Of a DNA stretch of 64,000 nt, positions 1 to 64,000 are shown piece after piece. Position 1 is the first letter of the stretch. The number at the start of each line of letters is the position of its first letter. Origin of the DNA: Candidatus Poribacteria bacterium (lineage in GTDB: Bacteria; Poribacteria; WGA-4E; PCPOR2b); NCBI GenBank assembly GCA_965116925.1, contig OZ220744.1:3648001-3712000 (forward strand), read 5' to 3'. The notes under the pieces were generated by a model, which saw nothing but the letters and a program-made list of their open reading frames with translations, searched no databases and was not told where the DNA came from. The position numbers were made by a program, and so were the translations under genes.

Positions 1-702
1 CTCTTCAAACCAGAAAATATCGTTTGCTTTCAGTACAGGGAGAAATGCCATCGCTCGCTCAACAGTCAGCGCACAGTTGGCGTCTACCATCAGGGTAATA
101 TTCGGTCCAATCTGCTGCCGCGCCGCTTCTATCCGTTTGATGTCAGTGTCAAATCCCGCGTCTTTGTCCCCGATCTTCATCTTGACGGCAGTCGCAAAAA
201 ACTCATTGACGTTGCGATCCATCTCTTCCTTCAGCTCATCAAGCCCTTTATCTCTACCGTAGTATCCACCGGCGATATAGGCGCGAATCCGTCGCTGCTG
301 ACCATTGAGTAACTGGTGAACTGACTTCCCTGTAACCTTCCCCTTGATATCCCAACATGCTTGATTAATTGCAGCGAGTACCTGTGTGTGATAGCCACCC
401 GGACCGTATATCTTAATATTATCCGCCAGTTGAGACACATACGCGGTATCTATGGGGGACTTTCCTATCAACTGTGGTCTAAACTCGTCGACATACATTG
501 GAAATATCTGAAGTGGGCGCGTTGCTGCTGTGCCTCCATTGAAGCCGTAGCCAATGATCTCTTCTCTTCCGCTCTTTGCTCGCACCCGCACCAGATGAAG
601 TCGGCCTTTGTCATAGACATGCAGACCGTTCCAGATTGGCGGTTTATCCCATTCGTAGAGTTCGCTTTCAATATGTGTAATTTTGATTTCCTGATTTTCC
701 AT
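1..702 (-). CDS. Mandelate racemase/muconate lactonizing enzyme (enolase superfamily), runs off the window edge
   Basis: Not in the ORF track; manual translation MENQEIKITHIES...ACWDIKGK...AYIAGGYY...AVKMKIG...LMVDAN...FWFEE; AAGGAG RBS upstream of ATG 702. Confidence 0.9.
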   Translation of the reverse strand, partial: MENQEIKITHIESELYEWDKPPIWNGLHVYDKGRLHLVRVRAKSGREEIIGYGFNGGTAATRPLQIFPMYVDEFRPQLIGKSPIDTAYVSQLADNIKIYGPGGYHTQVLAAINQACWDIKGKVTGKSVHQLLNGQQRRIRAYIAGGYYGRDKGLDELKEEMDRNVNEFFATAVKMKIGDKDAGFDTDIKRIEAARQQIGPNITLMVDANCALTVERAMAFLPVLKANDIFWFEE

Positions 703-723
703 ACTAACTCCTTGGTGGTTCCT

Positions 724-2355
724 TTACTTTTCTCCCAAGATAATCTGAATTTCGGCATCGACAAGATTATCGTTGAAATTGATGCCGGCGGTAATTAATC
801 CGAGCCCTTCTAATGGGGACAGGTTATTCGTTATGTGTCGAATCAATTTTGCGTCAGTCTGCTGTGAAAACATCAAACCCACAAGCGGAAGCAGACGTTT
901 CAATTCTGGAATCAAAAGGCTTGGCTGAATCCGGATATGGCTGTGTTTTGGGCGATTTAAGGAGTCAGGTGTTTTTGTGTGAGCCAGCGCGACCTCCCCC
1001 CCGGTGAAGGTGTTAATAGCAGACTTCACCCCGCCGAGCGTTGTGCCAATGACCCAGTAATCATCAAGAAGCGCATATCCACCCTTTAGACCAAAGATCA
1101 ATCCGAATTGGAGTTGTATCGGTTGTAATTCAATTCCTTGGTGCCTTATCGGAGCCGGAAATCGGAGTGGTTTACCGTTGATAGAAATCTTATTTCGTTT
1201 AAGTTTTGTTAAAGCGGCTTTTAAGTTCGGTCTGTCCTGAATCGGGCAAATCAGGAGAATCGGAGGCACCAACGCGGGGGCACCCGCCGGAGAAGGGAGC
1301 AGTGCCAACGCAGTTCTATCTTCAAGATGGCGTGATAAATCAATCCCACTTCGTTGATATTTCAAGGACAAGTTCGCCTTTACCTGTTGCCACAATTCTG
1401 TGAGGTTTGCGTCATTGTTTGCAATCAGAAGTGTGGTCGTCGCGGGAAGGATCGAAAACAGTTTTTCGTCTGCCGGTCGTGGGGGTTGTCGGGGTTGTGA
1501 ATCGGTGTTCCTAATCATTCGATGTTGCGAGTAGATAACGCCATCCTCATAGCGGTTGCTGAACGTCCACACATCGGTCCCCTGTAATAATGATTTGAGG
1601 GGTTGGTCAAGCTTAACAACTTCAGTAAGTTTGCCGGGATTGATATAGATGGTGTTACGAGCGGTATCATAATTTTTGCCCAGATAGTCCCCTGTCGCCG
1701 CTAGCTTGGTAAAGCCCTGCTTTTGTTCAGCGTAGATGTCAATGGTATCCTGAATCAAAGATTTATCTGTTGCCAACAGCCCAATCTTGCCAATAAAGGC
1801 ATAACTGAAATCTTCCGGATAGCCTGTGATGGTGTTGATGTCCAGTTTTCTATAATTCTCTTTCAACCGCTTATATTTGGGATTAACAGGAGCGGTCGCA
1901 GTGAGTGTCGCAATTTCCAGTTTCTGCTGCGCTCCGAGGGCACTGACGAGCAGAAATGAAATTTTGCCGTGCCGCTTATAGACGCCCAAGATCGCTTCTT
2001 CACCTAGGTATCCTTGAAGCCGCTTGAGGTCTAATTTGCCCCCCATTTCCAATTCCCACCGCTGCTTCTGATACATGAGCCGCCGCCACCAGAGTTCCCT
2101 TCGGATCTCTGTAAGGATAGGCATCTGCCCAGCCCGCTTCCCAAATTCGCTCCGTTGAAAGGTCTCGACGAAACGCCCAAGGTCCTTCACGCTGACATAG
2201 CAGATCGGGGCATTGGGGAGGAGGGCAAGGAGACGCTGATCCGGCTCCCAGAGAGAGGTCTGACGATAAATCAGCGCAATTAGGACAAGGATAATGATAA
2301 TTGCACTGAAGATAATAAGCTGCGTTTTAGAGGGTTGAAATCTTATTCGTGGCAA
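724..2355 (-). CDS. Membrane-anchored hypothetical protein (DUF3352-like)
   Basis: 543 aa ORF with an N-terminal TM helix; family guess from overall pattern only. Confidence 0.65.
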   Translation of the reverse strand: MPRIRFQPSKTQLIIFSAIIIILVLIALIYRQTSLWEPDQRLLALLPNAPICYVSVKDLGRFVETFQRSEFGKRAGQMPILTEIRRELWWRRLMYQKQRWELEMGGKLDLKRLQGYLGEEAILGVYKRHGKISFLLVSALGAQQKLEIATLTATAPVNPKYKRLKENYRKLDINTITGYPEDFSYAFIGKIGLLATDKSLIQDTIDIYAEQKQGFTKLAATGDYLGKNYDTARNTIYINPGKLTEVVKLDQPLKSLLQGTDVWTFSNRYEDGVIYSQHRMIRNTDSQPRQPPRPADEKLFSILPATTTLLIANNDANLTELWQQVKANLSLKYQRSGIDLSRHLEDRTALALLPSPAGAPALVPPILLICPIQDRPNLKAALTKLKRNKISINGKPLRFPAPIRHQGIELQPIQLQFGLIFGLKGGYALLDDYWVIGTTLGGVKSAINTFTGGEVALAHTKTPDSLNRPKHSHIRIQPSLLIPELKRLLPLVGLMFSQQTDAKLIRHITNNLSPLEGLGLITAGINFNDNLVDAEIQIILGEK

Positions 2356-2439
2356 AAGGAATTAGACGCGCCCAGAAAATCGGATGGCAATATCCGGTTG
2401 AATTAATGTTAAAAACCGTATACAATAAACACGCGGTTT

Positions 2440-2468
2440 AATATACCATTACCCACAGGCAACGTCAA
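2440..2468 (-). promoter_or_regulatory. Sigma70-type promoter TTGACG-17-TATATT
   Basis: Near-consensus hexamers with a 17-bp spacer upstream of the 724..2355 gene. Confidence 0.55.
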
Positions 2469-2530
2469 GCCCGAAAGCGTAGTAGAGAATGACCCAGCAA
2501 CGAAGGTCCTCAACGGATTTAGGAGGTCTT

Positions 2531-3697
2531 ATGAAAACCTATCGTGTCGCAATTTTAGGCTGTCGCGGGCGGGGTACCGCCGCAAGTCGCGCCTATCATG
2601 CCCATCCGCGTACCGAAGTGGTCGCATTGTGCGATCTGGTTCAGGAACGACTGGATACCCTCGGCGACGAGTTGGATGTCGCCGCCCGGTTTACTGACCT
2701 GGACGAGATGATTGTCCAGACCCAACCCGACCTTGTCGCTATCCCGACGGGAACAGAGTTCCATTACCCACTCTGTATGCGGGTGTTGGAACACGGCATC
2801 CATATTGAAGTTGAAAAGCCGATGTGCGTTGACCTTGAAGGCACCACTGCGGTGATGGCGAAGGCAAAGGAGAAGGGGGTTCGGGTGGCGGTGCATCACC
2901 AAGGGCGCGTTGGTGCCCTCATGCGGGCGATGTACAAAGCGTTCACGGCAGGAGCGATTGGCGAACTGCGTTACATCAATAGTCGTGGAAAAGCCTACTA
3001 CGGTGGTTTGGGATTGATGAACATCGGTACGCATCAACTGAACAATATGCTGAAGTTTGCAGGACATTGTCACAGTGTCTCCGCCGTTGCGCTGACCGAT
3101 GGTCACCCCATCACACCCGAAGATGTTGTCCCGTCTCCGCTCGGTATGGGAACGATTGCGGGCGAATCGATCACCGCGACGCTGCACTTCGACAACGGTG
3201 TCACCGCGAATCTGCTGCAGCACCGTTTTCCGGGCGGCACGAATCCGGTGATGGAAATCGTCGGCACCGAAGGCAAACTATTCGGTTCGGCGTGTCTGCT
3301 CATCAAAGGCGGCGCGTGGCGTCTGTCGCAACCTGTCTACATTCCGGAGGGGAAGCCTGACCAATGGGAACCGTTGGAGCCTGTCTACCCGGAACACTTT
3401 GACCGCTCAAGTCCAGCCAAGTTAGATGATTACTGGTTCGTTGAAGAGTACGTTTCCGCCTTAGACCAAGACCGAGACCACGAGTGCAGCGGTGCAGAGG
3501 GGCATCACATCGTGAGCATTATGATGGGAATTTTTGAATCGGCGGCGTATGGGAAACGGGTTGACCTACCCCAAAAATGTCTTGAGCATCCGCTGCTCCG
3601 ATGGCGACGCGAACAGGATTTAGCACCACCTGAACCGATGCCCCGTGACTATACCGAGTGGCTGGCGGCAGAAGATCAGCGACTTGGACGGGGATAG
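2531..3697 (+). CDS. Gfo/Idh/MocA family oxidoreductase
   Basis: VAILGCRGRG, VEKPM, GTH motifs; AGGAGG RBS before ATG 2531. Confidence 0.9.
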   Translation: MKTYRVAILGCRGRGTAASRAYHAHPRTEVVALCDLVQERLDTLGDELDVAARFTDLDEMIVQTQPDLVAIPTGTEFHYPLCMRVLEHGIHIEVEKPMCVDLEGTTAVMAKAKEKGVRVAVHHQGRVGALMRAMYKAFTAGAIGELRYINSRGKAYYGGLGLMNIGTHQLNNMLKFAGHCHSVSAVALTDGHPITPEDVVPSPLGMGTIAGESITATLHFDNGVTANLLQHRFPGGTNPVMEIVGTEGKLFGSACLLIKGGAWRLSQPVYIPEGKPDQWEPLEPVYPEHFDRSSPAKLDDYWFVEEYVSALDQDRDHECSGAEGHHIVSIMMGIFESAAYGKRVDLPQKCLEHPLLRWRREQDLAPPEPMPRDYTEWLAAEDQRLGRG

Positions 3698-3719
3698 ATA
3701 ATTTCTGCCCTTTGTCTTA

Positions 3720-4197
3720 GGGCGTGTTGACATTTTGAAGCTGCTGATTCGGCAAACGCTGTAATCAGCAGGCAATCTGCCAAATGTAGCGCGAACTGTT
3801 AGTTTGCAGACTGGGATCACAATCTAACAGATTGTGGTACAAAAGCGCACTTTTACGAAACAGTTTTTGCACAGGAAGCGTCCCGATGAAAAACGGAGTT
3901 GGGTTTCACGCTATCTGGCTATGAGCAGGTGTTGTTGGACGACGGAGCCTCTATTGGACTTGATAGGGATTGACGGTGAACCGTTCAACCCAACCTACGG
4001 ACTGGTAGTGGTACAAAAGCGCACTTTTACGAAACAGTTTTTTGCACAGGAAGCGTCCCGATGAAAAACGGAGTTGGGTTTCACGCTATCTGTCTATGAG
4101 CAGGTGTTGTTAGACGACGGAGCCTCTATTGGACTTGATAGGGATTGACGGTGAACCGTTCAACCCAACCTACGGACTGGTAAATGTCAACAGAACC
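3720..4197. mobile_element. Non-autonomous TIR element (IS5-like MITE) containing a 174/175-bp tandem duplication
   Basis: TIRs GGGCGTGTTGACATTT / AAATGTCAACAGAACC flanked by TA; tandem units 3834-4007 and 4008-4182; related copy at 50096. Confidence 0.75.
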
Positions 4198-4228
4198 TAA
4201 TAAATTTCTCCACAACGAGGGAAAATTG

Positions 4229-5389
4229 ATGAAAATAGAACAGATCGAGATATATCCGCTTGAAGCAAAATTATCGAAACCGTTCGGCTGGTCTCAGCGA
4301 TGGACAGATGCACGGATGCAAGCCGTGGTAAAGATTACCGCTGATGACGGGACGTACGGTTGGGGCGAAAGTGGTGACGCACGGACAATGGAGTTTCTCG
4401 CTCCACTGCTTATCGGCAAAAATCCTCAACGCACAGAGACAATGTGGCAGATGTTATATGAGCTTGGATATCAAGGTCACGGTTTTGCCGGATCGCAGAC
4501 GCTTGCTATCAGCGCATTTGACATGGCGCTGTGGGATATTGCTGGAAAAGCCGCCGGGTTGCCGGTATGTGAGTTGCTAGGTGGTCGTGTGCGTGACCGC
4601 ATACCTGTGTACGCCACCGGACTCTACTACACAGAGGACGATTTTCCAGATGCCTTGACCGAGGAAGCACTTGGATACGCTCAAGCTGGCTTCACGGGCA
4701 TGAAAATGAAGATCGGTGGCAAGCCGGTTGATGAGGATATTGAGCGGGTGTATCATCTGCGTGAGGCGCTTGGTCCGCAAACCCATCTCATGGTGGACGC
4801 AAACGAGGCTTACAGTCCGACAACGGCTGTCATGGTGGCGCAAAGACTTGCCGACGCAGACCTGATGTGGTTTGAAGAACCGTGTGGATCTTACAATGAT
4901 GGGGGCAATCTGCTCGTTCAACAGTTGGGTTTGATGCCAATCGCCGGTGGCGAAAGCCTGAAGTCGCGGTATGAGTTTGCCGAACGCCTCGCTAGCCGTA
5001 TGTTCGACATTATCCAGCCGGATATCGCCATCGCGGGTGGAGTGTCAGAGATGTTCAAGCTCGGTCACATGGCAAACGCCTTCGGTGTCCACTTCAATCC
5101 ACACTTTTGGGGCACTGGTATCAGCCTGTCAGCAACGCTGCATGTGTTGGCTTGTCAGCCGTCAAACCCGCCCTCCGACTGTCCCGAACCTTACATCAAT
5201 CAATCCGTTATGGAGTTTGATCGGACGCCCCACCCGATTCGAGAGAACCTCACAGATCCGATTTTTGATCAGGTAGATAGCCATATCCCAGTCCCGACAA
5301 CTCCGGGGCTAGGGATCGAGGTGATTGAAGAAGAAGCGCGTCGGTTCTTGGGTTGGGGACTGACTGCTCCCATTCGGGTTGGTGCATGA
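4229..5389 (+). CDS. Mandelate racemase/muconate lactonizing enzyme family dehydratase
   Basis: DMALWDIAGK, KMKIG, MVDAN, WFEEP, GGES, QPDI motifs. Confidence 0.9.
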   Translation: MKIEQIEIYPLEAKLSKPFGWSQRWTDARMQAVVKITADDGTYGWGESGDARTMEFLAPLLIGKNPQRTETMWQMLYELGYQGHGFAGSQTLAISAFDMALWDIAGKAAGLPVCELLGGRVRDRIPVYATGLYYTEDDFPDALTEEALGYAQAGFTGMKMKIGGKPVDEDIERVYHLREALGPQTHLMVDANEAYSPTTAVMVAQRLADADLMWFEEPCGSYNDGGNLLVQQLGLMPIAGGESLKSRYEFAERLASRMFDIIQPDIAIAGGVSEMFKLGHMANAFGVHFNPHFWGTGISLSATLHVLACQPSNPPSDCPEPYINQSVMEFDRTPHPIRENLTDPIFDQVDSHIPVPTTPGLGIEVIEEEARRFLGWGLTAPIRVGA

Positions 5390-5433
5390 TTCACTAGAGC
5401 GTGTTGACATTTATGCGGGACGTGTCCGTAATC

Positions 5434-5456
5434 GTAGGGGCGAGGTTCCCTCGCCC
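5434..5456 (+). repeat. GTAG-type REP-like hairpin
   Basis: GTAGGGGCGAGGTTCCCTCGCCC, identical copy at 18918-18940; preceded by a lone IS5-like TIR at ~5396. Confidence 0.75.
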
Positions 5457-5566
5457 ATTGACCAGCACGGGTGGAATATGCCCAATCATGCAGGTTGAAC
5501 AGATTGTAGGTCGAGATTCATATCTTCTCGACAAAATACTACATCTTATTTGTTGAGGAGGCAAGG

Positions 5567-7021
5567 GTGACAAGAAAGAAAATTCTATTTACAGATTGGC
5601 GAGACATACAGTGCGGTGCGGTTGCTTGGTTGACGGCGGAAGGAGATCATTACCGGGTCAGTACGCCACCCGAACCACAGGTCCCCATGCGAGCCGAACC
5701 CCGTTTGGTCCCACGTGGCATCCGGCTGCAAGCACAACCGGCGTGTAAAGCAGGGAAAATGGAAAATTACGGAGGCTGGGGGCGCGTCATCTTCGATGGA
5801 GAGCAGCATCGCACGTGGTATATCGAAGTCAACGGAGTTTCAATGTTGGGGTCAGGGTCGGTGGCGCATACCGACACCATCACCTCTGTCGCTATCTGTG
5901 GAATTAAATCGCGAGATGGCTTTCACTGGGGCGAACCGACGCGCAGTGAAATCAGTGTGCCGGGACAGCGTGGCTTCGACGGGATGACCTTTTTCATCGA
6001 TCCACACGCCCCCGAATCCCAACGCTATAAGTTCATCTATTGCGCCCAATTCGAGGAGGGCATGTTTCAGCCGCATCTCATCGAATATTTCAACCGTCAA
6101 CCGCGCCATCGGGATGACCGCATATCCGGAGAGCGACGGTTTGGAATGTTCGCTGCTGTTTCGCCCGATGGTGTCAACTGGACGGCGTTACCCGAACCGT
6201 TTATGCTGCATCCAAGCGATACCGACACCACCGTACTGTGGAACGAAGCGCTGGAGCGATACGTGATGTATACCCGTATGATGCGAAACGGACGACGCTG
6301 GATCGGACGGGCAGAGGCAGAGGACTTTATGCACTGGACGCCCGTGGTGCCGATTATTTGGCCCCGCCTCGATGATCCGCCGGACTACGATTTCTACCTG
6401 AACGGTTATAGCCCCTATCCTGAACTTCCAGAGTATCAGTTGATGATTCCAATGCTGTATCACCGTTACACCGAGCGTAGTGAGGTTCGGCTCTATTCGA
6501 GCGAGGATGGTATCGCGTGGAATCAGATTCCCGGCGGTCCCATCTTGACACCCGGCGAGTTAGGGGAGTGGGATTGCGAGTTTATCGGCACGGGGAAGGA
6601 CCTCCAACCCTTTGGTACGAACGAGATTGCCATTCCCTATTCTGGAACGATTTACCCGCATAAGTTTCCGCGTTGGTCCCCGGTTTTTGCCGCAGCGAAC
6701 ATGGGGTGGGCGTGCTGGCAGAAGGACCGGCTCTGTGCGGTGACCACCGACAACGAAGGCGAATTTTGGACGATACCAATTCTCCCATCGGGTCGGCAGA
6801 TTCGACTGAACTTCCGTGCACCGATGGCGGGTAATATTGGTATTGGAATTGAGGGAGTAGCGGGACGTGCTGCGTCCGACTGCGATCCACTCACCGGTGA
6901 TTGGTCGGACAAGGTTGTGACATGGAACGGCGAGTCGGACATCAGGGCACCAGAGGGAAAACCGATTGCCCTGCATCTGAAACTGCGCGCTGCGGAGCTC
7001 TTCTCCGTTGCGTTTGAATAA
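5567..7021 (+). CDS. Hypothetical glycoside-hydrolase-like beta-propeller protein
   Basis: Repeated Asp-box-like SxDGxxW motifs; paralogue at 25171. Confidence 0.65.
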   Translation: MTRKKILFTDWRDIQCGAVAWLTAEGDHYRVSTPPEPQVPMRAEPRLVPRGIRLQAQPACKAGKMENYGGWGRVIFDGEQHRTWYIEVNGVSMLGSGSVAHTDTITSVAICGIKSRDGFHWGEPTRSEISVPGQRGFDGMTFFIDPHAPESQRYKFIYCAQFEEGMFQPHLIEYFNRQPRHRDDRISGERRFGMFAAVSPDGVNWTALPEPFMLHPSDTDTTVLWNEALERYVMYTRMMRNGRRWIGRAEAEDFMHWTPVVPIIWPRLDDPPDYDFYLNGYSPYPELPEYQLMIPMLYHRYTERSEVRLYSSEDGIAWNQIPGGPILTPGELGEWDCEFIGTGKDLQPFGTNEIAIPYSGTIYPHKFPRWSPVFAAANMGWACWQKDRLCAVTTDNEGEFWTIPILPSGRQIRLNFRAPMAGNIGIGIEGVAGRAASDCDPLTGDWSDKVVTWNGESDIRAPEGKPIALHLKLRAAELFSVAFE

Positions 7022-7050
7022 TCTCTTGTGCGAATTTCAAACGATGAAAG

Positions 7051-9042
7051 CTACTGGCTAACAACCGGAGCATTCACGACTGCAAGAAAATCGGGGTTAT
7101 GCCGCACGGACTCAAAGGCTTCGTCCTCCTCGAAAAAACGCTTAATCGAACCACGGGCTGCGCGCCGCCGATCCTCGTGAGCACGCTTGAGGTATTCGAG
7201 GCTTGCTTCACGATCATTGCGGAATCTTAGGGTCATCGCTGCCAGATACGCCATGAGTCTTCCCCCGGACGACCACACCCTGACCTCCCCCTCAATATAA
7301 TTTCGGCGTTGGTCCCAGTGTCGCGCTGCGCGGTTCAATAAGCGGATAGCAGCTTCGCCCTCTCCTACCTCTGCACAGCCCAGAGCGAGGCAGGTCGTGG
7401 CGATGTGGATCGCTATGAAATACTTCCGACTCAGCCAGCGACGGATATCTGCCACGCTGCCTCCCGTGGGATAACCTCCGGCGTTTCGGTAAGTCCGCTC
7501 CAGCCGTTTCCGCGTTGCCTCGCTTTCATCGGTGATACTTGCCAATGCGGTGTCTCGCTCAATGAGGTAACTCTCAAGATTGGCTTCGGCTTCAGCAAGC
7601 AACCCCTTCACCTTTTGATGTTCACCAAGCTGGTAATAGGTCGGTGCGAGATGGAGATAGTCACCCTGTGCCCCAATGAGAAGTGCCTGCTTTTCTGGAT
7701 CCGCTATCTCCGTATTTTGAAGCCAGTCGATGAACGCTTCAAAGGTATGAACCGCTTCCCGGTAGCGTCCCAATTCGCGTAATGTTTTACCACGTTCACG
7801 CGTGTAAAGCGCACGGTGCATCAGTGTGATTTCATCACCGATCTGCTCAACGAGATGCTCGGTCTGTTCCAACCAATCGGTAGCACATCCGACCTTGCGG
7901 TACGCATCAAAGACGTGGAAGTATGACTCAAGTTGGTCGGTCAGGGTTATTTGATCGTCAAACCGCTTCAGCAGCGTTTTGTGGGCGTTTACTGCTCGCT
8001 TGTGGTCAGCGACGCACGGCTCCTGCATCTCGGCGATACTCCTGCACCCGGCGTCGAAACCAGCGTCGAAATCGTCCGTCGTCATGGCAAAGTTCCAAAG
8101 CAGATCCACATATTCCTCACACCGTTGAAACTGATGGTACAGATGCGCCAGTGCCCGGACCGTATCGGGGTCCCGTGCGCCGAGTCGATAGGCACAGGCG
8201 AGTTCGGTACACGCTTCTTCAATCAACGTGCTATCAACCGTTCCATCTGGGAGAGAAAGCTGCTCCTCAATCATCTCCCGTGCGACCATACCGAGTCCTC
8301 GATATGCGGGGGCGTAGTCCGCTTGAACGTCTGCGGCGCGTTGGAACTGTTCGCGGGCACTTTTCCAATTGCCATCGGCAAGATACCGCTCACCCCGTTT
8401 TATCGCCTCTGTGACAACCTGCTCGGTAAAGTCTTCTGTCAGAGGTTGGTTCTCAATCGTGTTTTCGACCATACGAATCATCTCCTGCTTCAATCGTTCG
8501 CGTGCGTCCGACAATCGCGTGGTAACCGCCGTCTGTGAGATCCCCAGAAATTCTGCAATCTCAGTGGACTTCATCTCGCGGATGTAGGATAGGATCAGGA
8601 CCTCAGAAGAAATTTCAGGTAACGAAATGAGACAACGCCACAGCAGTTGACGCAGCTCTGCGTGTTCGGCAGTTTCGTGAGGCGTTTTTTCCGCTGCACT
8701 GACCTGTAGCAGCCGAGCTTTGTGCGCTGATTCCCAAGTGTTTTCGAGTAACCCCTCAAGACTCAAATCGTCTCGCTTCTCCCGGTAGAGCCACTTGTTG
8801 GCGAGGTTCCGCGCGATCCCACACAGCCACGTACCGACCTTTTCCGGTGCGTCAAGGGATTCGATCGACAGATACGCTGTGACAAACGTCTCCGATGTCA
8901 AATCTTGGGCTTGATGGAAGTCCCGCACTTTCGGCAAGATGACGCTGTACACCGCCTTTTTGTATTTTTCAACAAGCACTGTAAAGGCTGTGGAATCGCC
9001 ACCTCGGATGGCGTGAACGATTTGTAGGTCATCTTGCTTCAA
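7051..9042 (-). CDS. ECF sigma factor with long C-terminal TPR-like extension
   Basis: AQDLTSETFVTAY, TWLCGIARN, EIAEFLGISQTAVTTRLSDAR; GGAGG RBS before TTG 9042. Confidence 0.85.
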   Translation of the reverse strand: MKQDDLQIVHAIRGGDSTAFTVLVEKYKKAVYSVILPKVRDFHQAQDLTSETFVTAYLSIESLDAPEKVGTWLCGIARNLANKWLYREKRDDLSLEGLLENTWESAHKARLLQVSAAEKTPHETAEHAELRQLLWRCLISLPEISSEVLILSYIREMKSTEIAEFLGISQTAVTTRLSDARERLKQEMIRMVENTIENQPLTEDFTEQVVTEAIKRGERYLADGNWKSAREQFQRAADVQADYAPAYRGLGMVAREMIEEQLSLPDGTVDSTLIEEACTELACAYRLGARDPDTVRALAHLYHQFQRCEEYVDLLWNFAMTTDDFDAGFDAGCRSIAEMQEPCVADHKRAVNAHKTLLKRFDDQITLTDQLESYFHVFDAYRKVGCATDWLEQTEHLVEQIGDEITLMHRALYTRERGKTLRELGRYREAVHTFEAFIDWLQNTEIADPEKQALLIGAQGDYLHLAPTYYQLGEHQKVKGLLAEAEANLESYLIERDTALASITDESEATRKRLERTYRNAGGYPTGGSVADIRRWLSRKYFIAIHIATTCLALGCAEVGEGEAAIRLLNRAARHWDQRRNYIEGEVRVWSSGGRLMAYLAAMTLRFRNDREASLEYLKRAHEDRRRAARGSIKRFFEEDEAFESVRHNPDFLAVVNAPVVSQ

Positions 9043-9109
9043 TGTGTTACCTCCCTTCATTATATTATGTACCCAAACGACGAAAAATGTCAGCGACTTT
9101 TTTTATTTT

Positions 9110-9383
9110 TAGGACTTACGCATTTCAGCACAGTCGGCGCGGGGGAACCAGATGCCCCGCACCGATAAATCCCCGATGATCGGGACAGGCGGGATGCAAG
9201 TTAAAAACTCTCGGAACGGAGCACTAAGGTTGGCTGCGTAAATCCTAAAAGTGTTAGATTTTGTTAGATTTTGCCAAGGGTGCTGTTAAAGTTAGGACTT
9301 ATGTAGTAGGAGAGGCTTCCGATTCTCGACAAGTGTTTCGGTGAAACCAGATGCCCTGCTTACAGTTGGATGCGTAAGTCCTA
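9110..9383. mobile_element. Two adjacent MITEs with TAGGACTTACGCA-type TIRs
   Basis: taggacttacgca...tgcgtaaatccta (~9110-9247) and taggacttatgta...tgcgtaagtccta (~9293-9383). Confidence 0.6.
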
Positions 9384-9472
9384 ATTTTTTTTGGAGGACA
9401 GTGGTGGTTCTTTTGCCTCAACCCCGCTGAAATTGTCCCTTGACTTACGCACGTTGTTGGATTAAGATAAAT

Positions 9473-10146
9473 GAAGGGTGCTCATAAATAGCCACTGGTG
9501 CCAGTGCATTGTCAGGTAAATTATGCTTGTGTATATGGATTGAAAGCAAACAATAACATATATAGGGCTTACGCGGTTGAACGGTCAAAGTCCTGTAGTT
9601 CGGCGATTCATCGCCGCTGGACACCGTTGCCAACGCCCGATGAATCGGGCAACTACAATCTGGAGTGCGTAAGTCCTGATATATAATAATTCCAAAACTT
9701 ATCTGACTGAGTACTAGCACTCAGTCAGATAAGTTTTGCATATCAACAAGGGGGTCGGGTGACCCGACCCCTACGAAGTATTATGAGTCTCAATCCATAT
9801 AGACAAGCATAATTTGCCTGACAGTGTACTAGTACATTGTCAGATAAATGTAGCGTAAACTGTTAGTTTGCGGGCTCGGATCACAATCTAACAGATTGTG
9901 GTACAAAAGGCTCCTTTAGATACTTCCCCACAAAGCGGCTTGGATATGTCTATCCAAGTCAAGCGGTGAGTGGCTTATCACTATTTATTTGACAGAGTAC
10001 TAGTTTACAGTTATTGATAACGTGATGCGTGAAACGTGAAAACCATTGGTTCAACCCTTGTCCCATTTTCGCGCATCAGGTACGCTATCCTGAAAATCCT
10101 TAAATCCTGAATATCCTGATTCAGACAATAATTATGAGCACTCCTC
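9473..10146. mobile_element. Composite nested MITE with 17-bp TIRs and 8-bp target duplication
   Basis: TIRs GAAGGGTGCTCATAAAT / AATTATGAGCACTCCTC; AGATAAAT at 9465-9472 and 10147-10154; holds three CTAG-anchored elements and one GGACTTACGCA element. Confidence 0.75.
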
Positions 10147-10204
10147 AGATAAATGAGGATGGGCAAAATTCAATGCGCGTCATTGCTGGAAAGGTATTAT
10201 AAAC

Positions 10205-10332
10205 ATGAAAGATTTTAACACATACCAAACTGAATCCAGAAAAACTTGGGGTATCATCCCGATGAACCACCCGATTGTTTATCCGATAGGCAAGAAAGAG
10301 GTCAAATTGGAGGAGATGGTGATAACAGATAA
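10205..10332 (+). pseudogene. Internally deleted MazG-like NTP pyrophosphohydrolase remnant
   Basis: N-terminus MKDFNTYQTESRKTWGIIPMNHPIVYP fused out of frame to C-terminus LSDRQERGQIGGDGDNR*. Confidence 0.7.
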
Positions 10333-10385
10333 CGTCAACCGACGCGGATCACTATAACAAGCACTCAGACAAAGGAGACACAAGA

Positions 10386-11924
10386 ATGTCCGACAAACGC
10401 CCAAATATCCTATTCGCTTTCGCTGACGATTGGGGAAGGTACGCCAGTGCGTATAGACAGATCGAAGGGGATAACACGCCCAATGCCCTGCTGGACACAC
10501 CGAACTTTGACCGCGTAGCACGTGAGGGTGTCCTGTTCACCAACGCTTTCGTGCCTGCACCTTCCTGTACACCGTGCCGGAGTTCTATACTTACGGGTCG
10601 CTACTTCTGGCAGACGGGACGCGGCGCAATCCTTCAAGGGGCGATCTGGGATCCGTCCATCCCCTCATATCCCTTACTGCTGGAAGAAGCGGGCTACCAT
10701 ATCGGCTACACCTATAAAGCGTGGTCGCCGGGGGTGCCGCGCGATGCCCCCTACGGCGGAGACCGGACGCGCTACGCACCGGCGGGAACGAAGTTCGGCG
10801 AGTTTTCGTTCGTTGCCACGGAAAACGTTCCTGAACACGGAGTCGAAGGTGCAAAACAAATTCTCTACGATGAATCGCGCCAAAACTTCGACGCCTTTCT
10901 GGAGGCACGTCCACCGGATACACCGTTCTGCTACTGGTGGGGTCCCACGAACACACATCGTAAATGGCAGCGCGGATCTGGCAAAGCACTCTGGGGATTG
11001 GACCCGGACGACCTGAAAGGGCGGCTGCCCGCTTTTCTGCCGGACGTGCACGATGTACGCGAGGATGTCTGTGATTACTTGGGTGAATGCCTTGCTGTAG
11101 ATGCTGGGCTCGGGGGACTTCTGGAACGCCTAGAAGAATTGGGAGAGTTGGATAATACACTAATTGTTGTGAGCGGCGATCACGGCATTCCGGGCTTCCC
11201 TCGTGGCAAGTGCAACCTATACAACCTCGGCTGCGAGGTGGCACTAGCGGCACGTTGGCCCGGACATATCCCCGCAGGTCGCACATTAAATGACTTTGTG
11301 AACCTCATGGATCTGGCACCGACCTTCATGGAAGCTGCTGGTGTTGAGCCCCACAGCGATATGACAGCTCGGAGTCTATTAAATGTGCTGACCTCATCGC
11401 AAGACGAGCAGGTGGATCCAGAACGGACGTTTGTTGTTACCGGTCGAGAGCGGCACGTCGGTACAGCACGGGAGGGAAATCTGCCTTACCCGCAACGCGC
11501 CATCCGCACGAAGGATTTTCTGTACATCCGCAACTTTACTCCCGACCGTTGGCCGATGGGTGATCCGAAGGGTTTGGACGATCCCACTGCGGAGCCGCCA
11601 TCGTTCGACGATCTGTGCGATGATACCAGACTCGTCTATCCGGACATGGATGCCAGTCCAACGAAGGCGTGGATGATCCACCACCGTGAGGAGACACAGG
11701 TGCAGAGGCTATTCGAGATCGGATTTGGGAAGTTTCCGGCGGAGGAACTCTACGATCTGCGGGTAGATCCGCACTACTTGAACAATGTAGCAGAGGATGC
11801 TCAATATAAGGAAACCCGACAACAACTCTCCGATCAACTCATGAGCGTTCTGACAGCACAGGAAGATCCGCGAGTTGTCGAGCCGGACTGCCGTTTCGAG
11901 CGTTCCCCATTCACAGACATCTAG
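10386..11924 (+). CDS. Sulfatase (Cys-type, N-sulfoglucosamine sulfohydrolase-like)
   Basis: PNILFAFADD, CTPCRSSILTGRY, GDHG, ELYDL motifs. Confidence 0.92.
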   Translation: MSDKRPNILFAFADDWGRYASAYRQIEGDNTPNALLDTPNFDRVAREGVLFTNAFVPAPSCTPCRSSILTGRYFWQTGRGAILQGAIWDPSIPSYPLLLEEAGYHIGYTYKAWSPGVPRDAPYGGDRTRYAPAGTKFGEFSFVATENVPEHGVEGAKQILYDESRQNFDAFLEARPPDTPFCYWWGPTNTHRKWQRGSGKALWGLDPDDLKGRLPAFLPDVHDVREDVCDYLGECLAVDAGLGGLLERLEELGELDNTLIVVSGDHGIPGFPRGKCNLYNLGCEVALAARWPGHIPAGRTLNDFVNLMDLAPTFMEAAGVEPHSDMTARSLLNVLTSSQDEQVDPERTFVVTGRERHVGTAREGNLPYPQRAIRTKDFLYIRNFTPDRWPMGDPKGLDDPTAEPPSFDDLCDDTRLVYPDMDASPTKAWMIHHREETQVQRLFEIGFGKFPAEELYDLRVDPHYLNNVAEDAQYKETRQQLSDQLMSVLTAQEDPRVVEPDCRFERSPFTDI

Positions 11925-11996
11925 GAACATTTGATTCTCCTGCAGGAGGGATCTCCGAATCCCGACTTCCTATTGGTTTAAGAAAGGACAAGATAT

Positions 11997-12980
11997 ATGA
12001 TTCAGATTGCAGAGATGCTTGGTCCACAACCCTCATCACTGTGGAAAATGGTCAAGCAGTGCGGCGTTGATTATGCGGTCGGCGCGATGGACACCGCGAA
12101 CGATGCGGAAGACCTACCGCTAGCGGAACGGCCGTGGGGTTACAATTCACTCTCACGGGTGAAAAAGGCTTACGAGGACGGGGGATTTGAACTCGCTGTC
12201 CTTGAGAGCCGTCCACCGTTGAACAACGCCAAGCTTGGATTGCCCGGACGTGACGAGGAAATCGAGACCGCCTGCGAACTGCTCCGCAATATGGGAAGAT
12301 TGGGCATTCCGGTTTGGTGTTATGAGTGGATGGCGGTGTTCAACTGGATGCGTACCTCCATAGAGATCCCGTCTCGCGGCGGCGCACTCGTGACGGGTTA
12401 CGACAACGAACAGATGCGCGACGAGCCAAACACTGAATTCGGCCTCGTAACTGAAGAGCAGTTGTGGGATAACCTGAAATACTTCCTTGAGCGCGTCGTG
12501 CCGGTCGCTGAGGAGGCAAATGTCAAATTGGCGATGCATCCCGACGACCCACCACTTTCTCCCATCCGGGGAATTGGTCGGATTATGCGGAGCGTTGAGA
12601 ACTATCAGCGCCTGATTGATCTGGTGCCGAGTCCGGTGAACGGGATCACGCTCTGTCAGGGCAACTTTACACTGATGACAGGCGATCTGCCGTCAGTTAT
12701 TCGCCACTTCGGAGAACAGGACAAAATCTTCTTTGTGCATCTGCGCGATGTCAGGGGAACGCCGGAACAATTCGAGGAGACCTTCCACGACGATGGCAAA
12801 ACCGATATGTTAGCGTGTCTGGAGGCATATCGGGATATTGGATTCGATGGCGTGCTGCGTCCCGATCATGTGCCAACAATGGAGGGCGATAGCAACGAAC
12901 ACGCTGGATATTCATCGCTTGGACGGTTGTTTGCCATCGGTTATATCAAGGGGCTGCGTGAATCGGTCTATAAGGACTGA
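11997..12980 (+). CDS. uxuA: Mannonate dehydratase
   Basis: [48 protein letters not shown]. Confidence 0.88.
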
Positions 12981-13056
12981 ATTAGAAGATTTGCTGGCAC
13001 AAGATCCGTCCCGGCAATAGCGTAGCAAAAAAATTCTACTGCAAATCAGATATTCT

Positions 13057-13085
13057 TTGACAAACCGATGAATACAGGTTATAAT
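13057..13085 (+). promoter_or_regulatory. Consensus sigma70 promoter TTGACA-17-TATAAT
   Basis: Exact TTGACA 13057-13062 and TATAAT 13080-13085. Confidence 0.85.
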
Positions 13086-13097
13086 TATACCCGTGTT

Positions 13098-13116
13098 ATT
13101 GAAACTGAATCTCAAT
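13098..13116. promoter_or_regulatory. Fur-box-like operator
   Basis: ATTGAAACTGAATCTCAAT imperfect palindrome just downstream of the promoter of an iron ABC operon. Confidence 0.65.
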
Positions 13117-13163
13117 ATCAATAACATGAACATAAAATAACTGTACAATTTTCGGAGGTTACA

Positions 13164-14162
13164 ATGCTGAGATATCTGGTTGGAGTTCTAGGGTTATTCC
13201 TAACTGTGTGGACGGTCAACGCAACCGATACCAGAGAATTGGTCGTCTATTCAGGACGTAGCAAGGGTTTGGTTCACCCTATTATCAAGCAGTTTGAGAA
13301 GGAAACCGGCATCACGGTCAAGGTGCGTTACGGTAACACCGCTCAACTTGCGGTGGCTCTGTTGGAAGAGGGGGAAAAAAGCCCCGCCGATCTTTTCTGG
13401 GCGCAAGATGCAGGCGCACTCGGCGCGGTTAGTAAACACGGTTTATTTCAAGCCCTACCCGAATCTGTCCTATCGAAAGTCCCCGCCAAATTTCGCAATG
13501 CTGACGGAACGTGGACTGCAACAAGCGGTCGTGCACGGGTTCTCGCTTACGCGCCTGAACGGGTCAAGGCGGAGGAACTGCCCAACAGCATCTTCGATTT
13601 GACCGATGCGAAGTGGAAGGGGCGTGTCGGCTGGGCACCGCAGAACGCGTCATTTCAAGCCTTTGTAACGGCGATGCGTGTCCTTGAGGGAGAGGCAAAA
13701 GCGGAGGAATGGCTGCGCGGCATGAAGGCAAATGGGGCGAAAAGTTACCCGAAGAACACACCTATTATTCGGGCACTTGCCGCTGGCGAAATTGACCTCG
13801 GTTTGCCCAACCACTATTACTTGATGCGCTTCAAAAAGAGTGACTCTGGCTTTCCTGTGGAACAAGCTTTCTTCGGAGCCGGCGATGCGGGAAACCTCGT
13901 CAACGTCGCTGGAATCGGTATCCTTAAAAGCAGCAGTCACACCGAAGAGGTGAGCAGCTTTGTCGAATATTTATTATCCCCAAAAGTGCAGCAGTTCTTC
14001 ATCAGTGAGGTCTTTGAGTATCCTGTTACGGAGGCGGGCATTCCTAGCGCAAAATTGCTGCCACCGGATGAACTCATAAAACTAACACCCGAGATCAACC
14101 TAGAAAAGTTGGATGACCTAGAAGGAACCTTGAAACTGCTGCGTGAGGCAGACATTTTGTGA
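13164..14162 (+). CDS. Fe3+ ABC transporter substrate-binding protein (FbpA/AfuA/FutA family)
   Basis: Signal peptide, LVVYSGR, SPADLF, NHYY tyrosine pair, FEYP. Confidence 0.92.
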   Translation: MLRYLVGVLGLFLTVWTVNATDTRELVVYSGRSKGLVHPIIKQFEKETGITVKVRYGNTAQLAVALLEEGEKSPADLFWAQDAGALGAVSKHGLFQALPESVLSKVPAKFRNADGTWTATSGRARVLAYAPERVKAEELPNSIFDLTDAKWKGRVGWAPQNASFQAFVTAMRVLEGEAKAEEWLRGMKANGAKSYPKNTPIIRALAAGEIDLGLPNHYYLMRFKKSDSGFPVEQAFFGAGDAGNLVNVAGIGILKSSSHTEEVSSFVEYLLSPKVQQFFISEVFEYPVTEAGIPSAKLLPPDELIKLTPEINLEKLDDLEGTLKLLREADIL

Positions 14163-15751
14163 TCCATTCTGAGACGCGATCTTTTCCACCATGGTATTTC
14201 CTCGTCCCCGGAGTTGCCGTCGGGACTGGAATAGTGCTGCCACTGATTTACCTCCTTGTGCGAGCATTCGAGGCGGAAGCGGGAGAGTTGATCCAAATCG
14301 TCTTCCGCACTCGGACCGTGTATCTTTTGGGTAATACCCTCCTCCTCGTCATCGGGGTGGTTGGGACCGGCGTACTTTTAGCAGCACCGCTCGCATGGAT
14401 AACAACACGGACGGATCTCAGAGGCAAACGGATTTTTACGTTGCTTGGGGTGTTACCATTGGCAATCCCCGGTTATGTAATGGCTTACGCTTTATTGGGA
14501 TTAAGCGGTCCCCACGGAACCTTTGCCATCCTGTTTGGGCCAAGTTTTCCAAATCTCCGGGGATACTGGGGTGCTCTCATCGCCCTCAGTTTCTACACAT
14601 TTCCTTATCTCTTTCTAAACCTCCGGACGGCACTATTAGGGTTGGACCCTGCGATTGAGGAATCCGCCTATAGCCTCGGCAGCAAGTCTCAGGAGGTCTT
14701 CTTTCATGCAATCCTTCCACAACTTCGGCCCGCTCTCTATGCCGGTGGACTCTTGGTTGGATTGCATGTGCTCGGGGACTTCGGTGTGGTATCTCTGATG
14801 CGATACGAAACCTTCAGCTATGCCCTCTACGCGCAATACACCGCCGCTTTTGACCGTACCTACGCCGCGTGGCTTGCGTTGATGCTGCTTGCACTCACCG
14901 GCAGCCTGCTCTATCTCGAAGCGCGGTTGTTACGTGGGAGTCGGTTTCACCGCACGGGCAGCGGGACATCACATCAAGCCAACTTAATCTTTCTGGGTAT
15001 CTGGAGGATACCTACCTACGTTTATCTCGGTATTTTGACGCTCGCCAGCGTGGTTGCCCCGATTGTAACAATCAGCTTTTGGACGCTGCAGGGGGTGGAT
15101 GATTCATATATGCAGGATTTCTTCCAAGCACTCTCTGGCTCTCTGCTGGTATCAACCCCCGCGGCTTTCCTCACCGCTGCTTTGGCAGTGCCCTTAGCCT
15201 ATTTAGGTGTGCGATATTCATCTTTGATCTGCCGTACATTAGAACGTGGTGCATATATCGGTTATGCGACACCGCCGTTAGCGTTCGCACTCGCGCTCAT
15301 CTTCTTTTTTCGGGGAGTGCCGGTGATTTATCAGACTATTTGGATCTTGATCTACGCCTATACTGTACATTTTCTCGCAGAGGCGATCGGTCCCGTCCGC
15401 AGTGCACTCTATCAAGCCTCTCCCCGTTTGGAGGAAGCTGCCAGATCACTCGGCTATCGCCCTCTCAAAGCGTTTTTCAAAGCCACCTTTCCACTGTTGC
15501 GCAGCGGGGTTATTGTCAGCATCGCTTTCGTTTTTCTCGCAGCAATGAAGGAACTTCCGCTGACCTTCCTGCTTTCGCCCGCAGGATATGAGACCTTGGC
15601 GGTGAACGTCTGGAGCTACACAACGGAAGCGATGTTCGCTGAAGGAGCACGGTATGCACTCACAATTGTGCTCTGCTCCGCGCTATTTGTAGGTCTGTTG
15701 TTAATGAAAAACGTGAGAGTATCACATGAAGGTGTAGAAGCACAAACATAA
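14159..15751 (+). CDS. Fe3+ ABC transporter permease
   Basis: Two TM halves with EESA/EEAARSLG loops; MKELPLT. Confidence 0.92.
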   Translation: MIHSETRSFPPWYFLVPGVAVGTGIVLPLIYLLVRAFEAEAGELIQIVFRTRTVYLLGNTLLLVIGVVGTGVLLAAPLAWITTRTDLRGKRIFTLLGVLPLAIPGYVMAYALLGLSGPHGTFAILFGPSFPNLRGYWGALIALSFYTFPYLFLNLRTALLGLDPAIEESAYSLGSKSQEVFFHAILPQLRPALYAGGLLVGLHVLGDFGVVSLMRYETFSYALYAQYTAAFDRTYAAWLALMLLALTGSLLYLEARLLRGSRFHRTGSGTSHQANLIFLGIWRIPTYVYLGILTLASVVAPIVTISFWTLQGVDDSYMQDFFQALSGSLLVSTPAAFLTAALAVPLAYLGVRYSSLICRTLERGAYIGYATPPLAFALALIFFFRGVPVIYQTIWILIYAYTVHFLAEAIGPVRSALYQASPRLEEAARSLGYRPLKAFFKATFPLLRSGVIVSIAFVFLAAMKELPLTFLLSPAGYETLAVNVWSYTTEAMFAEGARYALTIVLCSALFVGLLLMKNVRVSHEGVEAQT

Positions 15752-15802
15752 TTAGCAAATGGACGAAATGAGAAAAAAGAGGTCCAGGATTCTAATGAGT
15801 CG

Positions 15803-15828
15803 TTCACGTTTTACGTTTCACGTTTCAT
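15803..15828. repeat. Heptamer tandem repeat (TTTCACG-type)
   Basis: ttcacg ttttacg tttcacg tttcat; similar runs at ~10020 (reverse) and ~18755. Confidence 0.6.
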
Positions 15829-15867
15829 ATCTTGCACCTCGCATTGCACGGAATTGAAGGAGTTGTA

Positions 15868-16926
15868 ATGCAGCCTCTACTTAGTATCCGCAATATCACC
15901 AAACGATTCGCTCGTAACCTAGCCCCGGTGGTTGAAGACCTCTCTTTTGAAGTCCACACCGGCGAAATTTTTGCCCTTTTGGGACCGAGCGGCTGCGGAA
16001 AAACAACCACACTACGCCTGATTGCCGGATTTGAACGCACTGATGCGGGAGAGATTTACGTGGACGGACAATGCTTTGAAGGGGCTAAAACCCACCTACC
16101 ACCCGAATCACGGGGCATTGGGATTGTTTTCCAAGAGTACGCGCTCTTTCCTCACCTTAACGTGTCGCAGAATGTCGCTTTTGGACTCAAGAAGCTGCCC
16201 CCAAAATTGCGCGATGCGCGCGTCATGACAGTGTTAGAGATGGTGGGGATGACCCCATTCAAAAATCGAAAGCCGTACGAACTTTCCGGTGGGCAGCAGC
16301 AGCGGGTGGCACTCGCTCGCTCAATTGCCCCAAGCCCCAAACTCATCCTGCTGGACGAACCGTTTTCCAACCTTGATGCCGGTATGCGTCAATCTACACG
16401 CGAGGAGATCCGAACCCTCTTGAAGGAGGCGGGGATGAGTGCGGTGTTTGTCACGCATGATCAGGAGGAAGCCCTCTGCTTCGCAGACAGGTTGGCGGTC
16501 ATGCAGGAGGGGCGTATTGAGCAGATCGGTATACCTGAAACAGTTTACCACCGTCCACAAACACCTTTTGTGGCAGACTTTTTGGGAACCACCAACCTAA
16601 TCGACGGTGAAGCCAAAGGAAACTGTGCTGAGACGCCCTTGGGCAAATTTCGGATTGCACCATCCGCGCGGGGTAGGGTCCTCCTCTCGATTCGTCCAGA
16701 GCATTTGGTGATGATTGAACCGGACGGGACAGGTCAAAATAGCGGTGTCGGCGAAATTATCATGCGTGATTTTAAGGGGCATGATCTGACCTATCGCGTG
16801 AGGGTTGGGACAAGGCATTATGTCGTACAGACCGACTACTGCTGTCCACTTCAAGTGGGTGCTCGGGTGACGCTTCAAGCCGTTGAGCCTGCGGTAGTTG
16901 TTAAGCAAAATGAACCGCTGCTATAA
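15868..16926 (+). CDS. Fe3+ ABC transporter ATP-binding protein
   Basis: GPSGCGKT, LSGGQQQR, LLDEP; TOBE-like C-terminus; AAGGAG RBS. Confidence 0.92.
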   Translation: MQPLLSIRNITKRFARNLAPVVEDLSFEVHTGEIFALLGPSGCGKTTTLRLIAGFERTDAGEIYVDGQCFEGAKTHLPPESRGIGIVFQEYALFPHLNVSQNVAFGLKKLPPKLRDARVMTVLEMVGMTPFKNRKPYELSGGQQQRVALARSIAPSPKLILLDEPFSNLDAGMRQSTREEIRTLLKEAGMSAVFVTHDQEEALCFADRLAVMQEGRIEQIGIPETVYHRPQTPFVADFLGTTNLIDGEAKGNCAETPLGKFRIAPSARGRVLLSIRPEHLVMIEPDGTGQNSGVGEIIMRDFKGHDLTYRVRVGTRHYVVQTDYCCPLQVGARVTLQAVEPAVVVKQNEPLL

Positions 16927-16945
16927 CTGGAAGAAAGCATAGAAA

Positions 16946-17629
16946 GTGCCCAAAAAGACAGTGCACCGCCGAACAGTGGAAGCTGCTACAAATCCTTTGC
17001 CTACCTATTCACTCCGTTTCAGACTCTACGCTATCACTGACCGGCAAATCTGTGCGCCCCGGACGCTGTACGACACCATCCATGCTCTCTTAGATGCAGG
17101 GGTGTCCGCCATCCAACTCAGGGAAAAAGATCTGAGCGATGCCGAGTATATCAAATTAGCTGAACCCCTCTGCAAGCTGTGTCACGTCTATTCCGCCCAA
17201 CTGTTTATTAACTCACGTATTGAGATAGCTACGGAGATCGGGGCAGATGGTCTCCATCTGCCGGGAGACTCAGCGTCCGTAAAAAAAGTGATCGAGGAGA
17301 CGAACCGTCGCTTTATCATTGGCGTCTCCGTCCACACGTTAGCTGAAGCGAAGCAGCGGGAAATCGAAGGTGCGGATTTTATCACCTATAGTCCAATCTA
17401 CCCGACGCTCAGTAAGCCGGGCTACGGTCCCGTTGTTGGTGTGGAGGGGCTGCGGAAAGTTACAGAGAAAGTCAACATACCTGTCTTTGCGTTGGGTGGA
17501 ATAACCCCTGAACGGGTTTCGGAATGTCTTGATGCCGGTGCTTATGGGGTTGCGGTGATGTCTGGGGTGATGTCACCGGAGGACGGCGTGCAGCAGGCGA
17601 AGGTGTATCTACAACAGCTACTGAAATAA
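16946..17629 (+). CDS. thiE: Thiamine-phosphate synthase
   Basis: LYAITD, IQLREK, GVSVH, PTLSKPG, ALGGIT; a TenI-like paralogue is not excluded. Confidence 0.8.
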   Translation: MPKKTVHRRTVEAATNPLPTYSLRFRLYAITDRQICAPRTLYDTIHALLDAGVSAIQLREKDLSDAEYIKLAEPLCKLCHVYSAQLFINSRIEIATEIGADGLHLPGDSASVKKVIEETNRRFIIGVSVHTLAEAKQREIEGADFITYSPIYPTLSKPGYGPVVGVEGLRKVTEKVNIPVFALGGITPERVSECLDAGAYGVAVMSGVMSPEDGVQQAKVYLQQLLK

Positions 17630-17645
17630 CGACGGGAGTTCCCAC

Positions 17646-18434
17646 ATGAAACAGATTTTGACGATTGCTGGCTCAGATTCAGGGGGAGGTGCAGGGATTC
17701 AAGCTGACCTCAAATCCATCCACGCCAACGGCGGTTATGGGCTATCCGTCATCACGTCAGTTACGGCACAGAATACACGCGAAGTAACCCGCGCCTCTGA
17801 CCTACCAACGGATCTCATTGACGCACAGATCGACGCTATCTTCTCAGATTTTGATGTCGCAGCAGTCAAGACAGGGATGCTATCGTCGGTCGAAATTGTC
17901 AGGGCTGTTGCAAAGAAATTGCGCCAGTATTCGCCGAGTAATATCGTGATTGATCCGGTAACCCTTTCCAAAAGTAAGTACCCCTTACTCAAACCAGATG
18001 CCGTTGAGCGTTTGAAAATGGAATTGCTGCCGCTTGCAGCAGTCGTCATGCCCAACGTTGATGAAGCCGAACTGCTCGCTGAACGTGAAATCCGAACAAT
18101 CGATGATGCAAAGGTGGCAGCGAAAATAATTCAAGGATATGGATGCCAGAGCGTGCTGGTCAAAGGGGGACATCTCTCAGGGGAAAAATCGACCGATGTG
18201 CTGTACGTTGATGGGGCTTTCACCCTCTTTGAGGCAGAGCGGATTGAAACAAAGAACACGCATGGCACAGGCTGCACCTACTCCGCAGCAATCGCCACGC
18301 ACCTAGGACTTGGAAAAGACCTCATCGCTGCCATTCAGTCCGCGAAGGAGTACATCACAAACGCTATCCGTTATTCTCTCGACATTGGGAGAGGACACGG
18401 ACCTACCAATCACTTCTACTTTTTGAATAGGTAA
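17646..18434 (+). CDS. thiD: Hydroxymethylpyrimidine/phosphomethylpyrimidine kinase
   Basis: LTIAGSDSGGGAGIQAD, KGGH, NTHGTGCT. Confidence 0.95.
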   Translation: MKQILTIAGSDSGGGAGIQADLKSIHANGGYGLSVITSVTAQNTREVTRASDLPTDLIDAQIDAIFSDFDVAAVKTGMLSSVEIVRAVAKKLRQYSPSNIVIDPVTLSKSKYPLLKPDAVERLKMELLPLAAVVMPNVDEAELLAEREIRTIDDAKVAAKIIQGYGCQSVLVKGGHLSGEKSTDVLYVDGAFTLFEAERIETKNTHGTGCTYSAAIATHLGLGKDLIAAIQSAKEYITNAIRYSLDIGRGHGPTNHFYFLNR

Positions 18435-18448
18435 TATAACGCAAGCTG

Positions 18449-18549
18449 CTAGTACTCAGTCATATAAGTTTTGCATATCAACAAGGGGGTCGGGTGACCC
18501 GACCCCTACGAAGTATTATGAGTCTCAATCCATATTGACAGTGTACTAG
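18449..18549. mobile_element. CTAG-anchored MITE with REP hairpin (internally shortened copy)
   Basis: CTAGTACTCAGTCA...TGACAGTGTACTAG with GGGGTCGGGTGACCCGACCCCTAC. Confidence 0.75.
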
Positions 18550-18654
18550 TAACCTTTGGTGCTAGCTAGTGAGAAAGTCGTTTCCACATTGTTCAAGAGT
18601 TCATTGATTGATTAGTTGGTTGGTTCATCCATTCTTCTCGCGTTCCACCCTTCG

Positions 18655-18735
18655 GATACACATGTCGCCCTTCTGGGGCTTTAGGGTATTTGTTTATTCC
18701 GTGTGCTATAAACATGTCGCCCCTCTGGGGCTAAA
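18655..18735. repeat. Tandem pair of ACATGTCGCCCC(T/G)CTGGGGCT REP-like repeats
   Basis: Two copies here and two at ~53810-53885. Confidence 0.7.
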
Positions 18736-18975
18736 TGAAGTGCTGAACCGATGGTTTTCACGTTTCACGCATCACGTTATCAACAGCTGCAAACTAGCAC
18801 CGTTGATTAGTAGTAGGCATATTTGTATACGTAATCGCTATGCAAATTACAGCACGGTACCCTACGGGTTGGGGAACCCAACCTCTACGGAGGTAAAGAT
18901 ATGCACCTTTGTCAATCGTAGGGGCGAGGTTCCCTCGCCCGTTTCCATTTGCCCACACATTTATCAGATGAGGAG

Positions 18976-21123
18976 ATGGCAACATTGAATCAACCTAAAC
19001 TTTTCGAGGCACTCAAACCCAATACCATCGTCACTATTGCAGGGGTTGGCTACCGTGATGGCATACCCGCTAAGGACGCAGATATAGGCTGGCCTATGGG
19101 TGTGGTGCGCCGTCCCGATGGCGACCTGATTGTTGCCGATATCCGCGCCCACCGCATCTGGCGTATAGATCAAGACGGCATCTTACACACCTTCGCAGGT
19201 GACGGTGTGCCGGGAATTTCAGGTGATGGGGGGGCCGCCATCAATGCCCGCGTGTACACCCCACACGATTTCTGCCTCGACAAAGCGGGCAACCTTTTCT
19301 TTTCCGAACTAGGTGCGAGAGGTCCCGACGAAGGGGCTAATACGATCCGTCGTATCGATTACAAGACCGGCATCATCACCCGCGTAGTTGGGGCAGGAGT
19401 GATGGGGCGCGGCGGAGATGGCGGTCCGGCGCTAGGGGCTGAGTTTGACACGACAACCGGTGTGGCGGTTGACACCCAGGGGAATATCTTTGTGTGCGGC
19501 AAATGGGATAGCAATGTACGGCGAGTCGATGCAAAGACCGGCATTATCCAGACCTTTGCAGGTCAGAACACCCGTTACTATCCATTGGAGCAGGGACTGA
19601 GTCGCCCTTACAGCGGTGCCAACTACACCCTTGCCGGATTTCATGGCGATGGTGGACCCGCATCAGCGGCAGCGTTCGGATTTCCTGAACACTTGGCATT
19701 CGACTCCAAAGGCGATCTCTACGTCTGCGACAACGGAAACAACCGGATTCGCAAGATTAATATGCGGACCGGAATAATTACAACCGTTCTCGGCACAGGT
19801 CAAGCGGCGTCCAACGGCGATGGAGGTCTCGCAGTTGAAGCGAGCACACATACGCCGGACGCCATTTTCATTGATTGCCACGATAACCTTTATGTCGGTG
19901 AGGTAGGTGGCTTTAGGGTGCGTAAGGTGGATGCCCAAACCGGTGTTGTGACGACGCTCGTGGGTACAGGCATCCCCGGCTGGGGAGAAGAGGGCACCCC
20001 CGGATCCGAAACGAAGTGCAATCCCATCGAATCCGGCATCTGGGCTGATCCCGATGGCACGGTTTTCTACAGCGATTCTTCAGGGCGTTTACGCCGGATT
20101 GACCCACAGACCGGCATCGTGACGACCGTTTTGGGTGGCGACAGCATCCGTGATGGTAGTCCATCGACTAAGGCGTTCCTCTCCTGTCCGAGGGGGATTT
20201 GTGTGGGACCCGACGGGCATATCTACTTTGCCGATATGCAGAGTGATCGGATACGAGCGATTGATCCATCCACCGGAATTATCCGAACCGTTGCCGGTAG
20301 CGGCGGCAGAGCTTATGGCGGTGACAACGGTCCTGCGATTGAAGCATATTTCTTGAATCCTTATGATGTGTCGGTGGATAGGGGCGGCCGCGTTGTAATA
20401 GCCGATACGCTGAATGGACGGGTACGGCGGGTGGATACGAACAGCGTAATCCATACAGTGGCTGGAACAGGCGAAAGCGCAGATCGGGGGGATGGTGGAC
20501 CCGCTGCAGGGGCTGGACTGACCGTTGTTTGGTCGGTCACGCATGGACCCGATGGAGATATCTATCTGGGGGACGCTGCCGGTCGGATTCGTAGGATTGA
20601 CGCTGATACAGGACGTATCAGCACAGTAGCGGGGATTGGCATTCAAGGCTACACCGGGGACGGAGGTCCCGCAACAGAAGCACGAATCGGCAGCCCATCG
20701 GCACTTAGGTTTGATGCAAAGGGAGATCTCTATTTTTCCGACCTCACTCAGCACGTTGTGCGCCGGGTGGACATCAACGGTATTATCACAACCGTTGTGG
20801 GTTGCGGTGAGGCTGGGTTTTCCCCCGACGGTACGCTTGCCCTAGAGGCACAACTCCACAAGCCGTTGGGATTGGCGGTCACCGGGGACGGGGGTGTGTA
20901 CTTCTCCGATTCGCGCAACAATCGGGTGCGTCGGGTCGCCCCCGATGGCACGCTGCAAACGGTTGCCGGCAGCGATACACCGGGCGACGCAGGAGACGGA
21001 GGACCTGCCACCGAAGCTAGCTTGAACGAACCGCATGGACTCTGTTTCTATGGGGAGGATATACTGTTGATTTGTGATCACTACAACAGTCGCATCAAGG
21101 CGGTGAAACTCTCGAAACCGTGA
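18976..21123 (+). CDS. NHL-repeat (teneurin-like) beta-propeller protein
   Basis: Many units of GDGGPA...P..vavD..G.lY.aD..N.RIRRID..G.I.TvAG. Confidence 0.88.
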   Translation: MATLNQPKLFEALKPNTIVTIAGVGYRDGIPAKDADIGWPMGVVRRPDGDLIVADIRAHRIWRIDQDGILHTFAGDGVPGISGDGGAAINARVYTPHDFCLDKAGNLFFSELGARGPDEGANTIRRIDYKTGIITRVVGAGVMGRGGDGGPALGAEFDTTTGVAVDTQGNIFVCGKWDSNVRRVDAKTGIIQTFAGQNTRYYPLEQGLSRPYSGANYTLAGFHGDGGPASAAAFGFPEHLAFDSKGDLYVCDNGNNRIRKINMRTGIITTVLGTGQAASNGDGGLAVEASTHTPDAIFIDCHDNLYVGEVGGFRVRKVDAQTGVVTTLVGTGIPGWGEEGTPGSETKCNPIESGIWADPDGTVFYSDSSGRLRRIDPQTGIVTTVLGGDSIRDGSPSTKAFLSCPRGICVGPDGHIYFADMQSDRIRAIDPSTGIIRTVAGSGGRAYGGDNGPAIEAYFLNPYDVSVDRGGRVVIADTLNGRVRRVDTNSVIHTVAGTGESADRGDGGPAAGAGLTVVWSVTHGPDGDIYLGDAAGRIRRIDADTGRISTVAGIGIQGYTGDGGPATEARIGSPSALRFDAKGDLYFSDLTQHVVRRVDINGIITTVVGCGEAGFSPDGTLALEAQLHKPLGLAVTGDGGVYFSDSRNNRVRRVAPDGTLQTVAGSDTPGDAGDGGPATEASLNEPHGLCFYGEDILLICDHYNSRIKAVKLSKP

Positions 21124-21165
21124 GTCTTATGCTTCTAGCCCGAGACACTTCTCCTAAAGAGGGAT

Positions 21166-21273
21166 TATAGTAGATTTCGGAATTAATGAAACACTCCAAA
21201 TCGGCGCAGTTGGAAACAGCGCCTACCAAACATGGGGAGCGAAAGTGTCTATTTATTTTTTGAATTCACTATA
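21166..21273. mobile_element. TA-flanked ~105-bp MITE (IS630-like ends)
   Basis: TATAGTAGATT...GAATTCACTATA with internal GGCGCAGTTGGAAACAGCGCCTAC hairpin; copies at 29771, 36760, 51669. Confidence 0.78.
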
Positions 21274-21293
21274 GTTCCAGCCTTGCTAGTTTT

Positions 21294-24200
21294 TCAAAAT
21301 CTCCGTGACAGAAGCAAGATGGGGATGGGATTGCGTCCCTTCCGCAACGCACGCGCAATCTCAACCCCAAGGACAAAGGACGGATCGCCGATAAAGAGAG
21401 ATACTCCGACTCCAACCGATGTATTGAAACGATTGAACTTAAAGGTTTCGTCATTAAACCAAGCGTATCCTGTATCCGAGAAAGCCGTCACTACACCTAG
21501 AGGTCCCTCACTCTCATCCAAATACCTGATTTTCCCAAAATGAACCCGGTATTCCACATTGAAGAGGAGCGTATTATCCCCGACGAACTCCTTGAAATCG
21601 TAACCGTGCAAGGTGCCGATACCGCCTAGATAGAGTAGGCGTTGTCTGGGAAGGGGTCTATCAGAGAATGCACCTTCCAGACGAAAATCCAGATTGTGGT
21701 GACTTAGCAATTGGTTATAACGCACAATCGTAAAGTGATAGAGATTAAAATCGAAGTCGCTATTGAGCCTTTCGTTCGCATATTCAAGAGAGAAATTCCC
21801 CCGCCAACCGTGCTTGGCGCGGTAATTCTGCATTTGACGGGTCCCCCAAAGCAAGGATCCCGATCGGATCGGGGCCGGAGCCTTCAAGCTATTAAAATTA
21901 TATCCCACCGTTACGCTACGGAAATGTCCCTCGTCAATTCGCAGGTTACCCCGCTTTAGGACATCTTTATTAAACAGACTCCAATCGGTTGACTTAAATA
22001 GGATTTCGTGATCTTCATCGGTGAATTCCAGTGTGATGTTCATTGATCGCGTTAGTTTACCTCTTACTTGAGCACGATATCCCTTGCGCTGATAGTAATC
22101 TAGGGAGGTAGACCCCAGGAAGAAAGCACCAAGGAATTCGCCACCTTCAGACCATCCAGCATAGCGATTGGCATCAGTCTGCTGGTACACACGTCCGCCA
22201 ATAGCTAGGGCGTGGCGGTCGAACCAAGTCTTTTCAGCCCCTACTTGATAATTCCAAATTTCGCTCGACAGTCCATGGCTGACCTCTCCATAGATTTGCG
22301 CGTCTACCTCTCGGGTGGAAACCCCTGTACCTCCACCCAAAATTAAGCCGTGTACACGATTAAAGTCGAGGAATGGTTGCCAATTCACCTTGAGTCGTGA
22401 TTGCTCCTCAACCTCAATGGCAAGCACGTTCCGATCCGCTTCCCGTTTCACCTCCCAGCTTTTGATCCGCTTGAAGTAGAGGTTATTTTTATCGAGTTTG
22501 GTACGCATCTGATTGAGGCGCGTTGTGCCAATCTGTTTGCTATAAGCGTCGCCCTGCTTGAAACTGAGCGCGTCGGTCAACTCTGTGAGCGTAATTCGAC
22601 GATTTCCAGAAAAACGGATGTCGTCCAAATGCCCTTCGTCGATGTGAATCAACAGACGCGTACCGGAAAATTGGTGGGTGATTTGCACAAGGTCGTAACC
22701 GTGATGCCTATAAAGGTTTTCAATCAGTTGACATTTGGTATCCAGCCTTTCGATTGAGGTGCGTCCTTGCTTCAACCCGAATGCTGCACGCAGGAATGGA
22801 GATATAAAGTATCTGTTTCGGTGTATATTGAGGTGTTCCACAACGCCTGTTGGGGTTTCGGTTACACGGATACGCAGATTTATCTTGAAGATAGGGATTG
22901 GCGGCGGCCCATCGCTAAGATCCTCGACTTGCGGCGCAGCAGTGTCCGGTGGATCGGGCTCGCCTATGACAGACGATTCATTGGGCTTTTCAACCTCCTC
23001 TTTGACGGCGTTGCTTGTCTCTATGCGCACATCGCTAAACCAATCGAGTGCTTCAAATTCACGACTGAGCCATGACAATTCATCAACAGAAATGATGTCC
23101 CCCGGCTGGAAGGGGATTTTCTCAAGGAGTTCTGATGTTGGAATGTCGCTGTTACCCTCAATCTCAATGGCGGCGAGCGAAAACTGTTCTACAAATTCAA
23201 AGCCTTGTGCGGACTCCGAATTTTCTGGCTCTGCCAAACGTATGGTTCCCATCCGATCTGACCAATGGGGCCACCAAGGTTGAATTGTGTCATAAGTAGG
23301 TGACCAGTAGCTGTACTCAGTCGGTTTCAACGAGGATTCGGTGGGATCTCCCTGTACTTTGCGATGGAGGTTAAACCGCCAGTTTTTGAGTGATGAAGGT
23401 TCAAGTGCATCACGGGGCAGTGCAACCTCTACAGTCCAAAAAGTCGGAGTAATCTGCGTTTTAACTTGAGCACGAGAATCCCAATCAGGCTTTGCTATCC
23501 TTTTGTAAGCAGCTTTAAGGTCGGAATCCAGCGGATAATTCGCCTCGATGTGCTGATCGAAAACCGTACCAATCGGGCTGATAACGAAGTGGTGATAAGT
23601 TGGCGTTGCCGGATTCGGATCCACTAGAATCTCTAATGTGTCGTCAAGCCAAACCGTTGAATCTGGGTTAGTTTGCGTAATTTGAACCTGCTTCATCTGC
23701 GAATCATACATTCTAGCACCGATATAGAGGTATTGCTCATCCCACAGGAGAAACCCCTGTGTCGGTTCGTTTGCTGGTGTAATCGCGTCTGCCTGATAGA
23801 AGGGGGAAAGTGGTAACGACGTTGCCCAAGCTTCCTCGAACAGGTCGCCATCAATTACCGGCGGTGCCGACGCGCGGGGGACGTTAACCGTCGGGGGTGG
23901 ACTCAGATCGTCTTCAAAGTAAGGATCATCGACTTCTACCGCGCTATCGTCCGTTTCGGATTTAGTGGACACAGATTGAGCGGGTAAAATGGTGATTCCC
24001 TCGCTCGCGCTCATTTTAATCAAGGGACCGCCGCCGTTGATCCAGCCTTGGACAATATCTCCCACATAGGCGGTCTCAAGTTCCACTGGCAAGTCAATGG
24101 TAATCGCGCGTGGGTCGTCTTTCTCAATCCGTATCTCAAGATCCGCCGGGTAACTTTCTGGCAAACGCAACGAAATTGCCCCATCATGTGTCTCGAGAAT

Positions 24201-24977
24201 CATGTTTGCTGCAATCTCATCTAAAATCACGAGATCTATCGAACCGGATCGCGTTGCAAATATGTTGTTATCACCGGTCAGGAGAATCTTCCCGTAGATT
24301 CGCCCTTCTTGAACGCTGACTTGATACGCTCCCATCGCTTTGTCAAGATGGACATTGCCAATATTCGTTGTCAAAGCCACGCTGCCACGGATCCCGTGTA
24401 TCCGAATATCTCCGGATTCCGTCTGGATTTTGAGGGTTAGATCGGGCGGCGTTTCGATAAAGCAGTCCAGACGAGTCAGTTGGGCATCTGAATCGGAAGA
24501 TTCTGGCAGGCGTGGAGTCAGCAACAGGATATCGTCCTTCGTGGAAATTTCGAGTTGCACTGTATCGAGGTAGGTTTCGACAACTTCTTCATTGGCACCT
24601 GTCCCATGTTTTTCAAGCTTGACGGTGATTGCGTCTTTCGTTGTCACGTTCAGTTCTACACTCCCCGCGAAGGGCAATGTCAGTTCAAGTCCATAAACAT
24701 CGTCATAACTAATCTGTTGTTCGGAGGTCGAATGATACAGCGAGGGATCCACGGCAGCGGCAATTGGCGTACCTGCTTCTTCGGTTTCGTTGCCTCCATG
24801 CTCTAATAGGGGGGATTCAACTTTTGGTGGGCTAGTACGCACAGTTCCGTTTTGGGGGTCCGCAAAGCTGACCCCGATAGATTGGGACAGACGCTGCGCG
24901 TTCTCCGGCTCGGCGTTGATAACGCCACAGGGCAGGCAGATATAAAAGCTGAGAACAAGTTTTGCAATGGTACGCAT
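21294..24977 (-). CDS. Omp85/BamA-type outer-membrane protein with N-terminal DUF4097-like and CBM9-like domains and POTRA repeats
   Basis: Signal peptide; PPVIDGDLFEEAW...LLWDEQYLYIG...WRFN (CBM9-like); IEIEGN/IRFSGN POTRA; YLGGIGTLHGY barrel motif; terminal Phe. Confidence 0.75.
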   Translation of the reverse strand: MRTIAKLVLSFYICLPCGVINAEPENAQRLSQSIGVSFADPQNGTVRTSPPKVESPLLEHGGNETEEAGTPIAAAVDPSLYHSTSEQQISYDDVYGLELTLPFAGSVELNVTTKDAITVKLEKHGTGANEEVVETYLDTVQLEISTKDDILLLTPRLPESSDSDAQLTRLDCFIETPPDLTLKIQTESGDIRIHGIRGSVALTTNIGNVHLDKAMGAYQVSVQEGRIYGKILLTGDNNIFATRSGSIDLVILDEIAANMILETHDGAISLRLPESYPADLEIRIEKDDPRAITIDLPVELETAYVGDIVQGWINGGGPLIKMSASEGITILPAQSVSTKSETDDSAVEVDDPYFEDDLSPPPTVNVPRASAPPVIDGDLFEEAWATSLPLSPFYQADAITPANEPTQGFLLWDEQYLYIGARMYDSQMKQVQITQTNPDSTVWLDDTLEILVDPNPATPTYHHFVISPIGTVFDQHIEANYPLDSDLKAAYKRIAKPDWDSRAQVKTQITPTFWTVEVALPRDALEPSSLKNWRFNLHRKVQGDPTESSLKPTEYSYWSPTYDTIQPWWPHWSDRMGTIRLAEPENSESAQGFEFVEQFSLAAIEIEGNSDIPTSELLEKIPFQPGDIISVDELSWLSREFEALDWFSDVRIETSNAVKEEVEKPNESSVIGEPDPPDTAAPQVEDLSDGPPPIPIFKINLRIRVTETPTGVVEHLNIHRNRYFISPFLRAAFGLKQGRTSIERLDTKCQLIENLYRHHGYDLVQITHQFSGTRLLIHIDEGHLDDIRFSGNRRITLTELTDALSFKQGDAYSKQIGTTRLNQMRTKLDKNNLYFKRIKSWEVKREADRNVLAIEVEEQSRLKVNWQPFLDFNRVHGLILGGGTGVSTREVDAQIYGEVSHGLSSEIWNYQVGAEKTWFDRHALAIGGRVYQQTDANRYAGWSEGGEFLGAFFLGSTSLDYYQRKGYRAQVRGKLTRSMNITLEFTDEDHEILFKSTDWSLFNKDVLKRGNLRIDEGHFRSVTVGYNFNSLKAPAPIRSGSLLWGTRQMQNYRAKHGWRGNFSLEYANERLNSDFDFNLYHFTIVRYNQLLSHHNLDFRLEGAFSDRPLPRQRLLYLGGIGTLHGYDFKEFVGDNTLLFNVEYRVHFGKIRYLDESEGPLGVVTAFSDTGYAWFNDETFKFNRFNTSVGVGVSLFIGDPSFVLGVEIARALRKGRNPIPILLLSRRF

Positions 24978-25170
24978 CTCCGGAGCCACCTCAAGAGGAA
25001 CTGAAAGATTTCCAGAACAGTATCTGATAACGAAAAGTTTAGCAGATCTTCGGTTGCGCGTCAAACAGATCTTTTCGCTAATATTTTTTGTTTGTGTTTT
25101 CGGGGTAGGTGTAGTAACCTTTCTTCTGCTGATAGAAATTACCTAATTGGGACGAAAGGAATGGGATCCA

Positions 25171-26589
25171 ATGCGTCAAATCGAAGGACATCAACATCAA
25201 ACCGCTGAAGTCTACGACATCGGTTCACAACGCGAATTGTTTGTTGACCGCTATCTCATTGACAGTCTTGATGGTACAAGCCTCAAGCTGCATCACCCCC
25301 AGCCTGCGGGGGTGGCTATCCGGTACAATCAACCGTGGGAAGACCGTCTCGCTTTTTATACAACGGTTCTCAAAGACGGAGACATATATCGCATGTACTA
25401 CCGGGGGAGTCTCATGGGACAGAGACCACACCCGACCTGTTATGCGGAAAGCGGGGACGGCATCCACTGGACAAAACCGGATCTTGAGATCGTTGAACTC
25501 AACGGTTCAACAAAGAACAACGCGATTCTACGGCACAACGGTCAGTTTTGCCCGTTTGTTGACACACGTCCGGGTGTTCCCGAAGCCGAGCGATACAAGG
25601 CGAACGCCCGCGATCAGCGGCAACCGAGCAGTCTGGTGGGTTATACGTCCGCCGACGGTATTCGCTGGACGCGGGTGCGCGATGAACCCATTGTTCCGAT
25701 GGCTTTGGAAAACAACTTTGATTCTCAGAATGTAATGTTTTGGTCAGAGGTTGAGGGATGCTATGTCCTCTACGCCCGCCACATGGTCAGTGATGCTCGC
25801 ATTCGGTCAACAGCACGGGCAACATCAACGGATTTTCTCAACTGGACAGAACAGACCCCGATGACCTTCAGTGATACCGGCAGTGCAACCCCCTCGCAGC
25901 ATCTGTATACCAATCAAACGCACCCGTACTTTCGTGCACCTCATATCTACATTTCACTTCCTGGTCGCATCCACTTCAATAGACCTGCATTGACGGAAGA
26001 GCAAGCTGCCGAAGTCTGCCCGGACCCAGTCAGTAGCGGTGGGGCAGACATCTCGGATGGAGTACTGTTGACCACGCGGGCGGGCACAACGCATTACGAC
26101 TTTACGTTCAAGGAAAGCTTTATTCGTCCGGGAATCGGTTACACCAACTGGACATCACGGACAAACTATCCCGCGCTTGGGGTTGTACAGACCGGTCCGA
26201 CCGAGATGTCCCTGTATGTTCAGAGAGGTTATGACCAGCAGACAGCACACCTTGATCGCATGACGCTCCGAATTGACGGTTTTGCTTCGGTGAACGCGCC
26301 TTACACGGGCGGTGAAATGGTAACCAAGCCGTTTACGTTTTCTGGGAAGGAATTGGAGATTAATTATTCCACCAGTGCAGCTGGAAGTCTCCGCATTGAA
26401 GTTCAGGAGGCGAGTGGGGTGCCTGTTCAAGGCTATACCCTGGGTGAATGCCCAGAGATTATCGGTGATGAATTAGAACGAATCGTTTGTTGGGAGGGAG
26501 ACGGCGATATTAGTAAACTGGATGGGATCCCAATTCGCCTGCGTTTCACAATGAAGGACGCAGACCTGTTTTCATTACGCTTTCGTTAG
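25171..26589 (+). CDS. Hypothetical glycoside-hydrolase-like beta-propeller protein
   Basis: RELFVD, YAESGDGIHWTKP, FDSQN, LRIDGFAS, ADLFSLRF; paralogue of 5567. Confidence 0.7.
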   Translation: MRQIEGHQHQTAEVYDIGSQRELFVDRYLIDSLDGTSLKLHHPQPAGVAIRYNQPWEDRLAFYTTVLKDGDIYRMYYRGSLMGQRPHPTCYAESGDGIHWTKPDLEIVELNGSTKNNAILRHNGQFCPFVDTRPGVPEAERYKANARDQRQPSSLVGYTSADGIRWTRVRDEPIVPMALENNFDSQNVMFWSEVEGCYVLYARHMVSDARIRSTARATSTDFLNWTEQTPMTFSDTGSATPSQHLYTNQTHPYFRAPHIYISLPGRIHFNRPALTEEQAAEVCPDPVSSGGADISDGVLLTTRAGTTHYDFTFKESFIRPGIGYTNWTSRTNYPALGVVQTGPTEMSLYVQRGYDQQTAHLDRMTLRIDGFASVNAPYTGGEMVTKPFTFSGKELEINYSTSAAGSLRIEVQEASGVPVQGYTLGECPEIIGDELERIVCWEGDGDISKLDGIPIRLRFTMKDADLFSLRFR

Positions 26590-27881
26590 TGAGACGCTTC
26601 GCCAGAATGCACCCTATCTTTCAAGAACATAACGAGTGGCAGCGCAAATAGCATCACTGCCCCGTTTGCATAAAAGATGGCTTTCAGACCGTAGGTATCC
26701 CCGACGAAACCAGCAAGGTATGGCGCAGTCGCAGAAGCGATGAAACTCAGGGTATAGTGCAGCGCATAACCTCGGCTACGGAATTCCGCATTGAGCGTTG
26801 GGGCGGTTCCGACATAAATGACAGAGGAGGTTCCATTTAACATAAACCCAAACAGCGGCAGGAACAGCACAAGAATCCATCCTGAAGGTACTGAAGGCAG
26901 CGCAAAGCAGCCAAGTATCATCAATAACTCTGTCAGCAGAATGATTTTTTTGATGCCCAACTTCTGAATTGGCAGTCCGCACAACAGTTTCCCCAGAGCA
27001 CCGCCGAAAAACGTTAAGGACATTAACCCACCCACGGCACCCGCTTCAACACGGATCTTGATTAGAAATGCCAGAAACGTTGTAACAGCAGCCCGGATAC
27101 CGTTATCCAAAAGTCCGAGGATTGAGTAAATCGTAAACTGGGTCGGCTGTGCTATTCCCCACGCCTGAAACGTCCTCCACTTTGCACGACTACCTTTCTG
27201 TCCTTCCGCTTTCGGTGTAGTCTGTTTCCTTTTTGTACCGATATCTGATCGAAAAAAGAAGATATACAAAATAGAGGCTGCAAGCCCGATCGTTCCCAAC
27301 ACCGTGCAGCTTGCGCCCCAGCCAATCCTAATGACCAAGATGCCCGCTAAAGCGGGGAAAAGCACCTTTCCAACATCGCCAAAGAAGTTCAGCGTGCTGA
27401 TTGCCGGTCCCGCCTTTTCAGGGGGATAAACATTTGAGACAAGGGCAGTTCCCACCGGGTGATATACCCCACCACCTACCCCGGATAAAAAAATTAGGAT
27501 CAGTGCTAAGGGATAACTGAACGCCAGAATCAGCCCGATGTAACTCAAGCTGAACCATGTCGTGCCTATGCCGAGGATCAGAATGTCTCCGATTCGTTCA
27601 GCGAAAATCCCGGCGGGTATTTGGGTCGCGCTTATCGCTCCATGGCTTGCGGTTTTAAGAAAACCGGATTGGGCGTAGGTTAGATTCAGATCTACTGCGA
27701 TGAACGGAAGCAGGATAGATAGACTGGAGATGTAGCCATCGTTGATGATGTGAAGTACACTACACCACCCTAGATATTTCTTGGGTTTCGTTGAATTCGG
27801 AACGTTTACAGAATTGGGCGTTGAAATGATCGCCTCCTTTTTAACTTGAGATTTGTGTCGGAAAACGGCAGGAGTTTTCAT
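26586..27881 (-). CDS. MFS transporter
   Basis: About 12 hydrophobic helices; GIFAERIG loop; YHPVG. Confidence 0.88.
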   Translation of the reverse strand: MKTPAVFRHKSQVKKEAIISTPNSVNVPNSTKPKKYLGWCSVLHIINDGYISSLSILLPFIAVDLNLTYAQSGFLKTASHGAISATQIPAGIFAERIGDILILGIGTTWFSLSYIGLILAFSYPLALILIFLSGVGGGVYHPVGTALVSNVYPPEKAGPAISTLNFFGDVGKVLFPALAGILVIRIGWGASCTVLGTIGLAASILYIFFFRSDIGTKRKQTTPKAEGQKGSRAKWRTFQAWGIAQPTQFTIYSILGLLDNGIRAAVTTFLAFLIKIRVEAGAVGGLMSLTFFGGALGKLLCGLPIQKLGIKKIILLTELLMILGCFALPSVPSGWILVLFLPLFGFMLNGTSSVIYVGTAPTLNAEFRSRGYALHYTLSFIASATAPYLAGFVGDTYGLKAIFYANGAVMLFALPLVMFLKDRVHSGEASH

Positions 27882-27908
27882 GAGTTTCGTACTAGCGTCC
27901 GGCTGCTA

Positions 27909-29753
27909 CTAGGGTCGTCCGCTACGCAGTGGATTATCCGACGCGAAATGGGTTTTGTCTATCTGCGCTACCGGCAGCCATGAACGATATGGAGATCCAC
28001 CTTCGCCTGCGCTGCCGAAGTCACAAAGCCTCAGTTTGCAACCATCTGGAGCGGTATACTCCACACGCACAACGGTTGGCAGCGTATCCTTATTGCTTAT
28101 CAACCGCCCTTTGATCGCTGTGGCATCGAGCGCAGGAATCTCGTCGGGATCCATTGCGTTGAGTCTTCGATCATAGGTCAACAAAATGGGCCCCCGGTAG
28201 ATGGAAACCCTTCCGTCGCACTCTTTCTCACCGACCCAGTAATGGAGCGACATATCCAGTTCAAGCTCAATCTTATCCCCAGTGCTCCATTCCCTATCCA
28301 GTACGAGATAGGTCGCCGCGGACACCGATTTCACGCGCTCACCGTTCAATTTGACGCTCGTTTTGGAAGACCAGTAGGGAATGCGTAATTTCAGAACAAA
28401 CTGTGCGGGGTGTGAGGGCGAAACATTAATTATAATCTTCCCTGTACGGGGGTATTCCGTTTCCTGCGCCAACTCAACAGTTACCCCCGATGATAACCGA
28501 GTTTTCATGGTGGAAGGTCCATACCAATTAAGTATCAATCCACCTCTGCAGCCCAGCAATGCCCAATCGCTGACCATACCCAACCCGCGGGGACCGTTGA
28601 CACTACAGCAATTCAGTTCAGGACTGCCCTCCCGCGCTTGAAACACGATGTCATGGGCACTAGCACGACGTACACCGTCCATCGGTGTGTTATAAGTCAC
28701 CCACCGCCCGGTATGGGAATGCAGTCCGGTAACCGAGTTCAGGGTCGATAACTCGATCTCATCTGCGACGACGGAGTTTTCGGTCAGGCGTAACATCTCC
28801 ACGCTAGCAGCAATCCAAGCAATCGTGCAACAGGTTTCAATTGCCCCCTGATGATACGGATTTCCTTGTGCCTTCTCGCCGGATGAGAAACCACCGTTAT
28901 TGTGCCGGTCCAGCTTGACAATACTCCACCAGATCCTCTCAAAGGCTATTCGATAGTGATCATCCCCAGTGATCCAGTAGAGCTCTGCCATGCCCATAAT
29001 CGGATGCAGACTCTCCCATCTCGGCTTCGGCGTTTCGTAGAATTCCCGTCCAGCAAGCCCACTCCGAAGATAATCACCAGCGAGGGGACCATCGGGACCC
29101 TCTGCAGCGAATTCATCAACGATCTGAAGTGCCATGTCCAGATACCGTTTGGTCTTCGTTTTCCGGTGGAGGAGACAAAGGGTGTGGATGACTGCCAAGT
29201 TCATCTCTGTGCTACCGGTATCTACCAAGCGGTTACCTATATTCCCCAAAAACTGCTGGCAGATCAGGTCTGCGATTCTAATTGCGCTATTAAGTGCCTT
29301 TTTATCCCCGCTCTCCTCATGCCAGAGGATTAGCCCCAGCATAATATGGTAGTGTCCCCAAGCATCCCACGTATTTCCTCCTTTACCTCCGACGTTGGGT
29401 GCCTCACCTGTCAACTGACTCCCTTGGGGCCAAGGGCCCAGATAACCGTCTGTGTCCTGGAGTTGAACAAGCTGATTTACAAAGTCTCGGATAAAGGTTT
29501 TCAGGCTTGCATCTTGGGTGAGTCGGAGGATCTGCACGGCACTCGTCAGATATTTGCCGGCGAACTCACCTGCCCAAGGCACTATATCGCGGAGCGGCTG
29601 CCGATCCCGATCTCGGAAGATCTCCAACATCGCCGGATTTGCCAAAGGTGCCGCCTTCAACCACTGTTCCGTAACGCCGGTGAGATAATCGGCGAAGTAC
29701 CCCCCGAATGTATATCCGGTTTGAGGGATTCGGTTACATTTTGGGTGTTTCAT
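27909..29753 (-). CDS. GH127/GH146-like (DUF1680) glycoside hydrolase
   Basis: ETCC and NCC metal-cysteine motifs, QETEYP, LRIPYW, YRGPI. Confidence 0.85.
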   Translation of the reverse strand: MKHPKCNRIPQTGYTFGGYFADYLTGVTEQWLKAAPLANPAMLEIFRDRDRQPLRDIVPWAGEFAGKYLTSAVQILRLTQDASLKTFIRDFVNQLVQLQDTDGYLGPWPQGSQLTGEAPNVGGKGGNTWDAWGHYHIMLGLILWHEESGDKKALNSAIRIADLICQQFLGNIGNRLVDTGSTEMNLAVIHTLCLLHRKTKTKRYLDMALQIVDEFAAEGPDGPLAGDYLRSGLAGREFYETPKPRWESLHPIMGMAELYWITGDDHYRIAFERIWWSIVKLDRHNNGGFSSGEKAQGNPYHQGAIETCCTIAWIAASVEMLRLTENSVVADEIELSTLNSVTGLHSHTGRWVTYNTPMDGVRRASAHDIVFQAREGSPELNCCSVNGPRGLGMVSDWALLGCRGGLILNWYGPSTMKTRLSSGVTVELAQETEYPRTGKIIINVSPSHPAQFVLKLRIPYWSSKTSVKLNGERVKSVSAATYLVLDREWSTGDKIELELDMSLHYWVGEKECDGRVSIYRGPILLTYDRRLNAMDPDEIPALDATAIKGRLISNKDTLPTVVRVEYTAPDGCKLRLCDFGSAGEGGSPYRSWLPVAQIDKTHFASDNPLRSGRP

Positions 29754-29770
29754 CCTGTTTCTCCCTTATT

Positions 29771-29878
29771 TATGGTAGATTTTAGAATTAATGGGACACT
29801 CCAAATCGGCGCAGTTAGAAACAGCACCTACCAAACATGGGGAGCGAAAGTGTTTATTTATTTTTTGAATTCACTATA
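29771..29878. mobile_element. TA-flanked MITE copy
   Basis: Near-identical to 21166-21273. Confidence 0.78.
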
Positions 29879-29899
29879 GTTCATTTGTTCATTAGTCCA

Positions 29900-30133
29900 C
29901 TAGTACTCAGTCATATAAGTTTTGCATATCAACAAGGGGGTCGGGTGACCCGACCCCTACGAAGTATTATGAGTCTCTATCCATATAGACAATCATAATT
30001 TGCCTGACAGTGTACTAGTACTCAGTCATATAAGTTTTGCATATCAACAAGGGGGTCGGGTGACCCGACCCCTACGAAGTATTATGAGTCTCTATCCATA
30101 TAGACAATCATAATTTGCCTGACAGTGTACTAG
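29900..30133. mobile_element. Head-to-tail tandem of two 115-bp CTAG-anchored MITEs
   Basis: Two identical-looking units sharing CTAG at 30015-30018. Confidence 0.8.
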
Positions 30134-30179
30134 TTCATTAATGAACCAATGAACCAATATATTAATGAACCAACATAAG

Positions 30180-31049
30180 CTACTGCCAGTGTGAAGGAAT
30201 GATAATGTCCTCAAAGCCAAATTGATCGGCAATCCACTGTTCCTGAAACATCCCGTCCTTATAGGAGGAACGCTCGCTCTGCCGGACATCAGTTTCACCG
30301 GCTAACGCTTCTTCTAATGGTGCGACAGCATCTGGGTTTCCTAAAAGCAGTGTCCGCGCTCGCACGTTGGGGGCAAAGAAAATCGGATCGAAATAGGAAA
30401 GCGTCCGCTTGACCTGTGCCTCCTTCTCCGGATATAAACGGAGATAATCTTCAACCTCGTCCGGCACCTGATCGCCGGTGTTGTAAAAACTCCCAGGCGC
30501 AGCGACAACATGGGTCACTTCAGGTCGGAGCGCTGCTGTCAATAATGGCATACCCTCCTGCTTAATTGCTGCGAGGCGGGAGCGATCTACTTCCGGGCGT
30601 GTCAGCAGGTAGTCAACAGCCCGCAACCAATCCGCAACAAACCCACGAAAGATAGAGGTCTCTGGTGCATCAATGCCCTCGGTCATCATGCCGGGAAATA
30701 ATCCTGCATACGGTTTATCGGCATTGCGCTGTCCACGTCCAGCGGTTGAAAAAACGAGAAAGCGTCCACGTTTCTCGTTGGCGTCTCCCTGTGGCAGTGG
30801 ATCCGCAACGCTGCGATATGCTGGACCGAGCAGCAGGGTCGGAAATGGTCCGTCCCCATGCGGAATGCTTAAATAGCCGAACAATCGATAGGGTCCAATG
30901 CCGGTGAAACGTACCGTGTAACATTCGCAGAACTCCGTCGATCGAATCGGCAGATGTTCCTCTTCGGGGGCGATGGGAGTCGCTTCCAGTTCATGGCAGA
31001 CCTGCTGCCAATACGCATCAAAATCTTCGGGTCGAGATGTATTAGACAT
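30180..31049 (-). CDS. Acetylxylan esterase (CE7)-like protein lacking the GxSxG nucleophile
   Basis: RPEDFDAYW, RGQ, LSYFD present; the nucleophile elbow reads AAIKQEG. Confidence 0.75.
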   Translation of the reverse strand: MSNTSRPEDFDAYWQQVCHELEATPIAPEEEHLPIRSTEFCECYTVRFTGIGPYRLFGYLSIPHGDGPFPTLLLGPAYRSVADPLPQGDANEKRGRFLVFSTAGRGQRNADKPYAGLFPGMMTEGIDAPETSIFRGFVADWLRAVDYLLTRPEVDRSRLAAIKQEGMPLLTAALRPEVTHVVAAPGSFYNTGDQVPDEVEDYLRLYPEKEAQVKRTLSYFDPIFFAPNVRARTLLLGNPDAVAPLEEALAGETDVRQSERSSYKDGMFQEQWIADQFGFEDIIIPSHWQ

Positions 31050-31085
31050 AATGACTCCTGTAAAATGGGACTAATAAGGGATAAA

Positions 31086-32024
31086 TCAGTAGTTTTGCAA
31101 ATGGTTTTTGAAGAAATCTTTTAGGATTGCTCCATGATGAACGCTGCCGGCATCGTGACCGTGTCCGTCGTAGGGGTAGATCTGCTTATCTTCGGAGGCG
31201 ATGGTATTAAAGGCAGCGTAACCTGTTTCTGGCGGACATACGTTGTCCTGTAAACCGATATAGACCATAATAGGACAGGTGATCCGAGGACCAAAGTTTA
31301 TACCGTCGAAGTACGCCAGCGTGTCACGCACCGCTTCTCTCCGCTCAGGATAGAGCCGTAGATAGTCACGGATTTCTTGGTATGGATAGGTATGCGTCAA
31401 CTCAATTGAATCCATATATCCACAGAGATACGGGCAACCAGCCGCTGCGGCACGGATTTCAGGACGCAACGCCGCTGTGGAGATTGCGAGTCCACCGCCC
31501 TGACTGCTGCCGGAGACACCGATTCGCTCGCCATCAACCTCATCGCGCGTAAGCAAGAAATCAATCGTCCGGGCTGCATCAATATAAAAGCCACGATAGG
31601 TATAGGTGTTTCGATCAACGATATTATGCGTCAACAAGCCTGGGTAACCGGGGTTAAACTGTTGGTTACTGCGGATCTTACCACGCGGGGCGACGGAGAA
31701 CGCAGCGTAACCGTCCTCTGCCCATGACCGCGGAATGGGGGGATCTTGAAGGTAACCCGGCACCTGTATGATGGCAGGCAGTTTCCCTGATCTTTCACGC
31801 GGCACGGCATACCAGCCAGCGATACGCACACCGTCGAGACTGTCGTAGTGCACGTCATAAACTTCAATCTCTGGTGTACTGCGTAGCGGCACCAACTCCG
31901 CCGTCGCGTTCAGCGGAATTTCCGCCGACTGTGCTAGTAGCCCGTCCCAGAACGCATCGAAGTCATCGGGTCGCGTGACGACTGTACGATATTGGTCGGC
32001 AGGTACTCTCTCGGTTTGGCTCAT
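31086..32024 (-). CDS. Acetylxylan esterase / cephalosporin-C deacetylase (CE7)
   Basis: RPDDFDAFW, GSSQGGG, GLQDNVCPP, GHGH. Confidence 0.9.
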   Translation of the reverse strand: MSQTERVPADQYRTVVTRPDDFDAFWDGLLAQSAEIPLNATAELVPLRSTPEIEVYDVHYDSLDGVRIAGWYAVPRERSGKLPAIIQVPGYLQDPPIPRSWAEDGYAAFSVAPRGKIRSNQQFNPGYPGLLTHNIVDRNTYTYRGFYIDAARTIDFLLTRDEVDGERIGVSGSSQGGGLAISTAALRPEIRAAAAGCPYLCGYMDSIELTHTYPYQEIRDYLRLYPERREAVRDTLAYFDGINFGPRITCPIMVYIGLQDNVCPPETGYAAFNTIASEDKQIYPYDGHGHDAGSVHHGAILKDFFKNHLQNY

Positions 32025-32167
32025 TCTGTTCTCCCTCTATAAGATGTCGTCGGTCATTTTTTTTTAATAGAGATGTGAATCTCGACCGACGCCATTGATA
32101 CTTTTCACATCCTGTCAACTATTTTGCATCACAGTGCAACGACTCAATCTGAAAATACCATAATAGA

Positions 32168-33097
32168 CTACCGTTTCATCTGTCCCCAAAGCGTTATCCA
32201 CTTCCCTGCATCTGATACCCCCAGCTTTGAACCGAACCAGGCAGGATGGTCTCCATCTTCAACCAAGAGTCTGATATTTCCGCCGTCCCTGTCTATAATA
32301 AAAATGCCTCCTATACCCTCTCGGTGTGAGACAAAGGCAATCTGTTGACTATCAGGCGACCATTCTGGTCTTCTCCCATTAGCAAGTCGCTTGGGGTTCG
32401 CTCCATCTGCCTCCATCCAATAAATGGCTCTATCTCCATCTCGTTCTGACTGGAAGGCAATCCACTGTCCATCAGGGGACCAAGCGGGATACAAATCCGG
32501 TGCAGGATGGTCTGTCAACTGTTGGAGATTTTCCCCCGTGATATCAACGACGTAAATATCATTCGGCACTCCAGGGATATTCCTCATTCCGGGTATTCGG
32601 ATTGTGAAGGCTAATCTTTTGCTGTCAGGAGACCAGCAGGCCTCCTTTCCGGTGACACCTTGCTGACCCTCCCAGTGAATCTCTCGCTGCTGCAGTCCAT
32701 CAATATCCACAAGTAACAGAATCCCTTCGGAAGTCAGAGCAACCCACTGTCCATTGGGAGATACGGCCGGTCTACCAATTGCCTCTACGACTCGTTTTAT
32801 ATTTTTCCCAGCAAGGTCCATTGTATAAATGCTAAAAGCACCATCGCGATTTGAACCGAAGGCTATATGGCGTCCATCCGGGAGCCAAACAGGATAGGAA
32901 TCATGTGCCAAATGGTCTGTTAATTGCCGGAGGTTTTCACCATTATCATCAATGATGTAAATCCCTCCATTTCCGCCACGGAGCAATGTGAAAACAATCT
33001 TTCCGGTTTCGGCACTTGCCATTTGGTTTAGGTGAATCAGGAAAAAACTTCCGACAAATGCAACAATAACCAGTAAAATGGTTTTCATACTTTTCAT
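32168..33097 (-). CDS. TolB-like PD40-repeat secreted protein
   Basis: Signal peptide; PAWSPDG repeats; C-terminal GKWITLWGQMKR. Confidence 0.85.
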   Translation of the reverse strand: MKSMKTILLVIVAFVGSFFLIHLNQMASAETGKIVFTLLRGGNGGIYIIDDNGENLRQLTDHLAHDSYPVWLPDGRHIAFGSNRDGAFSIYTMDLAGKNIKRVVEAIGRPAVSPNGQWVALTSEGILLLVDIDGLQQREIHWEGQQGVTGKEACWSPDSKRLAFTIRIPGMRNIPGVPNDIYVVDITGENLQQLTDHPAPDLYPAWSPDGQWIAFQSERDGDRAIYWMEADGANPKRLANGRRPEWSPDSQQIAFVSHREGIGGIFIIDRDGGNIRLLVEDGDHPAWFGSKLGVSDAGKWITLWGQMKR

Positions 33098-33125
33098 GGG
33101 TGTCGTTAATCCTTCTGACCCAATT

Positions 33126-34049
33126 TCATTGGATTCGTTTTCCCCGTTTCATCTGTCCCCAGAGCGTTATCCACTTCCCTGAACCTGATACCCCCAGCTT
33201 TGAACCGAACCAGGCAGGATTATCCCCTCCCTCAACCAATAGTCTGATATTTTCGCCATCCTTATCCATAATGAAAATTCCCTCTATACCCTCTTGGTGT
33301 GAAACAAAGGCGATGTGTTGACCATTGGGCGACCACTCAGGAGATCTTCCATTCGCAAACCGCTTAGAATTTGTTCCATCTGCTTCCATCAGATAAACGG
33401 CATTACCTCCATCTCGATTTGACCAGAAGGCAATCCACTTTCCATCAGGGGACCAAGCGGGATACAAATCTTGTGCAGGATGGTCTGTCAACCGTCGAAG
33501 GTTTTCTCCTGTGATATCAATGACGTAGATATCATTCAATACCCCAGGGATTCGGATTGTGAAGGCTAACCTGTTGCCATCAGGAGCCCAAGCAGCCATG
33601 TTGGTGGCACCCTGTGGGCGCCCCCAGTGAATTTCTTTTCGCTTCAGTCCGTCAATATCCACAAGTAGCAGAAATCCAGCGGGGGTCAAAGCAATCCACT
33701 GCCCATCGGGAGATATAACAGGTCTATTATTTGTGTCTACAATTCGTTTTATGTTTTTCCCAGCGAGGTCCATCGTATAAATGCTAAAAGCTCCATCGCG
33801 ATCTGAACAGAATGCCAGATGGCGTCCATCCGGCAACCAAGCGGGTCTTCTATCCGCTGCAGGATGGTCTGTTAATCGCCGGAGGTTTTTACCATTATCA
33901 TCAATAATGTAAATATCTCGATTTCCTCCCCGGTCCAATGAAAAAGCAATCTTTCCACCTTCGGCGCTTGCCATTTGCTTTGGATAAGTGAATAACAGAT
34001 TTCCAACAAACACGATTGCGAATAGTAAGCTGCTTTTTATACGTTTCAT
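33126..34049 (-). CDS. TolB-like PD40-repeat secreted protein (tandem paralogue)
   Basis: AGGAGG RBS before ATG 34049; highly similar to 32168..33097. Confidence 0.85.
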   Translation of the reverse strand: MKRIKSSLLFAIVFVGNLLFTYPKQMASAEGGKIAFSLDRGGNRDIYIIDDNGKNLRRLTDHPAADRRPAWLPDGRHLAFCSDRDGAFSIYTMDLAGKNIKRIVDTNNRPVISPDGQWIALTPAGFLLLVDIDGLKRKEIHWGRPQGATNMAAWAPDGNRLAFTIRIPGVLNDIYVIDITGENLRRLTDHPAQDLYPAWSPDGKWIAFWSNRDGGNAVYLMEADGTNSKRFANGRSPEWSPNGQHIAFVSHQEGIEGIFIMDKDGENIRLLVEGGDNPAWFGSKLGVSGSGKWITLWGQMKRGKRIQ

Positions 34050-34075
34050 GCACGCCTCCTTTGGATTCACCAATC

Positions 34076-34214
34076 TATGGTAGATTTTAGAATTACTTAG
34101 ACAGTTCCAATGCACATGTACAGATTGGGAAATCTGTACCCACAAACAACCCCCTAAATCCCCCTTGTCAGGGGGACTTTGGCAAATGTTCACTTATTTG
34201 TCTAATTCACCATA
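34076..34214. mobile_element. TA-flanked MITE variant with a different internal hairpin
   Basis: TATGGTAGATTTTAGAATTA...TAATTCACCATA enclosing TCCCCCTTGTCAGGGGGA. Confidence 0.65.
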
Positions 34215-34326
34215 AAAGGAGCGAGAGAAATTCATCAACAGTCCTTCGGTTTGTTATTTCCCATAATGGATTGTTTCCCGCTGAAAGGAAAACACAACCT
34301 TCCTCAACAAGGATTCGGAAAGAGAG

Positions 34327-35151
34327 CTAATATTCACCGTTGGCATTCCAGCCGGGGTACTGCTCCTCCAAAGCTGCCAAGGTTTGCGGTGTGTAGTATG
34401 GATGCCCCGCCGGTGGAAAGCGGAACACCTCACGCTCTTTCGCTGTCAATGTTCCGATGAACTGACTGAACACCGGGTTCTTTCCCTTATCCGTATAATG
34501 TCTAAACCCTTCCCAATAGTTATCGGCTCTGCCAATCCCAAATCCCCATGTGAAGCGTTGACCGTCCTCACGGAGATAATCGCTTGCAGAGTGCAACGTG
34601 TAATTGGTGAACATACACAGCGTTCCACCCTTGCAGATTAACGGTTCATACTTGGTTGTGTCGCGTCCATGTTCCTTGGCAAGTAGCCGCAGTGGGGCTT
34701 GGTCTTCATCAACATCTTCGAGATGTACCCAGAAGCCGAGTTGACCAAACTCACGCAGTGTATCGGAGGGCGGCAGCAAGGAGTTATTTCCGTTGTCGAT
34801 ATGTAAATTAGCGGCATCGCTGCCCACGCCACCTCCTTTGAAACCCGGATAGCGGGCAATCATGCAACCGGCGCGAAAGTGGATATGTTCTGTCTTGAGC
34901 CACTTTCGTGCAAATTCCCACGCCCGATAGTCAACAATGCCACGCAGCAAGGCTATCTCTGGCGGCGGGAAATCGGTAAGAATTGCCCGCCCCTGTGGCG
35001 GATCATCTTTCACCTCATCCCATGTAGGAATCGACCTTCGCTGTGCCGCTTGCATTTCGCGCAACCTTTCGCCCGTATAAAAGCCCGGAACGATAACGTA
35101 ACCTTTCGTTTCCAACTCTTCAAGATGTGCATCGGTTAGTTCTGCGGACAT
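34327..35151 (-). CDS. Phytanoyl-CoA dioxygenase (PhyH) family protein
   Basis: KGYVIV, LHID, TLHSAS 2-His-1-Asp motif. Confidence 0.82.
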   Translation of the reverse strand: MSAELTDAHLEELETKGYVIVPGFYTGERLREMQAAQRRSIPTWDEVKDDPPQGRAILTDFPPPEIALLRGIVDYRAWEFARKWLKTEHIHFRAGCMIARYPGFKGGGVGSDAANLHIDNGNNSLLPPSDTLREFGQLGFWVHLEDVDEDQAPLRLLAKEHGRDTTKYEPLICKGGTLCMFTNYTLHSASDYLREDGQRFTWGFGIGRADNYWEGFRHYTDKGKNPVFSQFIGTLTAKEREVFRFPPAGHPYYTPQTLAALEEQYPGWNANGEY

Positions 35152-35183
35152 ATTTTCACCTCTCGATTGTTAGCACTTCGATG

Positions 35184-35993
35184 TCAGACCTCCATCACCC
35201 ACGGCGTAGGTTCTGGGAAAATATCGTGTTGTTTTGCCCAATCAATTAAACCATCGTTTGTCGCTCCCAGCAACTGTTTGCCAACGTCATCAACCTGTGC
35301 TAAGACAGTCTCATCGGGTTGGACAAGACGCATCGCTCTGTGCGCCCCGCCCATCCAGCGGTAAGCGTAGCCAAAAATCACCACCTTCGAGACACGGTCA
35401 GTCAGGTTTGGGGCGGAAGTATGGAAGAGACGATTTTCAAAAAGGAAAGCATCTCCGGCATTGAGAGGAAGTTCAACCGTTCCGACGGGATCTGCCTCCC
35501 CCTTCGGGATGGGTAACGGCGTATCTATCAGATGTGATCCCTGTGCGAAAAGTGTAAAGCCGGAACGCGGTTGCTTAAAGTCAGTCAAGCAGTACCCGAC
35601 TTTGATGCTGACACGCGGCAGGTTGCTGTGGCGTAGATCTTCGGCAAGACCGCTATCACGGTGCCAACCCCGTTGGTTTACGGTTTCTTCGTCTGCCGGT
35701 TCTGGAAACTTATAGATGATCGCTGTTGTGTGCAGCTGAATATTAGGGGATAGTAGCTGGGCAACCAAGGGAACCGTCGGCGATTGGGTGATCAGGGGAT
35801 GAAAATCCGGTTCTTGGACAATACCGGGGCGTCTTTGAACGTAAGCCCCGTCTGCATCAAACGATTCGATCAACCGGTCGCTGACGTGAGTGAGTCTGTC
35901 AATTATCTCCGGCGATAGCACATCTGGAACGACCAGATAGCCGTTTTCATCAAAAAATTGACGTTGTGCCCCTGTAAGTTTCACAAAATCCAT
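35184..35993 (-). CDS. Phytanoyl-CoA dioxygenase (PhyH) family protein
   Basis: FDENGYLVV, WHRD, GSH, LFHTSAPN. Confidence 0.88.
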   Translation of the reverse strand: MDFVKLTGAQRQFFDENGYLVVPDVLSPEIIDRLTHVSDRLIESFDADGAYVQRRPGIVQEPDFHPLITQSPTVPLVAQLLSPNIQLHTTAIIYKFPEPADEETVNQRGWHRDSGLAEDLRHSNLPRVSIKVGYCLTDFKQPRSGFTLFAQGSHLIDTPLPIPKGEADPVGTVELPLNAGDAFLFENRLFHTSAPNLTDRVSKVVIFGYAYRWMGGAHRAMRLVQPDETVLAQVDDVGKQLLGATNDGLIDWAKQHDIFPEPTPWVMEV

Positions 35994-36015
35994 ATCAATG
36001 TTCCTTATTTCTACT

Positions 36016-36714
36016 TTAGCTGCCTAGGTGCCGAGCGAAGAAATCCAGCGTCCGGGGCCAAGCAGCTGTTGCTGCTACCTCATGGTGACGCTCGCCGGAG
36101 AAATCCATAAAGGCGTGTCCGGCACCGGGGTATGTATAAAACTCATGTGCCTTGTTATGGCGCGTTAATTCAGCGTCGATCTTCTGCATATCTTCCGGGG
36201 ATGGGTTGGCGTCCTCCTCACCAAAGTGGAACAGCAGCGGACAGTCAATCTCATGGGTGCGTTCAAACGGTGACGCACCTCCTTCTCCCAAAGCGACCAT
36301 GGTGTTGCCGCCGTAATAGGCTTCAGCAGCTTTGAACTGCGGGAGAGCTGCTGCCATCAGGTATGCCACTCTGCCTCCCATGCAGAAGCCGGTAATGCCG
36401 AGTGCCTCGCTATCGACAGCGTTGTGGTTCTGCAAGAAGTCTACGGTGGCTTGAACGTCTGCAATCATCTCCGCGTCTATGAGTTCCCGTGGACCTCGTG
36501 GGTCATCGGGTCCTAATCGGTGATAGAGGTCTGGGGCAGCAGCAATGTAGCCGGCTTCCGCTAGCCTATCGGTCATTGTACAGATGAACGTATCAACGCC
36601 GCCGGCGTGCTGGGCAACCACCACAGCCGGAAAAGGGCCCGTACCATCGGGCATAGAGACGTAAAGTTCCATATCTTGGTTATCAACTTTGACGATTTCT
36701 GTAAACGATGACAT
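36016..36714 (-). CDS. Dienelactone hydrolase family protein
   Basis: GFCMGG, FGEED, YPGAGHAF. Confidence 0.92.
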   Translation of the reverse strand: MSSFTEIVKVDNQDMELYVSMPDGTGPFPAVVVAQHAGGVDTFICTMTDRLAEAGYIAAAPDLYHRLGPDDPRGPRELIDAEMIADVQATVDFLQNHNAVDSEALGITGFCMGGRVAYLMAAALPQFKAAEAYYGGNTMVALGEGGASPFERTHEIDCPLLFHFGEEDANPSPEDMQKIDAELTRHNKAHEFYTYPGAGHAFMDFSGERHHEVAATAAWPRTLDFFARHLGS

Positions 36715-36759
36715 GTGTTGCTCCTCCTCTTCTGTTTTCGCTTATGGTGAATTCCAGTT

Positions 36760-36862
36760 TATAGTAGATTTTAGAATTAATGGGACACGCCAAACCGGTG
36801 CGGTTACAAACCGCACCTACCGGGGAGGCGCAAGTGTTTCTTTATTTTTTGAATTCACTATA
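36760..36862. mobile_element. TA-flanked MITE copy
   Basis: Same ends as 21166; hairpin GGTGCGGTTACAAACCGCACCTAC. Confidence 0.75.
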
Positions 36863-36866
36863 GTTT

Positions 36867-37859
36867 TTACTTTACTGTTTGAAATTCCGCACACGCAAGG
36901 TTTGCTAACATATCAATAAATTCGAGGTGCTCACCGACGGTGCCAGCACGGATAAAATTCATACCACACGCCTCGGCGGTCCCCCTAGCTTCCAGATCGA
37001 GGTCGTAAAGTACTTCGACATGGTCACAGAGGAAGCCGATCGGTGATACGATGACATCCTGAACACCCGTCTCCCTTTTCTCTCGAATCAGATCATTAAT
37101 GTCAGGGTCCGTCCACGGCACGGTTGGGTTATCGGGCGCACTCTGGTAAGCAATATCGAAATCGGTCCCAAGAACGGCTGCTACGGCTGAAGCGGTTTGA
37201 CGAAACTGTTCGGGGTATGGGGAGGTCTTCGCTGCAACTTCGGGGATTGCGTGAGCGGTAAAGATCAGGGCAGCCTCAGCAAAACGTGATTCAGAAATAT
37301 CGTTACATGCAGTACGGATGCGTTCCGCGATGGCGTTGATGAAGCTGGGATGTAGATGCCACAGATCTTCTAAATAGCAAATGTTTAGTGTTTGGTCGCC
37401 TACCGTTTCGACTGCATCGGTAACATCGTTCTGATAACGCTCCCAACTGGCTTTAGACCGATAGGCAGACATGATAATCGCAAGGACGTTGCGATGCCCC
37501 TTTTCGACCATCCTCGCTATCGTCTCATGAAGGTACGGCGTCCAATTACGCATCCCTACATAGATAGGCAAATCAACGCCCCGTTTTCTAAGCGCGTCCC
37601 CAAGCCCATCCGCCTGCTTAAATGTCAGTTCGTTAAAGGGCGAAAATCCGCCGAGTTTTACATAGTGGCTCGCAACCTCCTTCACACGCGCAGCGTTCGA
37701 TGGTGCATTCCCGACGATACCCTCGACAAAGCAGTGCGCTTCCCCAGGACATGGATCGTACCGCTGACAGCAACCGGGGGTCGGTCCCCCAAACCCGATG
37801 AGCAGGATGCTATCGTATGAACCCCTTGAGTTCGATTCAGGATTGGTATCCCTCTTCAA
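36867..37859 (-). CDS. hemH: Ferrochelatase / coproporphyrin ferrochelatase
   Basis: GFGGP, GGFSP, GMRNWTPY, FTAHAIP, YQS, PIGFLCDHVEVLYDLD. Confidence 0.92.
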   Translation of the reverse strand: MKRDTNPESNSRGSYDSILLIGFGGPTPGCCQRYDPCPGEAHCFVEGIVGNAPSNAARVKEVASHYVKLGGFSPFNELTFKQADGLGDALRKRGVDLPIYVGMRNWTPYLHETIARMVEKGHRNVLAIIMSAYRSKASWERYQNDVTDAVETVGDQTLNICYLEDLWHLHPSFINAIAERIRTACNDISESRFAEAALIFTAHAIPEVAAKTSPYPEQFRQTASAVAAVLGTDFDIAYQSAPDNPTVPWTDPDINDLIREKRETGVQDVIVSPIGFLCDHVEVLYDLDLEARGTAEACGMNFIRAGTVGEHLEFIDMLANLACAEFQTVK

Positions 37860-37872
37860 CGGTTTTTACCCC

Positions 37873-38949
37873 CTAATCGCCTACATCTTTTGCGACGCTC
37901 ACAAAGTGCTTCACGTTTTCAAACGGTGTGTCCCTGTGAAGTCCGTGACTGAGATTGAGGATATGCCCAACCTTTCCGCCCGCTTGTAGACAGTTATTGA
38001 CGGCGGTGGTAATATCATCACAGGTCCCATCTCTCAGGATTGCGTTGTCCACATTTCCTTGAAAGGCGACCTTGCCTTTCGCTTCTTTCTGTGCGACCCC
38101 CAGATCAACGCATTTTCCGACACTCAAAACGTCAGCACCACTTTCCAGCATCAACGAGAGATAGGGGCATTCTTTGGTAAATAGGATAGAAGGTGCGCTC
38201 GGATCTAACGCCGCAAAAATCTGTTCGTGATACGGTTGGACAAAGGCTTGGTATCTCGGTAAATCAATCTGATCAGCGATGGATTCAAACAGCTGCACCA
38301 CCTGCACGCCCGCCGAAATTTGGTAGTTGAGATAATTAATCGTCATCTGCGTTAAACGTTGCAGCAGTTCGTGAAATAGATGTGGTTCTTCGTCCATCAT
38401 CTGAAAAACGGTACGTGCCGCGTTTGAAACGCCTCCGCCGGCTGCCATCGGGCTGGTTCCTGCGACCATAAAGAAAGCTAAAGTCAGCGGCGATCCGGCA
38501 AAGCCAATCAACGGCAACTCACCCGCCAATACCCTACGCAGCCCGCTGATAATCTTTCCGGTAAATGCCATCTCTGAAGCGGGATTGTCAAGGGGACGTA
38601 ACGCCTCGATCTGGGCTTGGGTCCGAATAGGGGAATCTAAGACGGGACCGGGGTCAAATCGAAAGTGTACGCCCATTGGACAAAGCGGCGTGAGAATGTC
38701 TTTGTACACAATGATTGCATCAACCCCGATGCGCTTGGGTAAGAGAGAAATTTCAATCGCCCATTCGATTTCTTGATCACTAAATGGGCACGGTATCGTC
38801 CGAAATAGCCGCTCTAATGGGAGGTTGATTTGTTCTCTGAGTGCACGGTACACGGGATCCGAACGACCCGCTTGGCGCATCATCCACACTGGCGTCCGTT
38901 CTACTGTCTGTCGTCGTGCAGCACGGAGGAGGAGATCATTTTTAAGCAT
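37873..38949 (-). CDS. hemE: Uroporphyrinogen decarboxylase
   Basis: PVWMMRQAGR, LIGFAGSPLTL, QGNVD, NLSHG. Confidence 0.95.
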   Translation of the reverse strand: MLKNDLLLRAARRQTVERTPVWMMRQAGRSDPVYRALREQINLPLERLFRTIPCPFSDQEIEWAIEISLLPKRIGVDAIIVYKDILTPLCPMGVHFRFDPGPVLDSPIRTQAQIEALRPLDNPASEMAFTGKIISGLRRVLAGELPLIGFAGSPLTLAFFMVAGTSPMAAGGGVSNAARTVFQMMDEEPHLFHELLQRLTQMTINYLNYQISAGVQVVQLFESIADQIDLPRYQAFVQPYHEQIFAALDPSAPSILFTKECPYLSLMLESGADVLSVGKCVDLGVAQKEAKGKVAFQGNVDNAILRDGTCDDITTAVNNCLQAGGKVGHILNLSHGLHRDTPFENVKHFVSVAKDVGD

Positions 38950-38957
38950 GGTGTTCT

Positions 38958-39260
38958 CTACTCTTTCGGACGTCCTCTCAATTCAAGATATTCCCTGAGT
39001 TTTACGTAACTTTTGATATTTTTCATAATCCGACCACTTTCTCGTTCTTCGAGATAGAGAAAGAACCCCATCAGATATAAGCTAATCAGAAATAACAAGA
39101 AGCCAACGAAACATCGGAAAATAGCAAAGTAGTTCGCTGTAAAATCTAGTTTAGGCATCCCGTCCCCCCACGAGACCGAAACAAAGCCTTGCCAGCCTGT
39201 GACACCCATTGATAAAAAAGCGATTGAAAGCACAAAAACAATGAAAAACTGTATGCCCAT
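38958..39260 (-). CDS. Small two-TM membrane protein
   Basis: 100 aa with two hydrophobic segments; first gene of the hemE-hemH run. Confidence 0.7.
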   Translation of the reverse strand: MGIQFFIVFVLSIAFLSMGVTGWQGFVSVSWGDGMPKLDFTANYFAIFRCFVGFLLFLISLYLMGFFLYLEERESGRIMKNIKSYVKLREYLELRGRPKE

Positions 39261-39471
39261 GGCTAACCTTTCTTGCGGAGATTTCGGGACTAATAGTTGG
39301 ATCGCTGTATTATAGCATATTGCTCATCCGTGGTAAAGGATTCTCTACTCTGAAATTTCTGATGTTTTTCGTTGCACAAATAGCCAACCTGTGATAAATT
39401 TTATTCAGATTAGCAATGAGCCTTTAGCGGTAGACCCTGAATCACGTAAACGCCAAGGAGAATTCAGAGCT

Positions 39472-40209
39472 GTGAAAATCGTTGGAGTTATCCCCGCTCG
39501 CTATGCGTCAAGTCGGTTTCAGGGCAAGGCGTTGGTGGACATCCTCGGCAAACCGATGGTGCAGCAAGTCTATGAGCGAGCGGCCCGTGCCAAAACACTG
39601 GATGCTGTCATCGTCGCAACTGATGACCGGCGAATCTACGATACGGTTGACGGCTTCGGTGGACAGGTGGTTATGACATCACCAGACTGTCCCACAGGCA
39701 CCGAAAGGGTTGCGATTGTCGCGGAAACACTCGATTGCGATGTTGTAGCAAACATTCAGGGCGATGAACCTTTGCTGGAGCCGGTGGTCATCGATCAGAT
39801 GATTCAACCGTTTCTTGATGACCCCAGCGTAGAAGTCAGCACGTTGAAGCAGCGGGTCGAAAATGAAGCGGATTATCGAGACTCCAACGTTGTTAAAGTT
39901 GTGACTGACCTTCAGGGTTTTGCGTTATATTTTTCTAGAGCATCAATCCCCGGCAATCTCTCAAATCATTGGCTACAAGTTCACCCCAACTATCGGCATG
40001 TAGGGCTGTACGCTTATCGCCGAGAGCGACTCCTTGAGTTTACCCAATGGGAAAGCACACCGTATGAGAGCACCGAAGGACTTGAGCAGTTGCGCTTCCT
40101 TGAACACGGTATCCGCATCCGTGTCGTTGAGACAGAACATACGTTGATTGGGGTTGATGTGCCCGCCGATTTGGACCGGGTGCTTGAAATCTTGAATTCG
40201 CGAGAATAA
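39472..40209 (+). CDS. kdsB: 3-deoxy-manno-octulosonate cytidylyltransferase
   Basis: IPARYASSRFQGK, GTER, NIQGDEP, LYFSRA, LEQLRFLE, GVD. Confidence 0.95.
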   Translation: MKIVGVIPARYASSRFQGKALVDILGKPMVQQVYERAARAKTLDAVIVATDDRRIYDTVDGFGGQVVMTSPDCPTGTERVAIVAETLDCDVVANIQGDEPLLEPVVIDQMIQPFLDDPSVEVSTLKQRVENEADYRDSNVVKVVTDLQGFALYFSRASIPGNLSNHWLQVHPNYRHVGLYAYRRERLLEFTQWESTPYESTEGLEQLRFLEHGIRIRVVETEHTLIGVDVPADLDRVLEILNSRE

Positions 40210-40436
40210 CGGCAGTTTTCTGTTTGAATAGCGATCAAGGGTAAGAACAATAAGCAGCAAGTCAATAAGAGATACGACAACTGCGTGCAACAATTGAAAA
40301 ATTAAATAGGAACGATGAGTAATGTAAATAGAAAGTAGGTCAAGGGAAAAATAAAAAAAAGATCGTCGGTTGGACAAAGAGAAACGCGATGCTAAACAGA
40401 CAAACACAAAAATCGTCAGCCCAAAAGGAGGTAAAA

Positions 40437-41021
40437 ATGGCATTTAAGATTGGCTTGGTGTTTTTTCTGTGTGTGGTGATTGTGTGCAGTGGAGATGCGG
40501 CGGAGGGTACACCTGTTCTGGATTCTGATGCAAAAGCGGCTGCGGTGCGCGATGCAGAGAACGACTTTGATGCGCGCCCGTGGCGTTTTCAGGGTTGTGT
40601 TGGAGGTTGCGTAGGTGGGGGAGCAATAGCTCTAGTAATAGCTAAGGTTGTTCAGGGTCTTAGAGAAAACGAAGGTGCGGGTTCTGGAACTGGGGGTTTT
40701 TCAGCAGGTGGATTTAGCGATCCGCTTCCGATAGAAGGCACGTCAGTTGCCCCCAGTCTTGGCCCACCTGGACTGATAGAGGGAACTGTGTTGATGGTGG
40801 GAATGGTGGCTCTGTTGGTGCCGATAAGCCGCGCTGATACTAAGGAGGTAACGCTACCATCTTTACCACTTGCCGAAAAAACGCCTGAATATGTTGCGTC
40901 TTACATGGAAGCGTATAAGAAGGAAATCCGATCCCGTCGGAAGCGCGCTATAATATCGGGGTACCCTCTTGGGGCTGGGGCTTTAGCCGGAGGGTGCTTG
41001 GTGGGATTGGCTTTGGAATAA
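40437..41021 (+). CDS. Hypothetical exported/membrane protein
   Basis: AAGGAGG RBS, signal peptide, Gly-rich hydrophobic segments. Confidence 0.7.
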   Translation: MAFKIGLVFFLCVVIVCSGDAAEGTPVLDSDAKAAAVRDAENDFDARPWRFQGCVGGCVGGGAIALVIAKVVQGLRENEGAGSGTGGFSAGGFSDPLPIEGTSVAPSLGPPGLIEGTVLMVGMVALLVPISRADTKEVTLPSLPLAEKTPEYVASYMEAYKKEIRSRRKRAIISGYPLGAGALAGGCLVGLALE

Positions 41022-41029
41022 CCCCTTGA

Positions 41030-41284
41030 AAGGAGCTTAATAATAAAATAAAAGATCCACAAAGGTATTTCGTTCAGGATGTTGAGTGTTTAGGCGTTGT
41101 GCCTCTTGACACAGGGGAAGAAGCGCGGGATAAGGAAAAAGAAATTTTAGATATGTTTGGTCGCGCAAATGAAAAGCGTAATCAGTGCGAACTCATTTTT
41201 TATAGTGATGATGTCAAACAGTATATTGAAGATGAGTGCGAAGACCCAAAATTCTATACTGAGGCGAGTAGCAAGAGTGATTAA
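41030..41284 (+). pseudogene. Probable 5'-truncated gene fragment (weak resemblance to a GIY-YIG/T5orf172 C-terminal half)
   Basis: Open frame from 41030 without a good start: KIKDPQRYFVQDVECLGVVPL...EKEILDMF. Confidence 0.35.
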
Positions 41285-41322
41285 ACCGCTTTAGACAATC
41301 TTAAATGTCCGATAATTAACAC

Positions 41323-41531
41323 GGTAGCACCGCAGTTAAGTGTGGTAGGCATCAAATGTCTGAAATTATGGGCAAAATCCGAGGCACACCCAGAAATGTC
41401 ATACATCGGTAATACGCCTCGAAACCCCGTGTTCATTGAGGATTTCTCTGATGAATGCCTTGTTGCTGTATGAACGATTTTGCAAGCTTGAGTGCCGATT
41501 TCACTACTCCACACTTTAGTGCAGACCTACC
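41323..41531. mobile_element. 209-bp MITE with GGTAG...CTACC ends and 8-bp target duplication
   Basis: TIRs GGTAGCACCGCAGTTAAGTGTGG / CCACACTTTAGTGCAGACCTACC; ATTAACAC at 41315-41322 and 41532-41539. Confidence 0.8.
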
Positions 41532-41788
41532 ATTAACACTTATCGGACGTTTTAAGCGGTTTTTAGGGAAAATCTGAAAACCTTGATCCAGTCTCAACAC
41601 GCAAAAAATATATCCGATAACAATCGCAAATCGGTTTCTTGCGGAAAAAGCGGGGCGATTTGCGAAAAATAATGTGCTTTGTTCATATTTTTTCCCTTTG
41701 TGAGGCTTCTTAATTTTTGTGTCCTCGATAAAAATTCAGGAGGAATCTTCGTTGCACTCCGTAGACGTTTCAAAGTTGAGGCAAACTT

Positions 41789-42238
41789 ATGGTACGATCT
41801 ATAGATTGGCTCAGACAGTCCGAAGCTGAATTTAAGGCCGCAACAGATCTTTTAAGTACCAACAACTTTGCGTGGTGCTGCTTCACTGCACAACAATCAG
41901 CTGAAAAGTCAATTAAAGCCATCCTAAACCACCTCCAAAATGATGCGTTAGGGCACAACTTAAATACACTAATTCAGGAAATTGAACAACATTTACAGGT
42001 GGATCAAGCCGTCATTAATGCGTGTATCCGATTAAATCGCTTCTACATTCCGAACGTCTCATCGTCACTCCGATAGAATTGAGAAATGTAGACGATGAGA
42101 CGTTCCCGTTATCCAGATGCCTTTGCAAGCGGTGTTCCCGCTGAACAATACTTTGATCAAGATGCAAATCAAGCGGTTCAAGATGCTGAGGAGGTGCTCC
42201 GTTTTGCGAGAACTATTATCCAACCGACCACACGTTGA
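41789..42238 (+). pseudogene. HEPN-domain protein (toxin of a HEPN-MNT pair) interrupted by a 51-bp frame-preserving insert with stops
   Basis: WCCFTAQQSAEKSIKA...GHNL...LNRFYIP|insert|RYPDAFASGVPAEQYFDQDANQAVQDAEEVLRFA* all in one frame. Confidence 0.88.
42052..42105. repeat. Perfect 15-bp inverted repeat flanking a 24-bp core (candidate intragenic inverton)
   Basis: GAACGTCTCATCGTC (42052-42066) / GACGATGAGACGTTC (42091-42105). Confidence 0.95.
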
Positions 42239-42656
42239 AAAGTTATGGGAATTCGTAGATCGAGTCCTCAAGCAGAAAGGTGACGAGATTGAATTCATCG
42301 TTCTGTATGGTTCTATGGCGAAAGGTAACTGGTCAGTCGCTAGCGATTATGATGTGCTGATCGGACTGTGCATTGATGATGGGAAACGTTTCATAGATCG
42401 GCTCTACGACTATTCGCTACTCACCTCTGCTCCAATCGATATTTTTGCGTACAGCCAATCCGAACTCGATCTCATGTTCAGTAACTTTCATTTGACCCTG
42501 TTAGAATCGCTGAACCATGGGATTGTCCTGTTTGACCGAGGGCGATGGGCGGAGATGCAAAAACAATTCAAGGAATGGAAGACATCGGGCGTGATTGAAC
42601 AGATACCTGTGGGTTGGCGGTTTAAGAAAGAACAAGGAAATATCAGAGATAATTGA
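42204..42656 (+). CDS. Minimal nucleotidyltransferase (MNT) antitoxin
   Basis: LYGSMAKG...SDYDVLI...PIDIF; GAGGAGG RBS before TTG 42204; overlaps the HEPN 3' end. Confidence 0.88.
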   Translation: MRELLSNRPHVEKLWEFVDRVLKQKGDEIEFIVLYGSMAKGNWSVASDYDVLIGLCIDDGKRFIDRLYDYSLLTSAPIDIFAYSQSELDLMFSNFHLTLLESLNHGIVLFDRGRWAEMQKQFKEWKTSGVIEQIPVGWRFKKEQGNIRDN

Positions 42657-42790
42657 CGGTTGAAGAGGCGGTAAAGTTTTTGTCGATATGAACTGAAGTT
42701 AATGTGATTGCTCATTTTGTTTACACACTACGGGGTACGCAAGGCATAGATAGCTTGCATCTTTAACCGATAGAAGGAGTTGCTATTGAG

Positions 42791-44398
42791 ATGACAAAGT
42801 ACATCTTCGTAACTGGTGGTGTAATCTCTGGCATCGGAAAGGGAATAACGACAGCATCGCTTGGTCGCTTGCTCATCGATCGTGGGTTCAAGGTTATGGT
42901 GGTTAAAATTGACCCGTACCTCAACTCGGATGCTGGCACAATGAACCCATTCCAACACGGTGAGGTGTTCGTGACGCGGGACGGTGCGGAAACCGATCTC
43001 GATCTCGGCAATTACGAGCGATTCTTGGGAATTGACCTCAATCAATACTCGAACTTTACAACGGGTTCGGTTTACAATGCGGTCATTGCCAAAGAGCGGC
43101 GTGGGGATTATTTGGGCGGGACCGTGCAACTTATCCCGCACATCACCGATGAGATTAAGGAACGCATCTATCAACTGGGGCGCGATAGCGATGCGGAGGT
43201 GGTCATTACGGAGATTGGCGGAACCATTGGAGATTTTGAGACGCCACCGTTTGTGGAAGCGATTCGACAGATGGCGGTAGAGGTCGGACGCGAAAATACG
43301 ATCTTTATTCATGTTTCGTTAATCTATACTCTTCCCAACGGAGAGAGCAAGAGCAAACCGACCCAACATAGCATCCGTACGCTACAAGAGTACGGTATCC
43401 AACCCGATCTCCTAATTTGCCGCACAAGTCAACCGATGGAGGAAGGAATACGGCAGAAAATTTCACTCCTTTGTGGACTTCAGGAGGAATACATCGTTGA
43501 AGGGCTTGACACCGACCTAGTTGATGAGATTCCACTGAACTTCGAGCGACAAGGCATGGGGCGTTTGGTGATAAAGCGACTTGGGTTAGAAGAACGTCAA
43601 TCGAATGGCGTTGAGTGGGCAAAGATGGTTGATAAACTGAAGCACCCCAAACACCGGACCCAGATAGCGATTGTCGGTAAATATGTCCAAGGTTCTGATA
43701 CCTATCTCAGTGTGAAGGAAGCACTCAAACATGGGGGCATTGCCAACGAATCAGCCGTAGATGTCAAATGGATTGAATCTGACCTACTGAGCGACGACCA
43801 AAACTTGGATGAGGAGTTTGAGGGAATTGATGGGATCCTCGTTCCTGGTGGCTTTGGTTACCGGGGCATTGAAGGGATGATTGTTGCATCACGCTATGCA
43901 CGGGAGCAGAAGATTCCATATTTTGGGCTGTGTCTTGGTATGCAGTGCATGGTGATTGATGTTGCACGGCACGTCGCAAAACTGAAAGGTGCAAACAGTG
44001 CCGAGTTTGACGAGGAAACACCCCATCCGGTGATTGATCTGATGCTAAATCAACGAGAACAGACCGATCTCGGTGGCACAATGCGACTTGGACTCTATCC
44101 GTGCGTTCTCAAGGAAAACACAAAAAGCTATGAGGCGTATAAGCAACCCATAATCTTAGAACGACACCGTCACCGATATGAATTGAACAACGATTATCGG
44201 GAAGCCCTTGCATCCGAAGGGTTGTATTTTAGCGGGGTATCGCCCGACGAGAATCTAGTTGAAATCACTGAAGTTGTTGATCATCCGTGGATGGTTGGCT
44301 CGCAGTTCCACCCCGAATTTCAATCCAAGCCACTTGAACCGCATCCACTGTTCCGTGACTTTATTCGGGCTGCATTACATTATCGGCAGCAGCGATAG
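42791..44398 (+). CDS. pyrG: CTP synthase
   Basis: KYIFVTGGVISGIGKG, GEVFVT, KPTQHS, GLCLGMQ, RHRHRYE, QFHPE. Confidence 0.98.
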   Translation: MTKYIFVTGGVISGIGKGITTASLGRLLIDRGFKVMVVKIDPYLNSDAGTMNPFQHGEVFVTRDGAETDLDLGNYERFLGIDLNQYSNFTTGSVYNAVIAKERRGDYLGGTVQLIPHITDEIKERIYQLGRDSDAEVVITEIGGTIGDFETPPFVEAIRQMAVEVGRENTIFIHVSLIYTLPNGESKSKPTQHSIRTLQEYGIQPDLLICRTSQPMEEGIRQKISLLCGLQEEYIVEGLDTDLVDEIPLNFERQGMGRLVIKRLGLEERQSNGVEWAKMVDKLKHPKHRTQIAIVGKYVQGSDTYLSVKEALKHGGIANESAVDVKWIESDLLSDDQNLDEEFEGIDGILVPGGFGYRGIEGMIVASRYAREQKIPYFGLCLGMQCMVIDVARHVAKLKGANSAEFDEETPHPVIDLMLNQREQTDLGGTMRLGLYPCVLKENTKSYEAYKQPIILERHRHRYELNNDYREALASEGLYFSGVSPDENLVEITEVVDHPWMVGSQFHPEFQSKPLEPHPLFRDFIRAALHYRQQR

Positions 44399-44539
44399 CG
44401 AATAATACGTAGCGAGTAAGGAGTTAAAAACCGACCGCTGAGTTGCAGAGGGTGCAGAGCGATTAAAAACAATTTACCTATCTGTGTCTCTGTGGTTTCT
44501 TTTACGCATTACGTATCATGTATTAGGTGGAGGTCCGTT

Positions 44540-45799
44540 ATGTCTAAAAACTACGCTAAGATGTACTCTCGCGCTTGGTATGGCGACGAGGAGATTACAC
44601 TGACGTTTCCCGAAAATTGGGAAGTCACAATGGTCGCGCCTAACGATGCGCCCAAGTTATCGGACGCAGCAATCGAAGCTGCATTCGGTCAGCCTATCGG
44701 TACACCGCGTATTGAAGAAATGGCGCGTGGCAAAAGCGATGCCGTTATCGTCGTGGATGATCTTAGTCGGCCAACGCCTGCAGCGGCGGTTATTCCGCTC
44801 CTACTCCGTGAACTGCACCAAGCGGGCATCCCCAAGAACGAAATTCGCTTTGTTATTGGTCCCGGCTCACATCGTCCTCTCACGGATGAGGAGATAGTGA
44901 AGAAAGTGGGGGCTGATATTGCAGCGTCTTATGAAGTAATAAACCACGACTTTATGAGCGGAAATCTCCGGGCACTGGGGAACCTAGATGAGGGTATGCC
45001 GATCTATATCAACCCAGTTGTGGCAGACGCTGATTTCAAAATCTGCTTGGGCGGTATTTACCCTCACAAAGCGGTCGGATTTGGTGGTGGGGCAAAGTTG
45101 ATTGTGCCCGGTGTATCCGGTTTTTCCACGATGTTCCACTTCCACAATTACTATCCGGGACGAGGTCATGCAGCCGTTGAGAAGCAGTTCGACAAGACTG
45201 ATGCCCGGGATGTCTCAGAAGCGGCTGCCAGAGTCGTTGGAGTGGATGCCATTGTAAACCTCGTCACCAACAGCAGACGCGAAATAGCCGGTCTATTTGT
45301 CGGCGATTTAGTGGAGGCACACCGAGCCGGCGCACGTTTTGCCCTGGAAACCTATGGGACGCAGATCCCAGAGGCTGTTCGCCAAGAAACAGATGTGATC
45401 GTGCTAAACTGCTATCCGATTGACTCGGATGCAATTCAGACCACTAAAACATTCTGGGCACGACGGTATTTTGATGATGTCTACACTATCGCCGTTAATC
45501 CTGCGAGTGATGGGTTCTGCTATCACGGACTCTATGATCTATTAGACTATCCACGTTACCTTAGGCGGAGGGCGCGAAATACCCCGATCGCGTTACCCAC
45601 ACCGAAAATCGAATCTCCAAACCAAGTGCTAGTTTGGTCGGAGAATTTTCCGCCAGATGAGTTTTACAAGGATCATCCCGGCGACATCCTCTATCGTGAG
45701 TGGGATGTACTTGTCAATGCACTTGCGGAGCAGCTGCCTCAGAATGCGAAAGTGGCTGCCTTTCCGTGTGCAAGCATCCAAGTGTTGGCAGAGGAATAG
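44540..45799 (+). CDS. LarA-family nickel-pincer racemase/epimerase homologue
   Basis: DDLSRPTP, GSHRP, NHD, PHKAVGFGGGAKLIVPG motifs. Confidence 0.85.
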   Translation: MSKNYAKMYSRAWYGDEEITLTFPENWEVTMVAPNDAPKLSDAAIEAAFGQPIGTPRIEEMARGKSDAVIVVDDLSRPTPAAAVIPLLLRELHQAGIPKNEIRFVIGPGSHRPLTDEEIVKKVGADIAASYEVINHDFMSGNLRALGNLDEGMPIYINPVVADADFKICLGGIYPHKAVGFGGGAKLIVPGVSGFSTMFHFHNYYPGRGHAAVEKQFDKTDARDVSEAAARVVGVDAIVNLVTNSRREIAGLFVGDLVEAHRAGARFALETYGTQIPEAVRQETDVIVLNCYPIDSDAIQTTKTFWARRYFDDVYTIAVNPASDGFCYHGLYDLLDYPRYLRRRARNTPIALPTPKIESPNQVLVWSENFPPDEFYKDHPGDILYREWDVLVNALAEQLPQNAKVAAFPCASIQVLAEE

Positions 45800-45843
45800 T
45801 TGAAACATAAACCGCGGGATGTCCGAAGTAGGAGGAAACCAAA

Positions 45844-46875
45844 GTGGGAGGAAACCGCATCGAAACAGGGAATCCACTGCGTATGATTGTCGTGGGCAGC
45901 GGTAGAGGGAAGTCGCACGCACGCAGCTTTCTGGCGCGACCCGACAGGTTTGAATTGGTCGGCTTAGTTGATATTGATGAACCGCGTCTTAAAGCCGCTA
46001 TTAGCGATCTCGAATTATCGGACCATCTTGCCTACACTTCATACCCGGAGGCGTTAGAACAGTCGAATTGTGACGGTGTTGTCGTCGCTACTTGGGCGCG
46101 TACGCACGATGAACTGGTGGAGGCTGCAATCGAAGCCGACAAACACGTCATGGTGGAGAAGCCGTTCACACTGGAACTCGCACCCGCCCGGCGACTGACT
46201 GAGAGGGCGGAGGCGCGTGGGCTAAAAATCGTTGTAACGCAACAGTGGCGATACCTGCCCGGCCAGCGCACGGTACGACGTTTGATGACCGAGGGGGCTT
46301 ATGGCGAGCCGCAGACCGGGCACATGTTCTCCTACAAAGCCCGCGGTAGCGAGTATCCCGACTCCGAGCACTCGCAACTCTGGCAGATGACCGTCCACGA
46401 AATTGATTCGCTAATTGCGATGGTGAATCGACCCGTAGCAGAGGTGTTCGGCCATTCTTATCGACCGCCGGAGACGACTTGGAATCGTGAATCCACCGCT
46501 ACCGCCGAAATTACCTTCGATAACGGTGCCCGTTTCGTGATCGTATCTACCTCTGATGCCCGTGTGAACACCAGTGAATTCCGCGCCGAGTGCGAGCATG
46601 GCGCAGTTGTCTTACACAGCCCACAAGGTTTTGGCGGTCCGGAGACTTTGCTGATCGGGAAGAACCGAGCAGCTGAATTGAGTGAGGTAGAGATTGATCC
46701 GGACTTCACTGGCTCACGCCAACTTGATCTGCACGTTGCTACTACGTTTGCCGATTGGGTCAATGGCGGACCTGAGCCGGAGACCAGTGGGCGTAACAAC
46801 CTGCCAGTCCTCGCTACTTTGAATGCCGTCATCGAGTCAGGGGAATCCGGTCGAGCGGTAAGGGTGGAGGTTTAG
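45844..46875 (+). CDS. Gfo/Idh/MocA family oxidoreductase
   Basis: VVGSGRG, HVMVEKP, VHEID. Confidence 0.88.
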   Translation: MGGNRIETGNPLRMIVVGSGRGKSHARSFLARPDRFELVGLVDIDEPRLKAAISDLELSDHLAYTSYPEALEQSNCDGVVVATWARTHDELVEAAIEADKHVMVEKPFTLELAPARRLTERAEARGLKIVVTQQWRYLPGQRTVRRLMTEGAYGEPQTGHMFSYKARGSEYPDSEHSQLWQMTVHEIDSLIAMVNRPVAEVFGHSYRPPETTWNRESTATAEITFDNGARFVIVSTSDARVNTSEFRAECEHGAVVLHSPQGFGGPETLLIGKNRAAELSEVEIDPDFTGSRQLDLHVATTFADWVNGGPEPETSGRNNLPVLATLNAVIESGESGRAVRVEV

Positions 46876-46892
46876 GAACTTTTGACGTACTT

Positions 46893-46922
46893 TGTAGGGA
46901 ACGCAGATCCGCGTTCCCTACA
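46893..46922. repeat. REP-like perfect hairpin (12-bp stem)
   Basis: TGTAGGGAACGC-agatcc-GCGTTCCCTACA. Confidence 0.75.
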
Positions 46923-46934
46923 CAAGGAGAATAT

Positions 46935-48611
46935 ATGAACGTAACAGGTTCACACCTCATCGTCCAAGCATTACAGGCGGAAGGGATAGACCAGATTTTT
47001 ACCCTAGCAGGAGATCACACCCTGCATCTGATGGATGTTATGGCGGATGAGGGATTTAAGTTTATTGATACCCGCCACGAACAGGCTGCGGTGGACATGG
47101 CAAATGCGTGGGGGCGAATCACCGGCTCCCCCGGAATATCAATGTTTACTTCGCCGGGACATGTGAACGCTATCCCCGGACTCGCGCTGGCGTATCACAT
47201 GGAATCGCCGGTCATCAACATCACAGGTTCCGCAGCGCAGAACCAACTGGGACAGGGAATCGCACAACAAGAAATCGATCAGGTTGGGATGGCAAAACCG
47301 ATTACGAAGGGGTCATGGTTCATCTCTGATCCGCACCGGATCCCGGAGTATTTCGCACGCGCGTTCCGCACCGCCTTAGCGGGCAGGCGCGGTCCCATTC
47401 ACCTGACCATCCCTGTAGATGTCCAAAGTGCTGAAGTGGACACGAGCCGAGTACATTTCGACCCACCCGAAGTGTACCGTCGTTCCGGTCAAGTCATGGG
47501 CGATCCAACCCTTGTAAAAGAAGCAATAGAATTGATCCAGAGCGCGCAGCGACCTATGGTGCTAGCGGGAAATGCAACCGACTCCATAAATCGGGAGGAT
47601 TTGCAGCGGTTCTTGGAGATAACGCAGCTTCCGCTGTTTACCGAGGAGATAGCCCGTGGGCTTGTTCCCGATAACCACCCCTACTGCTTCGGATTCGCGG
47701 ACGGACGGGTCAACCTCGTCTCACGCCGCTTGGATGAGGCAGACGTTGTGCTGTTGCTCGGTAAGAAATTGGACTTTACCATCTCCTTCGGCGGACAGCC
47801 GACCCTCGCTGCTAATGTGCGTATCATCCAAGTGGATCCATCAGCGGACCAGATTGGTCTCTCACGCGGCGTGGATGTTGGTATTTTAGGAGATGTCGGT
47901 GCGGTGGTGAAGCAGTTAGCGCAGGAAGCCGAGGGATATCGATGGAATGAAAATCCGATAGTTGAAGAACTCAGAGGCACCCGCGATGCCCAAGAGCAGG
48001 ATTTGGACAGCCGGGGGGCACCAGCCACCCCGTTACACGCGATGTCCGTTCACAAACATCTGCGCTCCCTACTGGGCGAGAATGACTGTTTAATCTTTGA
48101 GGGCAGCGACTTCTCTTTCTATGGAACCCCCTACTATCCCAGTCTTCGTCCTAGACGCTGGTTTACCAATAGCACGCTCGGAATGATCGGCTGGGGCGTA
48201 TCCTATGGCGTGGGTGCTCAAACCGCACTCCCTCAATCCAAAGTGGTGGTGCTCACCGGCGATGGTGCCTTCGGATTCAGTGCGATGGAATTGGACACCG
48301 CCGTGCGGCACAACCTACCCGTAGTCATTGTGATTGGGAACGATAGTGTCTGGGGGATTGACTACCACCAGCAGGTGCAACTCTTCGGAAAAAGTGTGGC
48401 AACCGAGCTGCTGCCCACCCGTTATGACAAGGTGGCGGAAGCGCTCGGTGCGCACGGCGAATATGTTGAGGACGCCCACCAACTACCCGGTGCGTTAGAA
48501 CGCGCCCTCGCCTCGGACAAACCCGCATTAGTCAATGTGCGGATTCAGGCGAACCCCAGTCCATTGACAGAATACATCATTGAGCGGAAAACCGCCTTCA
48601 CCGGAAGATAG
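46935..48611 (+). CDS. ThDP-dependent enzyme (acetolactate synthase / 2-hydroxyacyl-CoA lyase-like)
   Basis: TRHEQAA, GPIHLTIP, GDGAFGFSAMELDTA...GNDSVWG. Confidence 0.9.
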   Translation: MNVTGSHLIVQALQAEGIDQIFTLAGDHTLHLMDVMADEGFKFIDTRHEQAAVDMANAWGRITGSPGISMFTSPGHVNAIPGLALAYHMESPVINITGSAAQNQLGQGIAQQEIDQVGMAKPITKGSWFISDPHRIPEYFARAFRTALAGRRGPIHLTIPVDVQSAEVDTSRVHFDPPEVYRRSGQVMGDPTLVKEAIELIQSAQRPMVLAGNATDSINREDLQRFLEITQLPLFTEEIARGLVPDNHPYCFGFADGRVNLVSRRLDEADVVLLLGKKLDFTISFGGQPTLAANVRIIQVDPSADQIGLSRGVDVGILGDVGAVVKQLAQEAEGYRWNENPIVEELRGTRDAQEQDLDSRGAPATPLHAMSVHKHLRSLLGENDCLIFEGSDFSFYGTPYYPSLRPRRWFTNSTLGMIGWGVSYGVGAQTALPQSKVVVLTGDGAFGFSAMELDTAVRHNLPVVIVIGNDSVWGIDYHQQVQLFGKSVATELLPTRYDKVAEALGAHGEYVEDAHQLPGALERALASDKPALVNVRIQANPSPLTEYIIERKTAFTGR

Positions 48612-48717
48612 TCATAGGTGCGATCTGCTTCAGGGATTGCTAGGTAAACCTGTTTGTCTAGCAATCCCCATTACTACCGGTCAATGGTGGATTTGTTGGA
48701 AAAAACGCTTGGCACAC

Positions 48718-49917
48718 CTATGCCGTTGCGTAATACTCCTCCCAATCCACACCAGCGCGTCCGTTCAGATCCCACTCAACCTGCCCATCAATCAAGGTCA
48801 ATTCACACTCTAGCTTCTGATTCCCTACAAAGAGTGCCCGCCTGACATCTAGGAAACCGAATTCACCCTCATTGAGTTTGAGCACGGCGACATCTGCTAC
48901 CGCTCCAACACTCAAGTGCCCATATTCCGGGCGATTAATCATCTCTGCCGGGGTAATCGTTGACATTTTGATAACATCAAACAGAGAAACACCTATATTC
49001 AGAATCTTTGACATGGTTGTTGCCATGTCCTTCATCCCAGCGTTCATGCTGCCGGTATGGAGGTCTGTCGAAATCGAATCCGGTATCCACCCCTGTTCAA
49101 TGGCAGGTATGGCTTGGTTCCACACAAAACTCCCAGCACCGTGTCCCACGTCAAACTTGACGCCACGTTCCCGCGCTTCAGCGAAATAAGGCTGCAACTT
49201 CCCCTTCTCATCAAACATCGGTATCGCGGCTTGGTACATGTGAGTGCTAATGTCGCCGGGACCTATATGCTCAAGTATCATCTCCGGATAGGGACGCTCC
49301 GGACGAAATGCGCCAAAATCAATCATGGCGAACAAGTTCGTCAATCTCGCAGCTTCCACAGCACGGTCAACCCCAAGCCACTCAGGACCCGCGTAGTGCG
49401 CGGTCTTAATACCCACAACAATATCGGGATAGCGTTCAGCAACTTTCGCCGTTGCTTCGGGCTCCATGTCCGGTATATTCTGCTCGATGGCACCGCCACC
49501 CATGCCGTGTCCCACAATGTTGAGCAGTGCAAAAACACGGGTCTTCGCCCGGTCGATGACGCGGTCTTTGAAGTCGGGGAAATTCCGCCACCCTGAACTC
49601 CCAACATCGAGAACCGTCGTCACACCTGTGCGAAAATTGTATCCATCGGGATATAGGGAGTTGTCGCCGCAGTAGGCGTTGCGCTGACCGGTGCCGGCGT
49701 AGGCGTGGACGTGTATATCGAGTAAGCCGGGCGTGACGTAAAGCCCATCGACATTGACAACCTTTTCTGCATCCGCGCCCGGTATGTTCTCCGCCACACG
49801 CGCAATCTTCCCCTCTGCAATCCCAACATCCATCGCCTGATCGATGTTGTTCTTGGGGTCAATAACGTGACCACCTTTGAGTAACAGATCGAAACCATTC
49901 TGTGTTGTTTCACCCAT
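48718..49917 (-). CDS. Amidohydrolase/deacetylase family metallohydrolase (dihydroorotase-like)
   Basis: PGLLDIHVH, GIK, STH, DVGHG, ISTDLH. Confidence 0.88.
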   Translation of the reverse strand: MGETTQNGFDLLLKGGHVIDPKNNIDQAMDVGIAEGKIARVAENIPGADAEKVVNVDGLYVTPGLLDIHVHAYAGTGQRNAYCGDNSLYPDGYNFRTGVTTVLDVGSSGWRNFPDFKDRVIDRAKTRVFALLNIVGHGMGGGAIEQNIPDMEPEATAKVAERYPDIVVGIKTAHYAGPEWLGVDRAVEAARLTNLFAMIDFGAFRPERPYPEMILEHIGPGDISTHMYQAAIPMFDEKGKLQPYFAEARERGVKFDVGHGAGSFVWNQAIPAIEQGWIPDSISTDLHTGSMNAGMKDMATTMSKILNIGVSLFDVIKMSTITPAEMINRPEYGHLSVGAVADVAVLKLNEGEFGFLDVRRALFVGNQKLECELTLIDGQVEWDLNGRAGVDWEEYYATA

Positions 49918-49976
49918 TAGATTCCTCCATTTCTGAATATGGAATTTTTGGATTTTCTCCTAATTAACGCAAGTTG

Positions 49977-50386
49977 CTAGTACTCAGTCATATAAGTTTT
50001 GCATATCAACAAGGGGGTCGGATCACCCGACCCCTACGAAAGTATTATGAGTCTCAATCCATATAGACAATCATAATTTGCCTGACAGAGTACTAGGGCG
50101 TGTTGACATTTTGAAGCTGCTGATTCGGCAAACGCTGTAATCATCAGGCAATCTGAAATCTGAAAAATGTAGCGCAAACTGTTAGTTTGCAGGCTGGATC
50201 ACAATCTAACAGATCGTGGTACAAAAGCGAACTCTTACGAAACTGCTTTTTGAAAAAGAGGCTTCCCGATGAAAAACGGAGTTGGGTTTCACTCTATCTG
50301 TCTATAAGTAGGTGTTGTTGGACGACTGAATCTCTATTACACTTGACAGAGATTGACGGTTAACCGTTCAACCCAACCTACGGACT
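49977..50386. mobile_element. CTAG-anchored MITE (49977-50096) abutting a one-unit copy of the IS5-like element (50096-50386)
   Basis: Matches to 29900-30018 and to 3720-4005. Confidence 0.75.
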
Positions 50387-51548
50387 ATGCTTCATCGGTA
50401 GCAGTAGCTTCCTCTGACGGACTAAAGATTTGCTTTTCTACCAAGTATTGAAGCAAATCAGGAAGATCTTTTTTGGGGACATCTTTTATGGTTATATCCC
50501 CAATTTTCGTTGGCAGCACAAATCGCAAAGTGTTACCCCGCCGCTTTTTATCGTGTAACATCGGTTGAAGCAAGGGATCGATCGAAACACCTAACGCATC
50601 GGTCGGCAAGCCAATTCTGGACAATAACTTCAGTTGTCTCTCAGCATCTGCGTGAGGGAGAATTTCCGTCTTGACTGCAAGATATGAGGCAGCGACCATG
50701 CCCACAGAAACCGCTTCGCCGTGTAAATATCTGTGGTAAAGTGATTCCAGGGCGTGTCCAATCGTGTGCCCATAATTTAGAATCGCCCGGCGATCTGTTC
50801 GCTCTTCCGGATCCTCCTCCACAACCGCAATTTTGTGCTCACAGCATCTTCTGACAAGTTTTTCTAAAACATCGGGATCCTTCGCGATGATGTTCGCTAC
50901 GTTAGCTTCTATATAGTCAAATAGCTCACCGTCCATAATTACAGCATACTTAACCACTTCGGCAAGCCCCGCTCTTAACTCTCGCGCGTTGAGTGTTTGC
51001 AGAAAGCTAGCATCAATGCAGATCATTTTTGGATGGTAAAATCCGCCGACTATATTTTTAACTCTCGCCAGATTAATGGCAACCTTCCCGCCAAGACTGC
51101 TATCCGCTTGAGCGATGAGTGTAGTGGGAATATGCACCAACGGGAGTCCGCGCAGAAACGTGCTCGCAGCAAATCCAGCCAAATCGCCGATGACACCGCC
51201 ACCCATTGCGATAATCACGGATTGCCTATCCAACTGATGCTCCGCGAAGAAATCGTACAACATTCCAAGGCCCCAATACGATTTGGTTCTTTCCCCTTCT
51301 GGGATCGCCTCGACGATCAGATCTACTCCCATATTTGCGAGACTCTCAGAGATCTGGGCGATTTTAGCGGCGTGAACCTCTTCAATGGTTTGATTGGTCA
51401 CCAATAACGCTTGGGAGCAACGCGGCAGATGCTCCTTAAAGAGCGTCCCAAATTCAGGAATAATGTCGGTTCCAATATAGATGGGATATGTGGTTTTTTC
51501 GTCTATCGTTGTCCAGATAGGTTCGATTTTATTTTTTGTTGAGTTCAT
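50385..51548 (-). CDS. aroB: 3-dehydroquinate synthase
   Basis: GGGVIGDLAGF, PTTLIAQADSSLGGK, LNYGHTIGHALE, HGEAV, DKK. Confidence 0.96.
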   Translation of the reverse strand: MNSTKNKIEPIWTTIDEKTTYPIYIGTDIIPEFGTLFKEHLPRCSQALLVTNQTIEEVHAAKIAQISESLANMGVDLIVEAIPEGERTKSYWGLGMLYDFFAEHQLDRQSVIIAMGGGVIGDLAGFAASTFLRGLPLVHIPTTLIAQADSSLGGKVAINLARVKNIVGGFYHPKMICIDASFLQTLNARELRAGLAEVVKYAVIMDGELFDYIEANVANIIAKDPDVLEKLVRRCCEHKIAVVEEDPEERTDRRAILNYGHTIGHALESLYHRYLHGEAVSVGMVAASYLAVKTEILPHADAERQLKLLSRIGLPTDALGVSIDPLLQPMLHDKKRRGNTLRFVLPTKIGDITIKDVPKKDLPDLLQYLVEKQIFSPSEEATATDEA

Positions 51549-51668
51549 AATCTCCGACCATATTTTTGACGCAAGGACGCTAGGGTACAAAGACGCAAAG
51601 AGAAGAGCTGGAAACGAGAAAGAAATTATCTCATTTTCCCATCACTCCTGTTTTGTTGCTAGAGCCAT

Positions 51669-51776
51669 TATAGTGGATCTTAGAATTAATGAGACACTCC
51701 AAATCGGCGCAGTTGGAAACAGCACCTACCAAACATGGGGAGCGAAAGTGTCTATTTATTTTTTGAATTCACTATA
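51669..51776. mobile_element. TA-flanked MITE copy
   Basis: Near-identical to 21166 and 29771. Confidence 0.78.
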
Positions 51777-51781
51777 AAAGC

Positions 51782-52759
51782 CTACCCAGCCGTGAACCTG
51801 AACGGTTCTGAAACAGCGTCAAGTGTTTCTCGCACGGAATCATCGAGCGTCCAGCCAACTGCACCGATGTTATCGTTCAGGTGCTCGATTGTGTCTCCAC
51901 CGGTGATCGCGACTGTAATTTCCGGGTGAGATAGTACCCAAGCCAGTGCCAATTGTGCAGGGGTCACCCCCAATTCGCCCGCAAGTTTAATCACGGTCGA
52001 TATAACCTGACTCGCAGCCCCTTGGACTGCTGCTGGAAATTGATCTTGCAGCCGTGTTGCCCAGAGCGTCCCTTCCGGCGCAGGACGGTCCGGTGAATAG
52101 ATGCCGCTTAACAGTCCCACCGCCAACGGACTGTATACCATGACTCCCAACCCTTGATCCCGCACAAGTGCGAACATTTCGCCTTCAAGGTGCCGAGTCA
52201 GCAGATTGTATTGATTCTGGACGCACATATACGGCGTTGCATTATAGCGATCTGCGACCCACAAGCCCTTGCAGACCTGCCATGCCGCATAGTTACAACA
52301 TCCGACGTAGCGGACTTTGCCCGAATGAACGAGGTCATCCAATGCACGAACCGTCTCCTCAAGTGGAGTCGATTCATCGAACATGTGGACAAGGTAGACA
52401 TCAATATGGTCTGTGTCCAAGCGAGTCAACGATCTTTCGACTTCGCGCATGATATGGTATCTGGATAGCCCTATGTCGTTTGGTCCATCGCCTATTTGGC
52501 TGGCAACCTTCGAGGTAATCACAACATCATCGCGTTTGCCCTTCAGTGCTTTCCCCAGAATAACTTCTGAGCGACCAATATTAGCGCGATCATCCATTGT
52601 CCCGTATACGTTGGCGCAGTCAATCAGGTTAATCCCCTGATCAATTGTGTGTTCGATAACCCGCTGTGCCTCGGCTTCATCGCCCTGTCCTCTGAATCCT
52701 AAACCGAGTGCCAATCGACTCACCTGAACGCCAGCGTTTCCGAAGTTCACATATTCCAT
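51782..52759 (-). CDS. Aldo/keto reductase
   Basis: IDCANVY, SLTRLDTDHID, GKVRYVG, YSPLAVG. Confidence 0.92.
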   Translation of the reverse strand: MEYVNFGNAGVQVSRLALGLGFRGQGDEAEAQRVIEHTIDQGINLIDCANVYGTMDDRANIGRSEVILGKALKGKRDDVVITSKVASQIGDGPNDIGLSRYHIMREVERSLTRLDTDHIDVYLVHMFDESTPLEETVRALDDLVHSGKVRYVGCCNYAAWQVCKGLWVADRYNATPYMCVQNQYNLLTRHLEGEMFALVRDQGLGVMVYSPLAVGLLSGIYSPDRPAPEGTLWATRLQDQFPAAVQGAASQVISTVIKLAGELGVTPAQLALAWVLSHPEITVAITGGDTIEHLNDNIGAVGWTLDDSVRETLDAVSEPFRFTAG

Positions 52760-52784
52760 AACTTTTTTCGCCTTTCCAGCCGAG

Positions 52785-53558
52785 CTACGCCGCGCCTCGC
52801 AATGTCTCTAACTTTTGACTGACAGCTTCAAATAGCAGCGGTGCTGCGTTACCACAAGACAGCACACGGAACCCGCGCTTTATCGCCTCAATTCCATCGT
52901 CCAAGCCGCGGGTCGGGTAGCCGACAGCGATACCTTTTCGCGCAGCAGCAGCAAGCACCTTCTCAGAGGCTTCGGCGACTTTCTCGTGCAGAGGTTGCCC
53001 CGGTACACCCAACGAAGCTGCCAAGTCACTTGTCCCTACATTCAGGACATCAATACCTTCAACCTCGACAATTTCGGCGATATTGTCAATCGCTTCGGCA
53101 TCCTCAATCATCAATGATACCGAAATCTCATTGTTGATGTTCGCATAATATTCCGCCGACGACACCGCTCCGAACTTTATACCTCGACTTGGACCCACGC
53201 CGCGTTTGCCCTGCGGCGGGTAGAACGCACCATCCACCACATGCTGCGCCTCCTCTGCGGTGCGGATGTGTGGGACAAGTACCCCCATCGCGCCAAGATC
53301 GAGCGCGCGCATAATCCGCGCTTCATCGTTTTCGTGGACGCGAACAATCGGTGTGGTATCCGCAGCGTAGGCGGCAAGAACCATCCGCTCTATCTCTGTC
53401 CAGCCCATAGAACCGTGCTCTGCGTCAATTAGGACATAATCAACGCCGGCATATCCCATGACTTCAACAAGCCCCGGTTCAGGGAGACGTACACCGCCGC
53501 TTAACACCAATCCGCCGGCTGCTAATTTTTGCTTCAACTTATTCGTTCTGATACTCAT
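52785..53558 (-). CDS. HpcH/HpaI aldolase family protein
   Basis: IDAEHG, LDLGAMG, PPQGKRG, MIE, GTSDL. Confidence 0.9.
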   Translation of the reverse strand: MSIRTNKLKQKLAAGGLVLSGGVRLPEPGLVEVMGYAGVDYVLIDAEHGSMGWTEIERMVLAAYAADTTPIVRVHENDEARIMRALDLGAMGVLVPHIRTAEEAQHVVDGAFYPPQGKRGVGPSRGIKFGAVSSAEYYANINNEISVSLMIEDAEAIDNIAEIVEVEGIDVLNVGTSDLAASLGVPGQPLHEKVAEASEKVLAAAARKGIAVGYPTRGLDDGIEAIKRGFRVLSCGNAAPLLFEAVSQKLETLRGAA

Positions 53559-53657
53559 AATTAAATCTCCTTTGTGCGAATAATTTTTCTTTGCGTCGTT
53601 GCGTTAGATTTTCTTTCCCACTTTCACGTTTTCTCACTTTCATTTTTTATTATGATA

Positions 53658-53961
53658 ACCTAAGTTGCTAGTAGCCGGCATATTCAAACCAATAGACCCT
53701 AATCTCTGTACAAATTGTATCACTTCTGTAGGTCAATTTTCCAAAATCGACGGTTTGGTGTCGAGATGTGAATCTCGACCTACAGGTTCTAGTTACGTGA
53801 TGATACCATATACATGTCGCCCCGCTGGGGCTTTAAGGTTGATTTTATCCTGTCTTCTATATACATGTCGCCCCGCTGGGGCTATGAGTCGGGCAAGATG
53901 CCCGACCTACGGATATTGGGAGTCGCCTTTTACTGCGTCGTATATAACTAGCAACTTGCGT
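53658..53961. mobile_element. 304-bp IS982-like MITE with 7-bp target duplication, carrying REP hairpins
   Basis: TIRs ACCTAAGTTGCTAGT / ACTAGCAACTTGCGT; TATGATA at 53651-53657 and 53962-53968. Confidence 0.75.
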
Positions 53962-53972
53962 TATGATATAGA

Positions 53973-55178
53973 CTATGGGAGACGTTCCTCCTTCAACCGT
54001 TGAACTTCAGCCTCTGTCTCCTCGCTACGTACCGACGTTGGTCCCCAATGGTCGACGGTGCTCTGCCCCGGTTCGTCGCTCACGGTCACAATGGCGTCCG
54101 ATCTGTCCCGGACTTCGGGCTTTAGCCGTGTGCCGATCCCCGGTCGCTGCGGGGCGTGGAGGAAGCCCTCACGGATGTCTAGGTTTGGGTCAACGAACTC
54201 GTTATACCAGCCTTTGTGGAAAGCGGGCACATGCTCCTGTATCATAGCGTTTGCAGAACTCATACAGATGTGGGAACAGGCGAAGATATTCACAGGTCCC
54301 GTGGCATCGTGCGGGGCAAATGGCACCTGATGCGCCGAGGCAAGGATGGCGACCTTGTGCGTCTCCGAAACACCGCCGGTCCAGATTAAATCTGGCATAA
54401 CGATACGGGCGGAGCCGTTCTCAATGAACAGCCGAAGCTGCCACCGGCTGAGGAGACGTTCGGAAATGCAGACCGGCGTTTTCGTGGATTCTTGGAGTCG
54501 TAGGAGAGCTTCCGGGTTGAGCAGCGGCATCAGATCCTCCTGCCACATCATATCGTACGGCTCCATCGCTTGCGCGATCCGAATCGCTACGGGCAACGCC
54601 CACTTGCCGTGACCGTCATTGGCAATGTGCATCTCCAAGCCAACCGTATCCCGGATCTCACGGATTGGCTTGAGTGCTTGGTCAAGATCTTTTTGCGAAA
54701 GAAACTGACCATCGCTCGCAATCGCTAGCGGGATAGTGGGTCCTCCCTTAATTGCGTTGATGCCTTCATCAAGCAGCTGTTTTGCTGTCTCGCCCGCGCC
54801 TTCGTAAGGCATTGAGGTGGCGTAGACACGGATGCGCTTGCGAACTGCACCGCCGAGGAGCTCGTAGACCGGTAAGTCAACCGCTTGACCCTTTATGTCC
54901 CAGAGGGCGATGTCGAGTGCCGAAATCGCCCGCATCTCCGCTCCGCCGTACCCGGCATGATCGGACAGACGGAACATCGCCTCCCAGTGACGCTCAATCT
55001 CGAAAGGGTCACGTCCAATGAGGAGCGGTCCGAAAAAGTCGTGAATCGCCGCCTGAACTACCGATGGGGCATAAAAGGTCTCCCCCAAACCGACGATACC
55101 AGAGTCAGTGTGGACGTGGACCCAGATGTTGTGTGGCTGGGATTCGACACGGATGGTTTCGATCTGTGTAATCTTCAT
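53973..55178 (-). CDS. Mandelate racemase/galactonate dehydratase-like enolase-superfamily enzyme
   Basis: GLGET, DIALWDIKGQ, DGHG, WQED, SER, APH. Confidence 0.88.
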   Translation of the reverse strand: MKITQIETIRVESQPHNIWVHVHTDSGIVGLGETFYAPSVVQAAIHDFFGPLLIGRDPFEIERHWEAMFRLSDHAGYGGAEMRAISALDIALWDIKGQAVDLPVYELLGGAVRKRIRVYATSMPYEGAGETAKQLLDEGINAIKGGPTIPLAIASDGQFLSQKDLDQALKPIREIRDTVGLEMHIANDGHGKWALPVAIRIAQAMEPYDMMWQEDLMPLLNPEALLRLQESTKTPVCISERLLSRWQLRLFIENGSARIVMPDLIWTGGVSETHKVAILASAHQVPFAPHDATGPVNIFACSHICMSSANAMIQEHVPAFHKGWYNEFVDPNLDIREGFLHAPQRPGIGTRLKPEVRDRSDAIVTVSDEPGQSTVDHWGPTSVRSEETEAEVQRLKEERLP

Positions 55179-55222
55179 CACTTCTCCTTGGCGATTTTTT
55201 TCTTTTAGGGTGAGAGGGTAGG

Positions 55223-56113
55223 TCAATCTTTGGCTGCGTGATATTTTCTCGTGAAAGGTACGCACTCCAGATCCACATCTTTCCAGTAGTATTGGTACTT
55301 TTCTGATTGCCAATCCTGATAGATTTCTTCCCATGACATGCGATTGAAGTGCGGCAGGAGTGAACCCTCCGTAATCGGTTGGGATTGACCTTGATATCGA
55401 TAATCAACGGAAAGACGCAAGCGGTCTGTTGTTTGATTAGGGAGTGCCTTATGGACGGCGAGGCTTTGGAAAAGCAGAAAATCGCCAATTTGATAATCCG
55501 CCGAGACCCATACGAGGTTCAAATGATCGGTTTCCACGCCCAAGCCACCTGCCCCATCAGCCCGTATTGTCGGTAGGACGCTAAACTTATGGGACCCCGC
55601 GAGCACCGCCAAGCCGCCAAGATATTGCGGACAATCGCCCAAAGGGATCCAAGCGGTATAGGTCTCCTCCGTGCCCTGAATGTGAATATAGTCTTGATGG
55701 GCAGGTGTCGTATACCTGATATTTTCGGGAAATATAATCCGCCCGATATTTCGGGGATGGGGGAGTGTCGGTTCGCCAAACAACTTGTCGCAGACATCAA
55801 GAATTGAGGGATAGTGGGCAAAGGCGTGGAAAGATTCTAAGCTTTGAAAGTCGTCGAGGATGGGCCAATACTCCTCCTGCCCTTCCCGATACGGTCCTCC
55901 GTTTCGGATGCCGTCCATCACATCCGTTCCTGCTTTAATCCAACCGTGCCTGTCGCAGATTTCGAGAAAATCTCGGCGGAGTTGGAGAATCGTGTCAGGA
56001 TCAATCAGATTCCGAAAGAAAAGATACCCATCCCGTTTCGCATGATCCTGTAGCCTATCGGGTTGATCGAGCACATCATTCGATTCGACAAAAGGTTTGA
56101 TCTCAGTTGGCAT
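55223..56113 (-). CDS. Phytanoyl-CoA dioxygenase (PhyH) family protein
   Basis: DGYLFFR, PAHQD, AWIPLGD, GSH, HKALPN, RLSVDYR. Confidence 0.9.
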   Translation of the reverse strand: MPTEIKPFVESNDVLDQPDRLQDHAKRDGYLFFRNLIDPDTILQLRRDFLEICDRHGWIKAGTDVMDGIRNGGPYREGQEEYWPILDDFQSLESFHAFAHYPSILDVCDKLFGEPTLPHPRNIGRIIFPENIRYTTPAHQDYIHIQGTEETYTAWIPLGDCPQYLGGLAVLAGSHKFSVLPTIRADGAGGLGVETDHLNLVWVSADYQIGDFLLFQSLAVHKALPNQTTDRLRLSVDYRYQGQSQPITEGSLLPHFNRMSWEEIYQDWQSEKYQYYWKDVDLECVPFTRKYHAAKD

Positions 56114-56161
56114 AGGCCGCCTCGTTGATTGGAATTGTTGCAAATTGCGTAAAACGCACAT

Positions 56162-56190
56162 ATTATACAGCCTAGCCAAAAGCGTGTCAA
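56162..56190 (-). promoter_or_regulatory. Consensus sigma70 promoter TTGACA-17-TATAAT
   Basis: Exact hexamers on the minus strand; supports ATG 56113 as the start. Confidence 0.8.
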
Positions 56191-56210
56191 TTGGTAAGTC
56201 GCGAGAATTA

Positions 56211-56329
56211 GGGTCATTTAATTCTTCCGCAGCTCGATGTCTTGGTTGACGCAACGGCGGGGCAAGATGCCCCGCCTACGGGTTCAGGTCGTTCCAAAAT
56301 CAGTCAAAAAACCAAAAACTAAATGACCC
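56211..56329. mobile_element. Small TA-flanked TIR element with a REP hairpin
   Basis: TA-GGGTCATTTA...TAAATGACCC-TA enclosing GGCGGGGCAAGATGCCCCGCCTAC. Confidence 0.6.
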
Positions 56330-56384
56330 TACGCGGGAATGGAAATCTGTCGAGAATCGATTTATTACTCTCTGAATTGGAACG

Positions 56385-56413
56385 TTGACATTCTCCACCA
56401 AATATGATACATT
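56385..56413 (+). promoter_or_regulatory. Sigma70-type promoter TTGACA-17-TACATT with extended -10 TG
   Basis: Upstream of the 56469 gene. Confidence 0.55.
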
Positions 56414-56468
56414 TGACACATATTAACAGCTGAGACAATTGCCTTTCTTTGCAGGAGAGGATATTAGC

Positions 56469-57365
56469 ATGTACGTTGCGCTGACAGGAGCCACAGGGTT
56501 TGTCGGATCGTATACAGTCAGATCGCTTGTCGAAGCGGGGCACCGTATACGCGCGCTTGTACGACCGACAAGAGATGCTTCTTGGCTTGAGGAGTTAGGA
56601 ATCGAGATATGCAGGGGAGAAATGACCGATGAGGATGCACTACGCGCATTGGTTGAGGGGACGGACGTTGTCATCCATATCGCCTATGATTCTACGACAG
56701 AGAACCAACAACTTGAGTACCTCCGTTCCAATATCTTCGGATCACTGACACTACTTGAGTTATCCCGGCTCGCCGGTGTCCGTCAATTTATCTGTACAAC
56801 GAGCACCTACCTCCTCCGCCCCGATGTTTATACACCGGCGGATGTGTACCAAACGCCGATTACAGAGGATTCGCCGCTGGTATCTCCTCAAAGTACCTAT
56901 GTCATGTACAACACTGTCTTAGAATCGGCATGTCGGACATACTATGCACAGTTCGGCATGAACACGACCCCTTTCCGTTGTGCGTGGATATATGGCATTC
57001 ATCCGAATTTAGAGAAGACCGTCTGGCGCGACATCCTTGAGGCGGTTCAAACGGATACAAAGTACGTAAGCACATTCGGATGCGATGTTGTTGCTGTTGA
57101 TGACGTTGCAAGGGCCCTGACGGCGGCGGTGGATAACCCCGTAGCATTTGGTCAGGTCTTCAACCTGTGCGACCTGTTTGTGTATAACCAAGAATTGGCA
57201 CAGTTGGCACGCGAGGTAACCGGCAGTAAAGCAGAAGTTGTTCAATCCAAACTTCCGAAACCCGCGGAAATAGGCTCCGAGCGGATAAAAGAGTTGGGTG
57301 TAGATGTGCATCGAGGGATGGCTGGTATCCGCGCTTATTTTGAGGCACTGCACAAATTGATTTAG
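56469..57365 (+). CDS. NAD-dependent epimerase/dehydratase family protein
   Basis: TGATGFVG, ALVR, VIHIA, IYG; the usual YxxxK is altered (YVMYN). Confidence 0.85.
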   Translation: MYVALTGATGFVGSYTVRSLVEAGHRIRALVRPTRDASWLEELGIEICRGEMTDEDALRALVEGTDVVIHIAYDSTTENQQLEYLRSNIFGSLTLLELSRLAGVRQFICTTSTYLLRPDVYTPADVYQTPITEDSPLVSPQSTYVMYNTVLESACRTYYAQFGMNTTPFRCAWIYGIHPNLEKTVWRDILEAVQTDTKYVSTFGCDVVAVDDVARALTAAVDNPVAFGQVFNLCDLFVYNQELAQLAREVTGSKAEVVQSKLPKPAEIGSERIKELGVDVHRGMAGIRAYFEALHKLI

Positions 57366-57393
57366 CCCCTATCCAACACAGTATTCGATTAAA

Positions 57394-58347
57394 ATGGGTA
57401 CGCCGTTAAAAAACGATACAATCACTGCTATCAATGGCATCAAAGTTGGCAATGCGACAGATGAAAAGGCACGCACAGGCTGTACGGTGATTCTTTGTGA
57501 GTCTGGAGCCGTCGCCGGTGTTGATGTCCGAGGATCTGCCCCCGGCACTAGGGAGACCGATGCGATTCGTCCGGGGGGATTGGTGGAGAAAGTTCATGCA
57601 GTTTTACTCACTGGTGGCAGTGCGTTTGGATTGGATGCAGCGGGCGGGGTGATGCAGTTTCTTGAGGAGCGTGGTGTTGGATTCCCGGCGGGGCCAGTGC
57701 GTGTGCCAATTGTGCCAAGTGCTGTCATCTTTGATCTAGGGGTCGGCGATCCAAAAGTCCGTCCAGATCGGGAGATGGGCTATCGCGCCTGTGTGAACGC
57801 CACCAGTGCACAAGTTGAAATGGGACAGGTCGGTGCTGGAACAGGCGCGACAGTTGGGAAGGGCCCAGGACTTCAGCCATCAAACGGCGGCCTCGGATCA
57901 GCATGTCGCGCCTTGAAATCAGGACTAATCGTCGGGGCAATTGTCGTCGTCAACGCGGTCGGAAACATTTTTGATCCAGCGACAGGAAGAATTGTGGCAG
58001 GCGCGAAGCACCCGGAGACGGGGGAGTTTGTGGATATTGTAGAAAAGTTATCTGAACAGGGAGAGAGAGATTCATTTCAACCTACTCATACGAATACAAC
58101 CATCGGTGTCGTCGGGACAAACGCTGCCCTCTCCCCAACAGCAGTTACAAAAGTCGCGCAGCTAGCGCATGACGGTTTAGCGCGGACAATTCGCCCGGTG
58201 CACACCATGTCCGATGGTGATACAATTTTCGCGCTTTCGATCGGAACACACGACGCACCGGTCAATACTGTTGGGGTTATCGCAGCAGAGGTTATGGCAG
58301 AAGCAGTCTGTCGTGCCGCGAAACATGCGATGACATACGAGCACTAA
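57394..58347 (+). CDS. DmpA/P1-family peptidase (S58)
   Basis: DVRGSAPGTRET, GGSAFGL, GAGTGA, NTTIG, DGDTIF. Confidence 0.9.
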   Translation: MGTPLKNDTITAINGIKVGNATDEKARTGCTVILCESGAVAGVDVRGSAPGTRETDAIRPGGLVEKVHAVLLTGGSAFGLDAAGGVMQFLEERGVGFPAGPVRVPIVPSAVIFDLGVGDPKVRPDREMGYRACVNATSAQVEMGQVGAGTGATVGKGPGLQPSNGGLGSACRALKSGLIVGAIVVVNAVGNIFDPATGRIVAGAKHPETGEFVDIVEKLSEQGERDSFQPTHTNTTIGVVGTNAALSPTAVTKVAQLAHDGLARTIRPVHTMSDGDTIFALSIGTHDAPVNTVGVIAAEVMAEAVCRAAKHAMTYEH

Positions 58348-58805
58348 TCCTCATATCCATATTTTGATCCTGCGGGGAGAGGTTTGCGCAGAATACTTGA
58401 TTTCAGCTGTCTAACGGTATGGCGAATTGTGCCACTAAAGCCCTGCGATTCTTGCAAAATCTCAATCTGCTCTGCTTGCCGCTCAACCTGCTGGCTCAAG
58501 TGCATAATAATCGCCTGAGCGCGTTTGTTTGATACTTCGGAAGCGGTTTGCATCTGCTCAATCATGGCATCTGATCGCTTAATTTCCGATGCCATGCGGT
58601 CCTCCAGCAGCTCAATTTGAGTGTGGCTGTACTGGTTTTCCTCCGTCAATTTTTCAATCCGCGCATCTTTTTCGCGGACCAACGCCTGCAAATGGGCGAG
58701 TTCGTTGGCCCTCAGCGGGGACTGATGTGCCGAATCGCTTGGGCTTGATATTGGTATAATTTTCAGGATTTCTGTTGATTTAAGTGATGTATTAACCGTT
58801 GCCAT
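58344..58805 (-). CDS. Hypothetical coiled-coil protein
   Basis: AAGGAG RBS before ATG 58805; heptad-rich core. Confidence 0.7.
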   Translation of the reverse strand: MATVNTSLKSTEILKIIPISSPSDSAHQSPLRANELAHLQALVREKDARIEKLTEENQYSHTQIELLEDRMASEIKRSDAMIEQMQTASEVSNKRAQAIIMHLSQQVERQAEQIEILQESQGFSGTIRHTVRQLKSSILRKPLPAGSKYGYED

Positions 58806-59075
58806 TGTGTACTCCTTTGGCTCATATAAAAAGAAAGTGCAAAGCACGAAGAGAAGCCGTATGGGCGGGGTCTCCCGCCCATAATACGGGTTGGGAAACC
58901 CACCCCTATGAAAACTCGGTTTCTATTGCACCATTGTTTAACATGAGCCACTCCTTTTTCGTAATTCTGATCTTAATCTCCGATTCTCAATCACCAAACA
59001 CCTATGGTGTCCACGATGATAACGTGCTTGCTGAAGAATCCGTTTCAATTCCTGATCTCGACGTTTCATGATCTA

Positions 59076-59310
59076 ATGAAGATGAATTTATTAATTCGGT
59101 AATTTGCGGGCGATGTCCGGTGCGGTTAGATGAAAATTAAAAAAATAATTCGGTAATTTGCTAGCGACACCGGCGCGGTTGAAAACCGCGCCTACCGTGT
59201 GTTTCAAGGAAAATCGGGATTACCGACTTAAATACTTAAACTTCATGAAACCGCACCTACCGGGCCTGGGGGAAAATATAGAATTACCGAAGTATTTTCT
59301 GAAACCTCAT
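59076..59310. mobile_element. Self-nested pair of MITEs (inner 59130-59246)
   Basis: Four ends of the form ATGA-N16-TCGGTAAT in nested inverted arrangement. Confidence 0.7.
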
Positions 59311-59367
59311 CAGATCATAGAAACAACAAGGCTGCACGATAAATCCGCACAAACAAAAGGAAACAAT

Positions 59368-62300
59368 ATGACTTCAAACCTCACTCCAAAAGATCTAATT
59401 CTTTCTCCTGATGACCTCTCGCCGGAAGTGGTTAATCAAATACTTGGACCGTATGGGTTTCAGGATGTTCAAGGTGTAAATCGCCGCCTCAACAACTTAG
59501 CAGACGTTCCCCCATATCGCGAAGCGTTTGCCGCAATTGTCAGCCATTTGTTGAGTGCGTCGGCGGATTCGCCGGACCCGGATGCAGCACTAAACAATTT
59601 TGAGCGTTTTACTAACGTGACATTTGATCGGCTTTGGCTCTATCGCCTGTTGCATGATGCTCCTTTCCTTCTGAGAATATTATCAACCTGTTTTGGATCC
59701 AGTATCTATTTCTCAGATATCCTAGTGCGGAATCCTGAGTACTTTTACGACCTCATGGATGCTGGGTCGATGGGAGACCCGAAAGACCGTGAAACGATGT
59801 ATGGCGAACTGTCGCAAGCGGTGCAGCCGTTTGATCTGGCAGAGCAGAAGTTGAACGCGATTCGCGGCTATAAGCGGAAGGAGAGTTTACGACTGGGACT
59901 GCGCGATCTGCTAGGCGACGCCGATCTTGAAACAACAACGCGGGAGTTGACAAACCTCGCGGAGGCGGCACTACAAGTCTGCTATGAAATCGGTACAGAT
60001 GAACTTACCCCCAAAATGGGGGTCCCTTGGGGTGAACTCCCCAACGGCGAAAAGGTCCCGAGCACACTCACTGTAATAGCGATGGGCAAGTTTGGAGGAT
60101 ATGAGCTCAACTTCAGTTCGGATATCGATGTAATGTTCGTCTACTCACACGATGGGATAACCGATCAAGGCGTTGAGAATCAGGAATATTTTGCCAAACT
60201 CTGCGAATTTATCATCAACGGGATGAGCCAAGTCACCAAGGCGGGCTATGTTTTCCGTGTTGATGTCCGGCTGCGACCTGAAAGCCGGGTGGGCGTGATT
60301 GCCCGTTCCATCGACAGCTACGAAGCCTATTACGAGGGATGGGGTGAGATTTGGGAACGCCAAGCGTTAATCAAAGCTCGTGCTGTTGCCGGGGATCTTC
60401 AGTTAGGAGAGCAGTTTATTCGTACCATCCAGCCCTTTGTCTATCGTCGATACCTTGATGAATCCTCCATTACGGAGATAAAACTGGAGGTTCGCCAGAC
60501 AAAAGCACGGATTGAAAACCAAGTCCGGGAGCAGGGCGATGACCTGATGACGCATGTTAAACTCGGTATCGGCGGCATTCGTGATATCGAGTTTACCATC
60601 CAATGCCTTCAACTCATCCACGGGGGTCCCACCCCAGCATTGCGGAATTACAACTCGCTGCAAACTATCGATCTGTTGTACCACCATGGGGTGCTTGATC
60701 AGATGGATCGGGATATCCTCGCCGATGCCTACCGTTTCCTGCGGACGGTTGAGCATCGTATCCAGATGCTAGCCGATTTGCAGCGCTATTCTCTTCCTAC
60801 AAAGGAGCCGGAACTAATCAAACTTGCCAAGCGGATTGGGTATCAAGATAGCGAAGCTAGCTCTGCTTTAGAAGCGTTTGAGATGGACTATACGGTACAT
60901 ACAGATGCAGTTCGATCGATTTTTAGCAAGATTTTAACATCGCCGGTTTCAGATGGTGAAATAGGTATAGAAGCTGTGCTCATCGCCACTGAGCCAAGGG
61001 TGATACGGGACCTCCTGGAGCCCGTTGGGTTCGCTAATGCGCGAGAAGCCCATGGGCGGTTGAAGCGAATGGCGGAAGGGCCCAATGGTGTGCGATTTTC
61101 CCCGCATGTCCGCCGATTGTTTGTCGATCTTGCACCGACACTGCTGCGTTTGTTGAGTGAATCCCCCGACCCTGACACGGCACTTCATTACATCGAAACT
61201 TTCGCAAGCAAGGTCGGAGCACGTAGCGCGCACTACGCGATGTTCAACGAACAACCAACCACGCTTGAGTTATTGACCAAGCTATGTGGAACCAGTCGCT
61301 TCCTAGCTGAGTTACTCACCGGGCAGCCAGAATCCTTTGATGTGTTGACCGCCCCGGCGGTGATGGACCATCCCAAGACAGCATCCGACATCCGTATGGA
61401 GGCACTTCAGGAAATCGCAGATGGAACCCCGGATCAGATGTTTCAGGCATTAAGGCGGTATAAAAATAGCGAAGTCCTACGAATCGGTATGCGGAATATT
61501 CTGGGACAAGCGAACCTATGGGCTACGACGGCTGAGCTCTCCGATCTTGCGGAGGGGACCTTGCAGGCAATGTATTCCCATATCAACGCAGAATTGCAAA
61601 TCGAATATGGGAAGCCGCTGGAAGGAGGTAACAGTCAGAGGCAAACGGCTTCCACCGATGAAAAGACAGGGGTGGATCTGCCTTTGGCAAGGTTCGCCGT
61701 GATTGGCATGGGGAAATTTGGCGGGCGGGAACTCAACTTCAGCGCAGATCTCGATTTGATGCTTGTCTACTCCGCTGAAGGCGAAACAACGCAGGGCATG
61801 TCCAACGCCGATTATTTTAGCAGACTCGGATTGGAACTAGTCAATCGGATGAAGGGGAATACGGGAGGCGGTGGAATCTATGAGCTCGATCTGCGACTCC
61901 GTCCATTTGGCTCAGGTGGATCGATTGCATTGTCTCTGGAAGGCTACCAGAATTACTACGAAAAAGACGCGGAGACGTGGGAGCGTCAGGCACTGATCCG
62001 TGCCCGGCCCGTTGCTGGGGATGTCGAATTAGGCCAAGAGTTTATTAAACAAGCGTATACCTTTGCCTACAGTCAACCGCTAACCGCTGAACAGATTGCT
62101 CATATTATCCACAATCGGCAGCGCAAAGAAGCGCAAACGACGCGTCCAACGTTTACTTCAGCTACCGCACGCCGCCGGAGACGCAGAAGAAAACAGCAGA
62201 TCGACGTGAAATCTGGATATGGGGGACTCATCGATATCGAATTTGTCGCTCAAACGCTTCAGTTAATGCACGGTACGACACACCCACAAGTGCGGGTGCA

Positions 62301-62583
62301 GAACACTGTTGAAGCGATTCACAGGCTGCATGAAATTGGGGCTTTGAACCGAGATCAACGGGAACAGCTGCTCCTTGCGTATGAATTTCTGAGGAATGTG
62401 GAGAACAGCTTGCGAATCGTTCATGACCGACCGCTGGACGCTTTACCGGATAAAACTCCTGAGTTGGAGCAGCTTGCTAAACGACTCGGTTACGAAGATG
62501 GGACACAGCAATTTTTGAAGGACTACCATTGGTGCACGGAAACCACACGGACGTTGTTTAATCAATTGTTGAATACACAGTAA
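59368..62583 (+). CDS. glnE: Bifunctional glutamine synthetase adenylyltransferase/deadenylylase
   Basis: Duplicated MGKFGG.ELNFS.D.D, D.RLRP, WERQALI.AR, GG..DIEF motifs. Confidence 0.96.
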   Translation: MTSNLTPKDLILSPDDLSPEVVNQILGPYGFQDVQGVNRRLNNLADVPPYREAFAAIVSHLLSASADSPDPDAALNNFERFTNVTFDRLWLYRLLHDAPFLLRILSTCFGSSIYFSDILVRNPEYFYDLMDAGSMGDPKDRETMYGELSQAVQPFDLAEQKLNAIRGYKRKESLRLGLRDLLGDADLETTTRELTNLAEAALQVCYEIGTDELTPKMGVPWGELPNGEKVPSTLTVIAMGKFGGYELNFSSDIDVMFVYSHDGITDQGVENQEYFAKLCEFIINGMSQVTKAGYVFRVDVRLRPESRVGVIARSIDSYEAYYEGWGEIWERQALIKARAVAGDLQLGEQFIRTIQPFVYRRYLDESSITEIKLEVRQTKARIENQVREQGDDLMTHVKLGIGGIRDIEFTIQCLQLIHGGPTPALRNYNSLQTIDLLYHHGVLDQMDRDILADAYRFLRTVEHRIQMLADLQRYSLPTKEPELIKLAKRIGYQDSEASSALEAFEMDYTVHTDAVRSIFSKILTSPVSDGEIGIEAVLIATEPRVIRDLLEPVGFANAREAHGRLKRMAEGPNGVRFSPHVRRLFVDLAPTLLRLLSESPDPDTALHYIETFASKVGARSAHYAMFNEQPTTLELLTKLCGTSRFLAELLTGQPESFDVLTAPAVMDHPKTASDIRMEALQEIADGTPDQMFQALRRYKNSEVLRIGMRNILGQANLWATTAELSDLAEGTLQAMYSHINAELQIEYGKPLEGGNSQRQTASTDEKTGVDLPLARFAVIGMGKFGGRELNFSADLDLMLVYSAEGETTQGMSNADYFSRLGLELVNRMKGNTGGGGIYELDLRLRPFGSGGSIALSLEGYQNYYEKDAETWERQALIRARPVAGDVELGQEFIKQAYTFAYSQPLTAEQIAHIIHNRQRKEAQTTRPTFTSATARRRRRRRKQQIDVKSGYGGLIDIEFVAQTLQLMHGTTHPQVRVQNTVEAIHRLHEIGALNRDQREQLLLAYEFLRNVENSLRIVHDRPLDALPDKTPELEQLAKRLGYEDGTQQFLKDYHWCTETTRTLFNQLLNTQ

Positions 62584-62599
62584 TCTGGCTACCGGTCTC

Positions 62600-63391
62600 T
62601 CAAAATAATCCACGTGCTGCTCCCCCATCCACTGACATAATCTGTCCAGTGATGTGCCTAGCCTGTTCGCTGCATAGAAAGGCGACAAGTGCCCCCAAAT
62701 CCTCCGCCTCACCCATCCGACCGATAACAGAGGTTTGAGCTGTCTCTGCTTCAATTTCTGCATAGTTTCTATTCTGTGCTGCCGCTGTTCGCTGTATCAG
62801 TTCTTCACCGAGCGGTGTCCGAAACGGTCCAGGACAAACGGTATTGACCAGAATCCCCGCATGCCCCAGTTCGTTGGCGAGCGACTTGCTCAACGCTGCC
62901 ACGCCTGCCCGAAAAACGCTGGAGATCAGGTAAGGTGTACCGGGTTCTCTGACAGCAATACTGGTGATGTGCACGATGCGTCCCCAATGCACCTGCCGCA
63001 TGTGCGGAATGACCAAGCGGCAGAGCCGAATCACCGGGAGCAAAACACCTTCATAGCCACCCTGCCAGTCTATATCCGCTAAGTCTGAGAAGGCACCCAT
63101 CTGCGGGTGTCCAACGTTGGTAACGAGAATATCAACGGTCCCAAATTCGTCCACACTCTTTTCTACCAGTCGTTCAATGTCTCTTTCTCTTGTGAGATCA
63201 CAAACCACGGGCAACACCCGTGAGCCGCTTTCGGCGCGTATTGTTGACGCTGCTTCATTGAGTGCCTGCTCGTTGCGGGCACAGACAACCACGTCTGCGC
63301 CCGCGTGAGCCAACGCCATTGCGCTCGCCTTCCCTAAGCCCTTGCTCGCCGCACAGACGATGGCAACCTTTTGATTCAATCCCAAGTCCAT
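62600..63391 (-). CDS. SDR family oxidoreductase (FabG-like)
   Basis: AASKGLG, DILVTN, NTVCPG, VDGG. Confidence 0.9.
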   Translation of the reverse strand: MDLGLNQKVAIVCAASKGLGKASAMALAHAGADVVVCARNEQALNEAASTIRAESGSRVLPVVCDLTRERDIERLVEKSVDEFGTVDILVTNVGHPQMGAFSDLADIDWQGGYEGVLLPVIRLCRLVIPHMRQVHWGRIVHITSIAVREPGTPYLISSVFRAGVAALSKSLANELGHAGILVNTVCPGPFRTPLGEELIQRTAAAQNRNYAEIEAETAQTSVIGRMGEAEDLGALVAFLCSEQARHITGQIMSVDGGAARGLF

Positions 63392-63550
63392 GGATGTACC
63401 CTCCTTTTATGTCCTTTTACGTTTGAGTATAGCGCGAAATGCTGTATGAATCAAGTGCTAAAAACATCAAGAGACGATTGATCAATTCCCAAAAACATGG
63501 TACGATTGACGAATTAAGAGGACTTTCATATCAATCGGGGAGGTACTGAA

Positions 63551-64000
63551 ATGGCAGGACAGGTAGAAGATAAAGTTGCTCTGGTAACGGGTGGAAGTTC
63601 CGGGATCGGTCGGGCAACTGCGCTGACTTTGGCAAGCGAAGGGGCAACAGTCGTTGTCGCTGATCTCAATGTTTCGGGTGGTGAAGAGACCGTGCACCTG
63701 ATTCAGGGTGCCGGTGGAGAAGGTATCTTTGTGGAGGCGGATGTGTCAAAGGCTGAATCAGTTGAGGCAATGGTCAATAGGACGATCGAAACCTACGGCC
63801 GTTTGGACTGTGCCTTCAATAATGCCGGTGTCGGCAGAGGGGGCAGCACGGTGGACTGTACAGAGGAGGACTGGGAATTTACCATCAAAGTCAATCTCAC
63901 AGGCGTCTGGCTGTGCATGAAGTACGAAATTGCCCAGATGCTCAAACAATCTAGCGGTTCCATTGTAAATACGGCGTCTGCATACGGACTCGCCGCCGCC
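63551..64000 (+). CDS. SDR family oxidoreductase, runs off the window edge
   Basis: Manual translation MAGQVEDKVALVTGGSSGIG...DCAFNNAG...IVNTAS; GGAGG RBS. Confidence 0.92.
   Translation, partial: MAGQVEDKVALVTGGSSGIGRATALTLASEGATVVVADLNVSGGEETVHLIQGAGGEGIFVEADVSKAESVEAMVNRTIETYGRLDCAFNNAGVGRGGSTVDCTEEDWEFTIKVNLTGVWLCMKYEIAQMLKQSSGSIVNTASAYGLAAA

Follow-up and report, generated by a model that had tools for sequence, protein, structure and literature searches.

The window analysed here, a 64-kb stretch of a Poribacteria genome, contains an interrupted HEPN-domain gene followed by a gene for a minimal nucleotidyltransferase (MNT-like) and by pyrG (42791-44398, 535 aa; Table 1). A Pfam profile search assigned the N-terminal piece of the HEPN protein to PF05168 (E = 5e-18, profile positions 3-86 of 117), the first open piece running from the ATG at 41789 to position 42073 (95 aa). 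The HEPN frame then reads ...LNRFYIPNVSSSLR-stop-N-stop-EM-stop-TMRRSRYPDAFASG..., picks up again past an insert as ...RRSRYPDAFASG... and closes at the TGA at 42236-42238; our translation returned the same three in-frame stops as the first-pass annotation of this DNA. Intact HEPN orthologues of 127-136 aa are encoded at 6 loci of the same genus, and the closest solved relatives, TT1696 (1ufb) and TM0613 (1o3u), both contain YIPTRYPDA. YIPTRYPD is the most conserved motif of the HEPN family, and the insert sits inside it. The MNT gene, whose likely ATG overlaps the HEPN 3' end and was placed from the conserved MLRRCSVLRELL... stretch, is intact as previously claimed, its length and end being equal to those of its orthologues.

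Table 1. Features at the interrupted HEPN locus, in window coordinates
Feature	Position	Strand	Basis
HEPN-domain gene (PF05168), interrupted	41789..42238	+	frame reading, Pfam profile match, intact orthologues
Direct TTCC repeats (42048-42051 and 42103-42106), 55 bp apart	42048..42106	+	direct sequence reading
54-nt hairpin element, Poribacteria hairpin repeat family	42052..42105	+	arm complementarity, RNA fold, covariance models
51 nt extra relative to orthologues (ACGTCTC...GAGACGTT)	42054..42104	+	aligned orthologous loci (8)
Three in-frame stops (TAG 42074, TGA 42080, TAG 42089)	42074..42091	+	frame translation
Minimal nucleotidyltransferase (MNT-like) gene, full length	42183..42656	+	PF18765, E 4.5e-08; PF01909, E 3.3e-05
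Empty pyrG target: GAC Asp codon in ...TGGATTGAATCT GAC CTACTG...	43781..43783	+	comparison with filled same-genus genomes

The insert is built as a hairpin, in which two 15-nt arms (left, 42052-42066, GAACGTCTCATCGTC; right, 42091-42105) that are 100% complementary enclose a 24-nt loop (42067-42090, ACTCCGATAGAATTGAGAAATGTA), in agreement with the perfect inverted repeats and 24-nt core noticed at first pass. Folded as RNA, the 54-mer reaches -26.2 kcal/mol (z = -6.3) and none of 200 shuffles was as stable; with as many as 2 mismatches allowed, the only places in the window that match the 15-mer are the two arm positions (0.14 occurrences expected; a count of 2 was reached in 1 of 100 shuffles). 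Three of the six frames of the element are open, among them the GAA CGT... frame (ERLIVTPIELRNVDDETF) and the minus-strand reading ...NVSSSTFLNSIGVTMRRS..., the latter bearing out the earlier claim that the reverse-complemented core can be read without stops. The HEPN frame is blocked because the element landed in its one stop-bearing sense frame; the protein is therefore cut short at 95 aa and the HEPN gene of the window's strain is an insertional pseudogene. The sole short direct repeat flanking the insert is a pair of TTCC tetranucleotides, and slippage between them would remove 55 bp and shift the frame. An intrinsic terminator was considered and rejected, a T-run being absent 3' of the hairpin.

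Comparison of filled and empty sites revealed a strict insertion rule. At the HEPN site a GAC lying across the Pro/Thr codons is split after its second base by the 51 extra nucleotides (CCG A^CN), same-genus orthologues reading ATTCCGA-C(A/C/G)CG (hyphen at the insertion point), which encodes YIPTRYPD; there is no target-site duplication, and the 51-nt gap cannot be moved in either direction in the alignment. The insert is missing from 7 of the 8 aligned same-genus loci and from G018 and G005, where the HEPN coordinates are contiguous, giving 9 uninterrupted YIPTRYPD loci. The first-pass annotation had proposed a search for such orthologues and had described the 51 bp as a discrete extra cassette whose exact loss would yield the canonical YIPTRYPD protein, a description with which these 9 loci and an uninterrupted allele from a ~98% identical strain (see below) agree. 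The eighth aligned locus, in G012, is interrupted at exactly the same nucleotide of HEPN by another 51-bp hairpin, seven stem pairs having changed on both sides relative to the hairpin of the window and the ACTCCG loop start being common to both. Each of the six clean filled/empty comparisons (HEPN twice, in G000 and G012; pyrG; an intergenic site of the sister genus g13; an amine-oxidase gene; lpxK) gave +51 nt or +17 aa net, two g13 intergenic sites of G147 having been left out as too rearranged for clean pairing. The seventh comparison concerned a copy nested in another, in G144; there the 54-mer occupies the precise position of the GAC of the outer copy. This trinucleotide is replaced or overlapped at 5 of the 7 sites, and the 51 nt gained fall short of the 54-nt unit. 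At the six sites compared as DNA (both HEPN insertions and the pyrG, g13 intergenic, amine-oxidase and nested copies) duplication is absent; lpxK was compared as protein only. The empty relatives of the amine-oxidase site read AAC or GTA, not GAC.

Covariance models assign the window's copy (82.7 bits with model R1 and 76.1 bits with model R2) to a family whose hallmark is a variable, covarying stem of 13-15 bp around a conserved 24-nt loop (ACTCCGA...ATG.A). In the family alignment of 11 sequences, 99.4% of the cells are paired and changes on both sides are seen in every one of the 15 pairs, the outer bases covarying as an inverted repeat between subfamilies (GA..TC, TT..AA, TG..CA, AG..CT). 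An R2 census of 151 Poribacteria genomes, in which 38 candidates were scored per genome, detected the family in 54 of them. In the sister genus g13 it is present in 47 of 57 genomes and is multi-copy, with up to 36 matches per genome among the 38 candidates scored, and the arm of one g13 subfamily occurs 44, 87 and 65 times in three genomes (control, once in each). In the window's genus, R2 matches were found in 6 of 19 genomes and in G000, one copy each, and the single copies of the 6 genomes are spread over three different sites. Neither the arms nor the core have a second occurrence in the 6.47-Mb genome of the window; such a single-copy state is unusual for a repeat. Family copies are located in HEPN, pyrG, lpxK, an amine-oxidase gene and intergenic DNA. 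The copy of G001, 91-96% identical to that of the window, lies just after a stop codon, at a site whose left flank is conserved in relatives and whose right flank is not comparable. Near-identical copies are carried by four other assemblies, and a scan of genome contigs returned only these already known four; an arm-gap-arm pattern scan of metagenome contigs returned 0 loci. Judged by its sequence relationships, the inverted repeat of the window is one copy of a dispersed, putatively mobile hairpin family and is foreign to the HEPN gene.

These relationships also bear on whether the insert could be an artefact of assembly or synthesis, which the arms might suggest in that they hold CGTCTC/GAGACG, two type IIS (BsmBI) sites facing inward, and which the breaking of De Bruijn contigs inside the element might suggest as well. 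We consider an artefact virtually inconceivable, given that the insert stands in the same context in contigs from three DNA sequencing runs of three studies (X1, X2 and X3, the last a 678-nt contig), that the four other assemblies contain near-identical copies, and that the contig breaks are accounted for by pyrG-context copies of the element, which X1-X3 also hold. The BsmBI sites are a coincidence, since other family members, in G012 and g13, lack them.

The pyrG gene of the window is free of the element, whereas those of G002, G015 and G017 carry in-frame copies that are 91-96% identical to the window's and use the open GAA CGT frame, reading ERLIVTPTEL..VDDETF; the G017 pyrG ORF comprises 558 aa, and alignment places 17 extra residues at the GAC site of the window. 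On the pyrG tree the three filled genomes do not form one clade, and two 100/100 branches force 3 changes. A single gain was rejected by the AU test (p = 1.67e-07, for a filled group that was named after a first FastTree tree had been seen), and repeated same-site insertion or scar-free loss must therefore have occurred. Together with the filled/empty comparisons, these data demonstrate that the element belongs to the family, is polymorphic for presence and absence, obeys the fixed +51 rule and recurs at the same sites.

The first-pass annotation had read the locus as an intragenic invertible switch, in which a recombinase flips the 24-bp core between the stop-laden OFF form and an ON form encoding a 149-aa HEPN protein. 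The perfect inverted repeat and the stop-free flipped reading are in keeping with this idea, and intragenic invertons that create premature stops do exist, one of just 57 bp being on record (PMC10028968). The accompanying caveat that the core is very short stands as to size, but it weighs less than had been assumed in view of that 57-bp example. The proposal is nonetheless not supported, as the inverted-repeat unit is an inserted family member and not a native part of the gene, and as its orientation is constant in all 5 orthologous sets examined (13 copies) and in the contigs of X1, X2 and X3, all of which show the as-is orientation only. Moreover, the element in general can be read in reverse without stops, and the ON form would place a 17-residue insert amid YIPTRYPD. 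Consistent with the earlier remark that no invertase is encoded in the window, none of its 47 ORFs of at least 110 aa matches a recombinase or transposase family. Mapping to three alleles (as is, core flipped, 51 bp deleted) had been suggested as a check; carried out on contigs only, it recovered the as-is allele in X1-X3 and neither of the other two forms. This read evidence consists of Logan contigs, which drop rare variants, so a minority flipped or excised allele could remain in the population, and a rare flipped subpopulation would be compatible with the contig-level data. Stretches that lack contig cover in X3 and X5 were left out of account. Nothing indicates that the loop flips, and we regard an invertible switch as very improbable.

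The other half of the earlier reading, an excisable cassette, is possible though unproven. In its strong form, the element would excise precisely and often enough to restore HEPN in a subpopulation, acting as a phase switch of the excision type on a toxin-like gene. The lack of target duplication makes exact loss chemically feasible, and several observations would suit such a reversible lock: the patchy occupancy of the one pyrG site calls for a minimum of three gains or scar-free losses, the occurrence of one copy per genome at three sites in 6 same-genus genomes is as expected of cut-and-paste hopping, and the MNT gene of the window is still whole. An uninterrupted HEPN allele (ATTCC-CACGCGC-TATCC) also exists in a strain ~98% identical to that of the window, as seen in an RNA-library contig (X5). 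However, X5 represents the allele of another strain and not an excision product, because three wobble positions beside the site differ, and no contig in X1-X3 corresponds to the window's allele minus 51 bp. The tree is explained equally well by repeated gain, and the module of G012 went on to decay, its MNT gene being frameshifted as well, which fits decay after HEPN loss.

A further point against a reversible lock is that the status of HEPN as a toxin is not established. HEPN toxins reportedly carry an R-x(4-6)-H RNase motif, whereas reading of the intact 132-aa HEPN orthologue found no H located 5-7 residues after an R, and the HEPN protein has no NCBIfam or PADLOC match. The MNT partner scores 23.5 bits against NF047752 (MntA_antitoxin; cut-off 60) and matches only the general PF18765 and PF01909 domains. 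The earlier designation of the pair as a toxin-antitoxin module is thus at odds with both HepT/MntA hallmarks, and we hold frequent excision of the element from HEPN to be rather unlikely.

Rescue at the RNA level, by removal of the hairpin from the mRNA or by ribosomal bypass, would allow full-length HEPN still to be made. Bypass has a precedent in the hopping on T4 gene 60, the window offers a strong hairpin of ~50 nt in which a stop closely follows the entry point, and the same element is tolerated in the essential pyrG gene. On the other hand, the pyrG, lpxK and amine-oxidase copies lie in an open frame and need no bypass, and neither the window nor the G012 variant has matching take-off and landing codons that would restore the RYPD frame. 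The only RNA-library contig across the site represents the allele of the other strain, which lacks the insert, rather than a spliced form, and an Rfam search of 41900-42300 found nothing near gathering score, the best match being a plant miRNA model (19.1 bits versus 84). Rescue of this kind is, in our judgement, extremely improbable.

We therefore favour, with good confidence, the view that a small non-coding mobile hairpin inactivated the HEPN gene by adding 51 nt at a GAC without duplication, leaving MNT whole. According to this view, the element would have landed at a GAC in the conserved YIPTRYPD motif, moved in trans by a putative enzyme that recognises the hairpin together with the conserved loop. 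Insertion, and perhaps excision too, would be scar-free, a single-strand route of the HUH type being one guess, and the net length of 17 codons may be what lets copies survive in pyrG and other essential genes. Y1 (PF01797) genes do occur, with 5 matches in G000 and 4-7 in each of five other genomes, and none lies near any of the listed copies; the DNA between two nearby copies in G098 contains ordinary genes only and no transposase. In a non-exhaustive look at the g13 arm pattern in three genomes, matches were mostly paired 38-39 nt apart, and no clear pair with kb spacing, which might mark a full-length parent IS sharing the element's ends, was seen.

A bolder version of the mobile-hairpin reading, which we put forward tentatively and which may well prove too broad, is that the family constitutes an undescribed class of ultra-small, scar-free mobile hairpins. 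Its members would be recognised by the loop and would choose GAC; since they always add 17 codons, they would never shift the reading frame. They would have entered (and perhaps left) the same codon of pyrG and HEPN independently in different species, would exist as a single hopping copy per genome in one genus and as dozens in another, and could form a removable block on a toxin-like gene. Among the papers listed by a literature search, none dealt with such palindromic or transposable elements in Poribacteria. The family offers a compact test case, in that its units of 51-54 nt add strictly 17 codons without duplication, recur at identical nucleotides in separate lineages and are read through in essential genes. 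It points to a precise, hairpin-directed insertion chemistry of a putative enzyme and shows one route by which proteins of sponge symbionts gain loop insertions. What had looked like a switch inside a toxin gene is selfish-DNA damage and therefore should not be counted as phase variation.

How does this family compare with known systems? A classical MITE with target duplication, even of 1 bp, was rejected because the 51-nt gap is unslidable and the flanks are not direct repeats; of the features that define DDE-type MITEs, terminal inverted repeats are present and target-site duplication is absent. Elements of the IS200/IS605 type bear distinct subterminal hairpins at the left and the right end and integrate 3' to a tetranucleotide, which is retained. 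The family resembles them in the lack of target duplication, the possibility of exact excision, the putative recognition of a hairpin and an insertion point fixed beside a short target, and Y1 genes are present in these genomes; it differs in having a single hairpin, in apparently overlapping or replacing a GAC and in that no copy-linked Y1 gene was found.

With REPs and REPINs, GTAG- and CGTC-tagged REPs included, the family shares short hairpins that in g13 number in the tens per genome, some of them intragenic, with stems that differ by subfamily and a suspected trans-acting enzyme. CGTC-tagged REPs are described by Di Nocera et al. 2013 (PMC3733652) as having an 8-9-bp stem, a 4-5-nt loop, a terminal tag that stays unpaired and a CCA tail. 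Assignment to this group was rejected, as the window's stem measures 15 bp (13-15 bp in the family), the loop has 24 nt and CGTC is paired; CGTC is missing altogether from the G012 and g13 copies, and the conserved part is the loop rather than a tag.

Intragenic invertons, like the element studied here, are short segments flanked by inverted repeats within a gene that create premature stops in one orientation, and they lie in the gene in all strains, with both orientations coexisting (Chanin et al., preprint PMC10028968). By contrast, the whole unit is missing here from orthologues, belongs to a dispersed family and has a single orientation wherever seen.

The family also behaves much like intragenic palindromic repeats such as the Rickettsia palindromic elements (RPEs; MITE review PMC10969869), which are selfish palindromes within unrelated coding genes that are translated where their frame is open; copies of the present family are likewise read through as extra residues in pyrG, the amine-oxidase gene and lpxK. 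RPEs are about 150 bp long according to the review, compared with 54 nt (net +51) for the element here. Further differences from RPEs are the fixed net length, the absence of duplication, the conserved loop with variable stems and the single copy per genome in the window's genus; moreover, the window's copy lies in a stop-bearing frame and breaks its gene.

The HEPN frame in the window runs past ...LNRFYIP into NVSSSLR*N*EM*TMRRS (asterisks, stops) and afterwards continues with RYPDAFASGVPAE... up to its TGA, the interruption being a 54-nt hairpin (see the table). The first-pass annotation had described a perfect inverted repeat with three in-frame stops here, and every observed detail of it, from the arms and the stops to the stop-free reading of the reversed core, proved accurate; the frame of the element that begins GAA CGT is likewise open. 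With up to two mismatches allowed, the 15-mer arm has two matches only in the window (0.14 expected), and the 54-mer folds at -26.2 kcal/mol (z = -6.3), with 0/200 shuffles as good. Neither the arms nor any core 14-mer occurred again in the 6.47-Mb one-contig genome (G000), and a loop-motif hairpin scan of that genome found the window copy alone. Inward-facing BsmBI sites (CGTCTC / GAGACG) lie in the arms at 42055-42060 and 42097-42102; we take them as chance, since they are absent from other family members.

A DNA search of 40 relatives located the HEPN-MNT locus in 15 of the 19 other same-genus genomes. The 51 bp are missing from seven of the eight loci whose HEPN alignment covers the site, which read ...ATTCC(G/A)A^C(A/C/G)CG(T/C)TAT... 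and encode YIPTRYPD, and contiguous match coordinates show HEPN to be uninterrupted also in the relatives G018 and G005, bearing out the earlier view of the 51 bp as an insert foreign to HEPN. Intact HEPN proteins of 127-136 aa are encoded by six of the uninterrupted loci. The 51-nt gap cannot be slid either way and there is, therefore, no target-site duplication; the insert is bracketed by a single direct repeat, TTCC (42048 and 42103), and slippage between its two copies would drop 55 bp with a frame shift. In G018 (C1:534296-535634), a different species, some 1.3 kb of additional DNA stands between the halves of the HEPN-MNT match, which overlap by 5 bases of the query; an insertion sequence has probably entered the same module there.

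The element had been proposed to be an invertible ON/OFF switch or, alternatively, an excisable cassette. Evidence from sequencing runs came from Logan contigs, in which rare variants are dropped, so that frequent variants are limited by them and rare ones are not. DNA run X1 gave a 573-nt contig from 41700 to 42104 with zero differences, so that the orientation with respect to the left flank is fixed, and X2 an equivalent contig. X3, from a different study, gave a contig of 678 nt over 42047-42700, in which the insert is as-is, and another of 146 nt across the left junction. Contig breaks inside the element are due to the pyrG-context copies in the same samples, as the loose ends are pyrG flanks. 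A 323-nt contig from the RNA library X5 skips 42052-42109 and has CACGCGC between, reading ATT CCC ACG CGC TAT (IPTRY); three wobble differences beside the site and ~2% differences elsewhere identify it as another strain's uninterrupted allele, and we rejected a spliced or excised form on these grounds. Neither a flipped core nor the window allele minus 51 bp was seen in the contigs of X1, X2, X3 and X5, from which rare variants drop out. Intragenic invertons are real, down to 57 bp (PMC10028968), but they are native gene parts with both orientations present, whereas the window element is foreign to its gene and showed one orientation in the contigs. The flip switch was not borne out. As for the cassette, the uninterrupted same-genus loci confirm that it is inserted, and it is possibly excisable.

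The gene order around the element is kdsB-like, an unknown gene, HEPN, MNT and pyrG, and none of the 47 window ORFs of at least 110 aa encodes a recombinase or transposase. A perfect 10-bp inverted repeat (41624-41633 / 41656-41665; TCGCAAATCG / CGATTTGCGA; 22 nt apart), possibly an operator or else a small hairpin, lies upstream of HEPN, about 125-165 bp from its start. The first-pass annotation had also labelled the pair a toxin-antitoxin module. MNT is full length in the window (it is frameshifted in the relative G012, whose HEPN is broken too). Against the toxin-antitoxin label, an intact HEPN orthologue has no R-x(4-6)-H stretch by eye and the MNT partner scores 23.5 bits versus an MntA cut-off of 60. 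The HEPN protein had no match in NCBIfam and PADLOC, and its closest solved relatives (TT1696, TM0613 and a Sulfolobus protein), whose function the depositors left unnamed, all contain YIPTRYPDA. A HEPN toxin with MNT antitoxin is plausible by analogy. Beside its own HEPN hairpin, the G012 locus (L013) has a tandem duplication of 27 bp close to the 3' end of HEPN and an MNT frame break (...DYDMLIWTVY*); the module as a whole appears to be in decay there.

The search of relatives also revealed 54-mer copies (91-96% identity) in pyrG of G002, G015 and G017, and the copy of G001 lies two bases past the stop codon of a PhyH-like gene. At exactly the nucleotide of the window copy, G012 carries a different 51-bp hairpin that has GAA.GTC, the ACTCCG loop start and an ATG near the loop end in common with it and seven stem pairs altered on both sides. 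A covariance model from six copies recovered only those six in 20 genus genomes, one per genome, and over 151 Poribacteria genomes it detected weaker relatives in another family, with unrelated stems and the same 24-nt loop (ACTCCGA start, A(A/T)G.A end). In an 11-sequence family alignment, 99.4% of stem cells are paired and double changes occur in 15/15 pairs, which 0/500 shuffles reach. A second covariance model placed the family in 54 of the 151 Poribacteria genomes: in 47/57 of the sister genus g13, with up to 36 hits each among 38 candidates scored per genome, and in 6/19 of the window's genus plus G000, with a single copy in every one. Three genomes contain one g13 arm sequence 44, 87 and 65 times (reversed control, 1 each). 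By these comparisons, the hairpin in the window HEPN is a member of a family of mobile hairpins. The orthologous intergenic copies of G147 (L087) and G073 (L088) have A-T in one and C-G in the other at a stem pair, a compensated change indicating that arms co-evolve in place. Two 3050-nt stretches of G078 (C2:324-3373 and 393624-396673; L040, L041), 100% identical and in inverse orientation, each contain a family copy; they reflect a large inverted duplication or else a duplicate made in assembly.

The pyrG copies are in open frame (ERLIVTPTEL(M/R)(D/N)VDDETF) and add 17 residues, giving WIES[...]MLGEDQN; the window, with an empty pyrG (without the hairpin) at GAC 43781-43783, reads WIESDLLSDDQN. 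On a pyrG tree of 1229 columns, insert columns left out, G002 (filled) paired with G019 (empty) and G017 (filled) with G012 (pyrG empty), both at 100/100, and forcing the three filled genomes together cost 111.9 log-likelihood units (AU p = 1.67e-07, the filled group having been chosen after sight of the first FastTree tree). Transfer of a pyrG segment is ruled out by the flanks of G017, which are like those of its sister G012 and unlike those of the other filled genomes. Arms are identical among the three pyrG copies and the window HEPN copy and loops are 1-3 letters apart, with pyrG genes 8-14% different in the same comparison. This pattern, taken with the finding that a single HEPN nucleotide holds different family members in two genomes, points either to insertions recurring at strongly preferred sites or to loss without a scar. 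In G001 (L011) and G007 (L015), pyrG is 12 nt shorter than other empty alleles in exactly the loop that takes the hairpin in filled genomes (WIESDDQN versus WIESDLLSDDQN), a difference for which an ordinary indel and a scar left by imprecise loss are both conceivable.

Features of the interrupted HEPN gene and filled/empty comparisons of the hairpin family
Feature	Position or site	Strand	Details
HEPN-domain gene	ATG 41789 to TGA 42236-42238	+	PF05168 in first 95 codons, E 5e-18, profile positions 3-86 of 117
Extra 51-nt piece	42054-42104		between GA and C of a GAC
Hairpin arms	42052-42066 and 42091-42105		100% complementary; 24 nt between
In-frame stops of HEPN within element	42074, 42080, 42089		
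HEPN, G000	CCGA^C		+51 nt
HEPN, G012	same CCGA^C as G000		+51 nt
pyrG	CTGA^C		+51 nt; 7 empty loci, two 12 nt shorter in this loop
g13 intergenic site			TTAACC...GGTTAA copy in place of GTC of four relatives (GAC in element orientation)
g13 amine-oxidase gene			54 nt in place of three letters (AAC or GTA) of relatives
G144 nested copy (L110, amine-oxidase gene)	~1500-2100; exactly at outer family copy's GAC, stem/loop junction		AGAACC...GGTTCT, 54 nt
lpxK			17-residue gap in two relatives

A unit of 54 nt with a net gain of 51 nt is the same arithmetic in every clean filled/empty comparison, and no target duplication was seen across them, excluding classical DDE cut-and-paste with duplication. 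In five of the seven, the element overlaps or replaces a GAC; for the window subfamily, retention and replacement of the target are indistinguishable because the element ends (GA...C) are the same as the target letters. At the G001 site, ...TAGCCGA is kept in relatives on the left and the right side is rearranged. A net gain of 17 codons never shifts the frame, and three of the six reading frames of the element are open, which explains the survival of copies inside pyrG, lpxK and the oxidase gene; the HEPN copy lies in a stop-bearing frame and breaks its host gene.

The window HEPN is an insertional pseudogene. It was produced by a member, present here in one copy, of a family of very small hairpins that insert precisely, and the interest lies less in the HEPN gene than in the rule of +51 nt without duplication and in the recurrence at the same sites. 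A search reaching part of the literature found no paper on such elements in Poribacteria. CGTC-tagged REPs have stems of 8-9 bp, loops of 4-5 nt and an unpaired tag (PMC3733652), a geometry that the window element does not share, and RPEs, the classic in-frame palindromic insertions, are ~150 bp (PMC10969869), versus 54 nt for the hairpin family. Y1 genes gave five hits in G000, none linked to a hairpin copy, and HUH elements have two end structures whereas the hairpin family has one hairpin. In behaviour, single-strand HUH transposition, with its hallmarks of no duplication, exact excision and hairpin recognition, is the nearest fit to the family.
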